From: Kofleriaceae bacterium | Lineage (GTDB): Bacteria > Myxococcota_A > Polyangia > Haliangiales > Haliangiaceae | Length of the DNA: 64,000 nt | Direction of reading: 5' to 3' | NCBI GenBank assembly: GCA_965215005.1 | Contig: CBDCCZ010000003.1 | Span: 96,001-160,000, forward strand | Part shown: piece by piece, positions 1 to 64,000 of the stretch | Numbering within the stretch: the stretch's first letter is position 1 | How the letters are laid out: every line of letters begins with the position of its first letter | The notes under the pieces: model-generated | What the model was told of the DNA's origin: nothing | The model's database searches: none | The model's input: only the letters and a program-made list of their open reading frames with translations | Position numbers and translations under genes: made by a program

Positions 1-1700
1 AAATCCACCAGTGCATCACGCAGTGAAACGCCAGTGTCTTGTTTGGAGGTGTTGCGCTTGAGCACTTCGAAGCCCGAGCCGCCACGCGAGATGTAATCAT
101 TGACCGCTGCGCGATAGAGCCCCGTGGGAACCACTGGCGTGCAGCGCGCGGGGTCGATGGGGCCGTCGGGATCGCCGTTGCGACAGTCCTCGCCCAGATA
201 GATGTTTTTGGCGCAGGCACTCGCCCCGCCTGGGCACTCGCCACTGCACACCATGTCGAACCAGATTCCCGCCATCTGCGCTTGCGTGCGACAACCGCGA
301 ACCGCCGACCGGCGGGAAATGAAGTCGAGTGTTTCCTGAATCTCGAGTCCAGAGAGGTACATCACCGTGATGCTGTTCTCGAACGGAAACACGTTGAACA
401 TCTGCTCGATGGTGAGCGGACCGCGCTCGAAGTCGGCCCGGATGCCAAGCGAGTTGGTCAACGCGAACTCGGCCTCGACCCCAGCGCGAACTTGCATGGC
501 CCGAGCGACCATGTTGCCGAGCTGCGAGTCGCCGCCGCTGCTGTCGTTGCGGATCACCTTGCTGCCGTCTGGAGTGGCCGCGTAGGCAAACACGCCATCG
601 AGGTCTATCGACTGATTGATCGCCAGCGAGTAAGGCTCGAGGAGCTCGCTGATATCGCGATCAGCGGGCACCGTGGAGTCGACTGGCAGCAGATCATACG
701 AGAAGGCGGTCACTTTGCTGCGGCGCGCGGGATCCGCATTGTCCTCACCGATCCGCACCACCAGGTCGAGGCGACCGACGTACTTAGCAAACGCTCCTGA
801 GTGGGCGATGACCGTCTGGTTGCCGTTCTGGTCGTTGGGAACCACCTTCGGCGGATTGAGGACGATATGCAGGTGGCCGCCGAGAATCACGTCGACGCCG
901 GCGAGCGGCAGATTCTCGTTCTTGTCGCTCACCTGATGACCGCCGAGCCCTTCGTCCTCGTCGAGCCCCAGATGCGAAAGCAAGATCAAGACGTCGACCT
1001 GCGGCCGAAGCAGCCGCACGTATTGCTCGACCACCTGCGCATCCTCGAGCGGCCGAATCCCCAGCGAGTTGCCACCCTCGAAGATGCCGGTCATGGACGA
1101 CCAGTTGGCCATGCCGATCACGCCCACCGTCACCCCGTCGACATCGTAGATGGCGTAGGGAGCCGCGACATCGGGCAACCAGGTCGATTCGGGATTGGGC
1201 GCATCTTCGTAAAGATAGTTGGCGGCCAGCGTCGGAAATTGCGCCCAGTTATCGATTTGCTCGACCAGATTGGAGCTGCCCAGGTCGAACTCGTGGTTGC
1301 CGATGACCGCGCCATCGAGCCCCATCTCGCTGAGCGCGCGCATCTCCGCCTCGCCCTTGAACATGTTGAAGATGGGCGCACCCTGGAAACAATCGCCCGA
1401 GTCGAGCCACAGCGAGCGCCCGGCCGCGGCTCGCTCGCGCTTGATGATGGTGGCCATCCGAGCAACCCCACCGAAGGGGCCATTTTGCGGCAACAGACCG
1501 TTGTCGCGTTCGAACCGATTTGGCACGAAGTTGTATGGGAACAACCGCGAGTGGATATCGGAGGTGTGGATGAGGGTAAGCCGCACGTCTTGCCCGCGCA
1601 GGTTGGGCGGCTCGCGGCTCACCGTGCATCCGGTGACAAGCAGGCTGGCCGCGACGAGCGCGTAAACGAGTGCTGCGATGGCTACGCCCCGATGTCTCAC
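1..1700 (-). CDS. 5'-nucleotidase / UDP-sugar hydrolase family metallophosphoesterase lipoprotein (3' end runs off the window)
   Basis: Absent from the ORF track because its stop lies outside the window. Manual translation from GTG at 1700 (GGAGG upstream) gives MRHRGVAIAALVYALVAASLLVTGC (lipobox), then IHTSDIHS, LDSGDCFQG and IGNHEFDLG calcineurin-like motifs. Confidence 0.88.
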   Translation of the reverse strand, partial: MRHRGVAIAALVYALVAASLLVTGCTVSREPPNLRGQDVRLTLIHTSDIHSRLFPYNFVPNRFERDNGLLPQNGPFGGVARMATIIKRERAAAGRSLWLDSGDCFQGAPIFNMFKGEAEMRALSEMGLDGAVIGNHEFDLGSSNLVEQIDNWAQFPTLAANYLYEDAPNPESTWLPDVAAPYAIYDVDGVTVGVIGMANWSSMTGIFEGGNSLGIRPLEDAQVVEQYVRLLRPQVDVLILLSHLGLDEDEGLGGHQVSDKNENLPLAGVDVILGGHLHIVLNPPKVVPNDQNGNQTVIAHSGAFAKYVGRLDLVVRIGEDNADPARRSKVTAFSYDLLPVDSTVPADRDISELLEPYSLAINQSIDLDGVFAYAATPDGSKVIRNDSSGGDSQLGNMVARAMQVRAGVEAEFALTNSLGIRADFERGPLTIEQMFNVFPFENSITVMYLSGLEIQETLDFISRRSAVRGCRTQAQMAGIWFDMVCSGECPGGASACAKNIYLGEDCRNGDPDGPIDPARCTPVVPTGLYRAAVNDYISRGGSGFEVLKRNTSKQDTGVSLRDALVD

Positions 1701-1781
1701 GATACTTCCTCCGCGCACGGCGGCACGGTATACGCGCGCTGCCGGGCCCGACGCAAGCGTTTTATGATTTAGACTCGCCGC

Positions 1782-3194
1782 ATGCGACGCGCGAAGATCG
1801 TGTGCACCCTGGGTCCGGCTACCTCGACCGCCGAGCGCATCGGCGAGCTCATCGACGCCGGCATGGACATGGCTCGGCTGAACTTTAGCCACGGCACTCA
1901 CGAGAGCCACGAACAAACCCTGTATAGGGTGCGCAGTGAAGCCGAGAAGCGCGGCCGCGCGGTGGCGGTGCTACTCGATTTGCAAGGGCCGAAGATTCGC
2001 GTAGGTACGTTCGCAGACGGCAAGGTCAACCTCGAGCCGGGCGCCGAGTTCATCATCACCACCGAAGACGTCGTTGGCGATGCGCATCGGGTCTCTACCT
2101 CGTATCAAGGGCTGCCAGGTGACGTTCGTGTTGGCGATCAGTTACTCCTCGATGACGGCTACTTGTCATTGACGGTCACCGACGTGGTCGGCGCCGAGGT
2201 CAAGACGTTGGTGGTCTCCGGCGGCGTGCTCAAGAACAACAAGGGGATCAACCTTCCTCACGTCGAGGTATCGGCGCCCGCGCTCACCGAAAAAGACCGC
2301 GCCGACTTGGCATGGGGGCTGCGCCACGGGGTGGATTACCTCGCGCTGTCGTTCGTGCGCTCGGCGGCCGATGTTCGCGAGGCGCGGCTGCTCGCCACCG
2401 CCGATGAGCAGCGAATTCCCATCATCGCCAAGATCGAGAAGCCGCAGGCAGTGGAGTGCCTCGACGCCATCATCGAAGCGGCCGACGGAATCATGGTGGC
2501 CCGCGGCGATCTCGGCGTGGAGATGGGTCCCGAGAAGGTACCCATCATTCAAAAGGAGCTCATCGAAAAGACCAACCGCGCCGGCAAGGTGGTGATCACC
2601 GCGACGCAGATGCTCGAGTCGATGATCAATCAACCTCGACCGACTCGCGCCGAAGCCTCCGACGTCGCCAACGCCGTGCTCGACGGCACCGACGCTTTGA
2701 TGCTCTCAGGAGAGACCGCCGCCGGCAAGCACCCGATTGAGAGCGTGCGGACGATGAGCCGCATCATTCGGGAGGTCGAGAAGAGCCATCACTATCGCTC
2801 CAACATCGAGATCCCGTCGATGGAGCTGCCGGTGAGCGCCAACGCCATCGCGCACGGTGCCGTGATAGCCGCCTGGGAAATGAAGGTGAGCACCATCGTC
2901 GCAGTAACCGAGTCCGGTGGCGCTGCGCGGCTGATGAGCGAGTATCGCCCGGAAGCGGCGATCATCGCCTGCACCAGCAACGAGACCACGTTTCGCCGAC
3001 TGGCGCTGCACTGGGGCGTCACGCCGATCCTCATCTCGCCGTGCGCCACCATCGACGAGCTGCTCGAGCGCATCGAGCGAACGCTGGTGACACGAGGCGC
3101 CGTGCACACCGGAGAGCGGCTGGTCGTGACCATGGGCTTTCCGGTCGGCTCAGGCGAGACGACCAACATGCTCAAGATCCACAAAGTCGGTTGA
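1782..3194 (+). CDS. pyk: Pyruvate kinase
   Basis: [57 protein letters not shown] motifs; 470 aa. Confidence 0.97.
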
Positions 3195-3276
3195 CGGGAC
3201 GCCGCAGCTCAGCGCCTTGAGTGGCGCGAGCACGACGCGGGCCAGCGTCTTCGGACGTCACGGGATGCCAGTCAAG

Positions 3277-4224
3277 CTACCGCGCTGCGAGATCGCCTGC
3301 TTCGGAGAGCTCGTTCGAAGAAGATGGCAGCCCCTTTAGCGCGTGCTCGCGAAAATGACGGCGGATGAAGAGGACAAAGGCGCGAACGGCCGGCGAAAGA
3401 TGGCGGCGGCTGGGATAGACGATCCAGATGCTGCCGGCGGAGGGACATGCGCGCGGCAGGACGGCGCGCATGGTACCGGCTGCCAACTCGCTAGCGCAGA
3501 TCATCTCAGGCATTAGAGCGATGCCCACATTGGCCAGAACCGCCTGCTTGATAGCGACCCAATTATTCGTCGCTAGGCGCGCAGTGATCGGGGTCTTGAC
3601 GAGGTTGCGACCGCGGCGCAGCGACCAGTTGGCGTCGATGGTGTCGAGACCGAATAGAAGGCAGTTGTGGTCGCGCAGGTCGGCAACCCCTGCTGGCGTG
3701 CCTCGCTGTTGCAGATAGGCCGGCGTCGCGACCATCGCGTAGCGGGTCTCGCAGAGGCGGTGGCCGCCTAGGGACGAGTCGGCGCGGACGCCGGCGCGGA
3801 TCGCGGCGTCGTAGCCTTCTCCGGCCAAATCAATATAGCGGTTGGTGAGGTCGAGCTCGAGGTGCACCTCCGGATGCGCAGCCAGAAAATGAGCCATCAT
3901 GGCGCCCGAGCCAGATAGCTCGACGGGGGCGGTTACCCGTACACGTCCCCTTGGCTCGGTTTGGCGCTCGGCGAGCTCCTGCTCGGCGGCATTCAACCCT
4001 TCCAAGAGGGCGGCGCCATGCTGATAGTACGTGCGACCCGCTTCCGTGAGGCTGAGCTTGCGAGTCGTGCGATGAAGGAGCCGAGCGCCGAGCGACTCCT
4101 CGAGCCGAGCGACGCGACGGCTTACGGCCGAAGTAGGCAGGCTGAGCCGACGCGCAGCGCCGCTGAAGCTGCCGGCATCAACGACGTGGGTGAACACGGC
4201 AACATCGTTGAGATCCCGCTTCAT
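3277..4224 (-). CDS. LysR-family transcriptional regulator
   Basis: N-terminal HTH (SFSGAARRL...SAVSRRVARLEESLGARLLHRTTR) plus substrate-binding domain; divergent from the DoxX gene. Start placed at ATG 4224. Confidence 0.93.
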   Translation of the reverse strand: MKRDLNDVAVFTHVVDAGSFSGAARRLSLPTSAVSRRVARLEESLGARLLHRTTRKLSLTEAGRTYYQHGAALLEGLNAAEQELAERQTEPRGRVRVTAPVELSGSGAMMAHFLAAHPEVHLELDLTNRYIDLAGEGYDAAIRAGVRADSSLGGHRLCETRYAMVATPAYLQQRGTPAGVADLRDHNCLLFGLDTIDANWSLRRGRNLVKTPITARLATNNWVAIKQAVLANVGIALMPEMICASELAAGTMRAVLPRACPSAGSIWIVYPSRRHLSPAVRAFVLFIRRHFREHALKGLPSSSNELSEAGDLAAR

Positions 4225-4297
4225 CGTTGCCACCATAGCAAAGGACTCTTCTCCTCCTGGGATCTACTGTCGCTGCGGCAACAGCGCTAGGTTTGGC

Positions 4298-4319
4298 TCA
4301 CTCATAGGTCACTCATAGG
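4298..4319. repeat. 11-bp tandem duplication TCACTCATAGG x2 just upstream of the DoxX RBS
   Basis: Read directly: tcactcatagg tcactcatagg agaggacatc ATG. Confidence 0.6.
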
Positions 4320-4329
4320 AGAGGACATC

Positions 4330-4782
4330 ATGGATAAGCTAACTCGCTATGCGCCCATTGTTGCCCGCGTGCTGCTAGGCCTCGTGTTCCTGGTCTTCGG
4401 CCTCAACGGCTTTCTAAACTTCATTCCGCAGCCGCCGATGGAGGGGCAAGCCGCCGCTTTTATGGGCGGGCTCGGCGCCAGCGGCTACTTCTTTCCGCTG
4501 CTCAAGGCCACGGAGGTCGTTGTTGGCGCGCTGCTGCTCGCCGGCGTATTCGTGCCTCTGGCCCTGCTCGTGCTGGCGCCAGTCACCCTCAACATCCTTG
4601 CGTTCCACGCATTCTTAGCTCCCGCGGGATTGCCAATGGCGGTCATCCTGATCGCTCTGCACCTGTATCTGGCGTACGCCTATCGAGGCTCGTTCCGCGG
4701 TGTCCTGAATTCTGCCGCCAAGCCCGCGAATGCTCGGCCCGCGGAGTCCAGAGCCGAGCGCGTCCCAGCTCCCGCACGCTGA
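4330..4782 (+). CDS. DoxX-family membrane protein
   Basis: ARVLLGLVFLVFGLNGF...E..G.LLL.G...PLAL..L.P..LNI..FH pattern, four hydrophobic segments, AGGAGAGG RBS. Confidence 0.85.
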   Translation: MDKLTRYAPIVARVLLGLVFLVFGLNGFLNFIPQPPMEGQAAAFMGGLGASGYFFPLLKATEVVVGALLLAGVFVPLALLVLAPVTLNILAFHAFLAPAGLPMAVILIALHLYLAYAYRGSFRGVLNSAAKPANARPAESRAERVPAPAR

Positions 4783-4829
4783 CAGGTGGCCGCCAGCTGC
4801 ATCGCAGGCGCGCGGCTGACGCTGGCCGC

Positions 4830-4895
4830 AAATACGTGGCCGGCGGCAGCCGCGACAGCGCTAAATACGTAGCCGGCGGCAGCCGCGACAGCGCT
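4830..4895. repeat. 33-bp tandem repeat, 2 copies with 1 mismatch
   Basis: aaatacgtggccggcggcagccgcgacagcgct / aaatacgtagccggcggcagccgcgacagcgct, between convergent genes. Confidence 0.85.
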
Positions 4896-4911
4896 AGTGA
4901 GCGGGGTCAGC

Positions 4912-5955
4912 TTAGGGCGCGGGCGCCTTCTTGATGATGACCTCGAATACGAACTTACCAGCCCAGGTGACCGTGAGCTTATAGTCATTGTTGGAGGCAG
5001 GGAGAGTCCATTTAGCGGTCGTAGTAACGCCAGCAGCAGATTTCACCCATTTCGACGCCGGGACGGTCACTGCTTTGCCCCCCGCTTTTTTAGCCTTCAG
5101 AGCCGTGGCGGGGTTGGGTAGCGTCTTTACGTCGCCATCGAATCCAGGATACCTGAGTCGGATGGTCACTTTGTCGCCAGGCCCAGGCCCTCCAGTGACT
5201 TCGATATCCGGTCGTCCTGGGTCCGTTGCGAGGTTCTTGTCATATAACCGACGCGCTGCTTTCTTGTCGCCAGCAGACAGCGCTGTGGCGGTGACCCGAT
5301 TTGCCTTACAGTAGTTCATGATGGAGGCCGCATCGAACGAGTCGATCACGAGCCCTCCCCCCGGTGCATACGGCTGATCCTTATCACACGGCTTAGGCAC
5401 ATCCGATCGATCTTGTTCGTGTCGAAGGCCAATAGCGTGGCCAAACTCGTGAATAGCAATCGCCTTGATGCACTTCTCGCGGTTGGCTTCGGACTTCAAG
5501 CACGGGTCGAGGAAACCGGCAATACCGGTCCCATTCCAAATAGCATCCTGTCCAGCCAGATCGAATGACAGCTGCATACTCGGAAAGTTCTTCTTGGAGC
5601 TATTTCCGAAGTACGAGAATGGACCATTCGCGTTATTTTCGATAGCAATCGAGATCCCGTTAGACCCACCGTTGCACTTCCCCCACCCTGTAAACTTGAG
5701 CTTTGGATTTGCGGCCGTCCAACTATTGGTGATCGCTTGCCTCACCCAAGCTTTCCCCTTGTCGTAACCATCCGTTACCCAACAAACCGGAATGTTCCCC
5801 GGATTGCCCCAAAGCACGCCGGGCTGAATAATGGCATCGGAATCCTCGACACCAGGCTCATCCTCGAGCATGTCGAGCTCACCAAGACAGCCGCCTATGA
5901 GCAGCGTCGATAGCATGAGCGCAAACAATCCACCAGAAGCTCGTTCTCGCAACAT
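4912..5955 (-). CDS. Secreted metzincin zinc metalloprotease lipoprotein
   Basis: Lipobox LIGGC, HEFGHAIGLRHEQ zinc motif, Met-turn SIMNY, beta-rich C-terminal domain. Start at ATG 5955 with upstream AGGA/GAGG. Confidence 0.85.
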   Translation of the reverse strand: MLRERASGGLFALMLSTLLIGGCLGELDMLEDEPGVEDSDAIIQPGVLWGNPGNIPVCWVTDGYDKGKAWVRQAITNSWTAANPKLKFTGWGKCNGGSNGISIAIENNANGPFSYFGNSSKKNFPSMQLSFDLAGQDAIWNGTGIAGFLDPCLKSEANREKCIKAIAIHEFGHAIGLRHEQDRSDVPKPCDKDQPYAPGGGLVIDSFDAASIMNYCKANRVTATALSAGDKKAARRLYDKNLATDPGRPDIEVTGGPGPGDKVTIRLRYPGFDGDVKTLPNPATALKAKKAGGKAVTVPASKWVKSAAGVTTTAKWTLPASNNDYKLTVTWAGKFVFEVIIKKAPAP

Positions 5956-6180
5956 CCTCAACGTCCTTTCGTGTGTGCAATCCCGGCTGATCTGGTGAGT
6001 ACCGTACTCGCTGCGCCCACGTTGACGCCTTAATTCGAGCTTAAGCCTATGATGCTGCCGCGACGAGTCGGCGCCATTCCACCACACAACACCGCGGCTT
6101 CAGCCGCCTACGCGCCCACGGCCGCTAGCGGCGATTGCGTCGAAGGGCTGCGAAACTTCTCCGGTTGACGCAGGTGGACG

Positions 6181-6795
6181 TCACGGAGCTCTCGTGACGA
6201 GCGCGATCCAAGCAGAATACGGAACTGCAGAGGTTGAGTGAAACTCCGCGGACCTGATCCACTCCACTGTCCAAGCTCCTTCAGCGAAGCAGGAGCGCAG
6301 CTCGGCTTCGCTGAGCTGGTGAGGACCTGGTCCGCGAACTCGGCGCGTATCGCTGAAGCAGTGGACTAGGAGCTTTCCGTCTGGCTTCAACGCTGCCGCG
6401 AGCGCGGCGACGTACGCGCGTGCCGCAGGCGGGTTGAACTGGTGCAAAAGGCCGCTGTCGAGTATCGCGTCGAAGGGTGCACCTGGTAGCACCTGGGCAC
6501 GCATCGCGTCGCCGACCACGAACTCCGCGCGCTCGCCAATGTGCGCCGCGCGCAGCCGCGCCGTGCGTATGGCTCGTTCGACGGCGTCAACTCCGGTGAC
6601 ATGGTAGCCACGCTCGGCGAGATAGATGGCGTTGTCACCAGTGCCACAACCGACATCGAGCACGCGGGCACCAGCCGGCAGCGCGCCCTCATCGATGACT
6701 TTGACGAGGTCGGGTTGAGGTTTTCCTATTGCCCACTCGGCGAAACCGAATCGATAGGATGCTTCGAAGAACAGATTCCGCAGAGTGCTTTTCAT
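6181..6795 (-). CDS. Class I SAM-dependent methyltransferase
   Basis: W.IG.PQP, VLDVGCGTG, FDAILDSGLLH, LKPDG motifs. Confidence 0.9.
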   Translation of the reverse strand: MKSTLRNLFFEASYRFGFAEWAIGKPQPDLVKVIDEGALPAGARVLDVGCGTGDNAIYLAERGYHVTGVDAVERAIRTARLRAAHIGERAEFVVGDAMRAQVLPGAPFDAILDSGLLHQFNPPAARAYVAALAAALKPDGKLLVHCFSDTRRVRGPGPHQLSEAELRSCFAEGAWTVEWIRSAEFHSTSAVPYSAWIALVTRAP

Positions 6796-6847
6796 GCTCA
6801 CGAGCCTGCCCGCCAACGGCCTCTCGGACAATCCATGCATCAGCGGA

Positions 6848-7768
6848 CTATCTGTCCGTACGCAGCGGACGACTCTTCCGAGGCGCCTTCCGCTTCGGGA
6901 CCGGCGAATGCGTACCCGGTTCCACGGCTCCGGCAGTGACAGCGACGGTTTCCAAGAATCGCCGGGTCCGGGGTGCCAAGAAACGCCCCGCCGGATAAAT
7001 GGCGTGAATCTCTGACACTTTCGCCGCTTTGCCCTCAAATAATAAGACGAGTCGGCCCGCCCGAATGTCCTGGGCAACCAGCAGGCTTGGGAGACGTGCG
7101 ACTCCTATCCCTTGCCGTGCTGCTACGAGGGCGGCGCGCGCGGAGTTCACTCGGAGTACCGGCGGCACCGGTTGCTCGCGTGCTCCGCGTGAGGTCCAGT
7201 CGATCCAGCGCTCGAGTCGATCGGGCGCAGTAGGCGCACCGTGTCGAGCGAGATAGCTAGGATGCGCAACGAAGTACGTCCGCGCCGGCAGAACTTTGCG
7301 CGCGATGAAGGACGTGTCGGCGGGCCGCTCATACCAGAACGCGACGTCGAAGCCTTCCTCCACGACGTTGACCGGGCGGTCCGCGAGATGCAAATCGACG
7401 GAGATGCGTGGCCACTCGGCAGTGAAGCGAGCGATTGCTTCGACCAGCACGATCTCGCCGAAGGTGACCGTCGACGCGAGCCGCAATTGGCCGGTCGGCT
7501 CGACGAGCCCCGCCTGGAGCTCTCGATTCGCTTCCTCTGCCTGCTCCAGAATCGCGACACACCGCGCGAAGTAGCGCTCTCCAGCCTCAGTAGGTCGCAC
7601 GCGTCTCGTCGTCCGCTCGAGGAGGCGAACGCCCAGGCTCGTCTCCAGGCGAGTGACCTGGTCACTCAACCCTTGCTTGCTCACGCCGAGCTGCCGAGCG
7701 GCTGCGGTGAAGCCGCCGCTCCGCACCACGGCGGTGAAGGCCGCCATTGTGTCGAAGTTGGGTTTCAT
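6848..7768 (-). CDS. LysR-family transcriptional regulator
   Basis: GFTAAARQLG...LETSLGVRLLERTTRRV HTH; EEGFDVAF substrate-binding domain. Confidence 0.9.
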   Translation of the reverse strand: MKPNFDTMAAFTAVVRSGGFTAAARQLGVSKQGLSDQVTRLETSLGVRLLERTTRRVRPTEAGERYFARCVAILEQAEEANRELQAGLVEPTGQLRLASTVTFGEIVLVEAIARFTAEWPRISVDLHLADRPVNVVEEGFDVAFWYERPADTSFIARKVLPARTYFVAHPSYLARHGAPTAPDRLERWIDWTSRGAREQPVPPVLRVNSARAALVAARQGIGVARLPSLLVAQDIRAGRLVLLFEGKAAKVSEIHAIYPAGRFLAPRTRRFLETVAVTAGAVEPGTHSPVPKRKAPRKSRPLRTDR

Positions 7769-7822
7769 CGCGGCGCCGGGCGCGGGCTACGCAACTATCG
7801 CCCGGTGAGTGCCATTGGCAGC

Positions 7823-8671
7823 TCAGGCTAGCTCAGCCAAGAGCCGACGCTCTTGACCGATTCGGTGTCCTGTCCAGCCGTAGGCGAATGGCAAATAGAG
7901 CCCGGTGATCGCCACGAGCAACACCGGAATGCCGATGAATCCGAGCCCCGGGACCAGCGAGGACAACACCACCCATCCGTAGGTACCCCAGCCCAGCCGG
8001 GCGCTCTCCTCGAGGCCGATCGCTCCAGTCACGAGAGCGCGACCATCGCAGATGGCGCAGTAGAACAGCACCAGGTGGCAGTGGCCGACGATGCACGCAC
8101 TCAGCACGATGTAGACGTCAAAGCCGTGGTGCGGAGCGACCTGCAACGTAAACAGAGAAACGGCTGCGTAATGGAGACTCAACGGCAACAGGATGCACAG
8201 CCCGCTGAGCCACAGCGTCACGCTCGGTGAGGCCGCGCCGTTGATCATTGCGAGGGCGCGGCCGCGGAGGTTCACGGCGCGCAGTTGCTGCAAACACTGG
8301 AACACTTCGCCTTGTACGCGCAGCTCCGCGGCCAACGCGCGATCGAAGGAGACTTTCGCCCACGCTCCAGCGCCTACGTAAAGCAGGACGGCAGCCACCC
8401 AACATGAACCAAGAAGAAGTGTCAGCTGCCCATCGGCCCCTTGAGCACCGACTGCAAGCGCGCGGATGACGCCAAACCCGAGAAGAGCTAGACCTCCCGT
8501 GGCGGCAGCCGCGCCTGCAACCGCACGGGATACGCGACGCGCATAGATTACTCGAAGGACCGGCGGCAGTGCCGCGAGCTCACGCTGGCGCTGCAGACGC
8601 AGGCGCCGCACCTGGAGGCGAGCGCCGACTGCCTCGTCGCGATAGATGCCGCGTCCGGCCTCTCGTATCAT
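7823..8671 (-). CDS. Hypothetical multi-pass membrane protein
   Basis: About 6 hydrophobic segments; no family recognised; start uncertain. Confidence 0.6.
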   Translation of the reverse strand: MIREAGRGIYRDEAVGARLQVRRLRLQRQRELAALPPVLRVIYARRVSRAVAGAAAATGGLALLGFGVIRALAVGAQGADGQLTLLLGSCWVAAVLLYVGAGAWAKVSFDRALAAELRVQGEVFQCLQQLRAVNLRGRALAMINGAASPSVTLWLSGLCILLPLSLHYAAVSLFTLQVAPHHGFDVYIVLSACIVGHCHLVLFYCAICDGRALVTGAIGLEESARLGWGTYGWVVLSSLVPGLGFIGIPVLLVAITGLYLPFAYGWTGHRIGQERRLLAELA

Positions 8672-8922
8672 GGATAACTCCACGGTGTCCGTTGCCTCAC
8701 CTCCTAGCATAGCCGGCGACGCTGTGCCTGCACGCATTTTGCGCCTGGAGCGCCCGCCAACGCAGCACAACGCCGCGACAGGATTGCTCACGCGTGCAGC
8801 GGCCGCGCCGACGCGGGCAAGGGCGGCGGAGCTCGCTAGGCCACCCTTTTACGTCTCCGCTTCGAGGTTGCTTTTCGAGTGGTTTACGACGCACGACAGC
8901 AAACCGCTCGCGCTAGAACGGC

Positions 8923-9315
8923 TCAATCGGCCTTGAGCTCCAATGCTGCCGAATTGATGCAGTAGCGAACACCGGTGGGAGCAGGCCCATCAGGAAACGC
9001 GTGCCCCAGATGCGCATCGCAACGGGCGCACTTCACCTCGGTGCGCTCCATTCCCAGACTGGTGTCGCGCTGCGTCGCCACCATTTGCTCATCGACGGGC
9101 TCAGTGAAGCTCGGCCAGCCACTGCCCGAGTCGTACTTGTTGTTCGACGAGAACAGCGCCGTGCCACAACAGACGCAGCGATAGGTGCCCTGCTGCTTAC
9201 TGTCCCAGTACGCACCTGTGAAGGCGCGCTCGGTGCCACCTTCACGGGTCACGTGATACTGCTGAGGCGTGAGCTTCTCTCGCCACTCTCGATCGCGATC
9301 GTCTCGTTCTGACAT
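8923..9315 (-). CDS. msrB: Peptide-methionine (R)-S-oxide reductase MsrB
   Basis: [16 protein letters not shown] zinc ligands, [24 protein letters not shown] (Cys form). Confidence 0.96.
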
Positions 9316-9370
9316 CTCGGCATTGTAGGTCGATGCGTCCCGACGCGCACTCGACCGCGCCGCTGGCGCC

Positions 9371-9805
9371 TCAACCTGCGTGGTCGCCAATGAGCTCGTG
9401 CAGGTACGTGACCACCTGCCAAATTTCCTCATCCGTGAGCACCCCAGCCCACGCCGGCATTTGCGACTCCACCGGTTCGCCGTTGCCGCCCTCGGAGATG
9501 CGCCAGAAGTAGTAATCATCCTCGTGGTCGAGGCCGTGCTCGTGGAGGTCGGGGGGCGGTGGCTCGAGGCCACCGGCGAGTGGGCCGTCGCCGCTTCCCG
9601 TGTCCCCATGGCACGACGCGCACCGCTCCGAATAAATTGCGGCCCCCGCCGTCGCGGCGTCGGGATCGCCAGCGAGCGGATTGGTCATGCCCGCGTATTC
9701 CGCGGGTACGTCGGCCTCGTCTCCATGATCGTGGTCGTGGTCGTCGTGACCACAGCCGAAAGCTCCAAGGAACATCACGAAGCTAGTCCACAACAGGAGT
9801 TTCAT
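9371..9805 (-). CDS. Monoheme cytochrome c lipoprotein with His/Asp-rich linker
   Basis: Lipobox [24 protein letters not shown], distal MPAW. Confidence 0.88.
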
Positions 9806-9889
9806 CGAATGAGCATACAGAGGTTCCACACAAGACAACAAGCACCGTACCGCTGCCCAAAGCCCGCCCGCTCCGCCGTTTTGGAAGCT

Positions 9890-10213
9890 TCACTCCCCGC
9901 GCAGCATGCGCTCGATCTCACGGCGAACCAGAGCCTCATCCTTGACGATCCGGTCGTCCACTGCAATGAGCGAGTCGATTTGCCGCAGTACTTCGTCGGG
10001 CGCCTGGCGCAGCAGCGGGAAGCTCGGAGCCGGAAGGCGCTTATCATCGCGCAAGCAGCGCTCGAGCTCCCGAACGTCTCCCTCGTCTGCACCTACCTGC
10101 TGCGCAAGGGTCATGACGTATTGCGCTTCTTCTTCCGCGACTTCTCGATCTGCCCAGGCGACCTCGATGAGCAGCTTGAGCGTCTCGAGTCCCAGTCGTC
10201 GTTGATCCACCAT
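9890..10213 (-). CDS. TerB-like small helical protein
   Basis: Two A.(A/V)D..(V/I)...E repeats (AWADREVAEEE, AVDDRIVKDE) typical of the TerB fold. Confidence 0.6.
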   Translation of the reverse strand: MVDQRRLGLETLKLLIEVAWADREVAEEEAQYVMTLAQQVGADEGDVRELERCLRDDKRLPAPSFPLLRQAPDEVLRQIDSLIAVDDRIVKDEALVRREIERMLRGE

Positions 10214-10264
10214 TCGACAATCGTACGACGAAGCTGCGACCAATGCGCCATCTTCGGGGGATTC

Positions 10265-11350
10265 CTACGCCCCAAAGACGTCGCTCAGTCGCCAGTGGAT
10301 CGCCTGACACGACACCTGCCCCCAGCCCTCAGGCGATTCCGATGCAGCCGAGCCGCCTCCAAAGTAAAGTGCCGTCACTAGAGACTCATCAGAGAGCTGC
10401 ACCGTGGAAGGATACCCAACGTCATTACCGATTCCGTCTCCCGCCAGCACGACCTCTCTCGCCAGATCCCATGAGGCACCGTCCGCACTGATAAGGGCCC
10501 CGCAGCCGAGCGGGCGGATCCGCCGCCCGTAGGTGAGAAGGACCCTACCATCGCGCAACTGCGTGATATCCGCCGGATGCTCGCCGGCGCGGGTCACAGG
10601 TCGCGGCTCGGAAAAATGCTGGCCACCGTCGACGCTCGTAGTCACCGCCACCTCACCTCGTTCGGTACGCGCCGCTGCCAAGAGTCGGCCATCGTCGAGT
10701 AGGCACAACGAGGTCTCGTTGCAATGGTTGGCGATGATGGTTTCTTCGCCCCAGCTCGCTCCACCATCGCGGCTACGCACGATGATCGCCGCAGAGTGCA
10801 TTTGATCGCCGCTGCGTAGCCTTCCGTACGCCGGCATCAGCAGCTCGCCGTCGCGTCCCGCGACAATGCGTCCATAGGGGCTCAGTAGCGTGGCCAATTC
10901 ACTTCGATACGCCGTAGGCCGCGACCAGCTGCGGCCCCCATCGCTGCTCGACGTTATGAACAGGCCAGGCTCGTCCGGCGGCGCTTCGGGACGGGGGTCC
11001 TGCCAACGCAGCTCACCGCCGCGATCCTTATAACAGTGCGCTGCGGCTTCCCAATAACTGAGCAGCAGCGTTCCATCGGAATTGGTCCCGAGTGCTGGAT
11101 TGCGCACGTCGCGCCCGCGCGGCGCAACTTCGATTGGATCCGACCAGCTGATACCGCCGTCGTCGGAGCGACTCACGGCAATGGTACCGGTGATCCCGAA
11201 GTGGGCGCCTCCCGTGCGATAGGCGGCCCACATCGTTTCGTCTTTATGGGCCAATACAGGAAAGTATCCCTGCAGCGGGCATATCAGCGTGCGCCGCAGC
11301 TCCACCCGGCGACCTACGAACGCATCCGAGTAGCCAAGCCGTCTCTGCAT
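10265..11350 (-). CDS. BNR/Asp-box beta-propeller protein (sialidase-like)
   Basis: Five S.DGG.(S/T)W-type Asp boxes (SDDGGISW, SSDGGRSW, SRDGGASW, SVDGGQHF, SADGASW), C-terminal DVGYPS; no signal peptide visible. Confidence 0.8.
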   Translation of the reverse strand: MQRRLGYSDAFVGRRVELRRTLICPLQGYFPVLAHKDETMWAAYRTGGAHFGITGTIAVSRSDDGGISWSDPIEVAPRGRDVRNPALGTNSDGTLLLSYWEAAAHCYKDRGGELRWQDPRPEAPPDEPGLFITSSSDGGRSWSRPTAYRSELATLLSPYGRIVAGRDGELLMPAYGRLRSGDQMHSAAIIVRSRDGGASWGEETIIANHCNETSLCLLDDGRLLAAARTERGEVAVTTSVDGGQHFSEPRPVTRAGEHPADITQLRDGRVLLTYGRRIRPLGCGALISADGASWDLAREVVLAGDGIGNDVGYPSTVQLSDESLVTALYFGGGSAASESPEGWGQVSCQAIHWRLSDVFGA

Positions 11351-11542
11351 TCGACGATGCTTACACAGATCGGCTGGCGATAACGCCGACGCGACGGCTG
11401 GTTTTGTGGCGGCTCGCGCCGAGTCACCGAGTGCAGGTGCACCGGGGAACGACGAGCGTATGATTTGAATGGCAAACCGTGACGCGGGTCTCCGGCGACA
11501 CCAAGCAGTGGTCGCCGGAAACACGCGAGCAACGGAGAGCGG

Positions 11543-11986
11543 CTACGGCAAGCCGGCGATCCACTCCTCGATACATGCCTGCGTGTTCTCCGGCAAGGCG
11601 CCCGCAGGCGGCATGACGACACCGCAGCTCGGGCTCGGCTTTAGTTTCTCGAGCAGATAGCTCATCGAGGGATCGCCCGGCGTTACGAGAACTTCGGAAC
11701 CGCAGGTAGAGGCCGCATTGACCATGGCGTTGACATCCACCTCCGTCACCAGAGACAGACCTCCCTGCGGATTATCGGCGCCGTGGCAACCAGATGCCGC
11801 GCACGTGGGGGAGGTGAGAGTTTGCATGGTGATGGTGGCCGGATCTCCGTTGCAAGCCGAATCGCCTGCACCGCCGCCGGCGTCTGGAGCGTCTGGAGTG
11901 ACGCCGCCGCCATCACTTCCATCATCGCCGCAACCGACGAGGGAACAGAGAAGCAGTAAAGGAACCAAGCGTATGAACGATCGCAT
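11543..11986 (-). CDS. Small lipoprotein with CX4CH heme-binding-like motif
   Basis: Lipobox LVGC, CAASGCHG, VTPGDPSMSYLLEKL, MPP...IEEWI pattern of myxobacterial cytochrome-c-like domains. Confidence 0.7.
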   Translation of the reverse strand: MRSFIRLVPLLLLCSLVGCGDDGSDGGGVTPDAPDAGGGAGDSACNGDPATITMQTLTSPTCAASGCHGADNPQGGLSLVTEVDVNAMVNAASTCGSEVLVTPGDPSMSYLLEKLKPSPSCGVVMPPAGALPENTQACIEEWIAGLP

Positions 11987-11998
11987 GGCGGCCATTTT

Positions 11999-12014
11999 AG
12001 CGAACCGTGTGCCA
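11999..12014 (-). promoter_or_regulatory. Putative sigma54 -24/-12 promoter
   Basis: TGGCACACGGTTCGCT (GG-N10-GC) just upstream of ATG 11986. Confidence 0.5.
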
Positions 12015-12295
12015 GTAATCCTGCACCGAGGTACCAGTTTCCACCCGCCCTCGTGAGCCCGCGAATACCAGGAGCTGGCCCGCTGCTGTCCTCCCCCCTC
12101 CGGGACCACAGCGGGTTCGATCACACGGCAGAGGCGCGGCTGAGGCAGGCGAGAACCAGCAACCGAGGCGGGGGGTCCCACGTACGGACTCAGGTCATCA
12201 GGTGGGCGGTTGGTCGTCGCAACGCAGCCCGCCATTGGCGGCTTCCGCCGACAGCTCGGCAGCGGCCATCAATTTGCACTGCGAGGCGCGAGCGG

Positions 12296-13144
12296 ATGCC
12301 CGAACTCTCATCGTCTCAACCACTGCGCGGTTTTGCGACGGCACTGGCGGGTGCGTCACTTGCTTTGCTCGCGGGTGGTCTCGTCGTGCTCGCTTGGCGG
12401 TGGGTCGTTTACCAACCCTGCGACTGGGCGCTGCTCTGGCCGGGCCCGTTCGTAGCGGTGCTGGCCGCATCCGCTGCCGCGCTCGTCCTATCCCGCGGCG
12501 CCGCCAGACGCCCCACACTCGGTTCAGTCGTGATCGTAGGCGCGGGCGCATTTGGACTGGCAGCCGGATGGATGCTTCGCATCTGGGCCTGGTGCGGAGC
12601 AGCTTCCTGGGAGATCGACACGTTATGGGCCGGCGCCGCCGACCTTCGCGCTGCGGGTCTGCAGACCGAGATGCTCGAGCTGCGCGGCGTGCTCGTGCCG
12701 ATTGTCTGGATGCTCGAGGCAATGCTGATCGTGGCGCTAATCGCTTGGGTGGCGACAGCAACCTATCGCGGGGTCGGCTGCCGCGCGTGCCGTAGTTGGT
12801 GTCGCAACGTCGCGGGCCCGCGAACCATTGCCGTGCGCCTGCCGCCGGCAGAGCTCGAACAACGCATCTTGGGAGCGGATTGGGTAGGTCTTGGCCGCAG
12901 CAAGGCACAGACGGCGACGTCGCGCGTTGCGCTGAGCTTGGCGCAGTGTCGTTGCGGCAAGGCGCACACCGTATCGGCGGTGCGACAGCGACGACTCTGG
13001 CTTTCGCGTACCGTGATTCGCCATCTGCGGGTCGGCTCCGATGTCGCGCGCACGGTGCGACGACTGATCGAGGAGCGGGCCGCCACCGGCTCAGGCGGCA
13101 CCAGAGCCGCTCGATTCTCTAGCTCTGTTGCCTCGGGCGGGTAG
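12296..13144 (+). CDS. Hypothetical membrane protein with C-terminal Cys cluster
   Basis: About 4 TM segments, then CRAC...CRC possible zinc ribbon; start uncertain. Confidence 0.5.
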   Translation: MPELSSSQPLRGFATALAGASLALLAGGLVVLAWRWVVYQPCDWALLWPGPFVAVLAASAAALVLSRGAARRPTLGSVVIVGAGAFGLAAGWMLRIWAWCGAASWEIDTLWAGAADLRAAGLQTEMLELRGVLVPIVWMLEAMLIVALIAWVATATYRGVGCRACRSWCRNVAGPRTIAVRLPPAELEQRILGADWVGLGRSKAQTATSRVALSLAQCRCGKAHTVSAVRQRRLWLSRTVIRHLRVGSDVARTVRRLIEERAATGSGGTRAARFSSSVASGG

Positions 13145-13149
13145 AACCG

Positions 13150-14301
13150 CTACTCGATCCCGTACATCGTGAACAACTCGGCAATGCGTCGCTGGGGCAG
13201 CAAGCGCATGGCGGTCGCGACGGCGGCGTTGCGCAGCCGCGGCCATGAGGACCGTCGCCCCAGCCTTCCGTTGAGCGCTGCGCGATGGGCGGTGGTTTGA
13301 TAGGCGGCGATGCGCCGCTGTTCATACGCCTGCAGTGTCGTCTGTGGATCGGCACCCGAGCCGAATATCTGGCCGAAGCAGTCGGCAAGGTCCCAGGCCG
13401 CGAGCCAGCCGAGGTTCATGCCCTGGCCACCAAAGGGACTCACCACGTGGGCGGCGTCGCCCGCCAGCAGTCGAGGCCCGGCACGCAACGCCGAGGCACG
13501 CCGTTGCTCCACCCCAAACCCGCTCACCATGGATACCGTCTCGGCGCGAATCGCGTGACCGGTGCGCTCGGTCGCCAGTCGCGCGACCAAACGGGCCGAC
13601 GGCTGTAGCTCGGGGCGGGCGACCTGAAGTACCCAACGCCGTCGCTTCAAGGGCAGCGGAAAGCTCTCGACGAGCCCCTCGTCAGCGAGAAACACCGCAG
13701 CGTCACTGCCGAGCTCGGTGTCATCGGCATAGTCGCCCATGACGTACGACTCCGGGCGCGAGGCACCAACGAAGTCAACGCCCATGGCCGCTCGCACCGC
13801 GCTGTTGCGGCCGTCGCAGCCGACCACGTAGCGGGCGGTGAAGCCGAGTTTCTGGCCCGTCGCGTCGACACCCGTGACGGCGACTCTAGAGTCACTGGAC
13901 GCGACATCTACAATCTTGACACCGCGCCGCAACGCGCCGGTGTCGCGCCGAGCTAGCTCGGCGGCAAGAATTTCTTCACTTCGCTGCTGCGGCAGCGACA
14001 ACGCAAACGGGAACGCACCGGCACGTGCCGATAGGTCCACGCTACCCAGCAATCCGCGGCTCGAGAACGCGTGCCCACGGTCGATGCGGACGCCCTCGCG
14101 CAAGAATGCATCGACCACGCCCAGCTGCGCAAAGCGCTCGAGGGATGGAGCGTGGATGCCAATCGCCCGCGATTCTTCGACCGGTCGAGCTCGCTGCTCG
14201 AGCACACGAACCGAGATACTTGCGCCCGCCAGCCGGCACCCTAGCAGCAGTCCTACGGGACCACCGCCAACCACGAGCACGTCCACCGGCGAGTCGATCA
14301 T
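13150..14301 (-). CDS. FAD-dependent monooxygenase (aromatic hydroxylase family, SrsC-like)
   Basis: VVGGGPVGL, VGCDGRNSAVR, LAGDAAHVVSPFGGQGMNLG fingerprints; third gene of the PKS operon. Confidence 0.9.
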   Translation of the reverse strand: MIDSPVDVLVVGGGPVGLLLGCRLAGASISVRVLEQRARPVEESRAIGIHAPSLERFAQLGVVDAFLREGVRIDRGHAFSSRGLLGSVDLSARAGAFPFALSLPQQRSEEILAAELARRDTGALRRGVKIVDVASSDSRVAVTGVDATGQKLGFTARYVVGCDGRNSAVRAAMGVDFVGASRPESYVMGDYADDTELGSDAAVFLADEGLVESFPLPLKRRRWVLQVARPELQPSARLVARLATERTGHAIRAETVSMVSGFGVEQRRASALRAGPRLLAGDAAHVVSPFGGQGMNLGWLAAWDLADCFGQIFGSGADPQTTLQAYEQRRIAAYQTTAHRAALNGRLGRRSSWPRLRNAAVATAMRLLPQRRIAELFTMYGIE

Positions 14302-14308
14302 TGCTGTA

Positions 14309-14881
14309 TCAAGGGGCTCGAGAGTGCGGAATGAAACGCCGTCGCTCCGCGAACCGCGCCTCATAATCACTGGTACTCGCAAGCGCACGCTCTTCGGCTT
14401 TGATTCGGCGCCAAAGGAGCAAGCCGTTTAGAACGCTCGCGATCGTTGCCGTGAGCCATGCGCCGTGAATCAGCGGTAAGGCAGCGATCTCGAGAACGAC
14501 GCCGAGGTAGTTTGGATGCCGCAGATAGCGAAATATGCCACCAGCCACCGGCTCTTCGGCGACCGTGATGATCTTGACGGTCCAGCGCGGCCCCAGCGCG
14601 CGCATCGCTGCCAACCGCAGCGCCTGGCCGGTCATGAACACGATGAAAGCAATGATGGCGAGCCACGGAAGCAGTGGTCGGTCGAGAAGCCATACCTCGA
14701 CGGGCGCAGCCACGAGCCAGGCGCTGTGCAGTAGCGTCATTGGCAGCATTTGCCGCGGCGCGTGCTCCGTAGCACCGCGAGCGCGCAGCGCCGCTTCATG
14801 ACGGCGACTAATCCGCAGCTCGACGAGCCGCTGGCCGGCTACCGCGATCACCAATAGCAGGAACGCGAGCTCACTCACCAT
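14309..14881 (-). CDS. Isoprenylcysteine carboxyl methyltransferase family protein (SrsB/BpsB-like)
   Basis: QRLVEL..SRR, LG.RW..KI, FRYLRHPNYLGV, RRIKAEERAL; overlaps the PKS stop codon. Confidence 0.9.
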   Translation of the reverse strand: MVSELAFLLLVIAVAGQRLVELRISRRHEAALRARGATEHAPRQMLPMTLLHSAWLVAAPVEVWLLDRPLLPWLAIIAFIVFMTGQALRLAAMRALGPRWTVKIITVAEEPVAGGIFRYLRHPNYLGVVLEIAALPLIHGAWLTATIASVLNGLLLWRRIKAEERALASTSDYEARFAERRRFIPHSRAP

Positions 14882-15975
14882 CGCAGCAGCACCAGCTCAG
14901 CACAGAAGGCAGGTCCCATGGCCAGCAAAATGCCATGAGAGCCCGGCTTAGGGCGAATTCGCCGCAGATAGTCATTCAACAGAAACAACACCGACGCCGA
15001 GGACAAGTTGCCAACCTCGGCGAGTCCTGCTCGCGCCGGTGCGAGGGCGTCGTCATCGAGCTGCAGCCCCTCTTGCACCGCGTCTATGACTTTGGGACCG
15101 CCCGGGTGGGTAACCCAGGCCAGAATATCGGCCCGCTGCAGGCCGTGATCGGCGAGGAAGGCATCCATCGCCGGCGGCAGCTCTTGTCGCGCTAGCCGCG
15201 GCACGTCAGCGCTGAGGACGATCTTAAAGCCGGTGTCGACCATGTCCCAACCCATGACTCGTTCGGTATTGGGAAAGAACACCGAACGGCTGTCGAGCAC
15301 GTTGGGACGCGCTTCTCGAGCACGCGGATGCTCGGCACCAACCATGAGCACTGCCGCGGCACCATCGCCAAACAATCCCGTGGAGATGATGTTGGCAACG
15401 GAGACGTCCTCGGGCTGCATGGTGAGTGAGCAAAGCTCCACCGACAACAGCACTGCAGCGCGGTCGGGATACGCGCGTAGATAATCAGCAACGCGCGCAA
15501 CGCCAGCCGCGCCGGCGACGCAGCCAAGCCCGAACAATGGCACGCGGCGCAGATCGCGCGCGAAGGGAAGTCGGTTCATGAGCCGCGCATCGAGCGACGG
15601 CACCGCGACTCCGGTGACAGTGGTGGTTACCAGCTGCCCGATCTCGGCGGCGTCGATGCCGGTTTCCTCGAAGAGCGACCGCAACGTCCGCTCGCCCAGC
15701 TCGAGGGCGACCTCCAGCCAAGCGCGGCTGCGGTCTTCGAACCCGCGCAGCGCCCGATAGCCATCTGGCGGCAGCGCGAGATACCGTTCCTTGACGCCGG
15801 TTCGGGAGAAGAACCGCTCGATGACGCGAGGCTCGACATCGGCCTCAGCAAGTATGTCGACCGCGAGCGCTGCGAGCTCGTCCTGGCGAAACCGATGTGC
15901 AGGCAGCGCGGTTGCAGTGCCAACCACCGCCGGAGCGGCCTCAGAAGGCGTTTTGGAGGGAGATAACGGCGGCAT
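14875..15975 (-). CDS. Type III polyketide synthase (SrsA/BpsA-like)
   Basis: Catalytic Cys in FGLGCVAG, His in HPGGPKV, Asn in GNLSSASV, GLFGDGAAA, AMGPAF. Start uncertain (15975 or 15996). Confidence 0.95.
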   Translation of the reverse strand: MPPLSPSKTPSEAAPAVVGTATALPAHRFRQDELAALAVDILAEADVEPRVIERFFSRTGVKERYLALPPDGYRALRGFEDRSRAWLEVALELGERTLRSLFEETGIDAAEIGQLVTTTVTGVAVPSLDARLMNRLPFARDLRRVPLFGLGCVAGAAGVARVADYLRAYPDRAAVLLSVELCSLTMQPEDVSVANIISTGLFGDGAAAVLMVGAEHPRAREARPNVLDSRSVFFPNTERVMGWDMVDTGFKIVLSADVPRLARQELPPAMDAFLADHGLQRADILAWVTHPGGPKVIDAVQEGLQLDDDALAPARAGLAEVGNLSSASVLFLLNDYLRRIRPKPGSHGILLAMGPAFCAELVLLRW

Positions 15976-16289
15976 CGGCCGCGCAGACTGCACCAAGCGT
16001 GCCGCACGAGCTGCTGCGGAACATCAGGAGGCACGTGGAAACGGCTCTGAGCGCAGCTCTGCAACGCCGCGTCATCACGACGATGCGAGACACTGCGCGC
16101 ACCGCCCTTACAATGTGGGATCGGGGAGAGGCGGCACAGGCGGGGAGAGGCGCCACGGTGGCTCGCGCCTGGGGGAGAGTTACGCGCTCGCGGGCCTGCA
16201 CACCTCGGGGAACGTGGCCGCTGTAACAGCGTTGTCATGGAAGATCGGACAACCGGTTGAAACAACAGATCTATTTTCGCAGCAGCCGG

Positions 16290-16305
16290 AGGCACGAAAC
16301 CTGCT
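16290..16305 (+). promoter_or_regulatory. Putative sigma54 promoter of the TonB-dependent receptor
   Basis: AGGCACGAAACCTGCT (GG-N10-GC), about 30 nt upstream of ATG 16335. Confidence 0.45.
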
Positions 16306-16334
16306 CAGTCACGCAGTTAGGAGCCGATGGAGAA

Positions 16335-18386
16335 ATGCTGAGTCCCGCCCCGCCGCTGATTTTTGCCGTGGTCATTGCACTCGCGTCGCTAGCGCTGCCT
16401 GGCAACGTAGCGCATGCCGATGAGGCCGGCGGTGCAAACGAGGCCGATGAGGCCAATGTTGGCGAACCCGCGCCAGGGGCTCCTGCGCCGGTGCAAACCG
16501 CTCAGCTCGAGCCGATGCCGCCGGTGGTGACCGCGGCGCCTGCCCCTGCGCCAAGCGCGCCGCAAGCAAGCAGCACCGCCGTGATCGATGACGCGCTGCT
16601 GGCCGCGATGGCGCAAGGCGAGGTCATCGAGGTCTGGGACGAGCGCGCCGACAAGCCCTTTGATCGCGACACCGAGCTCCGCATTACCGGTGCGGAGCTC
16701 GCGCGCCGAGGCGCATCCAACCTTGCCGACGCCCTCGCCTTCGTCCCCGAAATCAACGCGCGCAATGTAAATCGCGGCGGCACCCAAATTGACGTTCGCG
16801 GCGCCCGCAAAGGCTCGCTCAAGATCTTCATCGATGGCATTCCGGTGAGCGATCCGTATCGCGGCAACTTCGACATTTCCTCCATCCCGATCACCGACGT
16901 GGTCGAGGTACGGGTGTCAACCACGCCGGCATCCCCCATCGATGGCACTGGCGGCCCCGGCGGAGTCATCGAGGTCCACACCCGCGACGCGATCGGCGGA
17001 CAGGTGATCGGCATTCGTGCCGACGTCAATACGCTGCCACAGGCGATGGCAGCGGCTTCGGCCAGTAGCATGATCGCGCGGCACCTGGCGGTCCGGGTCT
17101 CGGCGACGGGCGACATCGGCCGCCGGGACCTCTCTGTCGTCTTGCCCGAGGGGCAGCCTGGCCGCCTCGATGAAGACCGGCAGAACGCCGGCGGCGCGAT
17201 GCGCCTCGAATATCGCAAAGGAACCCGCCGCGGCGTCCTGGACGTCGCCGCCCGCACTGGCGGCTACATCGTTCCGCCGAGCGAAGCCATCACCGATGAG
17301 GTCGTGCATGTTGCCGCCGCCGATGACGCCCGAGTCGGGCTCGCCGTCGATGATCAAGCGGGCCGGTTCCGACTTCAGGGACGCGCCTATGGCTATGCAA
17401 CCCGCAAGAACACCGAGTTCTTCGCAGACGCGACCATGGCGGAGGTCGCACGTGTGGAAGATGCAACGGCAGCAACGTTTGGTGGGCGTTTTCTGGTCAA
17501 CCGACCGATTGGCAACTCGCTCGAGCTGCTTGGCTCGGCCTCGCTCGACGCCGAAGATGGCCGCGTGGAGCGCGAAAACGGCGGCGTGACCGGCGGTCGC
17601 GCCACCATCGCCGCCTTGGCCAGCGGCTTCGAGCTTAAAAGAGATGTGTTTCGAGTCGATGGCTCAGCAGGAGTCGCGCTGCCTCTCGACATTGGCGCTT
17701 CGCCATGGCCGGAAGGCAAGCTCAGCGTCAAACTCACTCCGACTCGCATGCTCACGACGCGACTGGTTGGTGGCTACAAAGGGCGGCTTCCGACACTGCA
17801 AGAGCGATTCGACAGCGGCACCGGCAACGCGGCGCTCGGACCCGAGAAGGCCCTCTTTGCAGAAGCTGGCGTCCGCCTGGAAAAGAACCACGTCATCGAA
17901 GCCGATCTTGCGGTGTACGAACGTCGCTCGAGCGGAATGATTCGTTATAGCGCTGAGGAGATGAGCCTCATCAATCTCGGAGAGCTCACCATTCGCGGCG
18001 CCGACGCCCGCGCCACCGTGTTTCCGCTATCGCCTATTCATGGCGGTGGCAGTGTTTCAGTGCTCAATGCCAGCTCCGCCGAGTTCGGCGATGATCCCAT
18101 CGATCGCCTTCCCGAGCGCCGTGGTGATCTGTGGCTGTCGGGTCGCTATCGCACTCGGCTGGGTGGAATGATGCGGCTCAGCTACATCGGCGAAATGGTC
18201 GATCAGAGCCTCACGCTTCCCGATTACGTTCTTCTCGACACGAGCATGTACGTGCGCATCAACCCGGCCCTCATGACGACGCTGCGGGTCGACAACCTCC
18301 TAAACGAGCGTTACCTCGACCGCGCGAGCGGCGTTCTCGGCATCGGCAGAACCGTTATTCTCAGCATGCAAGGTCACTGGGAATAA
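16335..18386 (+). CDS. TonB-dependent outer membrane receptor
   Basis: Signal peptide ending AHA, plug motifs (LADALAFVPEI, IDVRG, IFIDGIPV, GGVIEV), C-terminal VDNLLNERY...GRTV.L...W barrel end. Confidence 0.9.
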   Translation: MLSPAPPLIFAVVIALASLALPGNVAHADEAGGANEADEANVGEPAPGAPAPVQTAQLEPMPPVVTAAPAPAPSAPQASSTAVIDDALLAAMAQGEVIEVWDERADKPFDRDTELRITGAELARRGASNLADALAFVPEINARNVNRGGTQIDVRGARKGSLKIFIDGIPVSDPYRGNFDISSIPITDVVEVRVSTTPASPIDGTGGPGGVIEVHTRDAIGGQVIGIRADVNTLPQAMAAASASSMIARHLAVRVSATGDIGRRDLSVVLPEGQPGRLDEDRQNAGGAMRLEYRKGTRRGVLDVAARTGGYIVPPSEAITDEVVHVAAADDARVGLAVDDQAGRFRLQGRAYGYATRKNTEFFADATMAEVARVEDATAATFGGRFLVNRPIGNSLELLGSASLDAEDGRVERENGGVTGGRATIAALASGFELKRDVFRVDGSAGVALPLDIGASPWPEGKLSVKLTPTRMLTTRLVGGYKGRLPTLQERFDSGTGNAALGPEKALFAEAGVRLEKNHVIEADLAVYERRSSGMIRYSAEEMSLINLGELTIRGADARATVFPLSPIHGGGSVSVLNASSAEFGDDPIDRLPERRGDLWLSGRYRTRLGGMMRLSYIGEMVDQSLTLPDYVLLDTSMYVRINPALMTTLRVDNLLNERYLDRASGVLGIGRTVILSMQGHWE

Positions 18387-18755
18387 CAGCGTTTCCTCAA
18401 GCGCCTACTACTCCATTGCGACTCGAGTGAAGACGCTGCTGCTGTGCCTCTCGTGATGACGTGATCGCGCCAACGTGCACGAGCGCTCGTCCACGGGCCG
18501 CTCCTTGCGCACGCAATGATCCACGTCACCCGCGTGCGATCTTGCCATGAAGCCAGAACTTCGGCTCCATCCAGCTCGCGAGCACGGCGGTCATCATGAA
18601 CGGCCCCAGAGACAGCAGCTGTCAGCGTCGCTAAGGCCACTGAAGGACGATTTGCGCCGCCGAACGTGCACTGCTGTGGCGCGACAGCGTCGTGCGCAGA
18701 CGCGAGCAGTTGATGCGAATCACACACGCCGTTCAAACGGCAGGAGTCGAACACA

Positions 18756-20807
18756 ATGAAGCAGTTCAACGTCGAAACGTGGCTGGCGCTCAGTGCCGCA
18801 GCCGGAATGATGGCCGGCTGCAGCGCCGAGCCTTCTCCAGAAGGCACATTCGCGCAAGCGGAGCGCGAAAACCTCCTTGGCACCTCGTCGAGAATCGTGC
18901 TGGGTCTGGTGTGGAACGATGTCGACGCCGACGGAGAGCTCGATTTCTTCAAGGAGCTACCGACTCCTGGCGTGACGGTTTATGTCGATTTGGACGACGA
19001 TGGGCAGCTTGACGCCGGCGAGCCATCGACCGTCACCGGAGCGCTCGGACTCTACGAGTTCAAGGGGCTGGAGCCCGGCAGCTATGCGGTAAGGCAAGTC
19101 GTGCCGTTCGGCCAACGCAGCGTTAGCGGCGGCGAACCAGCCGTCGCGCCAGCAAACGTGGCAGTGCAACGTGTCGCGGAGCCGGCGCTAAGCCACTTGG
19201 CGGCGCCCGACGTCGCCGACATCATCGGCGGCGATGAGACCGAGCCCCGCGAGTATCCCTTCATGGTCGCCCTCGGCAGCGAGCGCGACGGCCAGTTCTT
19301 GCAGTTTTGTGGCGGCGTGCTGATCACTGACCGTTGGGTTTTGACGGCTGCGCATTGCACAGAAGGCATCCCGCCGGAACGTGTCCAGGTGCTGGTCGGC
19401 AGCAACAATGTCGACGACGGAAGCGGTGAGCGGGTGCCGGTGCGAGCCACGTACATCCATCCCGACTACGTGGTCACGCCCGACCCATTCCCTGAAGATC
19501 CGCCACCGTTTGGTACCTCAGCGGGCTCGGATATGGCGCTATGGGAGCTCGATCGACCCGTGAAGCTCGCGCTGGGCGAGCTCGAGACGGTTGCTATGGT
19601 CGCAGAAGAGTCGGCCGCGTTGGCCGCCGAGGACGTCCTTGCCACCGCGGTTGGCTGGGGCAACAGCGATCGCGACAGCACGCTGCTGCAGGATGTCCAC
19701 GTGCCCATCTTCGATACCGAGCTGTGCAACGAGCTCATCCTTGGTGAGCTCGAGGGAGTTTCGCCGCAGACGCAGATCTGCGCGGGCATTCCCGAAGGCT
19801 CCATCGACACGTGTCAGGGCGACAGTGGCGGTCCGCTGTTGGTGCGAGATTATCTCGCGCGCTGGCAAGTGGCGGGTATCACCAGCTATGGCATTGGCTG
19901 CGCCGAACCCGGTTATCCAGGGATTTATGCGCGGGTTTCGGCCTTGTCGCAATGGGCCAAAGCCACCGCACGAGAGCCGTCACGGGTGCAGCGAGTCGTG
20001 GTCGGCAGCGGCGTGAGCATCGTCTATGCAGGCTTCGGCAATCAATCTACGCAGCTCGAAGCCATCGAGCTGATCGAGCCGCGTTGGCAGCTACTTGCCT
20101 TCGCGGGCGAGTCAACCGCCACTGGATACACGTACACCTGGCGCATCCTCGATGAGTGGGTTGCCCCACGGCAGTTTCATTGTGCCATCGATATCGATGG
20201 TCCGGGCCCGCGACCGGCCCAAGAGCTTAGTTGCCACGGCGGCGAAAATCGCCTCGAGGTACCGCTCGAAGACGGCTTGTATCTAACGACGCTCACGGCG
20301 TTTCTCGGCGATACCGACTTCGTTAGGTACACTGGTGCGGTGCGAGGAATGCCGCCCGAGGTCACCACGGCAGGCGAGCTCACCGCAGAGGATGGCACCG
20401 ACCCGGACTTTTCCGATGCGCCCTACTTCATTGACTACTTTGATGTGAGTGGTCTCGGTGGCGACAAGGCAGTCATGGTTCGCGTCGAGTCCGCAGACTT
20501 TGCAGTGTTCGCCGGCCTCTATGATCGAGCCACCCGTGAGACCCAAGGAAACGGCGGCGTTATTGACTTTTTCTCCGGCAACGCTCCTGGGGAAGCCGCC
20601 GAATATACGTTCTTCCCAGAGCCAGGCGTTGACTATTTGCTCGGCATATCGACCTTCGATCCGGAAGCCACGGGCAGCTACACCGTCACCATCATCAACG
20701 ATGGAGAGCCCGTAGCCACCACGCTGCAAACGATGGCGGCGCCGGCGCGGCAGAGCTTTGGGCGCAAGCGGCCCGCGCAGCACTCCTTGCTGATGCCGCC
20801 GCGCTAA
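18756..20807 (+). CDS. Trypsin-like (S1) serine protease lipoprotein with SdrD-B-like and C-terminal PPC-like domains
   Basis: Lipobox MAGC, IIGG, LTAAHC, DMAL, DTCQGDSGGP; VWND.D.DG...G.Y.F..L.PG.Y.V SdrD-B pattern; AGGAG RBS. Confidence 0.9.
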   Translation: MKQFNVETWLALSAAAGMMAGCSAEPSPEGTFAQAERENLLGTSSRIVLGLVWNDVDADGELDFFKELPTPGVTVYVDLDDDGQLDAGEPSTVTGALGLYEFKGLEPGSYAVRQVVPFGQRSVSGGEPAVAPANVAVQRVAEPALSHLAAPDVADIIGGDETEPREYPFMVALGSERDGQFLQFCGGVLITDRWVLTAAHCTEGIPPERVQVLVGSNNVDDGSGERVPVRATYIHPDYVVTPDPFPEDPPPFGTSAGSDMALWELDRPVKLALGELETVAMVAEESAALAAEDVLATAVGWGNSDRDSTLLQDVHVPIFDTELCNELILGELEGVSPQTQICAGIPEGSIDTCQGDSGGPLLVRDYLARWQVAGITSYGIGCAEPGYPGIYARVSALSQWAKATAREPSRVQRVVVGSGVSIVYAGFGNQSTQLEAIELIEPRWQLLAFAGESTATGYTYTWRILDEWVAPRQFHCAIDIDGPGPRPAQELSCHGGENRLEVPLEDGLYLTTLTAFLGDTDFVRYTGAVRGMPPEVTTAGELTAEDGTDPDFSDAPYFIDYFDVSGLGGDKAVMVRVESADFAVFAGLYDRATRETQGNGGVIDFFSGNAPGEAAEYTFFPEPGVDYLLGISTFDPEATGSYTVTIINDGEPVATTLQTMAAPARQSFGRKRPAQHSLLMPPR

Positions 20808-20846
20808 CGTTCCTCTCCTCTCGAGCCTGCTTTCGATTCCTGCCCG

Positions 20847-20877
20847 ACCACCCCGAGGTAAATCGCTTCGGGGTGGT
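20847..20877. terminator. GC-rich hairpin downstream of the protease gene
   Basis: ACCACCCCGAGG-taaatcg-CTTCGGGGTGGT; no U tract. Confidence 0.45.
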
Positions 20878-20894
20878 GCCCCACTCCAGTCTCC

Positions 20895-20970
20895 TGCAAG
20901 TGGCAGGCGTCACCAGTGGCCCCGAGCCGCGCGAGTTTCAATGCGCACTAGATGCGGATGGGCCGGGGCC
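20895..20970 (+). pseudogene. Remnant of a paralogous protease gene
   Basis: Encodes QVAGVTS then PREFQCALDADGPGP, matching QVAGITS and PRQFHCAIDIDGPGP, which lie about 100 aa apart in the upstream protease. Confidence 0.65.
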
Positions 20971-21019
20971 AAGTGTTGAATCGGATGACTTGGACTTGTA
21001 CGCGTCATCACCGCAACCG

Positions 21020-21733
21020 TCAATCCGCTGGTGGTTCGTTCGCTGCAGGTTTCTTGCGGCGCACGCGCTTGATCACCACAGGAGCCACGGCTAGAAGCGC
21101 CAGTGCTGCCAACGGCACCAACACCCCGGGCGTAAACAGCACCTCTGATGGCACTGTTTCCGCTTCGGCCAACGAGGCAAGACGGCTGCCGACACCGCCA
21201 ACGATGAAGGCGATAGGTAGAATGCCCAATAGGGTCGCGAGAAATACTGCGCGCAGCGGTATCGGAAACAGCACCGGCACCAGATTTACGAGCCACGCCG
21301 GCAAAATCGGCACCAGGCGCGCCGCGAACAGCCAGTGCCCGCCATCTTCCCGAATGACTTGCTCCAGGTGCGAGAGCCGTGGTCCAAAGCGCGCCGCAAT
21401 AGTCTGATGCACGAGCAAGCGCCCCAGCCACGCCACGAGCAGCGCCGAGAGCGCCGCTCCCAGCGCCGAAAGCACCGGCCCCACGATGGGCCCAAACAGC
21501 AGCCCGCCTGCGAGCATCAAGACCAGCCCTCCCGGCAATGGGGTGATCTTACCGAGGGTGGCGGCGACAACGAACAGTGCGCCGCCTAGCATCGGATGAT
21601 GCTGCACCCAAAGGCTCGCGTCATTGCTGAGCCCGAGAATGACCCCGCTTGCAGCAGCGCCATGCCGCACCACGAGCCATATGCAGCTGATCCCAACGAG
21701 GGCACAGAGGAGGAGCGTTAGACGTCGTTGCAT
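21020..21733 (-). CDS. TVP38/TMEM64 (DedA/VTT domain) membrane protein
   Basis: PLPGG..L.LAGGLLFGP..G, ARLVPILP..LVN, FLATLLGILP motifs. Confidence 0.85.
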   Translation of the reverse strand: MQRRLTLLLCALVGISCIWLVVRHGAAASGVILGLSNDASLWVQHHPMLGGALFVVAATLGKITPLPGGLVLMLAGGLLFGPIVGPVLSALGAALSALLVAWLGRLLVHQTIAARFGPRLSHLEQVIREDGGHWLFAARLVPILPAWLVNLVPVLFPIPLRAVFLATLLGILPIAFIVGGVGSRLASLAEAETVPSEVLFTPGVLVPLAALALLAVAPVVIKRVRRKKPAANEPPAD

Positions 21734-21877
21734 GCGCGGTGGGCGCGCCGCTGGCTGCAACACGCGCGATCAGTGTGCAGCGCCAGGCCGCCAAACGCCA
21801 ATCGTGACCATCACGCCGCGTCGGCTACGACACCACCCAGTGAGCGCTCAAACGCCTCACCCACGCCCCCACAGCGG

Positions 21878-21911
21878 CTAGTGGTTCACGGCGGAAGTCG
21901 TGAACCGCTAG
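21878..21911. terminator. Long hairpin just after the stop of the TPR gene
   Basis: CTAGTGGTTCACGGC-GGAA-GTCGTGAACCGCTAG, 15-bp stem with G-U pairs. Confidence 0.55.
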
Positions 21912-21926
21912 AAAAACAACAATCAC

Positions 21927-22838
21927 CTAGAACTCCACGGAGATCCGCAAGCTCGCAGAAACCACCGCAAGCACCGCCGCCGCGCCAAAGCCCATGTTGG
22001 CGAGCCGCGCGTTGTCGCGACCACTTTGCTCGAGCGCCATTGCCTCGCCGAAGCTGTGATCGCCACTGGTCGCGATGATGCCGCTCAGCTCATTCCAGTC
22101 ATTGTTAGCGCGATAGGCGAAGTATCCGGCAGCCGCCGCGGTGCCCACCGCGGCCATTCCCCACGTATACCAGCGCGCATACATCGGTCGCGCGGTCGCC
22201 GGCGCGTCCGAGCGCATTACCGTGGAGGCTCCCATCGTCTCCGACGCCGCAGGAGTTGTCGCGGCAATAGCGGCGGGTGCCGGCACGACAGCTTGCTTGT
22301 CCTGCCACGGGCGAGCCAGCAGCTGATTCCCATATCGATCGATAGCTGCAACGACGAGCGGCTTGCGCTCGACGATGACGGCGCGCTCGAACATGTGCAG
22401 CGGGTCAGAAACGACCTCAACGGTCGCCGTGCCCGCTTTGACGTCGACGCTGCGAAACCGAAGATCGAGACGGCCGGCGCTCGTAACCCACTCGCGCGCG
22501 CGCTCGAACGGCCGCGTAATCTTTGGTGCCAATCCCGCCTCCAAAGCGGCGTCTGGGGCGAGCGTGAGTAGTCGTTTGAAGTATTCTGTCGCCTGCTCTT
22601 CACGTCCGAAGGCCGCGGCCACGCGCCCTGAGAGCAAATACACCGCCGCCAAATCGTCGGCATCGAGCCCGCCGCCAAACAACGCTTCGTCGAGCGCGAT
22701 CTCGGCGCTGGCGTAGTCGAGATCGGCAATCGCCGTTCGCGCACGCTCGACGGTTTCGGCTTCCGCCGCGGCATCGCCGGCTGATAATGCCAATGATGCA
22801 ATTACCCGAAAGGAGATAGCGTAACGATTCCCAGCCAT
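21927..22838 (-). CDS. Secreted tetratricopeptide-repeat protein with C-terminal membrane segments
   Basis: Signal peptide, TPR-like helices (A..YFKRLL.L.P), P.YARWYTWG followed by hydrophobic segments; common myxobacterial architecture. Confidence 0.65.
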   Translation of the reverse strand: MAGNRYAISFRVIASLALSAGDAAAEAETVERARTAIADLDYASAEIALDEALFGGGLDADDLAAVYLLSGRVAAAFGREEQATEYFKRLLTLAPDAALEAGLAPKITRPFERAREWVTSAGRLDLRFRSVDVKAGTATVEVVSDPLHMFERAVIVERKPLVVAAIDRYGNQLLARPWQDKQAVVPAPAAIAATTPAASETMGASTVMRSDAPATARPMYARWYTWGMAAVGTAAAAGYFAYRANNDWNELSGIIATSGDHSFGEAMALEQSGRDNARLANMGFGAAAVLAVVSASLRISVEF

Positions 22839-22844
22839 GACGTG

Positions 22845-23978
22845 CTACTCGCTGTAGACGACTCTTCTTCGTTCAACCTGACCATCGCCGATCCGCACCG
22901 TGAAGGAACGAGCTCGGCCATCGGCAGTCACTGTGCGAACGCGGCGCGCACCTGCGGGTAGCTCGACGCGAACCAGCGGTGTTTCGCCGACCTTGCGGCC
23001 ATCGACGTAGACGATCGCATAGGGACTCGAATCGACGGTCAAATATCCGCCGCGCTCGCGCGGCAACGTCTCATTCGCGACCGCAGCAGGTTGCCGCGAG
23101 CGCCTTGCCACCGCGTCGTCGCGGCGCTCGCTGGAGCTGTCTGCCCCGGCGCCGCTGTCGGTGCGCTCTCGCCTATCGCCTGCGGCAGGTGCGTCGCGAG
23201 CTGCTCCCTTCGCGAAAGCTGGAGCGGCGGCCGGCTCGGGTTCGACGTCGGCAACGGCCTCGGCGCGGTGAGCTCTCCGGCTCTGCGCCTTCTCCGCCTC
23301 TGGCAGAGCTGCGGAAGCCGCGCGATCCGCGCCCTCAGCGACGAGCAGCAGTTCCTCATCACCGCCATCATCGGTCTCTGCAGACGCACGTGCGTCGTCC
23401 GCGGCGCTCTCGCGTGCCGCGCGCGCATCACTGCCGCGTTGCGGTTTCGCTTCGGGGGCGCGATCGGCCAGCCCTTCCGCTGCCATCCCTAGATTCGTCG
23501 GCACCGCTTCTACCCGCTGCGGCGGCGCCGACACAGCTGTCGCGCGCGCGGCCGGCTCCTCTCGCTCCGCAGTCGCCCCGAGATCTGGCGGCGGCTGAAA
23601 TGCCCGACTGCCCACGTAGGCGCTCAGCGCACAGACAAGGAGCGAGAGCACGATGATCATGGCGCCGCCACGCACTCGCTTCGGGACCACCTCGACGACG
23701 TCGATGGTCGCGGCCGGCGGCCGCCGATGCACCGCGCTTGCAGACGCCGTGGCCACGAAGTCGACAGCCTGCGCCCGCGCTCGCAGCCGGGCGGTCGCAG
23801 CCGCAACGTGTTCTTCACTCATCGTCGACGGCGCCCCGAACTCCCCGCGCCGGTGGGTACCAACGCGCCGCTCCGGCGGCGGCGTCTGCGTCGGTGCTTG
23901 CAGCGGCAGCCGGTCGACGATGGTGCGCCGGCGAGCGCGCCGATCGACCAATCCCGGGGGTGGTGAGAGCGTCGACAT
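22845..23978 (-). CDS. Membrane-anchored PEGA domain protein
   Basis: Single TM, long low-complexity linker, C-terminal GYLTVDSSPYAIVYVDG..VGETPL PEGA motif. Confidence 0.75.
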   Translation of the reverse strand: MSTLSPPPGLVDRRARRRTIVDRLPLQAPTQTPPPERRVGTHRRGEFGAPSTMSEEHVAAATARLRARAQAVDFVATASASAVHRRPPAATIDVVEVVPKRVRGGAMIIVLSLLVCALSAYVGSRAFQPPPDLGATAEREEPAARATAVSAPPQRVEAVPTNLGMAAEGLADRAPEAKPQRGSDARAARESAADDARASAETDDGGDEELLLVAEGADRAASAALPEAEKAQSRRAHRAEAVADVEPEPAAAPAFAKGAARDAPAAGDRRERTDSGAGADSSSERRDDAVARRSRQPAAVANETLPRERGGYLTVDSSPYAIVYVDGRKVGETPLVRVELPAGARRVRTVTADGRARSFTVRIGDGQVERRRVVYSE

Positions 23979-23995
23979 CGTACGGCCGGGGTGGT

Positions 23996-24011
23996 TGCGA
24001 AGTGGATGCCA
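23996..24011 (-). promoter_or_regulatory. Putative sigma54 promoter of the PEGA/TPR operon
   Basis: TGGCATCCACTTCGCA (GG-N10-GC) upstream of ATG 23978. Confidence 0.5.
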
Positions 24012-24207
24012 ACGGCAACTGCGCGAAACGACGAGCGCCTGCGCAACGTATTGGCCGCCGCACACCCCGATCCAGTGCCGGAGCCCCCAGGTAGGCGTGG
24101 TGAGAGGCGCTACGCGATTCGCAACCGACGCGCCGCGGCAGCTGGTCTGCACGCTCACCTCGCCCCACTGCATCCCCTCAGCGCTGCGCGCGCGTTACGC
24201 TGCGTTC

Positions 24208-24825
24208 ATGAAGCTGTACACGGCCTCGTTCGCACCCAACCCGCGTCGCGTCCACATCTATCTCGAAGAGAAGGGCATCGAGCTGGAACGTGTGTACCTC
24301 GATATGCGCGGCGGCGAGCACCGCGCTGCCTCGTTCCTCGAGAAGAACCCGCTCGGGCTGTTGCCGGTACTCGAGCTCGACGATGGTCGACTGCTCTCCG
24401 AGTCGCTGGCGATCTGCGAATACCTCGAAGAGCTACACCCAGAGCCCGCCCTCTTAGGAGGCGATGCGTGGCAACGGGCGCGCACCCGCGAAGCCACCCG
24501 CCGCGCAGAGCTCGGACTACTCTTTGGCGCCGCGCTTGCCTTTCAACACTCCAATCCGTTCTTCGCCGGCCGCTTTCCGCAGCATGTCGAGGTCGCCGAG
24601 GTCGGGCGGCGGCGATTTCTCGAGCATTTGGAAGTACTCGACACGGTGTTGGCGGCACGCCGTTGGCTCGCGGGCGAAGACTTCACCATTGCTGACATCA
24701 CGGCGCTTTGCGCCATCGATTTTGGCACCGTCTGCGGCTGCAGTGTGCCTTCGTCACTGGCGCAGGTGACCTCGTGGCTCGAGCGCGTCCGACAACGTCC
24801 GAGCTGCCAACTGCGTCGCAAGTAG
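24208..24825 (+). CDS. Glutathione S-transferase
   Basis: MKLY...APNPRRV.I.L.EKG, NPLG.LPVLELDDG..LSES.AIC.YLE, G..FTIADI. Confidence 0.93.
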   Translation: MKLYTASFAPNPRRVHIYLEEKGIELERVYLDMRGGEHRAASFLEKNPLGLLPVLELDDGRLLSESLAICEYLEELHPEPALLGGDAWQRARTREATRRAELGLLFGAALAFQHSNPFFAGRFPQHVEVAEVGRRRFLEHLEVLDTVLAARRWLAGEDFTIADITALCAIDFGTVCGCSVPSSLAQVTSWLERVRQRPSCQLRRK

Positions 24826-24842
24826 TGGCCCGCGCGATGGTT

Positions 24843-26465
24843 TCATAGCCCGCGTGGATACCACTCCACACCCACGGTAAATCGATACTGATGATAGTAG
24901 AAAGGAATCCCCGTGATCTGCGGGATGGGCACCGCAATGTCTCCCGGCGCAACGATGAGCTTGGTGCTGCCGCCGAGCGGAATCGCCAGGCCCAACGGAT
25001 TCCACCCGACGAAGGGCCCAATGCTGCCTTTGCCGGCCCCAACCAAGTCAAAGAGCAGCATGGATGCTCCAAAGCGAGCCGTGGTCCGCAACTCCCATGA
25101 ACCAAACCGCTTGAGTGTCCAATGGACAGGAACAGCCAGCGTCGCCACCCCAGCGGCGATTTCTTGATTGCTAAGCGAGATCCACGGATTGTATTCGAGA
25201 TCCAAGCCGAGGCCGACGTCTCGCCAGGGATTGAAGCGTACCCCACCCGCAATGGCGCCGGCGCCGCGGTCGAGCGCTCCACCGATGGTGCCGGCGACGC
25301 CCCAGCTAGCCTTGACCGTGTCGTCGAGCGACTCGATGACCCGCTCTTGCTGCTCGACTTGCTGCTCCGATTCGTCAACGCTGGTGGCGTCGGCGGCTTC
25401 GGGCTGCGCGCGCGCATCTCCCGAAGCCGAGGCGACCGCCATCACCACCATCACCGCGCCGAGCCAGCGGCCACGGCGTCCGAGCGCGAGCAAGGCGAGC
25501 ACCAGCAGCGCCGTACCCGCCAATGAGCCCGGCGCGGCCGCGCAGCCGCCAAGCGTTGGCTCTACCGAGTCGCACCAGCGATTATCGACACCGCAGCCTG
25601 CCTCGATATTGAACTCCGCGTCGAGCACCGCGGCGGCGCGCGTCAACCGCCCGGCGCGACCTCCTTGCGGATCGGCCACGGCGGCGAGTAGCGCCGTCGA
25701 TGCCTCACGAGCCCACGCCTCGCGCCGCTCGATAGCCGGCATAGAGGAGCTGCAGTCATCGAGAACGTCCAGGTGCTCGTGACCGTCTCGAGCCACGATG
25801 TGCTCGCGCGAGAGATTGCCTTCGATCCAATTGAGCACCCCGCGGATCCGCGAATCATCAGGGTTGCGAAACGAGTGGGTGAAGCTGTCTTGGAGTGCGT
25901 GCAACGCTCGACCCGCGTGGTAGGCAAAGCGCTGCAGCTCGAGCTCCGTCGAGTCGCGAAACACCAGATACACTTCGACTTCTTCGGTGGTCGTGAGATC
26001 GGCCGCATCCCCAGATCCCAGCGCCAACGCGAGCTCTTCCAAGATGAACTCGCGGCAACTAACGAGTGCTTCGGCGTCGCCATCGGGACCATCGTCGGCA
26101 AGCTGTCGCAGACAGTGTCGCGGCTGCTTGGAGTTGGAATTGTGAACCGAGACCAGAGCGGCGAGATCCGTCGGATCATTGTCCTCGATGTCGTTGTAGC
26201 GAACGCCGATCACGAGCGCCGCCGTCCACGGATCACGCCCCCACGCAGGCAAGTCAAATGGCAGGTCGGCAATGAACCGCCGCTCGGTCTCCGTTGGCTC
26301 CGGCGGTTGCTCGCCAGCGGGCCAACCGGCGGCCTCGATCGCCGCCAGCGTGATTCGCTCGTGGCAGCCGGTGGTTACTGCTGTCTCGATCTGAAACGCT
26401 TCGGCGAAGCGAGCACTACCGATGAGGACCGCGAGAGCGACGCTGGCGATGGTTATGTAGCGCAC
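24843..26465 (-). CDS. Secreted Zn-phospholipase C/P1-nuclease-like domain + internal MYXO-CTERM-like motif + second signal peptide + outer-membrane beta-barrel
   Basis: Signal peptide ending AEA, CHERIT and GRALHALQDSFTH motifs, GGCAAAPGS-TM-RRGR, second hydrophobic stretch ending ARA, amphipathic beta strands ending YRFTVGVEW. Confidence 0.7.
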   Translation of the reverse strand: MRYITIASVALAVLIGSARFAEAFQIETAVTTGCHERITLAAIEAAGWPAGEQPPEPTETERRFIADLPFDLPAWGRDPWTAALVIGVRYNDIEDNDPTDLAALVSVHNSNSKQPRHCLRQLADDGPDGDAEALVSCREFILEELALALGSGDAADLTTTEEVEVYLVFRDSTELELQRFAYHAGRALHALQDSFTHSFRNPDDSRIRGVLNWIEGNLSREHIVARDGHEHLDVLDDCSSSMPAIERREAWAREASTALLAAVADPQGGRAGRLTRAAAVLDAEFNIEAGCGVDNRWCDSVEPTLGGCAAAPGSLAGTALLVLALLALGRRGRWLGAVMVVMAVASASGDARAQPEAADATSVDESEQQVEQQERVIESLDDTVKASWGVAGTIGGALDRGAGAIAGGVRFNPWRDVGLGLDLEYNPWISLSNQEIAAGVATLAVPVHWTLKRFGSWELRTTARFGASMLLFDLVGAGKGSIGPFVGWNPLGLAIPLGGSTKLIVAPGDIAVPIPQITGIPFYYHQYRFTVGVEWYPRGL

Positions 26466-26508
26466 CGCTGCATCTTACGACGCCGCCGGCCCGGTTGTTC
26501 CGTTCCGG

Positions 26509-27066
26509 TTACGGTCTTCGTGCGAGCTCATAGGTGTAGGTCAAGATGAGCCCCTTCTCGGAGGCAGGGACCCGCACCGCACGTACCGCGTCACGCACAC
26601 ACTTGGCCGCCTCATCGGGCAATGCCGCGCCGACCACCTCGGCCTCCTGCACGACTCCAGCGGGATCGATGGTCACTTTCACATCGAGACTGCCACTACT
26701 CAAGTTGTTGCGACGGGCGCAGCTGCGGACCGCTCCCCGCACCGCGGCGAGCTCTTTGCGAACCGCTGCTTCGTCGGGTCGCTCGGCCTTGGATTCCGTG
26801 TCTGCCGCGGCTACCACGGGCCCCTTTTCCGTCGCCGCAACCGCGAGCTCGGCGCGCGCCTCGGAGGGCGACTCGCTCGGCCGATTCGTGGCGGCAACCT
26901 CAGAGGCCAACACATCGGCGCGAGCGAGTACCTCGGCGCGCTGCGTAGCCGACGATTCGACGGCAGCGGTGGCAGTCTGCCGCTCGTGCTCCGGCGGAGT
27001 TGATTCCTTCGCGCAGCTAGACAACAACGTGAGCAAGGCAGAAGCAAAAACGATCGGTGTAGGCAT
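26509..27066 (-). CDS. Lipoprotein with AgmX/PglI-like (TonB-C-like) C-terminal domain
   Basis: Lipobox LSSC; VRSC...G.L.V.VTI.P.G.V...CV.DAVR..R.P pattern. Confidence 0.65.
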   Translation of the reverse strand: MPTPIVFASALLTLLSSCAKESTPPEHERQTATAAVESSATQRAEVLARADVLASEVAATNRPSESPSEARAELAVAATEKGPVVAAADTESKAERPDEAAVRKELAAVRGAVRSCARRNNLSSGSLDVKVTIDPAGVVQEAEVVGAALPDEAAKCVRDAVRAVRVPASEKGLILTYTYELARRP

Positions 27067-27289
27067 GGCTCTTTCAGGTATGCCCTCACCGCTGGCGAAC
27101 TTCAAACCACAATGGCTCTACAAAGAGCCTAATGGACCTCTTGTTCGTCCATGGCGAGCCGAGAAGCGAGTGACTCAGAGGCTTTGACAGCTCCGTGAGA
27201 CGCAGCACACGCTGTTTCACTTGACATCGTCGCGGCCGAAGTTCATTAGCTAGCGCTGGTAGACGACAGAAGTTCGTCTTTGAGCTCGC

Positions 27290-28750
27290 GTGTCCCCGAC
27301 TGCTTCGTCCATCGCGCCATCATCAGGTCGCAGCACCGACATCGACCGCGCCATGCGCTTGGCGCTGATCGAGGTCGCTTTCTACGCGACCATGGTCGGT
27401 CTTGGCGAGATCTACTTCATCGCCGATGCGGTGCGCCTGGGTGCCGCTCCGCTGGAGCTAGGGTTGGTGGCGACGCTACCGCTATGCGTGGGTGCGCTGG
27501 GGCCCCTGCTGGGATTGGTGGCGCTGGCAAAGCGGGTGCGACGCAAGCTGGTGGTGCTGCTCGGAGCCGGCGCGCAAGCGGCAGCGTTGGCCGCCCTGGC
27601 TGGCAGCGACTACCTTGCCACCACTACGCCGCTCACGCTGATGATTGCGGCCTGCGTCTATCAAATTGGCGGACAAGCGGCCGGGACGGCTTGGGCCTCG
27701 TGGTTCGGCGATTTGGTTCCCGCCGACATCCGCGGCCGATATTTCGCGCGGCGCAACCGCGTCGCGCACACCGTCACGTGTGCTGCCCTCATCGCAGCGG
27801 GCGCGCTGCTGCACGTTCTGGAGCCCGGAGCCGCCGGCGATGTACGCGCAGGCGTTGGCGGAGTGGGCTTTGCGGTCATCTTTGCGGTCGCTTCGATTTC
27901 TCGCTTGCTGTCGGCAATCCTGCTCGCTGGTGCGTACGAAGCGCCATACCAGCGCCTGCCGCGCGCGCGCACGCTGGCGACACTGGCGGTCTCTAAAGCG
28001 GGTTTACCGCTGCGCCGGCTATTGGCGAGTGCGTTTGCGCTTCAGCTGATGGTCTACCTGTCCTCGCCCTTCTTTAGCCCCTTCATGCTCGAGCAGCTGC
28101 GTCTGTCGTATCTCGAGTACACGGCTGGCAGTGTAGCGGTGACTTTGTTGAAAGTGATCACGCTGCCGCGTTGGGGCCGTATTCTCGACCATCACGGCGC
28201 CCGCAACGTGTATCTCCTTGCGGTCGCGCTCATCGGCATCGTGCCGCTGCCATGGCTTTGGGCCGAGGGACTCGCATGGGTGCTCATCGCGCAAGCGCTG
28301 TCGGGCTTCGCGTGGGGCGGCCATGAGCTCGCGCAGTTTGCGTACGTATTGGAATCGACGCCGGAGCAGATGCGCCCGCATACATTTGCCAGTCTCACAA
28401 TCGCGCAGGGCACGGCACAGCTCCTCGGCGGCCTCATCGGTGGCGTCCTGCTGGGATTGGTGGGTGGCGACTTCCGCACCATCTTTGCAATAAGCATGAT
28501 CGGCCGGGCCGCCGTAGCCGCGCTGCTGCCGCGCACGCTGCCCGTGTTGACCTCGGGAAGCCCTGTTCGCCGCCGCCAGCTCTTCTTGCGCATGGTCGGT
28601 ATTCGTCCAAGTGGCGGAGCCTCCCACGGAGCCATCGCCGTGCCTCTCGCAGCAGCAAACGCCCCGGCCGCCCTCACGACGCGCCCCTCAGACACCCCCG
28701 CGCAAGAAACCCATGATCGCACGGGGGCATCCACGCACAGCAAGCGTTGA
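27290..28750 (+). CDS. MFS transporter
   Basis: About 12 TM segments; W.SW.GDLVP..IRGRYF..R and WGRILDHHGAR motifs. Confidence 0.88.
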   Translation: MSPTASSIAPSSGRSTDIDRAMRLALIEVAFYATMVGLGEIYFIADAVRLGAAPLELGLVATLPLCVGALGPLLGLVALAKRVRRKLVVLLGAGAQAAALAALAGSDYLATTTPLTLMIAACVYQIGGQAAGTAWASWFGDLVPADIRGRYFARRNRVAHTVTCAALIAAGALLHVLEPGAAGDVRAGVGGVGFAVIFAVASISRLLSAILLAGAYEAPYQRLPRARTLATLAVSKAGLPLRRLLASAFALQLMVYLSSPFFSPFMLEQLRLSYLEYTAGSVAVTLLKVITLPRWGRILDHHGARNVYLLAVALIGIVPLPWLWAEGLAWVLIAQALSGFAWGGHELAQFAYVLESTPEQMRPHTFASLTIAQGTAQLLGGLIGGVLLGLVGGDFRTIFAISMIGRAAVAALLPRTLPVLTSGSPVRRRQLFLRMVGIRPSGGASHGAIAVPLAAANAPAALTTRPSDTPAQETHDRTGASTHSKR

Positions 28751-28820
28751 TATCCGCAGCAGTAGAGACGAACGCGTCGCCTCGCTCAATCAATACTCTG
28801 AGAGGACCGCGCAGCCGACC

Positions 28821-29156
28821 TCATCGCGCAGCGGCGATACACGCCTCGAGCGCTTCTTGGTCGCTAAACCCGCAACTCCCATCCGCCAGAGCAACGCACT
28901 CTACCTGTTGGTAGCAGTCATACTCCGGCCTCCACTCACACGTCGTCATCACCTCGTTGCCAACTGGCGCGCAGACCGTTCCCGAGCACCCCGTCCGCAC
29001 ACAAGCGAGCCCCTCTGACTCATCAACCTCGTTGGTAGTTGCCGGCTGATCGCCACCATCGTCACCAGCCGACTGCTCGGCAGGGGGCGGCGATTCCTGC
29101 GGACCGCCACAGCCAACTCCCAAACACAAAATCACCACTGCGAGCGCGTGCTTCAT
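28821..29156 (-). CDS. Small lipoprotein with Cys-cluster domain
   Basis: Lipobox GVGC; C..TGCSG.VC.......TTCEWRPEY.CY....C......CGF, resembling the eight-cysteine-cluster domain. Confidence 0.7.
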   Translation of the reverse strand: MKHALAVVILCLGVGCGGPQESPPPAEQSAGDDGGDQPATTNEVDESEGLACVRTGCSGTVCAPVGNEVMTTCEWRPEYDCYQQVECVALADGSCGFSDQEALEACIAAAR

Positions 29157-29215
29157 GCGTCCCGTTATACCGCGGGCGCCCCCGCGCCCACGGCAACGTG
29201 ACGCGAGCTTCTCGC

Positions 29216-31285
<2,070 letters not shown>

Positions 31286-31375
31286 GCGACTTCTTACCCG
31301 CACCGCTCCGCTGCCGCCAGAGTTCGCCGGTGCAGAAGCCAACCCGGCATCGTGAAGCCCAAGGCGCGACCCCGC

Positions 31376-31555
31376 CCCCAACCGAGGTGCGACCGAAGGC
31401 GACCCCGCACTCACGACCGAAGGCGACCCCGCGCCACACAACGCAACCACGACCGGAGGCGACCACGCCCCAACCGAGGTGCGACCGAAGGCGACCCCGC
31501 ACTCACGACCGAAGGCGACCCCGCGCCACACAACGCAACCACGACCGGAGGCGAC
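31376..31555. repeat. Two tandem copies of a ~92-bp unit built from CGACCG(A/G)AGGCGACC subrepeats
   Basis: ccccaaccgaggtgcgaccgaaggcgaccccgcactcacgaccgaaggcgaccccgcgccacacaacgcaaccacgaccggaggcgac begins at 31376 and again at 31468. Confidence 0.85.
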
Positions 31556-31696
31556 AAGCCGAAGCCGCAGGCCGTGAGCTCGGGCGCGGGGGCGTTTCGT
31601 AGTGCTCGCGCCGAAGGCGCGACGCCAACGAAGAACCCGAGCGTCGACGCGCCGCCGGACCGCAGGTCCGCCGGCGTAACGACGCGTCCCCCGCGA

Positions 31697-31800
31697 CCGC
31701 GCTCACGGCCGGAGGCGACCGCGCTCACGGCCGGAGAGGCGACCGCGCTACCGCGCTCACGGCCGGAGACGCCCCCGCGCTCACGGCCGGAGACGCCCCC
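31697..31800. repeat. Four copies of CCGCGCTCACGGCCGGAG with short variable linkers
   Basis: Read directly, just downstream of the FecR-domain gene stop. Confidence 0.8.
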
Positions 31801-31822
31801 GCGCCCCCCCGGCCGACACGCG

Positions 31823-33880
31823 CTAGTTGCCGATCTTCAGCCCCCCACCGGCCTTCACCTTCAGCCCACCCCCCGCTTTCACGCCCCCGCCGCTCTTCAC
31901 CTTGCTGCCCGCCTTCGCGTCGCCCCCAGCTTTCACACCCGCCTTCGCTCCGCCCCCAACCTTCACACTCGGCGCCTTCACCTTCACGCTCGGCGCCTTC
32001 ACCTTCGCCCGCAGACCTGCACCCGCCTTCGCCGCGCCGTCCACCCGCACCTTTGCTCCAGTCCTCACCGCCGGCGCCTTCACCTTCAGCTTGCCCCGCA
32101 CATCCGGCGCCTTCACGTCGAGCTTCCCGCGAACTTTGGGCCCCTTGACCTTCGCGTCGACCTTGGCATTCATGCGCGCATTGAGCCCCCCACGCACGTC
32201 AGGAACGGCAACCCTGCCCCCGCCGCCTCCACGCGCGTTGATACCCGCTCCACCCACGCCAAACACCGCGCCGCCGATCCTCACCCCCGAAGCTACTCGC
32301 ATTCGCGCCTTCACCCGCGGCCGCGCCACACCGATGCGCACCACCGGTGGCCGCGGCACCGCAGCGTCAACCGCGAACACCGGCCGCAGCGGCGCCTTTA
32401 CTTTTACTCCAGCCAGAATCCTGGCCTTCGGCGCTTTTGCCCGTGCGTACCAGTTTGCGCGAACCCGCGCCGGCGCGACCTTCACCGAGCCGTACCAATT
32501 GGCCTCCGGCGCCACCAATCGGACCTTCCGACGATGATCCCGCACCACTACCGTAGGCGGACGGTACACCGTTACCCCAACCCGTTCATTCACTCGCGCC
32601 GCCGGAATCGCGCGCAGTTGAGTCTTCAAGTAGAACGGTGCCACCACCTGACCATGCGCCGCAACCTGCACTCGTCCCATCGGATGATGACGCCAATACG
32701 ATACTCGCATCGGCGCCACGTGCCCATGAACCACCCCATGCAGCTTCTTCTGATACAGGATTGTTCCATGCACCTCGGGTGCGGCCGCAACATAGATTGG
32801 CTGCACCTCGAGCGGATGCCGAACATACAACTCCCCCGTGATGTACGCCCGCGATAGCATCGCGTACGTCAGCGCCTCGAGCCGCAGCGACGCCAAGTAG
32901 GATGCCTCGATCGTTGCACCCAAGTCCGGCGCCATCGCAGCGTAGGCCTTCACATCGCCCGAGTCTGCATAAACCTCCGCCTGCGCGTCCGCCTCGACCA
33001 CTGCAGTGTTCAGTACTTCGAAATCCCCGTACGCCCCGTCTATCTCCGCTTGTAGCTCGCCAATTGCCTCCACTTGCGCTTGCGCCACCGCCGCCGGCTC
33101 CACCGCAGCCTCGGCTCCATCACGCCACGCGCCCCAGCCATCCACGGCGAACGCCGCCGGCGCAGCCACGCTGCCCTCCGCGCTCAGCTCCACCGCCTCA
33201 CCCCCGCTCACCGTCACCGTGTTGCCCAGATCCGCCAGGCCGTTCACCGCGACCTCGCCCTCTTCTACCCCAACTCGCGCCGCCCCCGTCGCCGCCACCC
33301 CAACCGTGTACGTCGTTCCCTTGGTGCCAACGACTCCAGCCGGAGTGAACACCAAGAACGCTCCTTCGCCCTCCGCACGCGGCGACACGCTAAACCGCGC
33401 CAATCCGTACAGCACCGCCACCTGAGACGCTGGTGCCGCCTGCGCGTCGCGATCGCCAATTGCGATCGCCGACTCCTCCGCCAGCTCGATCACCGTCTCG
33501 TCGGCCAGCATTACCGTCGCGCTCGACTCCGGGCCAGTCCGCAATTGATCCCCTGCCCCGAGCACCACCTCACCACTTGCGTCCGCAAACGTTTCCTCGC
33601 CCAAACGCCGCAGCTCGAGCGAGCCGCTGGTACTCTTCACTGCCGCTTCGACACCTGCTTTGGGATCGGCCTGCCACGGGCCTGGCTGCACACCGATTTC
33701 CTCGGCGAGCTTGTCGGCATCCACCGTGGGCGCCGCTTGCGCCAAGGGAGCATCGTCGGCGTTCACCTCAGTCGCCACTTCTTGCTCGCCCGACTCCACG
33801 ACCTCATCGCCCTTGCACCCGACGACGCCGGCGAGAAGCGCCGCGAAGCAAACCTGAATTCTCCAATGGGATGTGCACAT
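31823..33880 (-). CDS. FecR-domain lipoprotein with a long Lys/Val/Gly/Ala-rich repetitive tail
   Basis: Lipobox VVGC; L..GD.LRTG..S.A...L.D.T.I.L...S and TPAG..G.KGT...V..GEV FecR pattern; VKAP/VKAGG repeats; AGGAAAGGGG RBS. Confidence 0.8.
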   Translation of the reverse strand: MCTSHWRIQVCFAALLAGVVGCKGDEVVESGEQEVATEVNADDAPLAQAAPTVDADKLAEEIGVQPGPWQADPKAGVEAAVKSTSGSLELRRLGEETFADASGEVVLGAGDQLRTGPESSATVMLADETVIELAEESAIAIGDRDAQAAPASQVAVLYGLARFSVSPRAEGEGAFLVFTPAGVVGTKGTTYTVGVAATGAARVGVEEGEVAVNGLADLGNTVTVSGGEAVELSAEGSVAAPAAFAVDGWGAWRDGAEAAVEPAAVAQAQVEAIGELQAEIDGAYGDFEVLNTAVVEADAQAEVYADSGDVKAYAAMAPDLGATIEASYLASLRLEALTYAMLSRAYITGELYVRHPLEVQPIYVAAAPEVHGTILYQKKLHGVVHGHVAPMRVSYWRHHPMGRVQVAAHGQVVAPFYLKTQLRAIPAARVNERVGVTVYRPPTVVVRDHRRKVRLVAPEANWYGSVKVAPARVRANWYARAKAPKARILAGVKVKAPLRPVFAVDAAVPRPPVVRIGVARPRVKARMRVASGVRIGGAVFGVGGAGINARGGGGGRVAVPDVRGGLNARMNAKVDAKVKGPKVRGKLDVKAPDVRGKLKVKAPAVRTGAKVRVDGAAKAGAGLRAKVKAPSVKVKAPSVKVGGGAKAGVKAGGDAKAGSKVKSGGGVKAGGGLKVKAGGGLKIGN

Positions 33881-33995
33881 AGCCGTTCCCCTTTCCTGCT
33901 GCTCAGTATCTGCGCCGTGCAGCCTCCGCGAAAGGGAGGGCATGTATGCAGCCAGAGCTAGCGGTAGCGGCTCACGACGGACGCTACAAACCAAA

Positions 33996-34097
33996 AATCG
34001 CTTGCGGGAGACGCCGAAGGGGGCGCGTGAGTAGCAGAAATCTGCCGACCTTGCCCCGCATCGGGGCGACGGATTTCTGCGTCATCAATCCCGCGGC
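33996..34097 (+). repeat. Dispersed ~100-bp hairpin element, copy 1
   Basis: Near-identical to the reverse complement of 47827-47926; internal inverted repeats GCAGAAATC...GATTTCTGC and GCCCCG-CAT-CGGGGC. Confidence 0.85.
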
Positions 34098-34156
34098 GGC
34101 GTACTAAAGCGCCTACTGCCTTACGCCATGCCACACAGCGACCAGCAGTACTCTCG

Positions 34157-34726
34157 TCAGCTCTCGTTCAACGCGCGACGCACGAGCTCTGCTGCACGCT
34201 CCTGCAGCGGCAGGCGCAGCGCTTCGGCGTGTGCGCGCTCGCTCATCTTGCGCCACGTCTTACGCACGATTGCCACCACTTTCTCGCTCGGGTGCTTTGC
34301 TGCAAAGTCCGCAAAGTAGTGCTCGAGGAAGACCAAGCAAGCAACATCTTCTAGCGTCTGCACCTCGTCATCGGTGCCGAGCCCCGTCTTGGTGAGAAGC
34401 TGCCCCACCCGCACCGCCATGGTCTCTTCGTAGCCTTCTTCGCGGACGATGTTGCCGGCAAGACTCGCGTGCATTCGCGCCAGCTCCGCGCGCCAATGCT
34501 TGTAGCCTACTCGGCCTTCGGGATAGGCGGAGCGGGAAATCTTCCAGCGGCAGAGGTGGTGGGCTCGTGCCGCCAGCTGCAGCGCTTGGGAGGCTCGGGG
34601 TGCAAACGATGCCAGTCGCGCACTCATGCGCTCGGCGTAAAGCAGCTCCTTGCCCACCGGGTCCTCGGCGTTGGCGGCATCGAACCGCGCAAAAGTCCGC
34701 TGCAGCCGCGTATCGCTCTCACTCAT
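34157..34726 (-). CDS. DUF4202 family protein
   Basis: FDAANAEDP, ELLY..RM, LAAR.HHL.RW...R..YP.GR.GY..WR, QTLEDVACLVFL, KTWRKMS. Confidence 0.85.
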   Translation of the reverse strand: MSESDTRLQRTFARFDAANAEDPVGKELLYAERMSARLASFAPRASQALQLAARAHHLCRWKISRSAYPEGRVGYKHWRAELARMHASLAGNIVREEGYEETMAVRVGQLLTKTGLGTDDEVQTLEDVACLVFLEHYFADFAAKHPSEKVVAIVRKTWRKMSERAHAEALRLPLQERAAELVRRALNES

Positions 34727-34764
34727 GGCATTTCCTCTCGGCAATCGTGTCGCATACTCGGCGC

Positions 34765-35211
34765 GTGCGCCCGCGTCTACCACCACCGCCTCGACGACTC
34801 CGCGTCATCGGCTTCGACGACGGCCCCTTCGAGCGCCGGACCGGAGCACCCGTTCCGCTTGCTGGCGTGGTGTGCGCAAACACCCGTTTCAACCTCATCG
34901 ACCTGCCGCACGTCGCCGCGACCTGCGAGCGCCCCTGCGTTGCAGTCATGCGCCGGGTTCCCAACGTTGCCGCAATGCGAAACGCGATTGCGCAGCTTCC
35001 CAACGCACCCGAGCGCTACGAGCTCCTCGAGCGCGCCGGACCGATTCACCAGCGCGGTGGATTCGTCTTTCAAGCTGCCGGCGTTGCCGTCAACGACGCC
35101 GCCGAGGCGCTCGCGCGGCTCACCGATACCGGTGGCGTGCCGGAGGCGCTGCGCATCGCGCACTTGATCGGCTCCGCCATCGTCTTGGGAGAAAGCCGCG
35201 GACGCGCCTAA
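34765..35211 (+). pseudogene. DUF99 (endonuclease V-like) family gene with an apparent in-frame internal deletion
   Basis: RVIGFDDGPF...AGVVC..TRF is joined directly to NLIDLP...PCVAVMRR...PEALRIAHLIG; the usual central segment is absent; 148 aa. Confidence 0.65.
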
Positions 35212-35219
35212 CATACATT

Positions 35220-36614
35220 TTAACCCGCCTCTTGTGCCTTGACGATTTCGAGGATGGCGCTCTTCGCATCGCCAAACAACATCAAGGTGTTGGGCGCGGC
35301 GAAAAGTGGGTTGGGAATGCCGGCAAAGCCGGGACTGAGTGAGCGTTTGATGACAACCACCGTTTGTGCCTTGTCGACATCGATGATCGGCATTCCGGCA
35401 ATGGGGCTCGTAGGATCCTCGCGAGCTGCGGGATTGACGACATCGTTGGCACCAAGCACGATCGCAACATCGACCTGCGCGAAGGTGGGGTTGATGTCCT
35501 CCATCTCGATGAGTCGCTCATACGGGACATCCGCCTCCGCCAGGAGCACGTTCATGTGCCCCGGCATCCGTCCCGCCACCGGATGAATTGCAAACTCGAC
35601 CTCCACACCGCGCGCGGTGAGCGCATTCATCAAGTCCCGCACCGCGTGCTGTGCCTGCGCCACCGCCATGCCGTATCCGGGGACGAACACCACCCGCTGG
35701 GCACCTTCCAAGATCAGCGCAACCTCGTCGGAGGTGGTCGACTTGACCTTGCCTGCATAGACATCATCAGCGCTGGGTCCGTCACTGCTGACGTCGCCGA
35801 GCGCAAACAAGACGTTGGTGAGCGAGCGATTCATCGCTTTGCACATGATGGAGGTGAGAATCAGCCCCGAAGCGCCAACCAGCGACCCAGAAATGATGAG
35901 CGCGGTGTTCATCAGCGCGAACCCGGCGGCGGCGGCCGCCAGCCCCGAGTACGAGTTGAGGAGCGCGATGACCACCGGCATATCGGCGCCACCGATGGGC
36001 GCGACCAACGTCACTCCGAGCACCGCGGACACCACGACCAACGCCCAGAACAACGCCAGCGACGGCGCGCTCACCATGGCAACGCACAATGCAATTGCCG
36101 CTAGCGCCAAGACTGCATTCAATACGCGCAGCGCCGAAGATCGCACGGCGCCGCCACCTACCAGCTCTTGAAGCTTGGCGAACGCGAGCACGCTGCCGGT
36201 GAACGTGACGGTGCCGATGAGTGCTGCGAGCGCGATCGTTATCGACTCCGCAGCGTGATCTCCGACCGCCATCCGTGCGAACGCCGGCGCAGCAACCACG
36301 TACTGCGACGCGGCAACGAGCGCCGAGGCAATGCCACCAAAGCCATTGAAGACCGCCACCAGCTGCGGCATTGCGGTCATCTGGACGCGCACAGCAAGCA
36401 CCAGCCCGAGGGCTGTGCCCAATGCCAGACCTATCGCCAAGCTCCCGTAGCCGAGAATCCGCTGATCCACCAACACGGCGAGCACCGCCAACAACATGCC
36501 GATGCCGGCAATGATGTTGCCCCGGGGTGCGGTTCGCGGGTGCGATAGTCCCTTGAGGCCGACGATGAACATGATCGCCGAAACCAGATATGCCAGCTGA
36601 ATCGCGGCGCTCAT
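35220..36614 (-). CDS. pntB: NAD(P) transhydrogenase subunit beta
   Basis: MTAMPQLVA, IGGADMPVVIALLNSYSG, VPGYGMAVAQAQ, HPVAGRMPGHMNVLLAEA. Confidence 0.97.
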   Translation of the reverse strand: MSAAIQLAYLVSAIMFIVGLKGLSHPRTAPRGNIIAGIGMLLAVLAVLVDQRILGYGSLAIGLALGTALGLVLAVRVQMTAMPQLVAVFNGFGGIASALVAASQYVVAAPAFARMAVGDHAAESITIALAALIGTVTFTGSVLAFAKLQELVGGGAVRSSALRVLNAVLALAAIALCVAMVSAPSLALFWALVVVSAVLGVTLVAPIGGADMPVVIALLNSYSGLAAAAAGFALMNTALIISGSLVGASGLILTSIMCKAMNRSLTNVLFALGDVSSDGPSADDVYAGKVKSTTSDEVALILEGAQRVVFVPGYGMAVAQAQHAVRDLMNALTARGVEVEFAIHPVAGRMPGHMNVLLAEADVPYERLIEMEDINPTFAQVDVAIVLGANDVVNPAAREDPTSPIAGMPIIDVDKAQTVVVIKRSLSPGFAGIPNPLFAAPNTLMLFGDAKSAILEIVKAQEAG

Positions 36615-36889
36615 CGCTTATCCTTTCGAGCGAACATCTCCAGCATGCGGTGAGTGACCACGAAGCCGCCGACCACGTTGGTGGTTGCGAGTGCCACGGC
36701 AGCTACCCCAAGAGCAGTTGCCAGCGGCCCGGCTTCGGCGCCGGCCGCGAGTAGCGCGCCCACCACCGTGATGCCGCTGATCGCATTGGAGCCGCTCATG
36801 AGGGGCGTATGCAGCGTACGTGGGACCTTGCCGATGATCTCGATGCCGACGAAGATCGCGAGAACGAAAACGGTGATGAGGATGATCAT
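36611..36889 (-). CDS. pntA: NAD(P) transhydrogenase subunit alpha, part 2 (membrane)
   Basis: LHTPLMSGSNAISG, NVVGGF.VT.RML.MF; overlaps both neighbouring genes. Confidence 0.95.
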   Translation of the reverse strand: MIILITVFVLAIFVGIEIIGKVPRTLHTPLMSGSNAISGITVVGALLAAGAEAGPLATALGVAAVALATTNVVGGFVVTHRMLEMFARKDKR

Positions 36890-38052
36890 GCCGCAGATTC
36901 CTCCAAACCCAGACTCTGGCGCAGGCGCGAATGCACCACTTGACCATCTCGGCACATCAATGTGCCCAAGGTGATTTCATCGCTGGTGTCGATTACGAGC
37001 TGGCCCTCTTTGACCAAGTGGGCGAGAAACGTTGCCACGTTGCGCGAGAACATCTGGCTCGCATGAAACGGCAGTTGACTGGGCAAATTGACCGGACCTA
37101 GCACCGTCACGCCATGCCGCTCAACCTCGACACCGGCTTGCGTGGCCTCGCAGTTGCCGCCGCGCTCTGCGGCCAAATCGACGATGACCGACCCCGGGCG
37201 CATGGTCGCCAGCATCTCATCGGTGACCAAAACCGGCGCCTTGCGACCCGGAATTGCAGCCGTGGTCACGACGACGTCGCTATCGCCAACCACGCGCGCC
37301 ATGAGCTCGCGCTGGCGGCGATAGAACTCCTCACCCTGCGGGCGCGCGTAGCCGCCCTCGCCGCTGGCGCCGCCGGTGTCGAGCTCGATGTCGACGAACT
37401 TGCCGCCCACGCTCTTGACCTGCTCGGCGACCTCGGGCCGCACGTCGTAACCACTCACCACCGCTCCCAGGCGCTTTGCCGTGGCGATGGCTTGTAGTCC
37501 AGCGACGCCGGCACCAATGACGAACACCTTGGCCGCTTTCAACGTGCCGGCAGCGGTCATGAACATCGGAAAACATCGCGGCAGATTGTCGGCGGCGAGC
37601 AGCATCGCCTTGTAACCGGCGAGCATCGCCATCGACGACAGCACGTCCATGCTCTGCGCGCGGGTGATGCGGGGGATCAACTCGAGGCCAAACGCGGTGA
37701 CACCGGCGCGAGCCATTTCCGCCACTCGCTCTGGCGCCGACAACGGATTGGCCAGCCCCAGCACCACTTTATTGGTGCCAAGCTCGCGGAGCGCCTCGGG
37801 CGCGAGAGCCTCATCGGCAGCAAAGGTGTTCACCTGCGCGACGATCGCGGCGCGGTCGAAAACCGCCCCACGGCTCGCTGTGACCTCGGCACCGGCCTCG
37901 GCGTACGCGCTATCTGGGTAGCCCGCCGCGACGCCTGCGCCGCCCTCGATCATCACGCTCAGACCCACTCGCTGCAGCGGGCGCACCGAATCTGGCGTGA
38001 TCGCCACTCGCCGCTCCCCGGGCATGGTCTCTTTGACGACACCAACGATCAT
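36886..38052 (-). CDS. pntA: NAD(P) transhydrogenase subunit alpha, part 1
   Basis: GERRVAITP, PRITRAQSMDVLSSM, IGAGVAGLQAIATAKRLGA, DLAAERGGNCE. Confidence 0.97.
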   Translation of the reverse strand: MIVGVVKETMPGERRVAITPDSVRPLQRVGLSVMIEGGAGVAAGYPDSAYAEAGAEVTASRGAVFDRAAIVAQVNTFAADEALAPEALRELGTNKVVLGLANPLSAPERVAEMARAGVTAFGLELIPRITRAQSMDVLSSMAMLAGYKAMLLAADNLPRCFPMFMTAAGTLKAAKVFVIGAGVAGLQAIATAKRLGAVVSGYDVRPEVAEQVKSVGGKFVDIELDTGGASGEGGYARPQGEEFYRRQRELMARVVGDSDVVVTTAAIPGRKAPVLVTDEMLATMRPGSVIVDLAAERGGNCEATQAGVEVERHGVTVLGPVNLPSQLPFHASQMFSRNVATFLAHLVKEGQLVIDTSDEITLGTLMCRDGQVVHSRLRQSLGLEESAA

Positions 38053-38241
38053 GCAAACCTCCCTTGCAGCGTCGCGCCAAGCAGAGCACGTAAACGCGCT
38101 CTACGGCGCGTGCCATCGTTCGACCGCACCCAGCCAGATTACCAGACTGAGGCGGCTCGAAGAGGGATACGCGGTAAGCGATCGAGAGGTTCCGCCAGCA
38201 AAGCTCGGCGGGAGCACAAACGGTGGCTGCCTTGATGGTGC

Positions 38242-39471
38242 TCAGCGGCCGACGATGAACACGCAGCTGGTGGTCCCACTACCGCCGATGTTCAGTGTGG
38301 CAATCTTGCTGGCACCGTCGATCTGATAGTTACCGGCTTCGCCCATCACCTGCTTGTGAGCATCGAGCAGCTGGCGCACACCGGTGGCGCCCACTGGATG
38401 GCCGGCGCCGATGAGCCCGCCCGAGGCGTTGATCGGCAGTCTGCCGTCGAAGTCGATCACGCCGTCCTCGATGGCCTTCCACGACTCTCCTGGGGCCGTG
38501 ATGCCGAAGTGATCAATGGCCATGTATTCCGAGGTCGTGAAGCAGTCATGCGTCTCGATTCCCGAAAGCTCCCAGACCTCGCGCACGGATGCGCGCTCGA
38601 AGGCATCGGTGATCGCCCGCCGGGTATGCGGCAAGATGTACGGCGCGTCTTTGCTTTGCGCGACCTTGTCGGCAAACGCAATGGGCGCTGTCGCGTGTCC
38701 CCAGCCGAGGATTCGCGGGATGGCTCCGAGCTTGAGGCCGCGCCGCTCGGCATACGCGGATGCGAACGCCTCAGAAGCCAACACCACGCCCACCGCACCA
38801 TCCGTTACTTGCGAACAATCGGTGATCTTGATGCGACCGCCAATCAAGCTGTTGTAGCTACTCGGGCACCGGGCGTGGTCCTCATTCATGAACCACGTGC
38901 GCGTTTGTGCCTTGGGATTTCTCTTTGCGTTGGCGTAATTGATCGCCGAGATGCGCGCCAAGTGCGCATCATCGAGCCCATACCGCTTGTCATACTCGTC
39001 GCCGAGCTTGCCAAACAGCTTGGGAAACGGAAACTCGATACCGTCGGCTTCGAGCTCGTACCAGGCCGCCGTTCCGAGGTAGTCACCACCGACGGCAGCG
39101 CCAACGGTTTTCATCTGCTCGACGCCCACCACCAACGAGCAATCGTAGCGTCCCGCTTCGATTTCCGCGGAAGCGGCCAAGAGCGCAATCGAGCCCGACG
39201 CACACGCCGCTTCGTGCCGCCCCGTGGGCATACCCGCGAAGGCCGGATCGGCCTCGACGAGGAATGCCCCGAGATGACCCTGCATCGCGTAGAGCTCAGC
39301 GGCGAAGTTACCCACGTGGCCAACCTCGAGGTCCTTGGGCTCGACCGCGGTAGCCTCTAACGTGCCAACCACGGCCTCGCGGATGAGAGCGGAGATATGC
39401 TTGCCCTCTTTCGTCCAGTTGCGAGCGAAGTCGGTTTGATATCCACCGAGGATGTAGACGGGTGCCGTCAT
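38242..39471 (-). CDS. Acetyl-CoA acetyltransferase (SCP2-type thiolase)
   Basis: [22 protein letters not shown] motifs. Confidence 0.9.
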
Positions 39472-39481
39472 GGAAGTCTCC

Positions 39482-40792
39482 CTACTTGGCGTAGAAGAAT
39501 CGGCCTAAATCGACATTTGGCTCGCGCCAGAGCCGGGTGTCTTCGGTAGCCGCGGCAGCGACGGCAGCCGGCACTTCGAGCCGGGCCGCCTTTAGCAGCG
39601 CGAGCACTCGCTTGGCGCCGATGACGTCGACGAGCACGCTCGGCGGCGCCCAATTGAACCCAAAGCCCATGATCCGATCGACGTCGCGCGGCGCCTGCAC
39701 AACCTCGCCCACGCGACACAGGCCATATGAGATGTATCCGAGGATCACGTTCCGCATCAGCTCGGCTTCGGGCCCTCGCGCCTCGGCGAAGATATCCATC
39801 GCGCGGTGATAGCGACCGACCCGGTGCTCCCGCTTCATGCGCGTGACGAATGCCGGCGGCTCGACCAGCATTTCCGCCGCGGGACGATAATCACCGCTGG
39901 CCGGGTCGAGCACGAACCGCGCGGCATCGGCTCCCTTGCCTTCTTTGCGATAGAACCCTCCCTGCTTGGGAGTCTTCTTGCCTAGATGACCTGCCGCAAT
40001 CAGCCGAGCCATGTAGTCTGGCAGCGAAAACGCGCCATGCGCCTCATCACTCGTATGTTGATACACATTGTCGACAATCGCCTGATGAACGTCCCAACCG
40101 ACAAAGTCGATGGTGAGCAAGGGCGGCATGGCCCGCCCCGTGTGCGGCCCGATGAGCATGTCCATGAACGCCACGCCGTGCTCCTGGGCGAGCTGCGCCA
40201 CTTCATTGAGCACCTTGAAGCCAACCCGATTGCCGGCAAACGCGGGGGTATCGGCGGTGCGAACGACCTCTCGCCCGAGGACTCCCTCTAGGAGCTCGAC
40301 GACCTCTGCGACGATGGCCGGATCGGTGGCCGCATGCGGAATGACCTCGCACCCCACGATGACGTTGGGCGGATTGAAGAGATGCATGCCGAGGAAGTGC
40401 GACTGAAAGCTCGTCGATGTTCCCTGCACCATCTGCGCAATCGATAGCCCCGACGATACCGTGGCGACGATCGAGTCGGGCTTGCGAACGGCGTCGATGC
40501 GGGCGAAGAACTCACGCTTGAGCTCGAGTCGCTCGGCAACTGCTTCGAAGATGAGGTCTGCGTTGGCGACCTCGCGCTCGAGATCCTCCGCGTAGGAGCC
40601 CACCGAGATGCAGTGGGCAACGGCCTCGGCCTTGGCTAGCGCCTGCGCGCGCTCCAGCCCTTGTTGCGCCTTGTCTCGGCTGCGCGCCAGGAACACGGTG
40701 GGGATGCCCGCGGCAGCGAAGAGTTCCCCGCTCCCCGCGCCCATTGCGCCGTTTGCTCCTAGCACCACGACTTTGCTGATACGCCGCGCCAT
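39482..40792 (-). CDS. 3-hydroxyacyl-CoA dehydrogenase family protein
   Basis: VLGANGAMG Rossmann motif, EAVAE...[28 protein letters not shown]. Confidence 0.88.
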
Positions 40793-41061
40793 GATTTTCA
40801 AACTACGGGGCCTGACGCAGAGTGTCACCTGTAAATTTGTTTACTCTTCTCGCCCGCCAGCTGTAAACCGCGTTTGGGCGTTTCAGGAGCGCTTGCAGTG
40901 CCCCGTTTTCGCAGAGCTAATCCCCCAGGACAGCGCACCGGGAGAATTTACGAGAGCGAGCCTCTGCAAATTCGCGTCAGCTCCGGTGCTCCATTTCTGT
41001 AAATCTGTAAACAATGGTCAACGTGGTGTGCCGGAGACCGCGGTCTGCTATCACCGGCAGC

Positions 41062-41868
41062 ATGAAAACACTCACGGTTGCCCTATGCGGGGCCTTGCTA
41101 CTGGTCGCGGGCTGCCAAAAGGCGGGCGGCGACGCCGAGTCGAAGAAACGCGTCGAGGAGCTGAGCGCAAAGGTCGACGAGGTCGACGCTCGCTTGAAGA
41201 AGATCGAAACGATGATTCGCGAAGCGACCGAAGGCCCTGCGGAGCCCGATCCCGCCGCCACCTACGCGGTGCCCATTGAGGGAGATCCGTATCAAGGTGC
41301 CGAGGCCGCCAAGGTCACGGTGGTACAGGGCTTTGAGTTCGCTTGCCCGTTCTGCGCCCGCGTACATCCCACCGTTGCGCAACTGCTGAAGGATTACGAA
41401 GGAGACTTGAAAGTCGTCTCCAAGTACTACGTGGTTCACGATCAGGCAGTGCCAGCGGGATTGGCTGTCTGTGCCGCCGATCTGCAAGGCAAGTACGCCG
41501 AGATGGAGACCGCTATCTGGGAGAAGGCCTTCGCCGAACGCGACCTCAGCAGTGAGAAGCTCGAGAGCTTGGCCAAGAACCTCAAGCTCGACATGAAGAA
41601 GTTCAAAGCCGACATGGAGGGCGAGACCTGCGCAAGCTGGTTGCGAGAAAGCCAGGAAGAGCTTTCCCGCGTCGGCACCCGCGGAACCCCGGCGTTCTAC
41701 ATCAACGGTCGCTACATCTCCGGGGCGCAGCCACTAGAGGCCTTTAAGGCCGTCATCGATGAGGAATTGGCTGAGGCCAACGAAGCGATTGCGGCCGGCA
41801 CCCCGGTGGGGGCGTACTACCAGACTCACGTGCTCGACAAGGGTCTTAAAGAGTTCGCAGCCGAGTAA
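41062..41868 (+). CDS. DsbA-family thiol-disulfide oxidoreductase lipoprotein
   Basis: Lipobox VAGC, FEFACPFC, GTPAFYING...GAQP. Confidence 0.9.
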   Translation: MKTLTVALCGALLLVAGCQKAGGDAESKKRVEELSAKVDEVDARLKKIETMIREATEGPAEPDPAATYAVPIEGDPYQGAEAAKVTVVQGFEFACPFCARVHPTVAQLLKDYEGDLKVVSKYYVVHDQAVPAGLAVCAADLQGKYAEMETAIWEKAFAERDLSSEKLESLAKNLKLDMKKFKADMEGETCASWLRESQEELSRVGTRGTPAFYINGRYISGAQPLEAFKAVIDEELAEANEAIAAGTPVGAYYQTHVLDKGLKEFAAE

Positions 41869-41872
41869 GAGA

Positions 41873-41899
41873 GCGCGCCTCGACCGGCTCGGGGCGCGC
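41873..41899. terminator. Hairpin between the convergent dsbA-like and RDHR-repeat genes
   Basis: GCGCGCCTCGA-ccggc-TCGGGGCGCGC. Confidence 0.45.
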
Positions 41900-41909
41900 C
41901 CTGGGCCGG

Positions 41910-42611
41910 TCAATCGCCTTTATCGCGCCGCTTGTCGCGGACTCGGGACTTGTCGCGCCCACCGCGGTGATCACGCGGAGCCGGTTGGCTTGCGGGTGCT
42001 CGCTGCTGGCGAGTGGCCGGCGGCGGCGCGCGATGATCGCGAGACCCTGGCGCGCGATGATCGCGAGACGCTGGCGCGCGATGATCGCGAGACGCTGGCG
42101 GCGATGCGCGATGGTCGCGAGACCCTGGCGCGCGATGGTCGCGAGACCCTGGCGCGCGATGGTCGCGGGACGCTGGCGCGCGATGATCGCGAGACGCTGG
42201 CGGCGACCGGTGATCCCGCACCGCCGGACCACGCTGACGATCAACCGATCGGCCGCGATCGTTGCGCCGATGGTCACGCACCGCCGGCCCGCGCTGCACG
42301 CTCCCGCGACCACGATAGCGGACATAGGTCCGCGGATTGTCGACGCGCCGAACCGCGACCGGCACCGAGCGCGCGCGGGTCCACCCGCCGTAATGCACGC
42401 TCGAGCGATACCAAAGGCCGTTGTGGTACCTCCAGTAATAGCTATCCGAGTAGAAAACCGGCTCGTCGTGGTCGTAAACCACCTGAACGCCCGGGCGAAC
42501 GTACACCAGCTCCGGCGCTGTCGAGCGCGCGCGGACTTGACCGCGGACGACGCAACCGCTGGTGAGGGCGGCGGTTGCGAGGACAAACGTAATCAAAAGA
42601 ATTCGTCTCAT
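41910..42611 (-). CDS. Lipoprotein with a Tyr/Trp-rich domain and ten RDHR repeats
   Basis: Lipobox TSGC; VFY....YW.Y..G.WY.S..Y.GGW; RDHRAP(A/G)S 24-bp repeats; AAGGAG RBS. Confidence 0.8.
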   Translation of the reverse strand: MRRILLITFVLATAALTSGCVVRGQVRARSTAPELVYVRPGVQVVYDHDEPVFYSDSYYWRYHNGLWYRSSVHYGGWTRARSVPVAVRRVDNPRTYVRYRGRGSVQRGPAVRDHRRNDRGRSVDRQRGPAVRDHRSPPASRDHRAPASRDHRAPGSRDHRAPGSRDHRASPPASRDHRAPASRDHRAPGSRDHRAPPPATRQQRAPASQPAPRDHRGGRDKSRVRDKRRDKGD

Positions 42612-42637
42612 ACGTGACTCCTTGGCTCGACAAGACT

Positions 42638-42653
42638 AGCAAGTGCTCCGCCA
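42638..42653 (-). promoter_or_regulatory. Putative sigma54 promoter of the RDHR-repeat gene
   Basis: TGGCGGAGCACTTGCT (GG-N10-GC with TTGCT), followed by RBS and ATG. Confidence 0.6.
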
Positions 42654-42887
42654 AGCTCCACCTCCAGCAAGTCCGCGAACCCTCGCGAGCTTGCTGTGGT
42701 GATAGCGCGTCGCTGTATCCGAAGGTTCGCAGCAACTAGAGCGACCTGCGACAGAGGCAGGCTTGTCCAGAGTAGCAGCGCTACCAGCCGCGGTAGCAGC
42801 GGAATCGACGGACGCTGCGCGCCGGCCATTCAATGCAGCCGCGGCACCTACATGCAGCCACGCAATGCTGCGGCGCAGGTCGAGCGG

Positions 42888-43157
42888 CTACGTGGGCGGC
42901 GCAGGAGTGCGAGTTTCGAGACTGTCTACGGCATGAACCGGGGCATCGCCGCCCTCCATGAGATGCGCGATCGACGTAAGCACGAGGCGGTGACGCGCGA
43001 GCATTGCTTTGCCTTCGAACTGAGCCGAGGTGACCTCGATTCGATAGTGCCCGCCGCCACCTTCGACCGAGACGGTGGCATCGGCTAGTGTCTTGTGAAT
43101 GGCATCGCGAATGGCGTCTGGAATGGAGCCTTGAAAGCTGGTTGGATGGCTGCTCAT
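42888..43157 (-). CDS. bolA: BolA/IbaG family protein
   Basis: GGGHY.I.V.S..FEGK..L.RHRLV...I......VHA. Confidence 0.88.
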   Translation of the reverse strand: MSSHPTSFQGSIPDAIRDAIHKTLADATVSVEGGGGHYRIEVTSAQFEGKAMLARHRLVLTSIAHLMEGGDAPVHAVDSLETRTPAPPT

Positions 43158-44208
43158 GGCCGGCGTTATACATCGACCTGAACAGCTCGGCTGGAGCGAG
43201 CACTTTGCTCGCGCGTTTGCGGCGCTTGGCGATGACGCGCTGATCGTAGGCCGCGTGGCGGTGATCGAGCGCGGCGCCTATCAGCTGCTCACCGCTGAAG
43301 GGCCGCGGTGGGCCCGCCTGCCGACTCGCTTCGCGCGTGGAGTGAGCGATGCCGCCGAGCTGCCGGCGGTGGGAGATTGGCTGGTGGTGCAGCGCGAGCA
43401 TGGGGAGCTAGTGGCGCACACGGTGTTGCCGCGACGAACATTTCTCGTGCGTCGCGCCGCCGGGCGCCGCGCCATGCCGCAAGCGGTGTGCGCCAACGTC
43501 GACACCATCTTCATCGTCACCGCAATTGGCCCCGACTTGAGTCAGCGACGCCTCGAACGCTACGTCGCCGCGATACGCGATGGCGGCGCCCTGCCGGTCA
43601 TTCTGCTCAACAAAACCGACTTGGCGACCGCGCTAGACGCCGCGCTCGACGCCGCTCGCGCCGCGGCTCCGGGCATCGAGGTCATTGCCTGCTCGGCTCA
43701 CAGCGACCCAACGTTGGCGCCGCTCGAGCCGTTTCTCATCAGCGGCCACACCGTCGCCTTCGTCGGCTCTTCCGGGGTTGGCAAATCGACTCTGATCAAC
43801 CGAATCCTCGGCGAGCAGCGTCAAGCCACGGCCGAGGTCCGCGCCAGCGATGACAAAGGCCGGCACACCACCACCCGACGTGAGCTGCTGGTAGCGCCAA
43901 ATGGAGCGATCATCATAGATACGCCCGGCATGCGCGAGCTCGGCTTGTGGAATGCGATGCGCGGGGTGGAGTTGGCCTTTCCCGAGGTGGATGCCATCGC
44001 CCAGAACTGCCGCTTTCGCGACTGCCGACACCTCGAGGAACCAGGCTGCGCTGTCGTCGGTGCGCTGGCGGCCGGAACGTTGGACGCGGCACGGGTGCAG
44101 AGCTGGCGCGTGCTCGCGGGCGAGCAAAGCGGCGCGCCATCCTCACGTGCAGCTCGCGCGCGCGAGTGCAGAACGAGTGCTCGCCGCCACAAGCCAAACA
44201 ATCGCTAG
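43156..44208 (+). CDS. rsgA: Ribosome small subunit-dependent GTPase A
   Basis: Circularly permuted NKTD, GSSGVGKS, GRHTT, DTPG; CRFRDCRH..EPGC zinc finger. Confidence 0.94.
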   Translation: MAGVIHRPEQLGWSEHFARAFAALGDDALIVGRVAVIERGAYQLLTAEGPRWARLPTRFARGVSDAAELPAVGDWLVVQREHGELVAHTVLPRRTFLVRRAAGRRAMPQAVCANVDTIFIVTAIGPDLSQRRLERYVAAIRDGGALPVILLNKTDLATALDAALDAARAAAPGIEVIACSAHSDPTLAPLEPFLISGHTVAFVGSSGVGKSTLINRILGEQRQATAEVRASDDKGRHTTTRRELLVAPNGAIIIDTPGMRELGLWNAMRGVELAFPEVDAIAQNCRFRDCRHLEEPGCAVVGALAAGTLDAARVQSWRVLAGEQSGAPSSRAARARECRTSARRHKPNNR

Positions 44209-44420
44209 CGCTTCTTCCTAAGGGTCGCGGTAGGTACGACCCTCGAGGCCGCCCCGCACAGATCCGAGTGGGACTGCGAGTCAGCCGGGGCTCGTCTCTC
44301 CGGGTGCTGGCGATTGAACCCAGCTCGAGGAACTCGAAGCTGCACGGCTTGGACGCGCACGCGACGAAGCGATATTGCCGAGGCGTCTGTTCTCGCCGTC
44401 TTGAAGCGCCCAATCTGCAC

Positions 44421-44436
44421 TGGCATAACCGCTGCA
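44421..44436 (+). promoter_or_regulatory. Putative sigma54 promoter
   Basis: TGGCATAACCGCTGCA upstream of ATG 44453. Confidence 0.5.
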
Positions 44437-44452
44437 CTCAGGCGCAGACACG

Positions 44453-46030
44453 ATGACGACCAACCGTTTACTGACGATGCTGGTTTGCTCTCTCTTCCTT
44501 GTCGGCTGTGCCGAGCTTGATGCCGAGACGACACGATCTTCCGGCGATCCCGACGGTGACCTCGTGGACGACTCGGCGGCGATCACGCCAACGTTTCGCG
44601 TTGCCGAGCGCAGCCTTTTGATCCGCGATCCGGTAGTCGTCAACAGCGAACGCTTCAAGAGCGCGACTGACTTCGGCTACCTGCTTGCCGTCCTCAACGA
44701 CTACGTTCGCACGCTGCCCGGGCAACAGAACCGCTCGCGCCCGGCGGGCACGTTCATTACGCGCATATTCGACGAGGCGATCAACGAAAACGCGGAACAC
44801 GAAGCGCTACCGGCTGCGAAGAAGCTCGGTGGAGATCCGCTTCACGGTCCGTTCGAGCGAACGATGGAGGCGGTTTACCGAAATTGGGCGTCAAGGTCGG
44901 AGCTCGAGTTGTTGCGCGATCCCGACGACCTTCGGGGTGGTCCTTTTCGATTGCTTGCTATCGTAAATCGCCTCGACCTTGCCGGGGATATTGACGATCG
45001 CGGTAATAGTGAAGCGGCTGCCGAGCCACGAGCTCTGGGAGAGGTTCACCTGGTCTATGGACTGATCGACGCCGAGTACGAAGAACAGACGGGACAGCCC
45101 TTCCCAATGACGTTCGTGCAGGCGTACCGAATCCCAGCTCGCTCGGGCGCGTCTCAGTGGGACATGATTCGGGATCGGGCCTTGTGGCAAACCGAGATGC
45201 AACAGTGGGCCCGGGACTGGTCTGCACTGTCGGGGCACGAAAAGCACACCCAGGCGTACCAGGACCGGCTCGAGGCCATTCTCGACCCCGTGCTTCAGCC
45301 GGAAAACTTCATCGGTTTGCGCAGCAATACACAGATCAACGAAGAAGAGTTCGAGCTTCGGTCGTGGTACGTCATCCAGACCCGGCAGAACCTAATCAAG
45401 CGCAAGCCTCGGCGCGAGCCATACCGCTGTTTATCGGGCTCGCGCGAGCTCGGCGATCTCGTGAACCACTTCTGGAATCCGTCGTATCGAGATCTCGACG
45501 TCACGACGCTGGCCAATATGGACCCGCTATTGGACGGCGCCAACGGCTTCACGGTGGTGCGTACGAACGTTCAGTTCGGCCGCATCCTTTACCCCGTAGA
45601 GTCCGGGTGGTCTAGTTGCGCGAACAGTGAAGCCGACCGCCCGTTCTTGATGGAGCAGATCGGCGGCAACAACACAGATCCCGACAATCGCCTCATGGTA
45701 GCCCCGGTTGCGCGTTTCAGCTTGCCCGGGGAGATCTGGCAGACCGGTACGTACGAGCGGCGGCGTCACGCCTTCGCAATTCGCACGTGCTCTGGATGCC
45801 ACTCTCAGGAAGGAGCCGCCCAAGGGTTTCATGTGAGCCCGGCGCTGGCCAATGAGCCCGCGGGTCTCTCACCCTACCTGCGCGGCGCCGGCCAAAACAC
45901 CTTCACCTACGCGGGCACAACGTACGAGTACAGCATACTTCGTGCTCGTGAGCAGTGGCTCGACCAGGCCGCAGACGGTACGGCAGTGCTGTTCGATTCG
46001 CTGAAGCGACCAGAGCTGCGAGACCTGTAA
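44453..46030 (+). CDS. Large hypothetical lipoprotein with a single C-terminal CxxCH motif
   Basis: Lipobox LVGC; PFRLLAIVNRLDL; RH.FA..TCSGCH. Confidence 0.7.
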   Translation: MTTNRLLTMLVCSLFLVGCAELDAETTRSSGDPDGDLVDDSAAITPTFRVAERSLLIRDPVVVNSERFKSATDFGYLLAVLNDYVRTLPGQQNRSRPAGTFITRIFDEAINENAEHEALPAAKKLGGDPLHGPFERTMEAVYRNWASRSELELLRDPDDLRGGPFRLLAIVNRLDLAGDIDDRGNSEAAAEPRALGEVHLVYGLIDAEYEEQTGQPFPMTFVQAYRIPARSGASQWDMIRDRALWQTEMQQWARDWSALSGHEKHTQAYQDRLEAILDPVLQPENFIGLRSNTQINEEEFELRSWYVIQTRQNLIKRKPRREPYRCLSGSRELGDLVNHFWNPSYRDLDVTTLANMDPLLDGANGFTVVRTNVQFGRILYPVESGWSSCANSEADRPFLMEQIGGNNTDPDNRLMVAPVARFSLPGEIWQTGTYERRRHAFAIRTCSGCHSQEGAAQGFHVSPALANEPAGLSPYLRGAGQNTFTYAGTTYEYSILRAREQWLDQAADGTAVLFDSLKRPELRDL

Positions 46031-46155
46031 TTAACCGTTCACGCGGGTCGCCGCCCACCGCCACTCATAACGTAGATCATGCGTCACTTCCGCGCGTCGG
46101 TCCCCCGACGTCGCGGAAAGCGAGGGACGAGAACGGTGACTCTGCCGCTCGCTGA

Positions 46156-47712
46156 TCAAACCTCGTGGTCGCTGCCGGCATCGTCGTGGTAGATGAGCTT
46201 GTATACGTCTTGGCGGCGATCCATCCACGGCCGCACCGTGCCGTTCCGCAGCGTTCGCTGCAGGGTCTCGAGATCGAGATCGTGCAGCAGCATCGTCTCG
46301 ACGTTGGGCGTTGCCTCAGAAGCCACTCCATCGCGAGCGAACGGAATGTCCGAAGGGGTTAGGATGCATGCTTGGGCGTAGTGAATGTCGGCACCCTCGA
46401 CGAACGGCAAGTTGCCCACCGCGCCGCTCAGCACGCAGTAGACGTGATTCTCGATGCAACGCGCCTGCGCGCAGGAGCGCACGCGAAGATGCCCGGAGCG
46501 GATGTCGGTGTTGTAAGGAACGAAGATGATGTTGGCGCCCTGCGCACGGGCGATGCGCGCGAGCTCGGGAAACTCGATGTCGTAACAGATGCAAATCGCG
46601 ATCTTGCCGCGATCGGTGTCGAAGACGTGCAGGCGATCTCCCGGATTCACGCCCCACCAGCGCGACTCCGACGGCGTGATGTGAATCTTGTACTGCTTGT
46701 CCATGCTGCCGTCGCGACGGAACAAGTAAGCGATGTTGTAAAGCGTGTCGTTCTCGACCGTGAGGTGTGTACCAGCAATGATGTTGACGCTGTACTTGAG
46801 CGCCATGTGACCAAAGAAGTCGACGTACTGCTGGGTGAACTTGTGCAAGAGCCGCGCGCTCTGTTCGGGTCGCGCGGCTGGGACCAGCGATAGAAGCTGG
46901 TTGGTCAGCAGCTCCGGGTAGAGAAGGAAATCGCAGCGATACTCGGCGGCGGTATCCGTGAAGAACTCGCACTGGGTGGCGAACTCATCAAAGCTGGCGA
47001 TCGAGCGCATCTGGTACTGCACCGTCGCTACGCGCACGCGGCGCGGCGGCAATGATCGCCGGTTAGGCGGCGAGTACGAAGGATTGAGCCACTCCATCAG
47101 CGCCGCGTGACCGCGCGACTCCTTATCGGCCGACAAATAGTTGCGCAGCACTCGGCGAATGGCGAAGCCATTGGCGAGCTGCGCGCGAATGACGTTGTCG
47201 CGAATGTGCTTGGCCTGCACCTCTTGCACATACTCTTCACCGCTCATCGACTCCGGCTGGCGATGGAACTCGGGCATGCGGCCCGCGATGAGGATGCCGC
47301 GCAAGTTGCGCGCCCGTACCAGATCTTTCCGCGCCTCATAAAGGCGACGCGCCAGCCGATAGCCGCGATAGCGCGGATGCACCGCGATGTCGATGCCATA
47401 GAGCGAGTCGCCCTCGGGCACGTGGGTGCCGAGATAGCCATCATCGGAAACCTGCACGAACGTGTGATCGGCGCGATAGTCATCACCATCGACGATGAGG
47501 CTCGAGGACGTCGCGACGAGCTTGCCATCGAGCTCGACCCCGAGCTGACCCTCGGGAAACCGCTCGATCTGTTTCTCGAGCTGATCGCGAGCCCACGGCT
47601 CAATATTAGGAAAACACTGACGCTGCAGCTCTTGTACGGCACGAATGTCCGATTTCTGCAGCGAGCGTACGACGAGTCGGTTGTTGCGCGAGGGCCGCGT
47701 CTTGGCTCCCAT
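46156..47712 (-). CDS. Bifunctional GNAT acetyltransferase / carbon-nitrogen hydrolase
   Basis: VHPRYRGYRLARRLY acetyl-CoA motif; nitrilase triad YPEL, QYKIH, ICYDIEFPE. Confidence 0.92.
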   Translation of the reverse strand: MGAKTRPSRNNRLVVRSLQKSDIRAVQELQRQCFPNIEPWARDQLEKQIERFPEGQLGVELDGKLVATSSSLIVDGDDYRADHTFVQVSDDGYLGTHVPEGDSLYGIDIAVHPRYRGYRLARRLYEARKDLVRARNLRGILIAGRMPEFHRQPESMSGEEYVQEVQAKHIRDNVIRAQLANGFAIRRVLRNYLSADKESRGHAALMEWLNPSYSPPNRRSLPPRRVRVATVQYQMRSIASFDEFATQCEFFTDTAAEYRCDFLLYPELLTNQLLSLVPAARPEQSARLLHKFTQQYVDFFGHMALKYSVNIIAGTHLTVENDTLYNIAYLFRRDGSMDKQYKIHITPSESRWWGVNPGDRLHVFDTDRGKIAICICYDIEFPELARIARAQGANIIFVPYNTDIRSGHLRVRSCAQARCIENHVYCVLSGAVGNLPFVEGADIHYAQACILTPSDIPFARDGVASEATPNVETMLLHDLDLETLQRTLRNGTVRPWMDRRQDVYKLIYHDDAGSDHEV

Positions 47713-47826
47713 GCGCCGACGGTGCCGCATCGGTTGCCGATTCGCAAGGCTTGCACCTCGCACACAGCGGCGTGGCTTCGACATGTGCACCCGCCAAGTA
47801 GGTTCACAGTCGCCGTGAACATAGGA

Positions 47827-47926
47827 GCCGCGGGATTCGTGACGCACAAATCCGCCGCCCCGATGCGGGGCAAGGACGGCAGATTTCTGCTACTCACACG
47901 CCCCTTCGGCGTCTCCCCAAGCGATT
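47827..47926 (-). repeat. Dispersed ~100-bp hairpin element, copy 2 (inverted relative to copy 1)
   Basis: Reverse complement aligns with 33996-34097 with few differences. Confidence 0.85.
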
Positions 47927-48049
47927 GGGGCGTTTCTAGGGGTTCACGACGTCCGCCGTGAGCCCCTAGGAGCTGGCGAGTTTCGAGTATCATTCGCCCC
48001 GATCGGTTTTTCTAGGTCGTCTTTGTTGTCGCCTCCGCCGCCACCTGTC

Positions 48050-49423
48050 ATGCCCTCACGCCGGATCATTGGGCAGCTCTTCGACTTAGCCGCGCCGATC
48101 ATCGGGCTCAACGTTCTCAACGTTCTGTCGCTCGCGGTTGACACCGCGATGGTCGGTCGACTGCCGCACGCCGAGGTCGAGCTCACCGCCCTCGGATTCG
48201 CTACCCAGCTCATTTTCTTGCTCCTGGTCGCGATGATGGGCCTCACCGTAGGCACGGTGGCGCTCATCTCGCGGGCCCACGGCGGCGGCGACTCGCAACG
48301 CGTCAACCACGTGATGGTGCAGTCGACGCAGCTCACTGCGATCATTGGCGTGGTGGTCGGCATTCTCGGCGTCGTGCTCGCCGAGTGGCTTCTCCGCGGG
48401 CTCGGTGCCTCCGGCGCCGCGGTCAGCGCCGGCGTCGACTATCTGCGCCCACTATTTGCGGGCACCATTTTCTACTACTTGACCATCCTCTACGGCGGGG
48501 TGCTGCGCGGCGTTGGCAACACCCGATTGCCCTTCCTCGTGGCGTTGGTAGCAAACCTCGTCAACTTCGTTCTCAACTACCTGCTCATCCTCGGCAACGC
48601 TGGATTTCCGCAGCTCGGCGTCCGCGGCGCCGCCATCGGCACCGTCGCCTCGCAGGCGGTGGGCGCCGCCATCCTCATGTACATCCTGTCGCGCGGCAGC
48701 GTCGCCGGGCTGCGCTTGCCGCTGCGGCTCGCGCGCATCGATGCTCGACTCGCGCGGCAGCTGTTTCGCGTCGGCTGGCCTGCCGCGCTCGACATGTTGA
48801 TTCTCAACGCAGGATTTCTCACCATCATCGGGCTACTCGGCCGCATCGATCAGGTTGCCGTCGCCGCTCACGGCATTGGACTCCGCATCCAAGGGCTGGC
48901 CTTCGTTCCTGGGCTTAGCGTCTCGCAAGCAACCGGGGCGATGGTCGGCAATGCGCTCGGCGCCGGCGACCGCGAGCGCGCGCGGCAAGTGGTGCGCGCT
49001 TCGGTGCTGCTCTGCGCGGTCATCATGACGAGCTTGGCCATCGCGATCATCGTCGCTGCGCATCCCATCGTCGGAATCTTCGATGTCGCGGCTGGCAGCG
49101 AGCTCGAGCGCTACTCGGTGATGTGGATGCGCCTGCTCGGCTACGCGATGCCCATCGTCGGTGTTCACATCGCGTTCATCGGCATGATGCAAGGCTCCGG
49201 CGCGACGGGGACCAGCCTGAGTATCAATGCTGCGTCGACGCTCCTGGTGCAGATTCCGCTAGGCGCGCTACTTGGTTTCACCCTCGATCTCGGTGCGTTT
49301 GGCGTATGGCTGAGCTTTCCAATCGCCTTCGTCCTCAAGGTGATCCTCTCGACGATCGTCTATAAGCGCGGACGCTGGGCAACGGTCGGTGTCGGGGCTC
49401 GCGCTAGCAGTCACGGTTTCTAA
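48050..49423 (+). CDS. MATE family efflux transporter
   Basis: VDTAMVGRL, LRGVGNTRLP, LGVRGAAIGT, VAAHGIG, VGNALGAG; about 12 TM. Confidence 0.93.
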   Translation: MPSRRIIGQLFDLAAPIIGLNVLNVLSLAVDTAMVGRLPHAEVELTALGFATQLIFLLLVAMMGLTVGTVALISRAHGGGDSQRVNHVMVQSTQLTAIIGVVVGILGVVLAEWLLRGLGASGAAVSAGVDYLRPLFAGTIFYYLTILYGGVLRGVGNTRLPFLVALVANLVNFVLNYLLILGNAGFPQLGVRGAAIGTVASQAVGAAILMYILSRGSVAGLRLPLRLARIDARLARQLFRVGWPAALDMLILNAGFLTIIGLLGRIDQVAVAAHGIGLRIQGLAFVPGLSVSQATGAMVGNALGAGDRERARQVVRASVLLCAVIMTSLAIAIIVAAHPIVGIFDVAAGSELERYSVMWMRLLGYAMPIVGVHIAFIGMMQGSGATGTSLSINAASTLLVQIPLGALLGFTLDLGAFGVWLSFPIAFVLKVILSTIVYKRGRWATVGVGARASSHGF

Positions 49424-49580
49424 GCCGCGCGTTGGTGACCACAAGAAGCCGCACACCAGTGGCAGCTAGCCGAGCCACCGACAATCCATTGTTCCCGCGC
49501 GGGGAGCGCTAAATCCGCGCCGCGCGCCTCGCTCCGTAAGCACCACCACGTTGATAACGCGCGCGCGCCGCCAGCATCAC

Positions 49581-49596
49581 TGGCTCGAAAGTTGCT
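49581..49596 (+). promoter_or_regulatory. Putative sigma54 promoter
   Basis: TGGCTCGAAAGTTGCT upstream of ATG 49610. Confidence 0.55.
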
Positions 49597-49609
49597 CCTC
49601 GGAGCCGTC

Positions 49610-50632
49610 ATGCGCCGCCGCTTCAAGTCAAACGACTCGTTCCGCCTGTTTCGCCGCGAGTGCCTCGCCGGAGCAGTCATTCTCGCTGCACTAGGCGGGT
49701 GCGCGGGCGATGCCGATCTCGAGCTATTGCCGGACGCGGCCGCGCCGTTCGTTCCCGACCCGAGCCCCGAGAACCCCGAGCCGGTTCCTCAGCCAGAGCC
49801 AGCTCCTCAACCAGAGCCAGTTCCTCGTCCGCAGCCTGGCGCGCCCATCACCAACACTCCCACGACAAACTTCGTCAATACCTCGGCGATACCCGGCGAT
49901 CGCTTCGTCATCGAAACCTCGAACCTGTTCGCCGAAGACTTCTCTTCGGCCTCGTTCGTGTCCTGGTACGCGGAGCTCCGCAATATCGGCGATGCGCCGC
50001 TTTGCGGCGGCCTCATCGAGTCGATCGCGCTCGTAGACGGCAATGGAGCCGAGCTGGCGACTCTAAACGGCGTGTTGTCGGGACCACCGTATAGCAGCGT
50101 CACGAACCTCCCCAGAACCTGCATTCCGGCCGGCGAGAGGGGATATGTGCACGCGCTCGAGCAGTTTGACGCACCGGTGGCGATGGCCTCGGTAACCACC
50201 GTGCGCTTCGCAATTGCGGTCACCAGTGAGCCCGCTGCCACGCGCCACCCGCTCGCACCAACCATCGTCGACGTCGCGTTGCAGTCAACGCCGCAAGGCC
50301 AGCGCGCACGAGGCACGCTGCGCAATGACAGCGGCCAGCCGATTCACAACATCGGGCTCCGCGTCTTCGTGCGCGGCTCGGATGGTTACATCGTCGACGA
50401 GCTCAGCGCCACCCACCTCGATACGTTGCCCGTGAGCGCCTCATGGAGCTACGAGACCACCACCTATACGCAGGGGCGGCTTAGCGAGTTGGTGCAGTTC
50501 GAGCGCTTCTTACCAGGACCTCGCCAGTCCCTGCGCGCGAACAAGACCATCTCCAGCGTCGAAAATCAGCGGCGCGATCGTCACGCGCTGCTCTTGAGCC
50601 AACGACGCGCGTTGCGAATGCAGGAGCGGTGA
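49610..50632 (+). CDS. Lipoprotein with Pro-rich linker and two Ig-like (FxLYD-like) domains
   Basis: Lipobox LGGC; PQPEP repeats; two (E/T)LRN.......D..G..L/V repeats. Confidence 0.6.
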   Translation: MRRRFKSNDSFRLFRRECLAGAVILAALGGCAGDADLELLPDAAAPFVPDPSPENPEPVPQPEPAPQPEPVPRPQPGAPITNTPTTNFVNTSAIPGDRFVIETSNLFAEDFSSASFVSWYAELRNIGDAPLCGGLIESIALVDGNGAELATLNGVLSGPPYSSVTNLPRTCIPAGERGYVHALEQFDAPVAMASVTTVRFAIAVTSEPAATRHPLAPTIVDVALQSTPQGQRARGTLRNDSGQPIHNIGLRVFVRGSDGYIVDELSATHLDTLPVSASWSYETTTYTQGRLSELVQFERFLPGPRQSLRANKTISSVENQRRDRHALLLSQRRALRMQER

Positions 50633-50656
50633 GGACGGCGCCTGGGGCTGCGCGTG

Positions 50657-51760
50657 CTAGCGCCGCCTCCCAAAGATGGACAAACGATGCCATAGGCCCT
50701 TCTTTTCGCGGGTATCCGGTGCTGGCGTGTGCTCGCCGCGCAAGTCGGCCACCGGCGTTTGCGAGGTGGGATCGCCCGTGCCCGCACCCATGCCGAGCCC
50801 CTCGCGCGCATCCAGCACCGAGCGCGCGAGCAGCGTGTGCAGGTCTTTGCGCGACTTGACCCGCCGCAGCACCGCCCCGAGATGGCCCGCCATGTCGCGC
50901 ACCGAGGCGTAGCGCTGCTCTTCCCGCGGTGCCAGCGCTTTATGGATCACGTTGACCAGCGGCGCCGGCACATCCGGCCGATAGGGCCGCAGCGGTTGTA
51001 CCTGGACATCGCGAACCTTGACGTAGGTATCGTAATCGGTGGCGCCTTCGAATAGCTTGCGCCCTACCAACGCCTCCCACAGCACCGAGCCCGCGGCGAA
51101 CTGATCCGAGAGCGGCGTCGGCCGCTCGCCGGCGACGATTTCGGGCGATAGATAGGACATCTTGCCCTTCACCACGCCGGGCTCGGTCAGCTCGCTCGTG
51201 CGATCGGCCGCCAGTGACAGGCCAAAGTCGATGACCTTCACCATGCCGCGCGTGGTGAGAAGGATATTGTGCGGCGACACATCGCGGTGAACGACCGGCG
51301 CGAGCGCACCGCTTGCGTCAGTGCGCTCGTGAGCCGCCGCGAGCCCGCGCAAGGTGCCAATACCGATGGCGGCGATGAGGTCCCATCTCGGCCGCGTCTC
51401 GCGCTCCACGTGATATCGGATGAAGCTGCCGAGGTCGATGCCGTCGACCCACTCCATCACCAGGTAGTAATTGCCGTGCTCCGCCACGAAGTCGTAGGCC
51501 TGGGCGATGTTGGGCGAATACAGCGTGGCGCCCACGCGCGCTTCCTCGACGAACATATCCACGTACTGCGGCTGCTTCGCCAGATGCGGATGCATTTGCT
51601 TGACCGCCACCGTGCGAACGAAGCCGTGGTCTCCGCGCAACAGCGCCCGCCACACGATCGCCATGCCCCCGCGACCGGCGACCTCGCACAGCTCATAGCG
51701 TCCGCCGACCAGCATTCCAGCGGTGGGCTCCCTTGCCAGCTCCTGTCCCACGCGCAACAT
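50657..51760 (-). CDS. Serine/threonine protein kinase
   Basis: GRGGMA.V, VAVK, VHRDVSPHN, DFG, GKMSYLSPE. Confidence 0.93.
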   Translation of the reverse strand: MLRVGQELAREPTAGMLVGGRYELCEVAGRGGMAIVWRALLRGDHGFVRTVAVKQMHPHLAKQPQYVDMFVEEARVGATLYSPNIAQAYDFVAEHGNYYLVMEWVDGIDLGSFIRYHVERETRPRWDLIAAIGIGTLRGLAAAHERTDASGALAPVVHRDVSPHNILLTTRGMVKVIDFGLSLAADRTSELTEPGVVKGKMSYLSPEIVAGERPTPLSDQFAAGSVLWEALVGRKLFEGATDYDTYVKVRDVQVQPLRPYRPDVPAPLVNVIHKALAPREEQRYASVRDMAGHLGAVLRRVKSRKDLHTLLARSVLDAREGLGMGAGTGDPTSQTPVADLRGEHTPAPDTREKKGLWHRLSIFGRRR

Positions 51761-51929
51761 TCTGACACGACTGCCCCTCAGTGTCCTGGACCGAGTCGAT
51801 CAACCGAGAGTCGCACAACCGCGGTGCGTGTAGCGGAGCCAATGTCCGCCGTACCCGCGCGGCGGACCGACCAACAGGAGCAAGAGGCTCGGATGAGACT
51901 CGCCCGGAGCGAGGGCTCTCGCCTGAAGC

Positions 51930-53045
51930 CTATGGAGCGTCCGCTCGCGCAGGAGTGCCGAGATATTCCTCAGGATCAACCAAGCGGTCACAGCCGAGCT
52001 GCTCACCCGCCGACGTGTCCACAGCCACGCAGGCCTGGCCCTCTGGGCAGCCATAGTCCGCCCCGCACGGCGCGTAACACAGGCCCGGCAAGCGAGAAGT
52101 GCGATCACTGCCGCAGAAGGCCTCGCCCTCGCAATCATCCTGCTGCCGCGATGCATCGCAGGTCTTCACACACGAAGCTTCAAAACCTGCAGCCTGATAC
52201 TCATGGACGTAACACGCTTCGCCCGCACCGCAGCCCTCATCGATGCAGCCGAGACGCTCTGGCGCGATGCACAACGCCGCGAAGCCCAGCGCTCTGGGAA
52301 TTTGCCGACAGACGCGGCCACCAGAACAGTCTTGATCGGTCGTGCAATGGGGCCGACACATCTTCGAATCGGCACCCACGAAGGTCGCACACGAAGAGCC
52401 GGGCCCGCAGTCATCGTCATCGGTGCAGCGAAGCGGAAGACACCCATGGTCGGTACAGCGCAACCCTCTAGCACAGCGCCCGCTGGGTTCGTAATTGACG
52501 TTCGCCGAACACGGTTGCCCCTTTGTCTGGCTGCCCGCTGTCGTGCACATAAAGATGCTCTCGCCACTGAACCTCGACCTGACTGAGCAGATCCTGCCTA
52601 TGCCGCACGCATCGTCTGTGCCGATCCCTGAGCATTCGGAAACGAGGCAGCGACGGACGAGACGGCCGTCGGGGTCGAACGCATCGGCAAACGTACAAAG
52701 TCCAATTGCGCAGTCCTGGTCGGTCTCACAGCGTGGGGGGCACCGCGTCTCGCCGTCGATCTTCACACAAGCCGCGCCGCACTCGCTCAGACAGTCATCG
52801 GGATTGGCGACCGCTTCGCCCGCTGCCTCCGTGGTGCGCAACGGCTGATCAAGTGAGCTTGCCGAGCCGTGCCCAACGCGCGGTGACACCTCAGAGAAGA
52901 CGCGTGCACCAGTTGCCGCTCCGAGCTCTCGCGGCGACTCCATTGCAATGTCGCCGTCGCCGTCACCGGCAGCTCCCGTCGACGCCAGAATCCACACCAG
53001 CGCCAAGCAAAGCAGACACAGAACAAGAGCGAGCGCTCGCCTCAC
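51930..53045 (-). CDS. Secreted cysteine-rich repeat protein
   Basis: N-terminal hydrophobic segment; repeated C..D.DC..G..C modules. Confidence 0.7.
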   Translation of the reverse strand: MRRALALVLCLLCLALVWILASTGAAGDGDGDIAMESPRELGAATGARVFSEVSPRVGHGSASSLDQPLRTTEAAGEAVANPDDCLSECGAACVKIDGETRCPPRCETDQDCAIGLCTFADAFDPDGRLVRRCLVSECSGIGTDDACGIGRICSVRSRFSGESIFMCTTAGSQTKGQPCSANVNYEPSGRCARGLRCTDHGCLPLRCTDDDDCGPGSSCATFVGADSKMCRPHCTTDQDCSGGRVCRQIPRALGFAALCIAPERLGCIDEGCGAGEACYVHEYQAAGFEASCVKTCDASRQQDDCEGEAFCGSDRTSRLPGLCYAPCGADYGCPEGQACVAVDTSAGEQLGCDRLVDPEEYLGTPARADAP

Positions 53046-53077
53046 CTAATACCGCCTATCACCAAACAGCTCTCAAA

Positions 53078-54862
53078 CTACGCGATGACGCCGACTCGTC
53101 GCATGAAGGTATCGACCACCTGACTGACGCGAACGCGATCGAGATGGTCATCTAGCCATTCCAGGCCGACGGCTTCGCCAACCACCCGCATGGCACCGGC
53201 GAGGCGAAACATCGAAGGGCCGCCGAGCATCTCGAAGCCGTGGGGACGTCCGGCTTCGTGGCGGCGGCGATCGCGTTCTTTGAACCGCGTTAGCTGCGTC
53301 GGCTCCTGCAGGCGCCAAACCCGCGCCTTTGCGCCGGTGAAGCCGTCGCGGTCGAGGATTGCGTTGGTGGCTCGGCGAGCAGCCTCGTTGGCGCCTTCCA
53401 TGCTGGCCAGATCGGTGTTGGTACGCACGTAGTCGCCGGCGAGGAAGAGATTTTCGATGGTGCAGTCCGGTTCCGGACGATGCGCCCAGGAGCCAGGCGG
53501 ATGGACCAACAGGCGCGATCGATTGATGGGCGGAGTTCCAAGCGAGTAGTCGAGGTCGGCGTCTAGATGCCACGAGTGCAGATGCGCATCTGTCAAACAG
53601 ATGCTCGAAAGGCTGTTCAGATGAATCTTGAGCTGGCCCCACACCTCACGCGCGATTTCCGCCGGCGTGCACGCGCGAGCGGGCTTGCGCACCATGACGC
53701 CCGGTGTTTCCCAATCAGATATGTCAACTGACAGAATGCCGCCTACTTCGCCGTTGCCATACCGTTTGCGAAACATTCCGTGGTCATTCCAGAACTGCGC
53801 TTGCGAGATGAGCGTTAGGGCCCACGGGGCATCGGCAAAGAAGACGTGGCCCGGCACGCATTGCACGTCTTCCCACAGAAAGAACTGGATCCCCGCCATC
53901 CAGGCGGTCAGCTGGCTCATATCGGCATGGGCGATCGCCGCCAGACTCGGCTCCGCCTCGCACATCGCCGGCGTGATGAGCCGATGCATGACGTCGATTG
54001 GGATTGCCGAGACGTAGTAGTCACCGACGATGGGCGCCGACTCGCCAGCGATGCATACGCCGGTGATGCGGTCGCGCTCGAACATCAGCGACGTCACCGG
54101 CGCGCTGAGATGGAAGCGAACCCCGCGACTCGCGAGATACGCCACCCAATGCTCGAGCCACATCTCGCTCGTCGGCCCGCTCATCGTTCGATCGGTGTTG
54201 ACGCCCTCATGAGAAAAGTCGAGTAGGAGCTGCATCGAGATGTTGCCGATGCTCCGAGCGCTGCCACGCATAGGATCCATCGCCACCATGGTTCGCGGGA
54301 CGATCCGCAAGAACCGCTGAAAGTTGGCCGAGTAGCCATCGCCTCGCAGATAGCTCCACCACGACACGCCCTCGTATTCACCCGCGCGACGCTCCTCGCA
54401 CGACGTCAGGTACTGCAAGACCTTCATGATGAAGAGCCCAACGTCGAACGAATCGACATCCATGGTCTGAAAAAACAGCTCGATAGAGCGCGCGATCGAT
54501 AGCGGCGTGTTGGGAGCTCGACGTGCGAAGCGATGCAAGCAACAACCATCGGCAAGTGCCACCGCCGCTTCGTTACAGTCGCGAAGGTTGTCGCGAACAT
54601 TGGCGCCTGGCTGCCCCACCAGCGGAATTCGCCGCATGGTGTCGATGACGTGCTCGTAGAAGCGCGGATAGAAGCGAAAACCGTGTTCTCCGGGCAGCTC
54701 TCGCCGTCCTCCAGCGGCAGAGCCCGCCACCCACTGGCTGCGCGCTTTGCCGCCGAGGGTGGCGTTGGCCTCGTAAACGTCGACCTCGAAGCCCCGTTCG
54801 ATCAGCTCGTGAGCCGCCGTGAGGCCGGCGATGCCACCTCCCAATACGACGACCTTCCCCAT
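53078..54862 (-). CDS. FAD-dependent oxidoreductase of the phytoene desaturase / HpnE-like family
   Basis: VLGGGIAGLTAAHEL, LGGKARS, GEHGFRF, NLFLAGDYV, ASMEGANEA. Confidence 0.85.
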   Translation of the reverse strand: MGKVVVLGGGIAGLTAAHELIERGFEVDVYEANATLGGKARSQWVAGSAAGGRRELPGEHGFRFYPRFYEHVIDTMRRIPLVGQPGANVRDNLRDCNEAAVALADGCCLHRFARRAPNTPLSIARSIELFFQTMDVDSFDVGLFIMKVLQYLTSCEERRAGEYEGVSWWSYLRGDGYSANFQRFLRIVPRTMVAMDPMRGSARSIGNISMQLLLDFSHEGVNTDRTMSGPTSEMWLEHWVAYLASRGVRFHLSAPVTSLMFERDRITGVCIAGESAPIVGDYYVSAIPIDVMHRLITPAMCEAEPSLAAIAHADMSQLTAWMAGIQFFLWEDVQCVPGHVFFADAPWALTLISQAQFWNDHGMFRKRYGNGEVGGILSVDISDWETPGVMVRKPARACTPAEIAREVWGQLKIHLNSLSSICLTDAHLHSWHLDADLDYSLGTPPINRSRLLVHPPGSWAHRPEPDCTIENLFLAGDYVRTNTDLASMEGANEAARRATNAILDRDGFTGAKARVWRLQEPTQLTRFKERDRRRHEAGRPHGFEMLGGPSMFRLAGAMRVVGEAVGLEWLDDHLDRVRVSQVVDTFMRRVGVIA

Positions 54863-54872
54863 TGCCGGCAGC

Positions 54873-57800
54873 CTACCCGAGCGCGCCGGCCGTAAGCCAC
54901 TCGATCGTGGCGCTCATCTCGCCATCGCCGCGCAGTGCCGCGATGGCAGCGGCTTCGATGACGCCGCCGCATTTGCTCGCCGCGCGAGCGGCCTCACCCA
55001 GCACTTGCTGGCAGTCCGGCTCGCGCCTCATCAGCTGCAGCGCTTGGCCCTTGAGCCGCAGCGCGACGGGGTAAAAGAATGAACGTCGCCCAAGCCATTG
55101 AAGCCGGCGCGCGTGCGCATACGCCCGCTCGGCGTGCTTGTCGCTACCGCCCTCGCCATGCAATCCGAGGCCGAGATGCGCTGTAGCCAACAGCTGATGC
55201 CGCGTGGCTACGAAGATCGGTAACCGTGGAAGAACTCGGTCGAACTCGGGCGACCGCATCGCCTCTGCAGCGATTAGCGTGCCGCGATAATCACGACGGG
55301 CCAAGCACACCTCTGCCGCGAGGGTGAGCTGCCACAACCGCGATACTCCGAGCTGCGCCGAAGCATCGGCCGCAAGCTCGATGGAGCGATCCTCCGCTTC
55401 GTCCACCCGGCCGGCGTAAAGAACGGCGCGCGCGTAGAACAAGCTGGCGAGTGAGCGAGTGAATACGTCTGGCAGATCCGCTGCAAGCATGCCGCCGAGC
55501 ACGTCGACGGAGCGGTGAACCTCTCCAGCGTAAAACTCCCCGTGCGCATAATACGTGCGCAGAAACGACGCTTCCCAGGACCGGCTCAACCCGAGCTCAT
55601 TCGAGATGCGTTCACCGCGCGCCGATGCATCTCGCATCGCCCGCCAGTCTCCGCGCACCGTGTGGCCAAGCAGCCGCACCGCCGCGACCACCATCTGCGC
55701 GTAAGGATCGCCGCATCGCTCTGCAATCGCTTCGGCGCGATTGGTCCACGGACTGCGCAACAAGCCGACGCTGGTGACCTCGAGATACGACGACACCATC
55801 GCCCATCCGCACGCCTCGGCGCTGGCATTCCCGCGTCGGCGGGCGTGCAGAATCGAGCGCAGCACGTACTCGAACGCCTCCCGCGGATACGGCGTCGACA
55901 GATAGCTACCGATCACGCGATAGACCTCGGCCATCAGCTCGGCCTCCGTGGCCGCATTCGCGGTAGCGGAGGTAGGCGCGGAACGCGCGGAACGTGCGCG
56001 CCAGAGCAGCTCGAGCGCAGGCCCGAGCGGCGCCCATAGCGAGGCGAGGCGACGACGGCGAAACACGAGCCCGCGCGAGGCGAGTAGCTCTTCCAGAGTG
56101 GCGATGCCGCGGTCGAGCTCGCCGAGCTTGATCTGCGCTTCGGCAGCGCCTAGCAGCCACTGGTCACGCGCGAGCCCTTGCTGCTCGGCAGCCAAATCGC
56201 GGCACAGCGTCGCAGCGCGGCCATAGTCGCCCGCGAGCAACACCAGCCGCGCGCGCCGCTCTGCGGCCACTTGTACCTGCTCCGCTGGCAGCCCCAACTC
56301 CAGCGCTCGATCGTAGAGGGCAGCCGCATCTTCGAAAGCCAGCTGCTGCGCTGCCTGCTCGGCGGCGGCGTTTGCCCACGGCGCGGCGCGAGAAGACTCG
56401 CCTGCGCGAGCCCAGTGTTCGGCGAGCCGCTCGGCAACCCCGGGAACCAGCCGGTCGGCTTCGTAGCTGGTGGCAAACGCACGATGAAGCTCTTGTGCCC
56501 GCTCGGGGCCAAGCTGGCGATACGCCGCTTGCCGCAGGCGGTCATGATAATAATGATAGGCAACACCGCCGGTCGAGGTCGGTGCGATGCGCACGATGCG
56601 CGTCGCCAGAAGGCCGTGCAGGGCCGACAACAGCTTCGCAGGTGCCAATTGCGTGACCCGCTGGAGGCGCTCGTAGGCAACTGAGCCGCCGGCGACCGCC
56701 ACCGCCTGCGCCACCATCCGCTCGTGCTCCTCGAGGAACTCCACCCGAGAGCGCTCGAGGGCGGCGACATCGAGTCGTGAGCGACTCGCCACCGTCTGGT
56801 TCTGGGCCAGCTCACGCGCCATTGATTCCGCGATATATGGGATCCCGCCGCTGAGAAGCACCAGCTGCGAGACGACACCGTCGTCGAGCTCACCGGGGCA
56901 CATCGACCGAATGAGCGCCGCGGCATCGGGCTCCGCCAGCGGCGGCAGGTTGAGGAGCGAGGTCCGAGCGCTGGCGATGGCGCGGGTCAGGAAGGCTTGC
57001 AGAGGCGCTCTGGCCTTGAGGTCCTCATCGCGAAACATCAGGATCACCAGGAGCGGCAGCTCCTGCTGATCGCCGAGCATCGCGAGTAGCTCGAAGCTCG
57101 CCGGATCGGCCCACTGCAGATCATCGACCGCGAGGATGCCGGCACCGCCGCGCAGACGGCGTCGCAGCAGACCGGTGAGGGCACTGAACGCGCGTTCGCG
57201 CTCGGCGCGAGGATCCGTGACGGCGCTGTCGTCGATGACGGCGAGTTCTGCAAACGCGGGAAACACGCGCGCCAGGGCCGCGGCGTGCGGCGGCATGGCA
57301 TCGGTGCGCCAATCGGCTCCGGCATCCGCCGCAAGCTCCTCGGCAACGCGGTCGAATGCGCGATAGGAGATGGTTTCCGAGTCGTAGCAGCGATCGCGAT
57401 ATACGATCGCCTGCGCCGCCGACGTCGATACGTGCAGCTCATCGAGCAGCGCGGTCTTCCCGGCTCCAGAGGGTCCCACGAGAAACATCACGCGGGGGAG
57501 CCGGTCGCTGCGAGCCTTCTCGAGCTCGCCGCGCAGCGCCGCCAGCTCCTCTTGGCGGCCGACGAACTGCGGTCGCCGTTCGCGCCTGGGCTCGCTGAGC
57601 GCATGCCCCAGCGCCACAGAACGCACCGCTTCGGCGGTGGGACGCTCACTCGGATCCTTGCGCAACAGCGCGTCGATGGTTCGAGCCAGATCTTCGGCCA
57701 GCACCGGATTCACCGACCGCACCGCTGGGGCCAGCTCCTCGACGTGAGACGTGACGATTTGATAAAACGTGCCGCCAAACGGCGGCGCGCCAGTGACGAG

Positions 57801-58529
57801 CTCGAATGCCAACACCCCGAGGGCGTAGAGATCCACCGCCGGCGAAACTTCTTGGCCGTGCAGATATTCCGGCGCCATATAAGCGACCGTTCCGGCCATC
57901 GGCGAGGCAGTGCGGCTCTGCCCGCGCACCGGCGTGCAGTCGAAGACGAGCCCAAAATCGAGCAGCTTGACGTGACCATCTGCGGTGACGAGTGCGTTGG
58001 AGGGCTTTACGTCGCGATGCACCTTGCCGTGCTCGTGCAGGTGTGCGAGCCCTAACGCCAGCTGCGCCAAGGCGCTGCGCAGCCGCTCCTCGTTGAGCGA
58101 CAGCGCTCGCGGACGCAGCCAGGAAACCGGCTCCGGGCCCGGACCAGAGATGGTCTCGGCATCGATCGTACTCAGCGTCATCGCTCCCGTGTCGGCGTGC
58201 GCGATGACGCTCTCGGCTTCACCGCGGACCCAGCTCCGCAAGTCACTACCGCGCACCAGCTCCATCGTGAAGAACGCGGTATCGCGGTCGACATAGAGCT
58301 CGTAGAGGTCGACCAAGTTGCGATGGCGCAGCTCAGCAACCGAGCGGAACTCATGCTTGAGCTGCCCCAAGCGGCGCGGATCCGTATGCGCCACGGTCTT
58401 GAGCGCGAGCCTGGCACCGGTGTCGGTGTCAACCGCCTCGTACACCGTTCCCATGCCACCGCGCCCGAGCTCACAGACGATCTCGAAGCGCCCTCGACCC
58501 AGCTCACGTCGCATGAGCGATACCCCCAT
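54873..58529 (-). CDS. Ser/Thr kinase - P-loop ATPase - TPR-like multidomain protein
   Basis: LGRGGMG, VHRDVKPSN, DFG, YMAPE; FVGR..EL, GPSGAGKT, VDDLQWAD; helical repeat C-terminus. Confidence 0.9.
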   Translation of the reverse strand: MGVSLMRRELGRGRFEIVCELGRGGMGTVYEAVDTDTGARLALKTVAHTDPRRLGQLKHEFRSVAELRHRNLVDLYELYVDRDTAFFTMELVRGSDLRSWVRGEAESVIAHADTGAMTLSTIDAETISGPGPEPVSWLRPRALSLNEERLRSALAQLALGLAHLHEHGKVHRDVKPSNALVTADGHVKLLDFGLVFDCTPVRGQSRTASPMAGTVAYMAPEYLHGQEVSPAVDLYALGVLAFELVTGAPPFGGTFYQIVTSHVEELAPAVRSVNPVLAEDLARTIDALLRKDPSERPTAEAVRSVALGHALSEPRRERRPQFVGRQEELAALRGELEKARSDRLPRVMFLVGPSGAGKTALLDELHVSTSAAQAIVYRDRCYDSETISYRAFDRVAEELAADAGADWRTDAMPPHAAALARVFPAFAELAVIDDSAVTDPRAERERAFSALTGLLRRRLRGGAGILAVDDLQWADPASFELLAMLGDQQELPLLVILMFRDEDLKARAPLQAFLTRAIASARTSLLNLPPLAEPDAAALIRSMCPGELDDGVVSQLVLLSGGIPYIAESMARELAQNQTVASRSRLDVAALERSRVEFLEEHERMVAQAVAVAGGSVAYERLQRVTQLAPAKLLSALHGLLATRIVRIAPTSTGGVAYHYYHDRLRQAAYRQLGPERAQELHRAFATSYEADRLVPGVAERLAEHWARAGESSRAAPWANAAAEQAAQQLAFEDAAALYDRALELGLPAEQVQVAAERRARLVLLAGDYGRAATLCRDLAAEQQGLARDQWLLGAAEAQIKLGELDRGIATLEELLASRGLVFRRRRLASLWAPLGPALELLWRARSARSAPTSATANAATEAELMAEVYRVIGSYLSTPYPREAFEYVLRSILHARRRGNASAEACGWAMVSSYLEVTSVGLLRSPWTNRAEAIAERCGDPYAQMVVAAVRLLGHTVRGDWRAMRDASARGERISNELGLSRSWEASFLRTYYAHGEFYAGEVHRSVDVLGGMLAADLPDVFTRSLASLFYARAVLYAGRVDEAEDRSIELAADASAQLGVSRLWQLTLAAEVCLARRDYRGTLIAAEAMRSPEFDRVLPRLPIFVATRHQLLATAHLGLGLHGEGGSDKHAERAYAHARRLQWLGRRSFFYPVALRLKGQALQLMRREPDCQQVLGEAARAASKCGGVIEAAAIAALRGDGEMSATIEWLTAGALG

Positions 58530-58575
58530 GATAGGCTAAACGACACCCACGCCGACGCCACTTGGACCTTCGTCG

Positions 58576-59301
58576 ATGCCGAACGCCAGCCGCATGCTCT
58601 TCGCTCATGTCGTCGACCGCGACGACGAAGACATCGAGCTCGACGTCGCTGCGCTGCTGGTAGCGGAGTGGGAGTATGAGCGACTCGAGGTTGCTCATTA
58701 CGTCGACCAGCTGGATCGCTTCTCGGAGTCGGTCGAGAAGATTTTGCGCGATCTGGGCAATGTCCGGTTTGGACCCGTGCGAGCCATCAATCGGGTCCTG
58801 TTCCGTGAGCTCGGCTTTCGCGGCAATCAAGACGACTACTACGATCCGCGCAACAGTTTCCTCAACGAGGTAATCGACCGCCGCACAGGGATTCCCATAA
58901 GTCTGTCTATTCTGTACATGGAAGTAGCCCGCCGTGTCGACATCCCCATCGAGGGTGTTGCCTTCCCCGGCCACTTCCTCGTCCGTTATGACGAAGACGA
59001 CGACTCGCTCATCATCGATCCGTTTCGCATGGGTCTCACGATGGACCGCGATGATCTCCAGTCGCTGCTCCGACGAGTGGAGGGACAGGAGGCAACGCTG
59101 TCCCCGGAGCATCTGCAACCGGTCAGCAAGAAGTCGCTACTGATGCGACTCTTGACCAATCTCGCAGCGATCTACAGCAAGCACCGCGACGCGCTCCGCT
59201 CCGTCGAGGTGCTCGAGCGCATGCGCATTCTCGACCCGCAGAACAGCCGCGTGGAACGCGCGCTGAGCCGGCTGCGCGCGCAAGCCATTGAAGTCAACTG
59301 A
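58576..59301 (+). CDS. SirB1/YchA-like transglutaminase-like + TPR protein
   Basis: GF.GN...YYDPRNSFLN.V..RR.GIPISLS, FPGHFL, IDPF, R.L.NL. Confidence 0.9.
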   Translation: MPNASRMLFAHVVDRDDEDIELDVAALLVAEWEYERLEVAHYVDQLDRFSESVEKILRDLGNVRFGPVRAINRVLFRELGFRGNQDDYYDPRNSFLNEVIDRRTGIPISLSILYMEVARRVDIPIEGVAFPGHFLVRYDEDDDSLIIDPFRMGLTMDRDDLQSLLRRVEGQEATLSPEHLQPVSKKSLLMRLLTNLAAIYSKHRDALRSVEVLERMRILDPQNSRVERALSRLRAQAIEVN

Positions 59302-59343
59302 GGCCGCGTGTGAGCGAGGCCAACGGAGCTCCCTCCAGAGGCA

Positions 59344-59715
59344 TTACTCCAGCTGCAAGCCACAATCGGCGCACGCACCCATGACCAGCGGTGCTGCGTG
59401 GCCACACGCCGGGCACGGCGGCTCGTCGCTTCCGCTTGCAACCGCGGGCGCGGGCGCGGCAGTGCCCTCCGCTGCAACCATAGCGGCCCACTCGGCCTGC
59501 AACAGCCTTGCAACGCGCTCAACATCTGCCTCCTGGACCAGGAGGACGGCTTTGGTGCCTCAGCCCTTGCCGCTGCCGGCAGGCGCCGCGGCCGCGGCGG
59601 CTACATCCGCAGCGAGACAGCGGTCTACGAGCTCTTTGATGTAAGCGAGCGAGCCCTGCACACAGGGAACGGCGCCGGATTCTTCGAGAAGCGCGGCAGC
59701 GGTCTTGGCGTCCAT
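59344..59715 (-). CDS. Candidate selenoprotein (123 aa, UGA at codon 52) with a C-terminal zinc ribbon
   Basis: Single frame: MDAKTAAALLEESGAVPCVQGSLAYIKELVDRCLAADVAAAAAAPAGSGKG-[TGA 59562-59560]-GTKAVLLVQEADVERVARLLQAEWAAMVAAEG...CPACGHAAPLVMGACADCGLQLE-TAA. TACAAT lies 6 nt before the ATG; a hairpin follows the UGA. Confidence 0.75.
59529..59545 (-). promoter_or_regulatory. Putative bacterial SECIS element
   Basis: CCUCCUG-GUC-CAGGAGG perfect 7-bp stem; apical GGUC about 20 nt 3' of the UGA. Confidence 0.65.
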
Positions 59716-59781
59716 CCCGCCATTGTAATGGACTTCGGCAGCAAACGCAGTAGAGTCGCCGACCGACGAGAGTATCTGTTT

Positions 59782-61374
<1,593 letters not shown>

Positions 61375-61493
61375 CCGGGGCTTGGCACCGCGTTCTCGGC
61401 CATCGCCGCCAACGTCATCACGCTCGATGGGTTGCCGGCAGCCTTGCTATCGGAGTTGACCGGCGGCGATCCGCTTCCTAGCAACGTCGCGCC

Positions 61494-63410
61494 TCAAGTC
61501 GCGTCTTGCTGGCGCGCTTCGAGCTCTGCCCACCGCTCCACCAGCGCTTCGGCCGCCACCCGAGCCGCCTCGAGCTCGGCCGCAACCCGCGCCTGGTCCC
61601 CGTGCGGCAAGTCCGCAAACGATGGACTGCCGATGGTTGCCTCGAGCACAGCAACGTCGGCCTCGGCTGCCATGACGCGCTCCATCAGCCCTTCTAGCTC
61701 GAGCTCCTCCCCGTAGGTGAGCGCTTTTCTGTGCTTTGGCGCCGAGGGCGGATTCTGCGGCGTAGCGACCACCGGCTGCGGCCGCTGCGCTGCGCGAAGC
61801 TCATCGCGGTGGCGCACGAAGTCGCTGTAGCCGCCATGGACACGCAGCGCATGCGGCTTGCCGCTCTCGCCATTCTCGAGGCCGAGCACCGAGGTCGCAA
61901 CGCGATCGAGAAACCAGCGGTCGTGCGTCACGACTAGAACGGTGCCGCCAAAGTCCATGAGCGACTCTTCCAGCGCTGCCAGCGTCATGACGTCGAGGTC
62001 GTTGGTGGGCTCATCGAGGATGACCAGGTTCGAGCCCTCGCGCAGGATGCGCGCGAGCGCCACGCGCGCCCGCTCACCGCCCGACAACGAGCCGACTTTC
62101 TGCTGCTGCTTCTCGCGCGAGAACAAAAATCGCTCGAGATACGCCAGGACCGTCAGCTCCTGCGCGCCGAGCTGCACGTTCACGCGACCTTCGGCGACGT
62201 TGTCATAAACCGTGGCTGCGTCGTCGAGGCCGCTGCGACGCTGATCGAGATACGCGATCTTGGTGTTCTTGCCGAGCACCACCTCGCCGCGCGCCGGCGC
62301 AAGCTCACCCAACAGCACCCGCACCAGCGTTGTCTTGCCACTGCCGTTGCGACCGACGATGCCGATGCGTTCCCCCGCCCCGAGGCTGAGCTCGAGACCA
62401 TCGATCAATCGCTTGCCGGCAATCTCCACCGCCAAGTCATGAACCTCGAGCACTTGCTTGCCGCTGCGAGTCTGGCTCAGCGCAATGCGTGCTGTGCCAC
62501 TGGCACGCGTAGGACCCGAATCGAGCACCGCGTGCGCGCGGTCGATGCGCGCCTTTTGCTTGCCGGTGCGAGCTTTTGGTTGGCGACGCAGCCACTCGAG
62601 CTCGCGGCGGAGGAAATTTTGCCGATTGGCTTCCGTCTGCTCGGCCCGCTCGTGACGCTCGGCCCTCGCAGTGAGATACGACTCCCAGCCGCCATCGTAG
62701 GAAAACAGCGCGCCATTCTCGAGCTCGATGGTGCGCGTCACGACCCGATCGAGCAGATATCGATCATGGGTGACCAGCAGCAGTGCACCGGTAAAACGCT
62801 CGACCAGGTACGTCTCCAGCCACTCGATGGTGTCGACGTCGAGGTGGTTGGTAGGCTCATCGAGCAGCGCCACGTCCGGCCGCGCCACCAGCAAGCGCGC
62901 CATGGCAACGCGCCGGCGCTCGCCGCCGCTCATCGAGTCGATAGGAGCCGTCGCGTCGGCAATTCCTAAATGCCCGAGCACCGAGCTCGCCTCATGCGAC
63001 AGCTGCCACCCTCCGAGCCGCTCCACCGTGGCAGCCAGCGCGCTCTGCTCCGCCAACAGCGCCTCGAGCTCGACCCCCGGTTGTCCGAGCGCTTCGCTCA
63101 CGACTCGATGGCGCTCGACCGCGCGCGTCCATTCAGCCAACCCTTCGAGCACCGCCTGCAACGCCGTTGCGCCCACCGGCAGCGCTGGCTCTTGCGCCAG
63201 GTATCCGAGTCGAAGGTCGCGCTGGCGCGCTACCGCGCCCTCGTCAGCGTCTTCGAGGCCGGCAAGGATGCGAGCAAACGTGCTCTTCCCGGAGCCATTG
63301 CGGCCCACCACGCCGATTCGTTCGCCCGCATCGACAGTGAGGCTGACACCGGCAAGCACATCGCGATCGCCAAAGCTCTTGCGCAGCCCGGTCGCGGTGA
63401 GAATCGGCAT
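61494..63410 (-). CDS. ABC-F family ATPase (Uup-like)
   Basis: Two ABC domains (GRNGSGKS/T, SGGER, LDEPTN), RRELEWLRRQPKAR.GK.KARI linker, C-terminal coiled coil; no TM segments. Confidence 0.92.
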   Translation of the reverse strand: MPILTATGLRKSFGDRDVLAGVSLTVDAGERIGVVGRNGSGKSTFARILAGLEDADEGAVARQRDLRLGYLAQEPALPVGATALQAVLEGLAEWTRAVERHRVVSEALGQPGVELEALLAEQSALAATVERLGGWQLSHEASSVLGHLGIADATAPIDSMSGGERRRVAMARLLVARPDVALLDEPTNHLDVDTIEWLETYLVERFTGALLLVTHDRYLLDRVVTRTIELENGALFSYDGGWESYLTARAERHERAEQTEANRQNFLRRELEWLRRQPKARTGKQKARIDRAHAVLDSGPTRASGTARIALSQTRSGKQVLEVHDLAVEIAGKRLIDGLELSLGAGERIGIVGRNGSGKTTLVRVLLGELAPARGEVVLGKNTKIAYLDQRRSGLDDAATVYDNVAEGRVNVQLGAQELTVLAYLERFLFSREKQQQKVGSLSGGERARVALARILREGSNLVILDEPTNDLDVMTLAALEESLMDFGGTVLVVTHDRWFLDRVATSVLGLENGESGKPHALRVHGGYSDFVRHRDELRAAQRPQPVVATPQNPPSAPKHRKALTYGEELELEGLMERVMAAEADVAVLEATIGSPSFADLPHGDQARVAAELEAARVAAEALVERWAELEARQQDAT

Positions 63411-63503
63411 CGCATCGATTTACCACACTGGCGCCCTCTCCTCATGCCGCGGCCTCCACACGCCCCCGCAACGGGGTGATCGCGCACCGCCCCCATACCG
63501 AAC

Positions 63504-63926
63504 TCAGTCGTCTTCGACGCCATTCTCGAGATGTTGAAAGAGCTGGCTCGAGTCCACCGGCACTTCCGCAGGATCGCCCTCCGGCACCAGCTCGCGTAGA
63601 CGGCTATGAATTCGCGACAACTGTGCGAGCTGCGCCTCGAGGTCGACGATCTTTGGCTCGACCAGCGCAACTAGCTCCAGGTTGCTGGCGCCCCGCCGCG
63701 ACCGCAGCTCGAGCAGGGCGCGGATCTCGGCAAGCGTGAACCCAAGAGCCTGCGCGCGTTTGATGAAACCGATCCGAGAGACGATATCGGCTGAGTAGGA
63801 ACGATACCCGCTCGCACGCCGCGCCGGAGCCGGCAGGAGTCCTCGCCGCTCGTAGTACCGCACGGTCGCCGTGCTCACCCGAGCGCGTGCTGCGATATCT
63901 CCTATGAGGAGGTGATTTTCGTCCAT
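63504..63926 (-). CDS. MerR-family transcriptional regulator
   Basis: IGDIA....VS..TVRYYERRGLL..P.R..SGYR.Y, FIKRAQ.LGFTL.EI. Confidence 0.92.
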   Translation of the reverse strand: MDENHLLIGDIAARARVSTATVRYYERRGLLPAPARRASGYRSYSADIVSRIGFIKRAQALGFTLAEIRALLELRSRRGASNLELVALVEPKIVDLEAQLAQLSRIHSRLRELVPEGDPAEVPVDSSQLFQHLENGVEDD

Positions 63927-63944
63927 AGAACAGGCGCCGCAAAC

Positions 63945-63976
63945 AACCTGCACCTAACACTTAGGTTGAAGGTCAA
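63945..63976 (-). promoter_or_regulatory. MerR-type promoter/operator upstream of the merR-family gene
   Basis: TTGACC -35, long spacer containing the palindrome ACCTAA-N3-TTAGGT (63952-63966), weak -10 CAGGTT at 20-bp spacing. Confidence 0.55.
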
Positions 63977-64000
63977 GCGAACGACTGAGGAACATCAGCC

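Follow-up and report, generated by a model that had tools for sequence, protein, structure and literature searches.

The window analyzed here is a 64,000-nucleotide stretch of a contig from a Kofleriaceae bacterium, the genome of which comprises 6.2 Mb in 62 contigs and is 92.8% complete. The interval between a convergent gene for a transglutaminase-like (SirB1-like) protein (58576..59301, plus strand; Pfam Transglut_core2, E 7.8e-53) and the divergent prfC gene, which encodes release factor 3 (59788..61374, plus strand; Pfam GTP_EFTU and RF3_C), holds a minus-strand frame that runs from an ATG at 59715-59713 to a TAA at 59346-59344 and, on frame inspection, is interrupted solely by a TGA at 59562-59560. 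These coordinates reproduce those of the original prediction, a reading of the bare DNA which proposed that this frame, with a single TGA at codon 52, encodes a selenoprotein with a zinc ribbon. With UGA-52 (59560..59562) read as selenocysteine (Sec), the coding sequence (59344..59715, minus strand) would comprise 123 codons followed by the TAA stop, and Sec would lie in the loop G-K-G-U-G-T-K (wider context, GSGKG-U-GTK). Two further features predicted for the locus are present as well: the codons after the UGA have no convincing start of their own, the single one available being a TTG at 59502, and the motif CPAC-x10-CADC occupies residues 101-118 of the read-through product. At the UGA codon, two contig assemblies of one sample agree with each other and are identical to the window; this sequence check adds little because both assemblies probably derive from the source sample, and the assemblies have little depth there (2 and 4.2 in the two runs). 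A search for sequencing runs containing the locus returned two DNA runs, from one sample, and no RNA run.

The read-through product was searched in six frames of 61 related genomes, and a full-length match spanning both sides of the UGA was found in 37 of them; 26 of these matches contain exactly one TGA and 11 contain none, with Cys in the TGA-less sequences. In an alignment of 30 translated loci (21 with TGA and 9 with Cys at one column), the TGA column is Cys in 9 of the 9 TGA-less sequences, and conserved residues lie on either side of it, namely, K27, C33, L34, and P39 before the UGA and G53, L58, D64, W76, E83, G84, and the four ribbon Cys after it. A scan of species-representative genomes yielded 279 relatives; among the best 80 of these, 56 have TGA and 24 have Cys at the UGA column, with 3 of the 24 Cys-forms assigned by eye. 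Two kinds of support that the original prediction had named, homology on the two sides of the UGA and either Cys or TGA at the aligned position, are thus in evidence. The records among the best 80 of the 279 are almost all labelled as Myxococcota or related groups (Kofleriaceae, Haliangiales, Myxococcus, Archangium, and Pyxidicoccus), and the few contigs labelled Rickettsiales, Amaricoccus, or ‘Proteobacteria’ nest among the Myxococcota sequences in the tree. The gene is patchy, being detected in 24 of the 251 genomes of an even sample of the phylum, where the carriers comprise 12 TGA-forms from five GTDB families, 11 Cys-forms, and one partial match. In public data, a profile search of protein databases recovered many proteins of 48-88 residues that match the post-UGA part only, TGA-forms are represented in public protein sets by C-terminal fragments only, as anticipated from the expectation that gene callers would split or miss the gene, and the NCBI-named Cys-forms (2 of the 29 matches) are called ‘hypothetical protein’.

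The second line of evidence comes from a hairpin that begins 14 nt after the UGA (59529..59545, minus strand), overlapping codons 57-62 (V-L-L-V-Q-E-A). The perfect stem that had been predicted 3' of the UGA is found as a 7-bp helix, CCUCCUG (59545-59539) paired with CAGGAGG (59535-59529), around the loop GUC (59538-59536), which starts 21 nt after the UGA. The claim of an apical GGUC holds in part: GUC is the loop, but the first G is the last base of the stem, and the loop becomes GGUCC if the top pair opens. According to a recent review (PMC13188914), a bacterial SECIS has a stem of 4-16 bp capped by a loop of 3-9 nt; this loop lies 16-37 nt from the UGA and carries, within its first two positions, a G that usually precedes G or U, and the minimum free energy is at most -7.5 kcal/mol. 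With its 3-nt loop, 7 bp, G then U opening the loop, 21-nt spacing, and -11.0 kcal/mol, the window's hairpin lies within all these limits. Taken singly, the sequence is not conspicuous: the fold of the 71-nt region is unremarkable by single-sequence shuffling (z = 0.03), and for the 25-nt hairpin, at -11.0 kcal/mol, z is -1.63, with 11 of 200 shuffles of this single sequence as good. It is by conservation across the TGA-form homologues, rather than by single-sequence statistics, that the hairpin stands out from chance.

The 77 TGA-form loci available for comparison, which come partly from relatives in a genus sample and partly from genomes of named species, correspond to 61 distinct 48-nt rows, and all 77 keep the hairpin in the same register as the TGA. 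Across the 61 rows, which are related sequences and not independent of one another, 84.8% of the cells pair; sliding the 3' partners by 1-3 columns lowers this share to 41.4-58.0%. Two-sided changes occur in 4 pairs and amount to 16 cells, a number reached by 0 of 500 shuffles of the TGA-form alignment. The outer pair (columns 18-34) is C-G in 51 rows, G-C in 4, U-A in 2, U-G in 3, and other in 1, and the top pair (columns 24-28) is G-C in 35 rows, C-G in 3, and open in 23; in the open rows, this codon specifies Glu, and the loop widens to 5 nt. At columns 22-30, the pair is C-G in 60 rows and U-A in one (locus L022), where the codons CUG and CGG have become UUG and CGA, both synonymously. Three of the 7 real pairs are invariant, an added eighth pair (columns 17-35) is mostly unpaired, and third-codon positions in the TGA-forms are invariant or nearly so in the stem and variable in the loop. 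Part of the stem conservation could reflect protein constraint because the stem encodes the conserved L-L-V-x-E.

In the Cys-forms (28 of 33), the same columns pair at 52.2%, against 35-47% when slid, and the residues at the stem codons vary (LMVRS, LIVGA, LLARE, and LEILP), whereas the TGA-forms have L-L-V-(Q/R/E)-E; it follows from this weak pairing and varied composition that the hairpin, like the narrow protein motif at these codons, is tied to the TGA. The expectation that the hairpin would be conserved or covarying only together with TGA is therefore borne out, the covariation being partial. The element resembles classical bacterial SECIS (the E. coli fdhF type and the bSECISearch consensus) in being a stem-loop that lies inside the reading frame shortly after the UGA and in having G then U at the opening of a small apical loop, with spacing and energy within the published model. 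It differs from them in being a very short, perfectly paired, minimal helix of 7 bp with a loop of 3-5 nt, and the fold of the 71-nt region showed neither a bulged U nor an extended lower stem.

The machinery for Sec insertion, the presence of which the original prediction had made a test, is encoded in the same genome: tRNA-Sec was identified at 75.1 bits with the anticodon tca, SelA and SelD match above their family cut-offs, and the SelB-specific winged-helix domain matches above its cut-off in a 634-residue frame. SelA was found in 24 of the 26 genomes with TGA-forms, the two without a match being 91% and 82% complete, and in 9 of the 11 genomes with Cys-forms; this cross-check is consistent but weak because 48 of the 61 genomes have SelA anyway. 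A Sec-containing formate dehydrogenase was also sought in the window's genome for a comparison of SECIS loops; the 4 molybdopterin-domain matches are all free of TGA.

The predicted structure of the protein (AlphaFold2 with the 30-sequence alignment; mean pLDDT 88.3) consists of an N-terminal alpha/beta domain (residues 1-83; 59467..59715, minus strand), in which helix 3-13, strand 16-22, helix 23-35, strand 40-43, the Sec loop 44-54, strand 55-60, and helix 62-83 follow one another, and, after a less confident linker, a Cys4 ribbon. The model places Sec52 on the loop between the second and third beta strands, which, judging by the order of the elements, would correspond to the T-loop of PII-like folds. 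The putative zinc ribbon, CPACG-x9-C-x2-CGL (residues 101-118; 59362..59415, minus strand), is recognized by its conserved Cys, with C101, C104, C115, and C118 invariant in 30 of 30 aligned homologues and in 29 of 29 sequences across the superfamily; a Pfam search with the read-through protein gave only sub-threshold matches to zinc-ribbon families. In some homologues, a tail rich in Gly and Cys extends the C-terminus. Helix 2 ends with Cys33 (59617..59619, minus strand) in a K/R-C-L context, at least 90% conserved in the 30-locus alignment; 61 of 64 Sec-forms and 25 of 29 Cys-forms have a C-L or C-Q motif at this Cys, and Cys33 may be the resolving cysteine. Foldseek against the PDB returned nothing at E up to 0.001, the best E being 0.14. 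The best VIA-align hit, at Z 7.4, is the ring-building motif of PrgK/EscJ from type III secretion; this score falls within the range that the tool calls common and is taken to reflect a common alpha-beta-beta-alpha arrangement, and kinship to these proteins was rejected. A Walker-A reading of the Gly-rich loop was rejected by eye as the order G-x4-G-K-[ST] is absent. A structure atlas queried with a Cys homologue (P0031) returned clusters of Myxococcota ‘hypothetical protein’, DUF2007, and ‘(seleno)protein DG family’, the last at TM 0.60, all to be taken as leads only.

The third of these names points to the closest known relatives. ‘Hypothetical protein DG’ is a new selenoprotein predicted by deep-Sep in two Desulfosediminicola genomes (Xiao & Zhang 2025, PMC12013277), and a 2026 review lists DG with NF049953 and the motif GUxG (PMC13188914). 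The NCBIfam model NF049953, ‘zinc ribbon-containing (seleno)protein DG’, spans 172 positions and has a 130-bit cut-off. The window's protein matches model positions 53-171 at 53.2 bits (E 3.3e-14; 49.5 bits in the DNA search), so that the cut-off is not reached, and the N-terminal zinc ribbon of the model (approximately positions 1-50) is missing; all 30 aligned homologues match the same model, the best at E 5.5e-20. A profile search of 1.84 billion representative proteins yielded 513 relatives at E up to 0.001, and 60 of the listed relatives were scored against NCBIfam. True DG members (22 of the 60; 171-206 residues, with the extra N-terminal zinc ribbon) score 156-224 bits, and the other 38 (35 longer proteins and 3 short forms) score 48-115 bits. 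The longer non-members sampled keep the N-terminal ribbon, and some of them have no loop Cys at all; the three short forms from the database that resemble the window's protein (P0031-P0033; about 125-135 residues) reach 50-60 bits. When the profile of the short forms was compared by hhalign with that of the 22 NF049953 members, the probability was 99.6% and E was 2.4e-24 over 114 columns, with the Sec column of the short forms aligned to the loop Cys of the members.

At the level of sequence comparison, homology to DG and the homologous position of Sec can thus be regarded as established. Common to both are the central alpha/beta domain and the C-terminal CPACG...CxxCGL ribbon; the published Desulfosediminicola DG sequence and the window's protein both carry Sec in the context K-G-U-G, and the DG family and the short forms are alike in mixing Sec and Cys versions. 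There are also differences. DG has the N-terminal zinc ribbon, whereas the short forms lack the N-terminal C-P-x-C...C-x-x-C; the short forms have one residue fewer between Sec and strand 3; true DG members carry C-x3-G-C-C loop clusters, whereas most short Sec-forms have no loop Cys cluster; and the records of the short forms are mostly labelled Myxococcota or related, whereas DG is known from Thermodesulfobacteriota. Since its product falls short of the cut-off and has no N-terminal ribbon, the window's gene is, by all appearances, a short, single-ribbon variant of the DG kind rather than an NF049953 member. The original prediction did not recognize the family among the classical bacterial selenoproteins, but it is not unfamiliar, being a distant short form of the known DG/NF049953 family. 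A literature search found no paper linking the short Myxococcota form to selenium; the alignment figures of PMC12013277 lay outside that search and may include a Myxococcota sequence.

Another possible relative is DUF2007 (PF09413, ‘putative prokaryotic signal transducing protein’), with which the window's protein may share a small alpha/beta arrangement that is often followed by a zinc ribbon. The DUF2007 clusters recovered in the atlas with P0031 have a feature score of 0.85-0.89 and TM 0.51-0.56 and, again, are leads only; 2hfv, which we take to be a DUF2007 representative, aligns with the predicted structure over 63 residues at Z 4.9 and rmsd 4.2, in the range that the tool calls common, and PF09413 has no match to the read-through protein at E up to 1. 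DUF2007 is not known as a selenoprotein family.

Homology on both sides of the UGA, the Sec/Cys column, the conservation of the SECIS-type hairpin, and the Sec machinery all argue in favor of the predicted zinc-ribbon selenoprotein, and, from these comparisons, we estimate the probability that this is a real, Sec-decoded gene of the DG superfamily at about 90%. The UGA could instead be a true stop, so that the locus would encode a 51-residue peptide and, perhaps, a TTG-started 52-residue zinc-ribbon peptide, with the hairpin serving a regulatory or pausing role; a TTG-started ORF (59502-59344) does exist, and gene callers do yield C-terminal fragments in public data. However, codons 53-71, between the UGA and the TTG, are conserved as protein (G53, L58, and D64), each Cys-form is one uninterrupted protein in which Cys coincides with the UGA column, AlphaFold assigns the residue at the UGA to the interior of a single compact domain, after strand 2 and before strand 3, and the hairpin agrees with the SECIS model in every respect considered above, which together make termination at this codon highly improbable. 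No better placed is a reading in which the UGA is read through without Sec, via a near-cognate Trp or Cys tRNA or via genome-wide reassignment. UGA is leaky in many bacteria, but the neighboring genes are complete under table 11, the genome has the full Sec machinery, the TGA-less homologues always have Cys at the aligned residue, as in Sec/Cys pairs, and the SECIS-type hairpin is kept in the TGA-forms only, so we consider this scenario scarcely credible. A chance frame, or a pseudogene with a premature stop or a sequencing error, might be suspected given the many long spurious frames in high-G+C DNA, the depth of only 2-4, and another gene of this genome that looks frameshifted, but is effectively refuted by the homologue searches and the hairpin conservation, with the TGA at one column in 77 loci (61 distinct rows), conservation on both sides, and two assemblies in agreement at the codon, and its probability appears negligible.

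A tree of 93 unique proteins requires at least 4 Sec/Cys changes, of which at least 3 are forced by well-supported branches, compared to about 25 with shuffled labels. The Sec-forms fall in the Haliangiales/Kofleriaceae part of the tree, with three Cys reversions inside the Sec part, and the Cys-forms are found in Myxococcaceae, Archangiaceae, and other lineages. The surroundings of the Sec/Cys position differ between the two kinds. A second Cys located 2-5 residues upstream is present in 27 of 29 Cys-forms and 4 of 64 Sec-forms, these 4 being the only Sec-forms with a vicinal Cys of the classical CxxU type; a Cys only at 6-10 residues upstream, in 1 of 29 and 42 of 64, respectively; and no Cys within 10 residues, in 1 of 29 and 17 of 64, the latter including the window's protein. 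In one Sec-form, the only Cys is at the adjacent position. We also observed that Cys-forms regain the vicinal Cys and lose both the hairpin and the L-L-V-x-E constraint.

If the gene is decoded as proposed, SelB with Sec-tRNA(Sec) would bind the hairpin at 59545-59529, and the ribosome would insert Sec at UGA-52 instead of terminating, to produce a 123-residue protein composed of an alpha-beta-alpha-beta-[Sec loop]-beta-alpha domain followed by the C-terminal Cys4 zinc ribbon. The Cys-forms would carry a C-x2-4-C center in the loop, and the Sec-forms, a more reactive selenol in its place, possibly resolved by Cys33, a loop Cys, or an external thiol; the zinc ribbon would most simply be a structural zinc site or else a module that binds a partner or a nucleic acid. 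The pattern of C-x2-4-C in the Cys-forms versus a selenol in the Sec-forms fits a role for Sec, exposed on the beta2-beta3 loop, as a redox-active nucleophile, to which we would give about even odds.

The main functional alternative is that the Sec/Cys loop is a metal-binding site, perhaps, acting together with the zinc ribbon, in a metallochaperone or a metal sensor. The C-x2-4-C arrangement in 27 of the 29 Cys-forms, the C-x3-G-C-C clusters in true DG members, and the Gly/Cys-rich tail in some homologues are all of the sort that could bind metal. However, with no Cys within 10 residues of Sec in 17 of the 64 Sec-forms, that of the window among them, the loop would offer few ligands, and intermediate members of the superfamily lack loop Cys altogether, so that metal binding, although it has to be taken seriously, seems unlikely.

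As to the genomic neighborhood, the TACAAT sequence that the original prediction placed 6 nt before the ATG is there (59722..59727, minus strand; read from 59727 to 59722) and is a -10-like box that would be a candidate promoter of a leaderless mRNA. A TAnnnT box ending 4-10 nt before the start is present at 57 of 110 homologue loci and at 53 of 5500 random positions, and this enrichment just before start codons suggests that the mRNA is leaderless; a scan of the locus for consensus promoters and terminators found no full -35/-10 site and no terminator. Among the best 80 of the 279 relatives, 29 loci have prfC as the next gene downstream in the same orientation, all of them among the 56 TGA-forms, with gaps in these tandem loci mostly of tens of bases; the window's gene is divergent from prfC. 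A SirB1-like gene, which adjoins the window's gene, also stands next to Cys-forms, in 3 of 80 loci and in 3 of 30 loci, and the other recurring neighbors, after GC3-filtered clustering, consist of Ser/Thr kinases and of unannotated ORFs that recur within sub-clades only. Beyond prfC, no functional partner emerged from the neighborhoods, and the recurring company of translation-termination genes may be inherited synteny. It is this company that motivates a regulatory reading, in which a leaderless ORF with a UGA ahead of prfC would report the balance between Sec insertion and termination and tune RF3, or in which the protein would be a PII/DUF2007-like redox sensor acting on the termination machinery, with the Sec loop at the position of the T-loop. 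We regard this possibility as very unlikely.

As a short member of the DG superfamily, the Sec-decoded gene proposed here would extend a selenoprotein family known from sulfate-reducing Thermodesulfobacteriota to several families of Myxococcota, in a single-ribbon architecture. It also exposes an annotation blind spot because the nearest curated model, NF049953, scores the short forms far below its cut-off. With at least 4 switches between Sec and Cys in one clade, the family provides a natural comparison of what Sec buys and of how a SECIS constrains the coding sequence in which it is embedded, and cultured relatives with Cys-forms, such as Myxococcus and Pyxidicoccus, make genetics feasible.

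A recurrent genomic neighbor of the selenoprotein gene is prfC. Among the 80 homologue loci analyzed, the best 80 of 279 relatives, 29 carry prfC directly downstream on the same strand, and every one of these is a TGA-form, that is, has TGA at the column of the window's UGA codon 52. In these tandem loci (L044, L047, L048, L057, L064, L100, and others), the spacing computed from the locus coordinates often amounts to only tens of bases. In the window itself (59344-61374), the two genes are divergent, with start codons 72 nt apart. The same-strand tandem in the 29 loci, taken together with this divergent pair, suggests that the linkage to prfC is ancestral and was subsequently inverted locally. 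On its other side, the selenoprotein gene adjoins a transglutaminase-like (SirB1-like, PF13369) gene (58576-59301, plus strand), a neighbor shared with six loci of the Cys-form, with Cys at the same column (L020, L025, L029, L054, L080, L109). In Escherichia coli, sirB1 lies within the prfA-prmC neighborhood; with prfC, then, the UGA-containing gene of the window is flanked by two termination-linked neighbors.

Elsewhere in the window, an open reading frame of 1218 residues (54873-58529, minus strand) combines, by eye, a Ser/Thr protein kinase-like N-terminus with a long, repeat-rich region; Ser/Thr kinases also recur near the selenoprotein homologues in other genomes.

Upstream of the selenoprotein start codon is a -10-like box (59722-59727, minus strand); the initial note describes such a box for many other genes of the window. 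When the 40 nt upstream of 110 homologue loci were searched for TAnnnT boxes, 57 of the 110 had one ending 4-10 nt 5' of the start codon, compared with 53 of 5500 random positions. Judging from the sequence, the genes of this family are probably transcribed as leaderless mRNAs.

Five TGA-forms (L041, L046, L062, L075, L112) come from contigs labeled Proteobacteria, Rickettsiales, or Amaricoccus, and the tree places them within the Myxococcota clade; these are probably mis-binned or mislabeled metagenome contigs rather than gene transfers. In the window's own genome, assembly depth at the selenoprotein locus is 2 and 4.2 in the two runs. In that genome, a YdeP/FdhF-like molybdopterin oxidoreductase (L126; contig C54, about 225.6-228.1 kb) appears to extend over three reading frames. 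This gene has either become a pseudogene or been broken up by several frameshift errors in a low-depth assembly, and it lacks a Sec-type TGA in frame.

In the alignment of the homologous proteins, one sub-clade (L012, L013, L014, L019, L021) extends beyond the zinc ribbon into a Gly/Pro/Cys-rich C-terminal tail of 15-30 residues that contributes two to four additional Cys, for example, as C-x3-C or C-x4-C-x4-C. Two-ribbon relatives that at 63-115 bits against the (seleno)protein DG model NF049953 score below its cut-off (130 bits) and above the short forms (50-60 bits), such as P0080, P0081, P0094, and similar proteins, often have no Cys at all in the Sec/Cys-bearing loop. Because of these relatives, the chemistry of this loop is, on sequence grounds, not essential across the superfamily as a whole.
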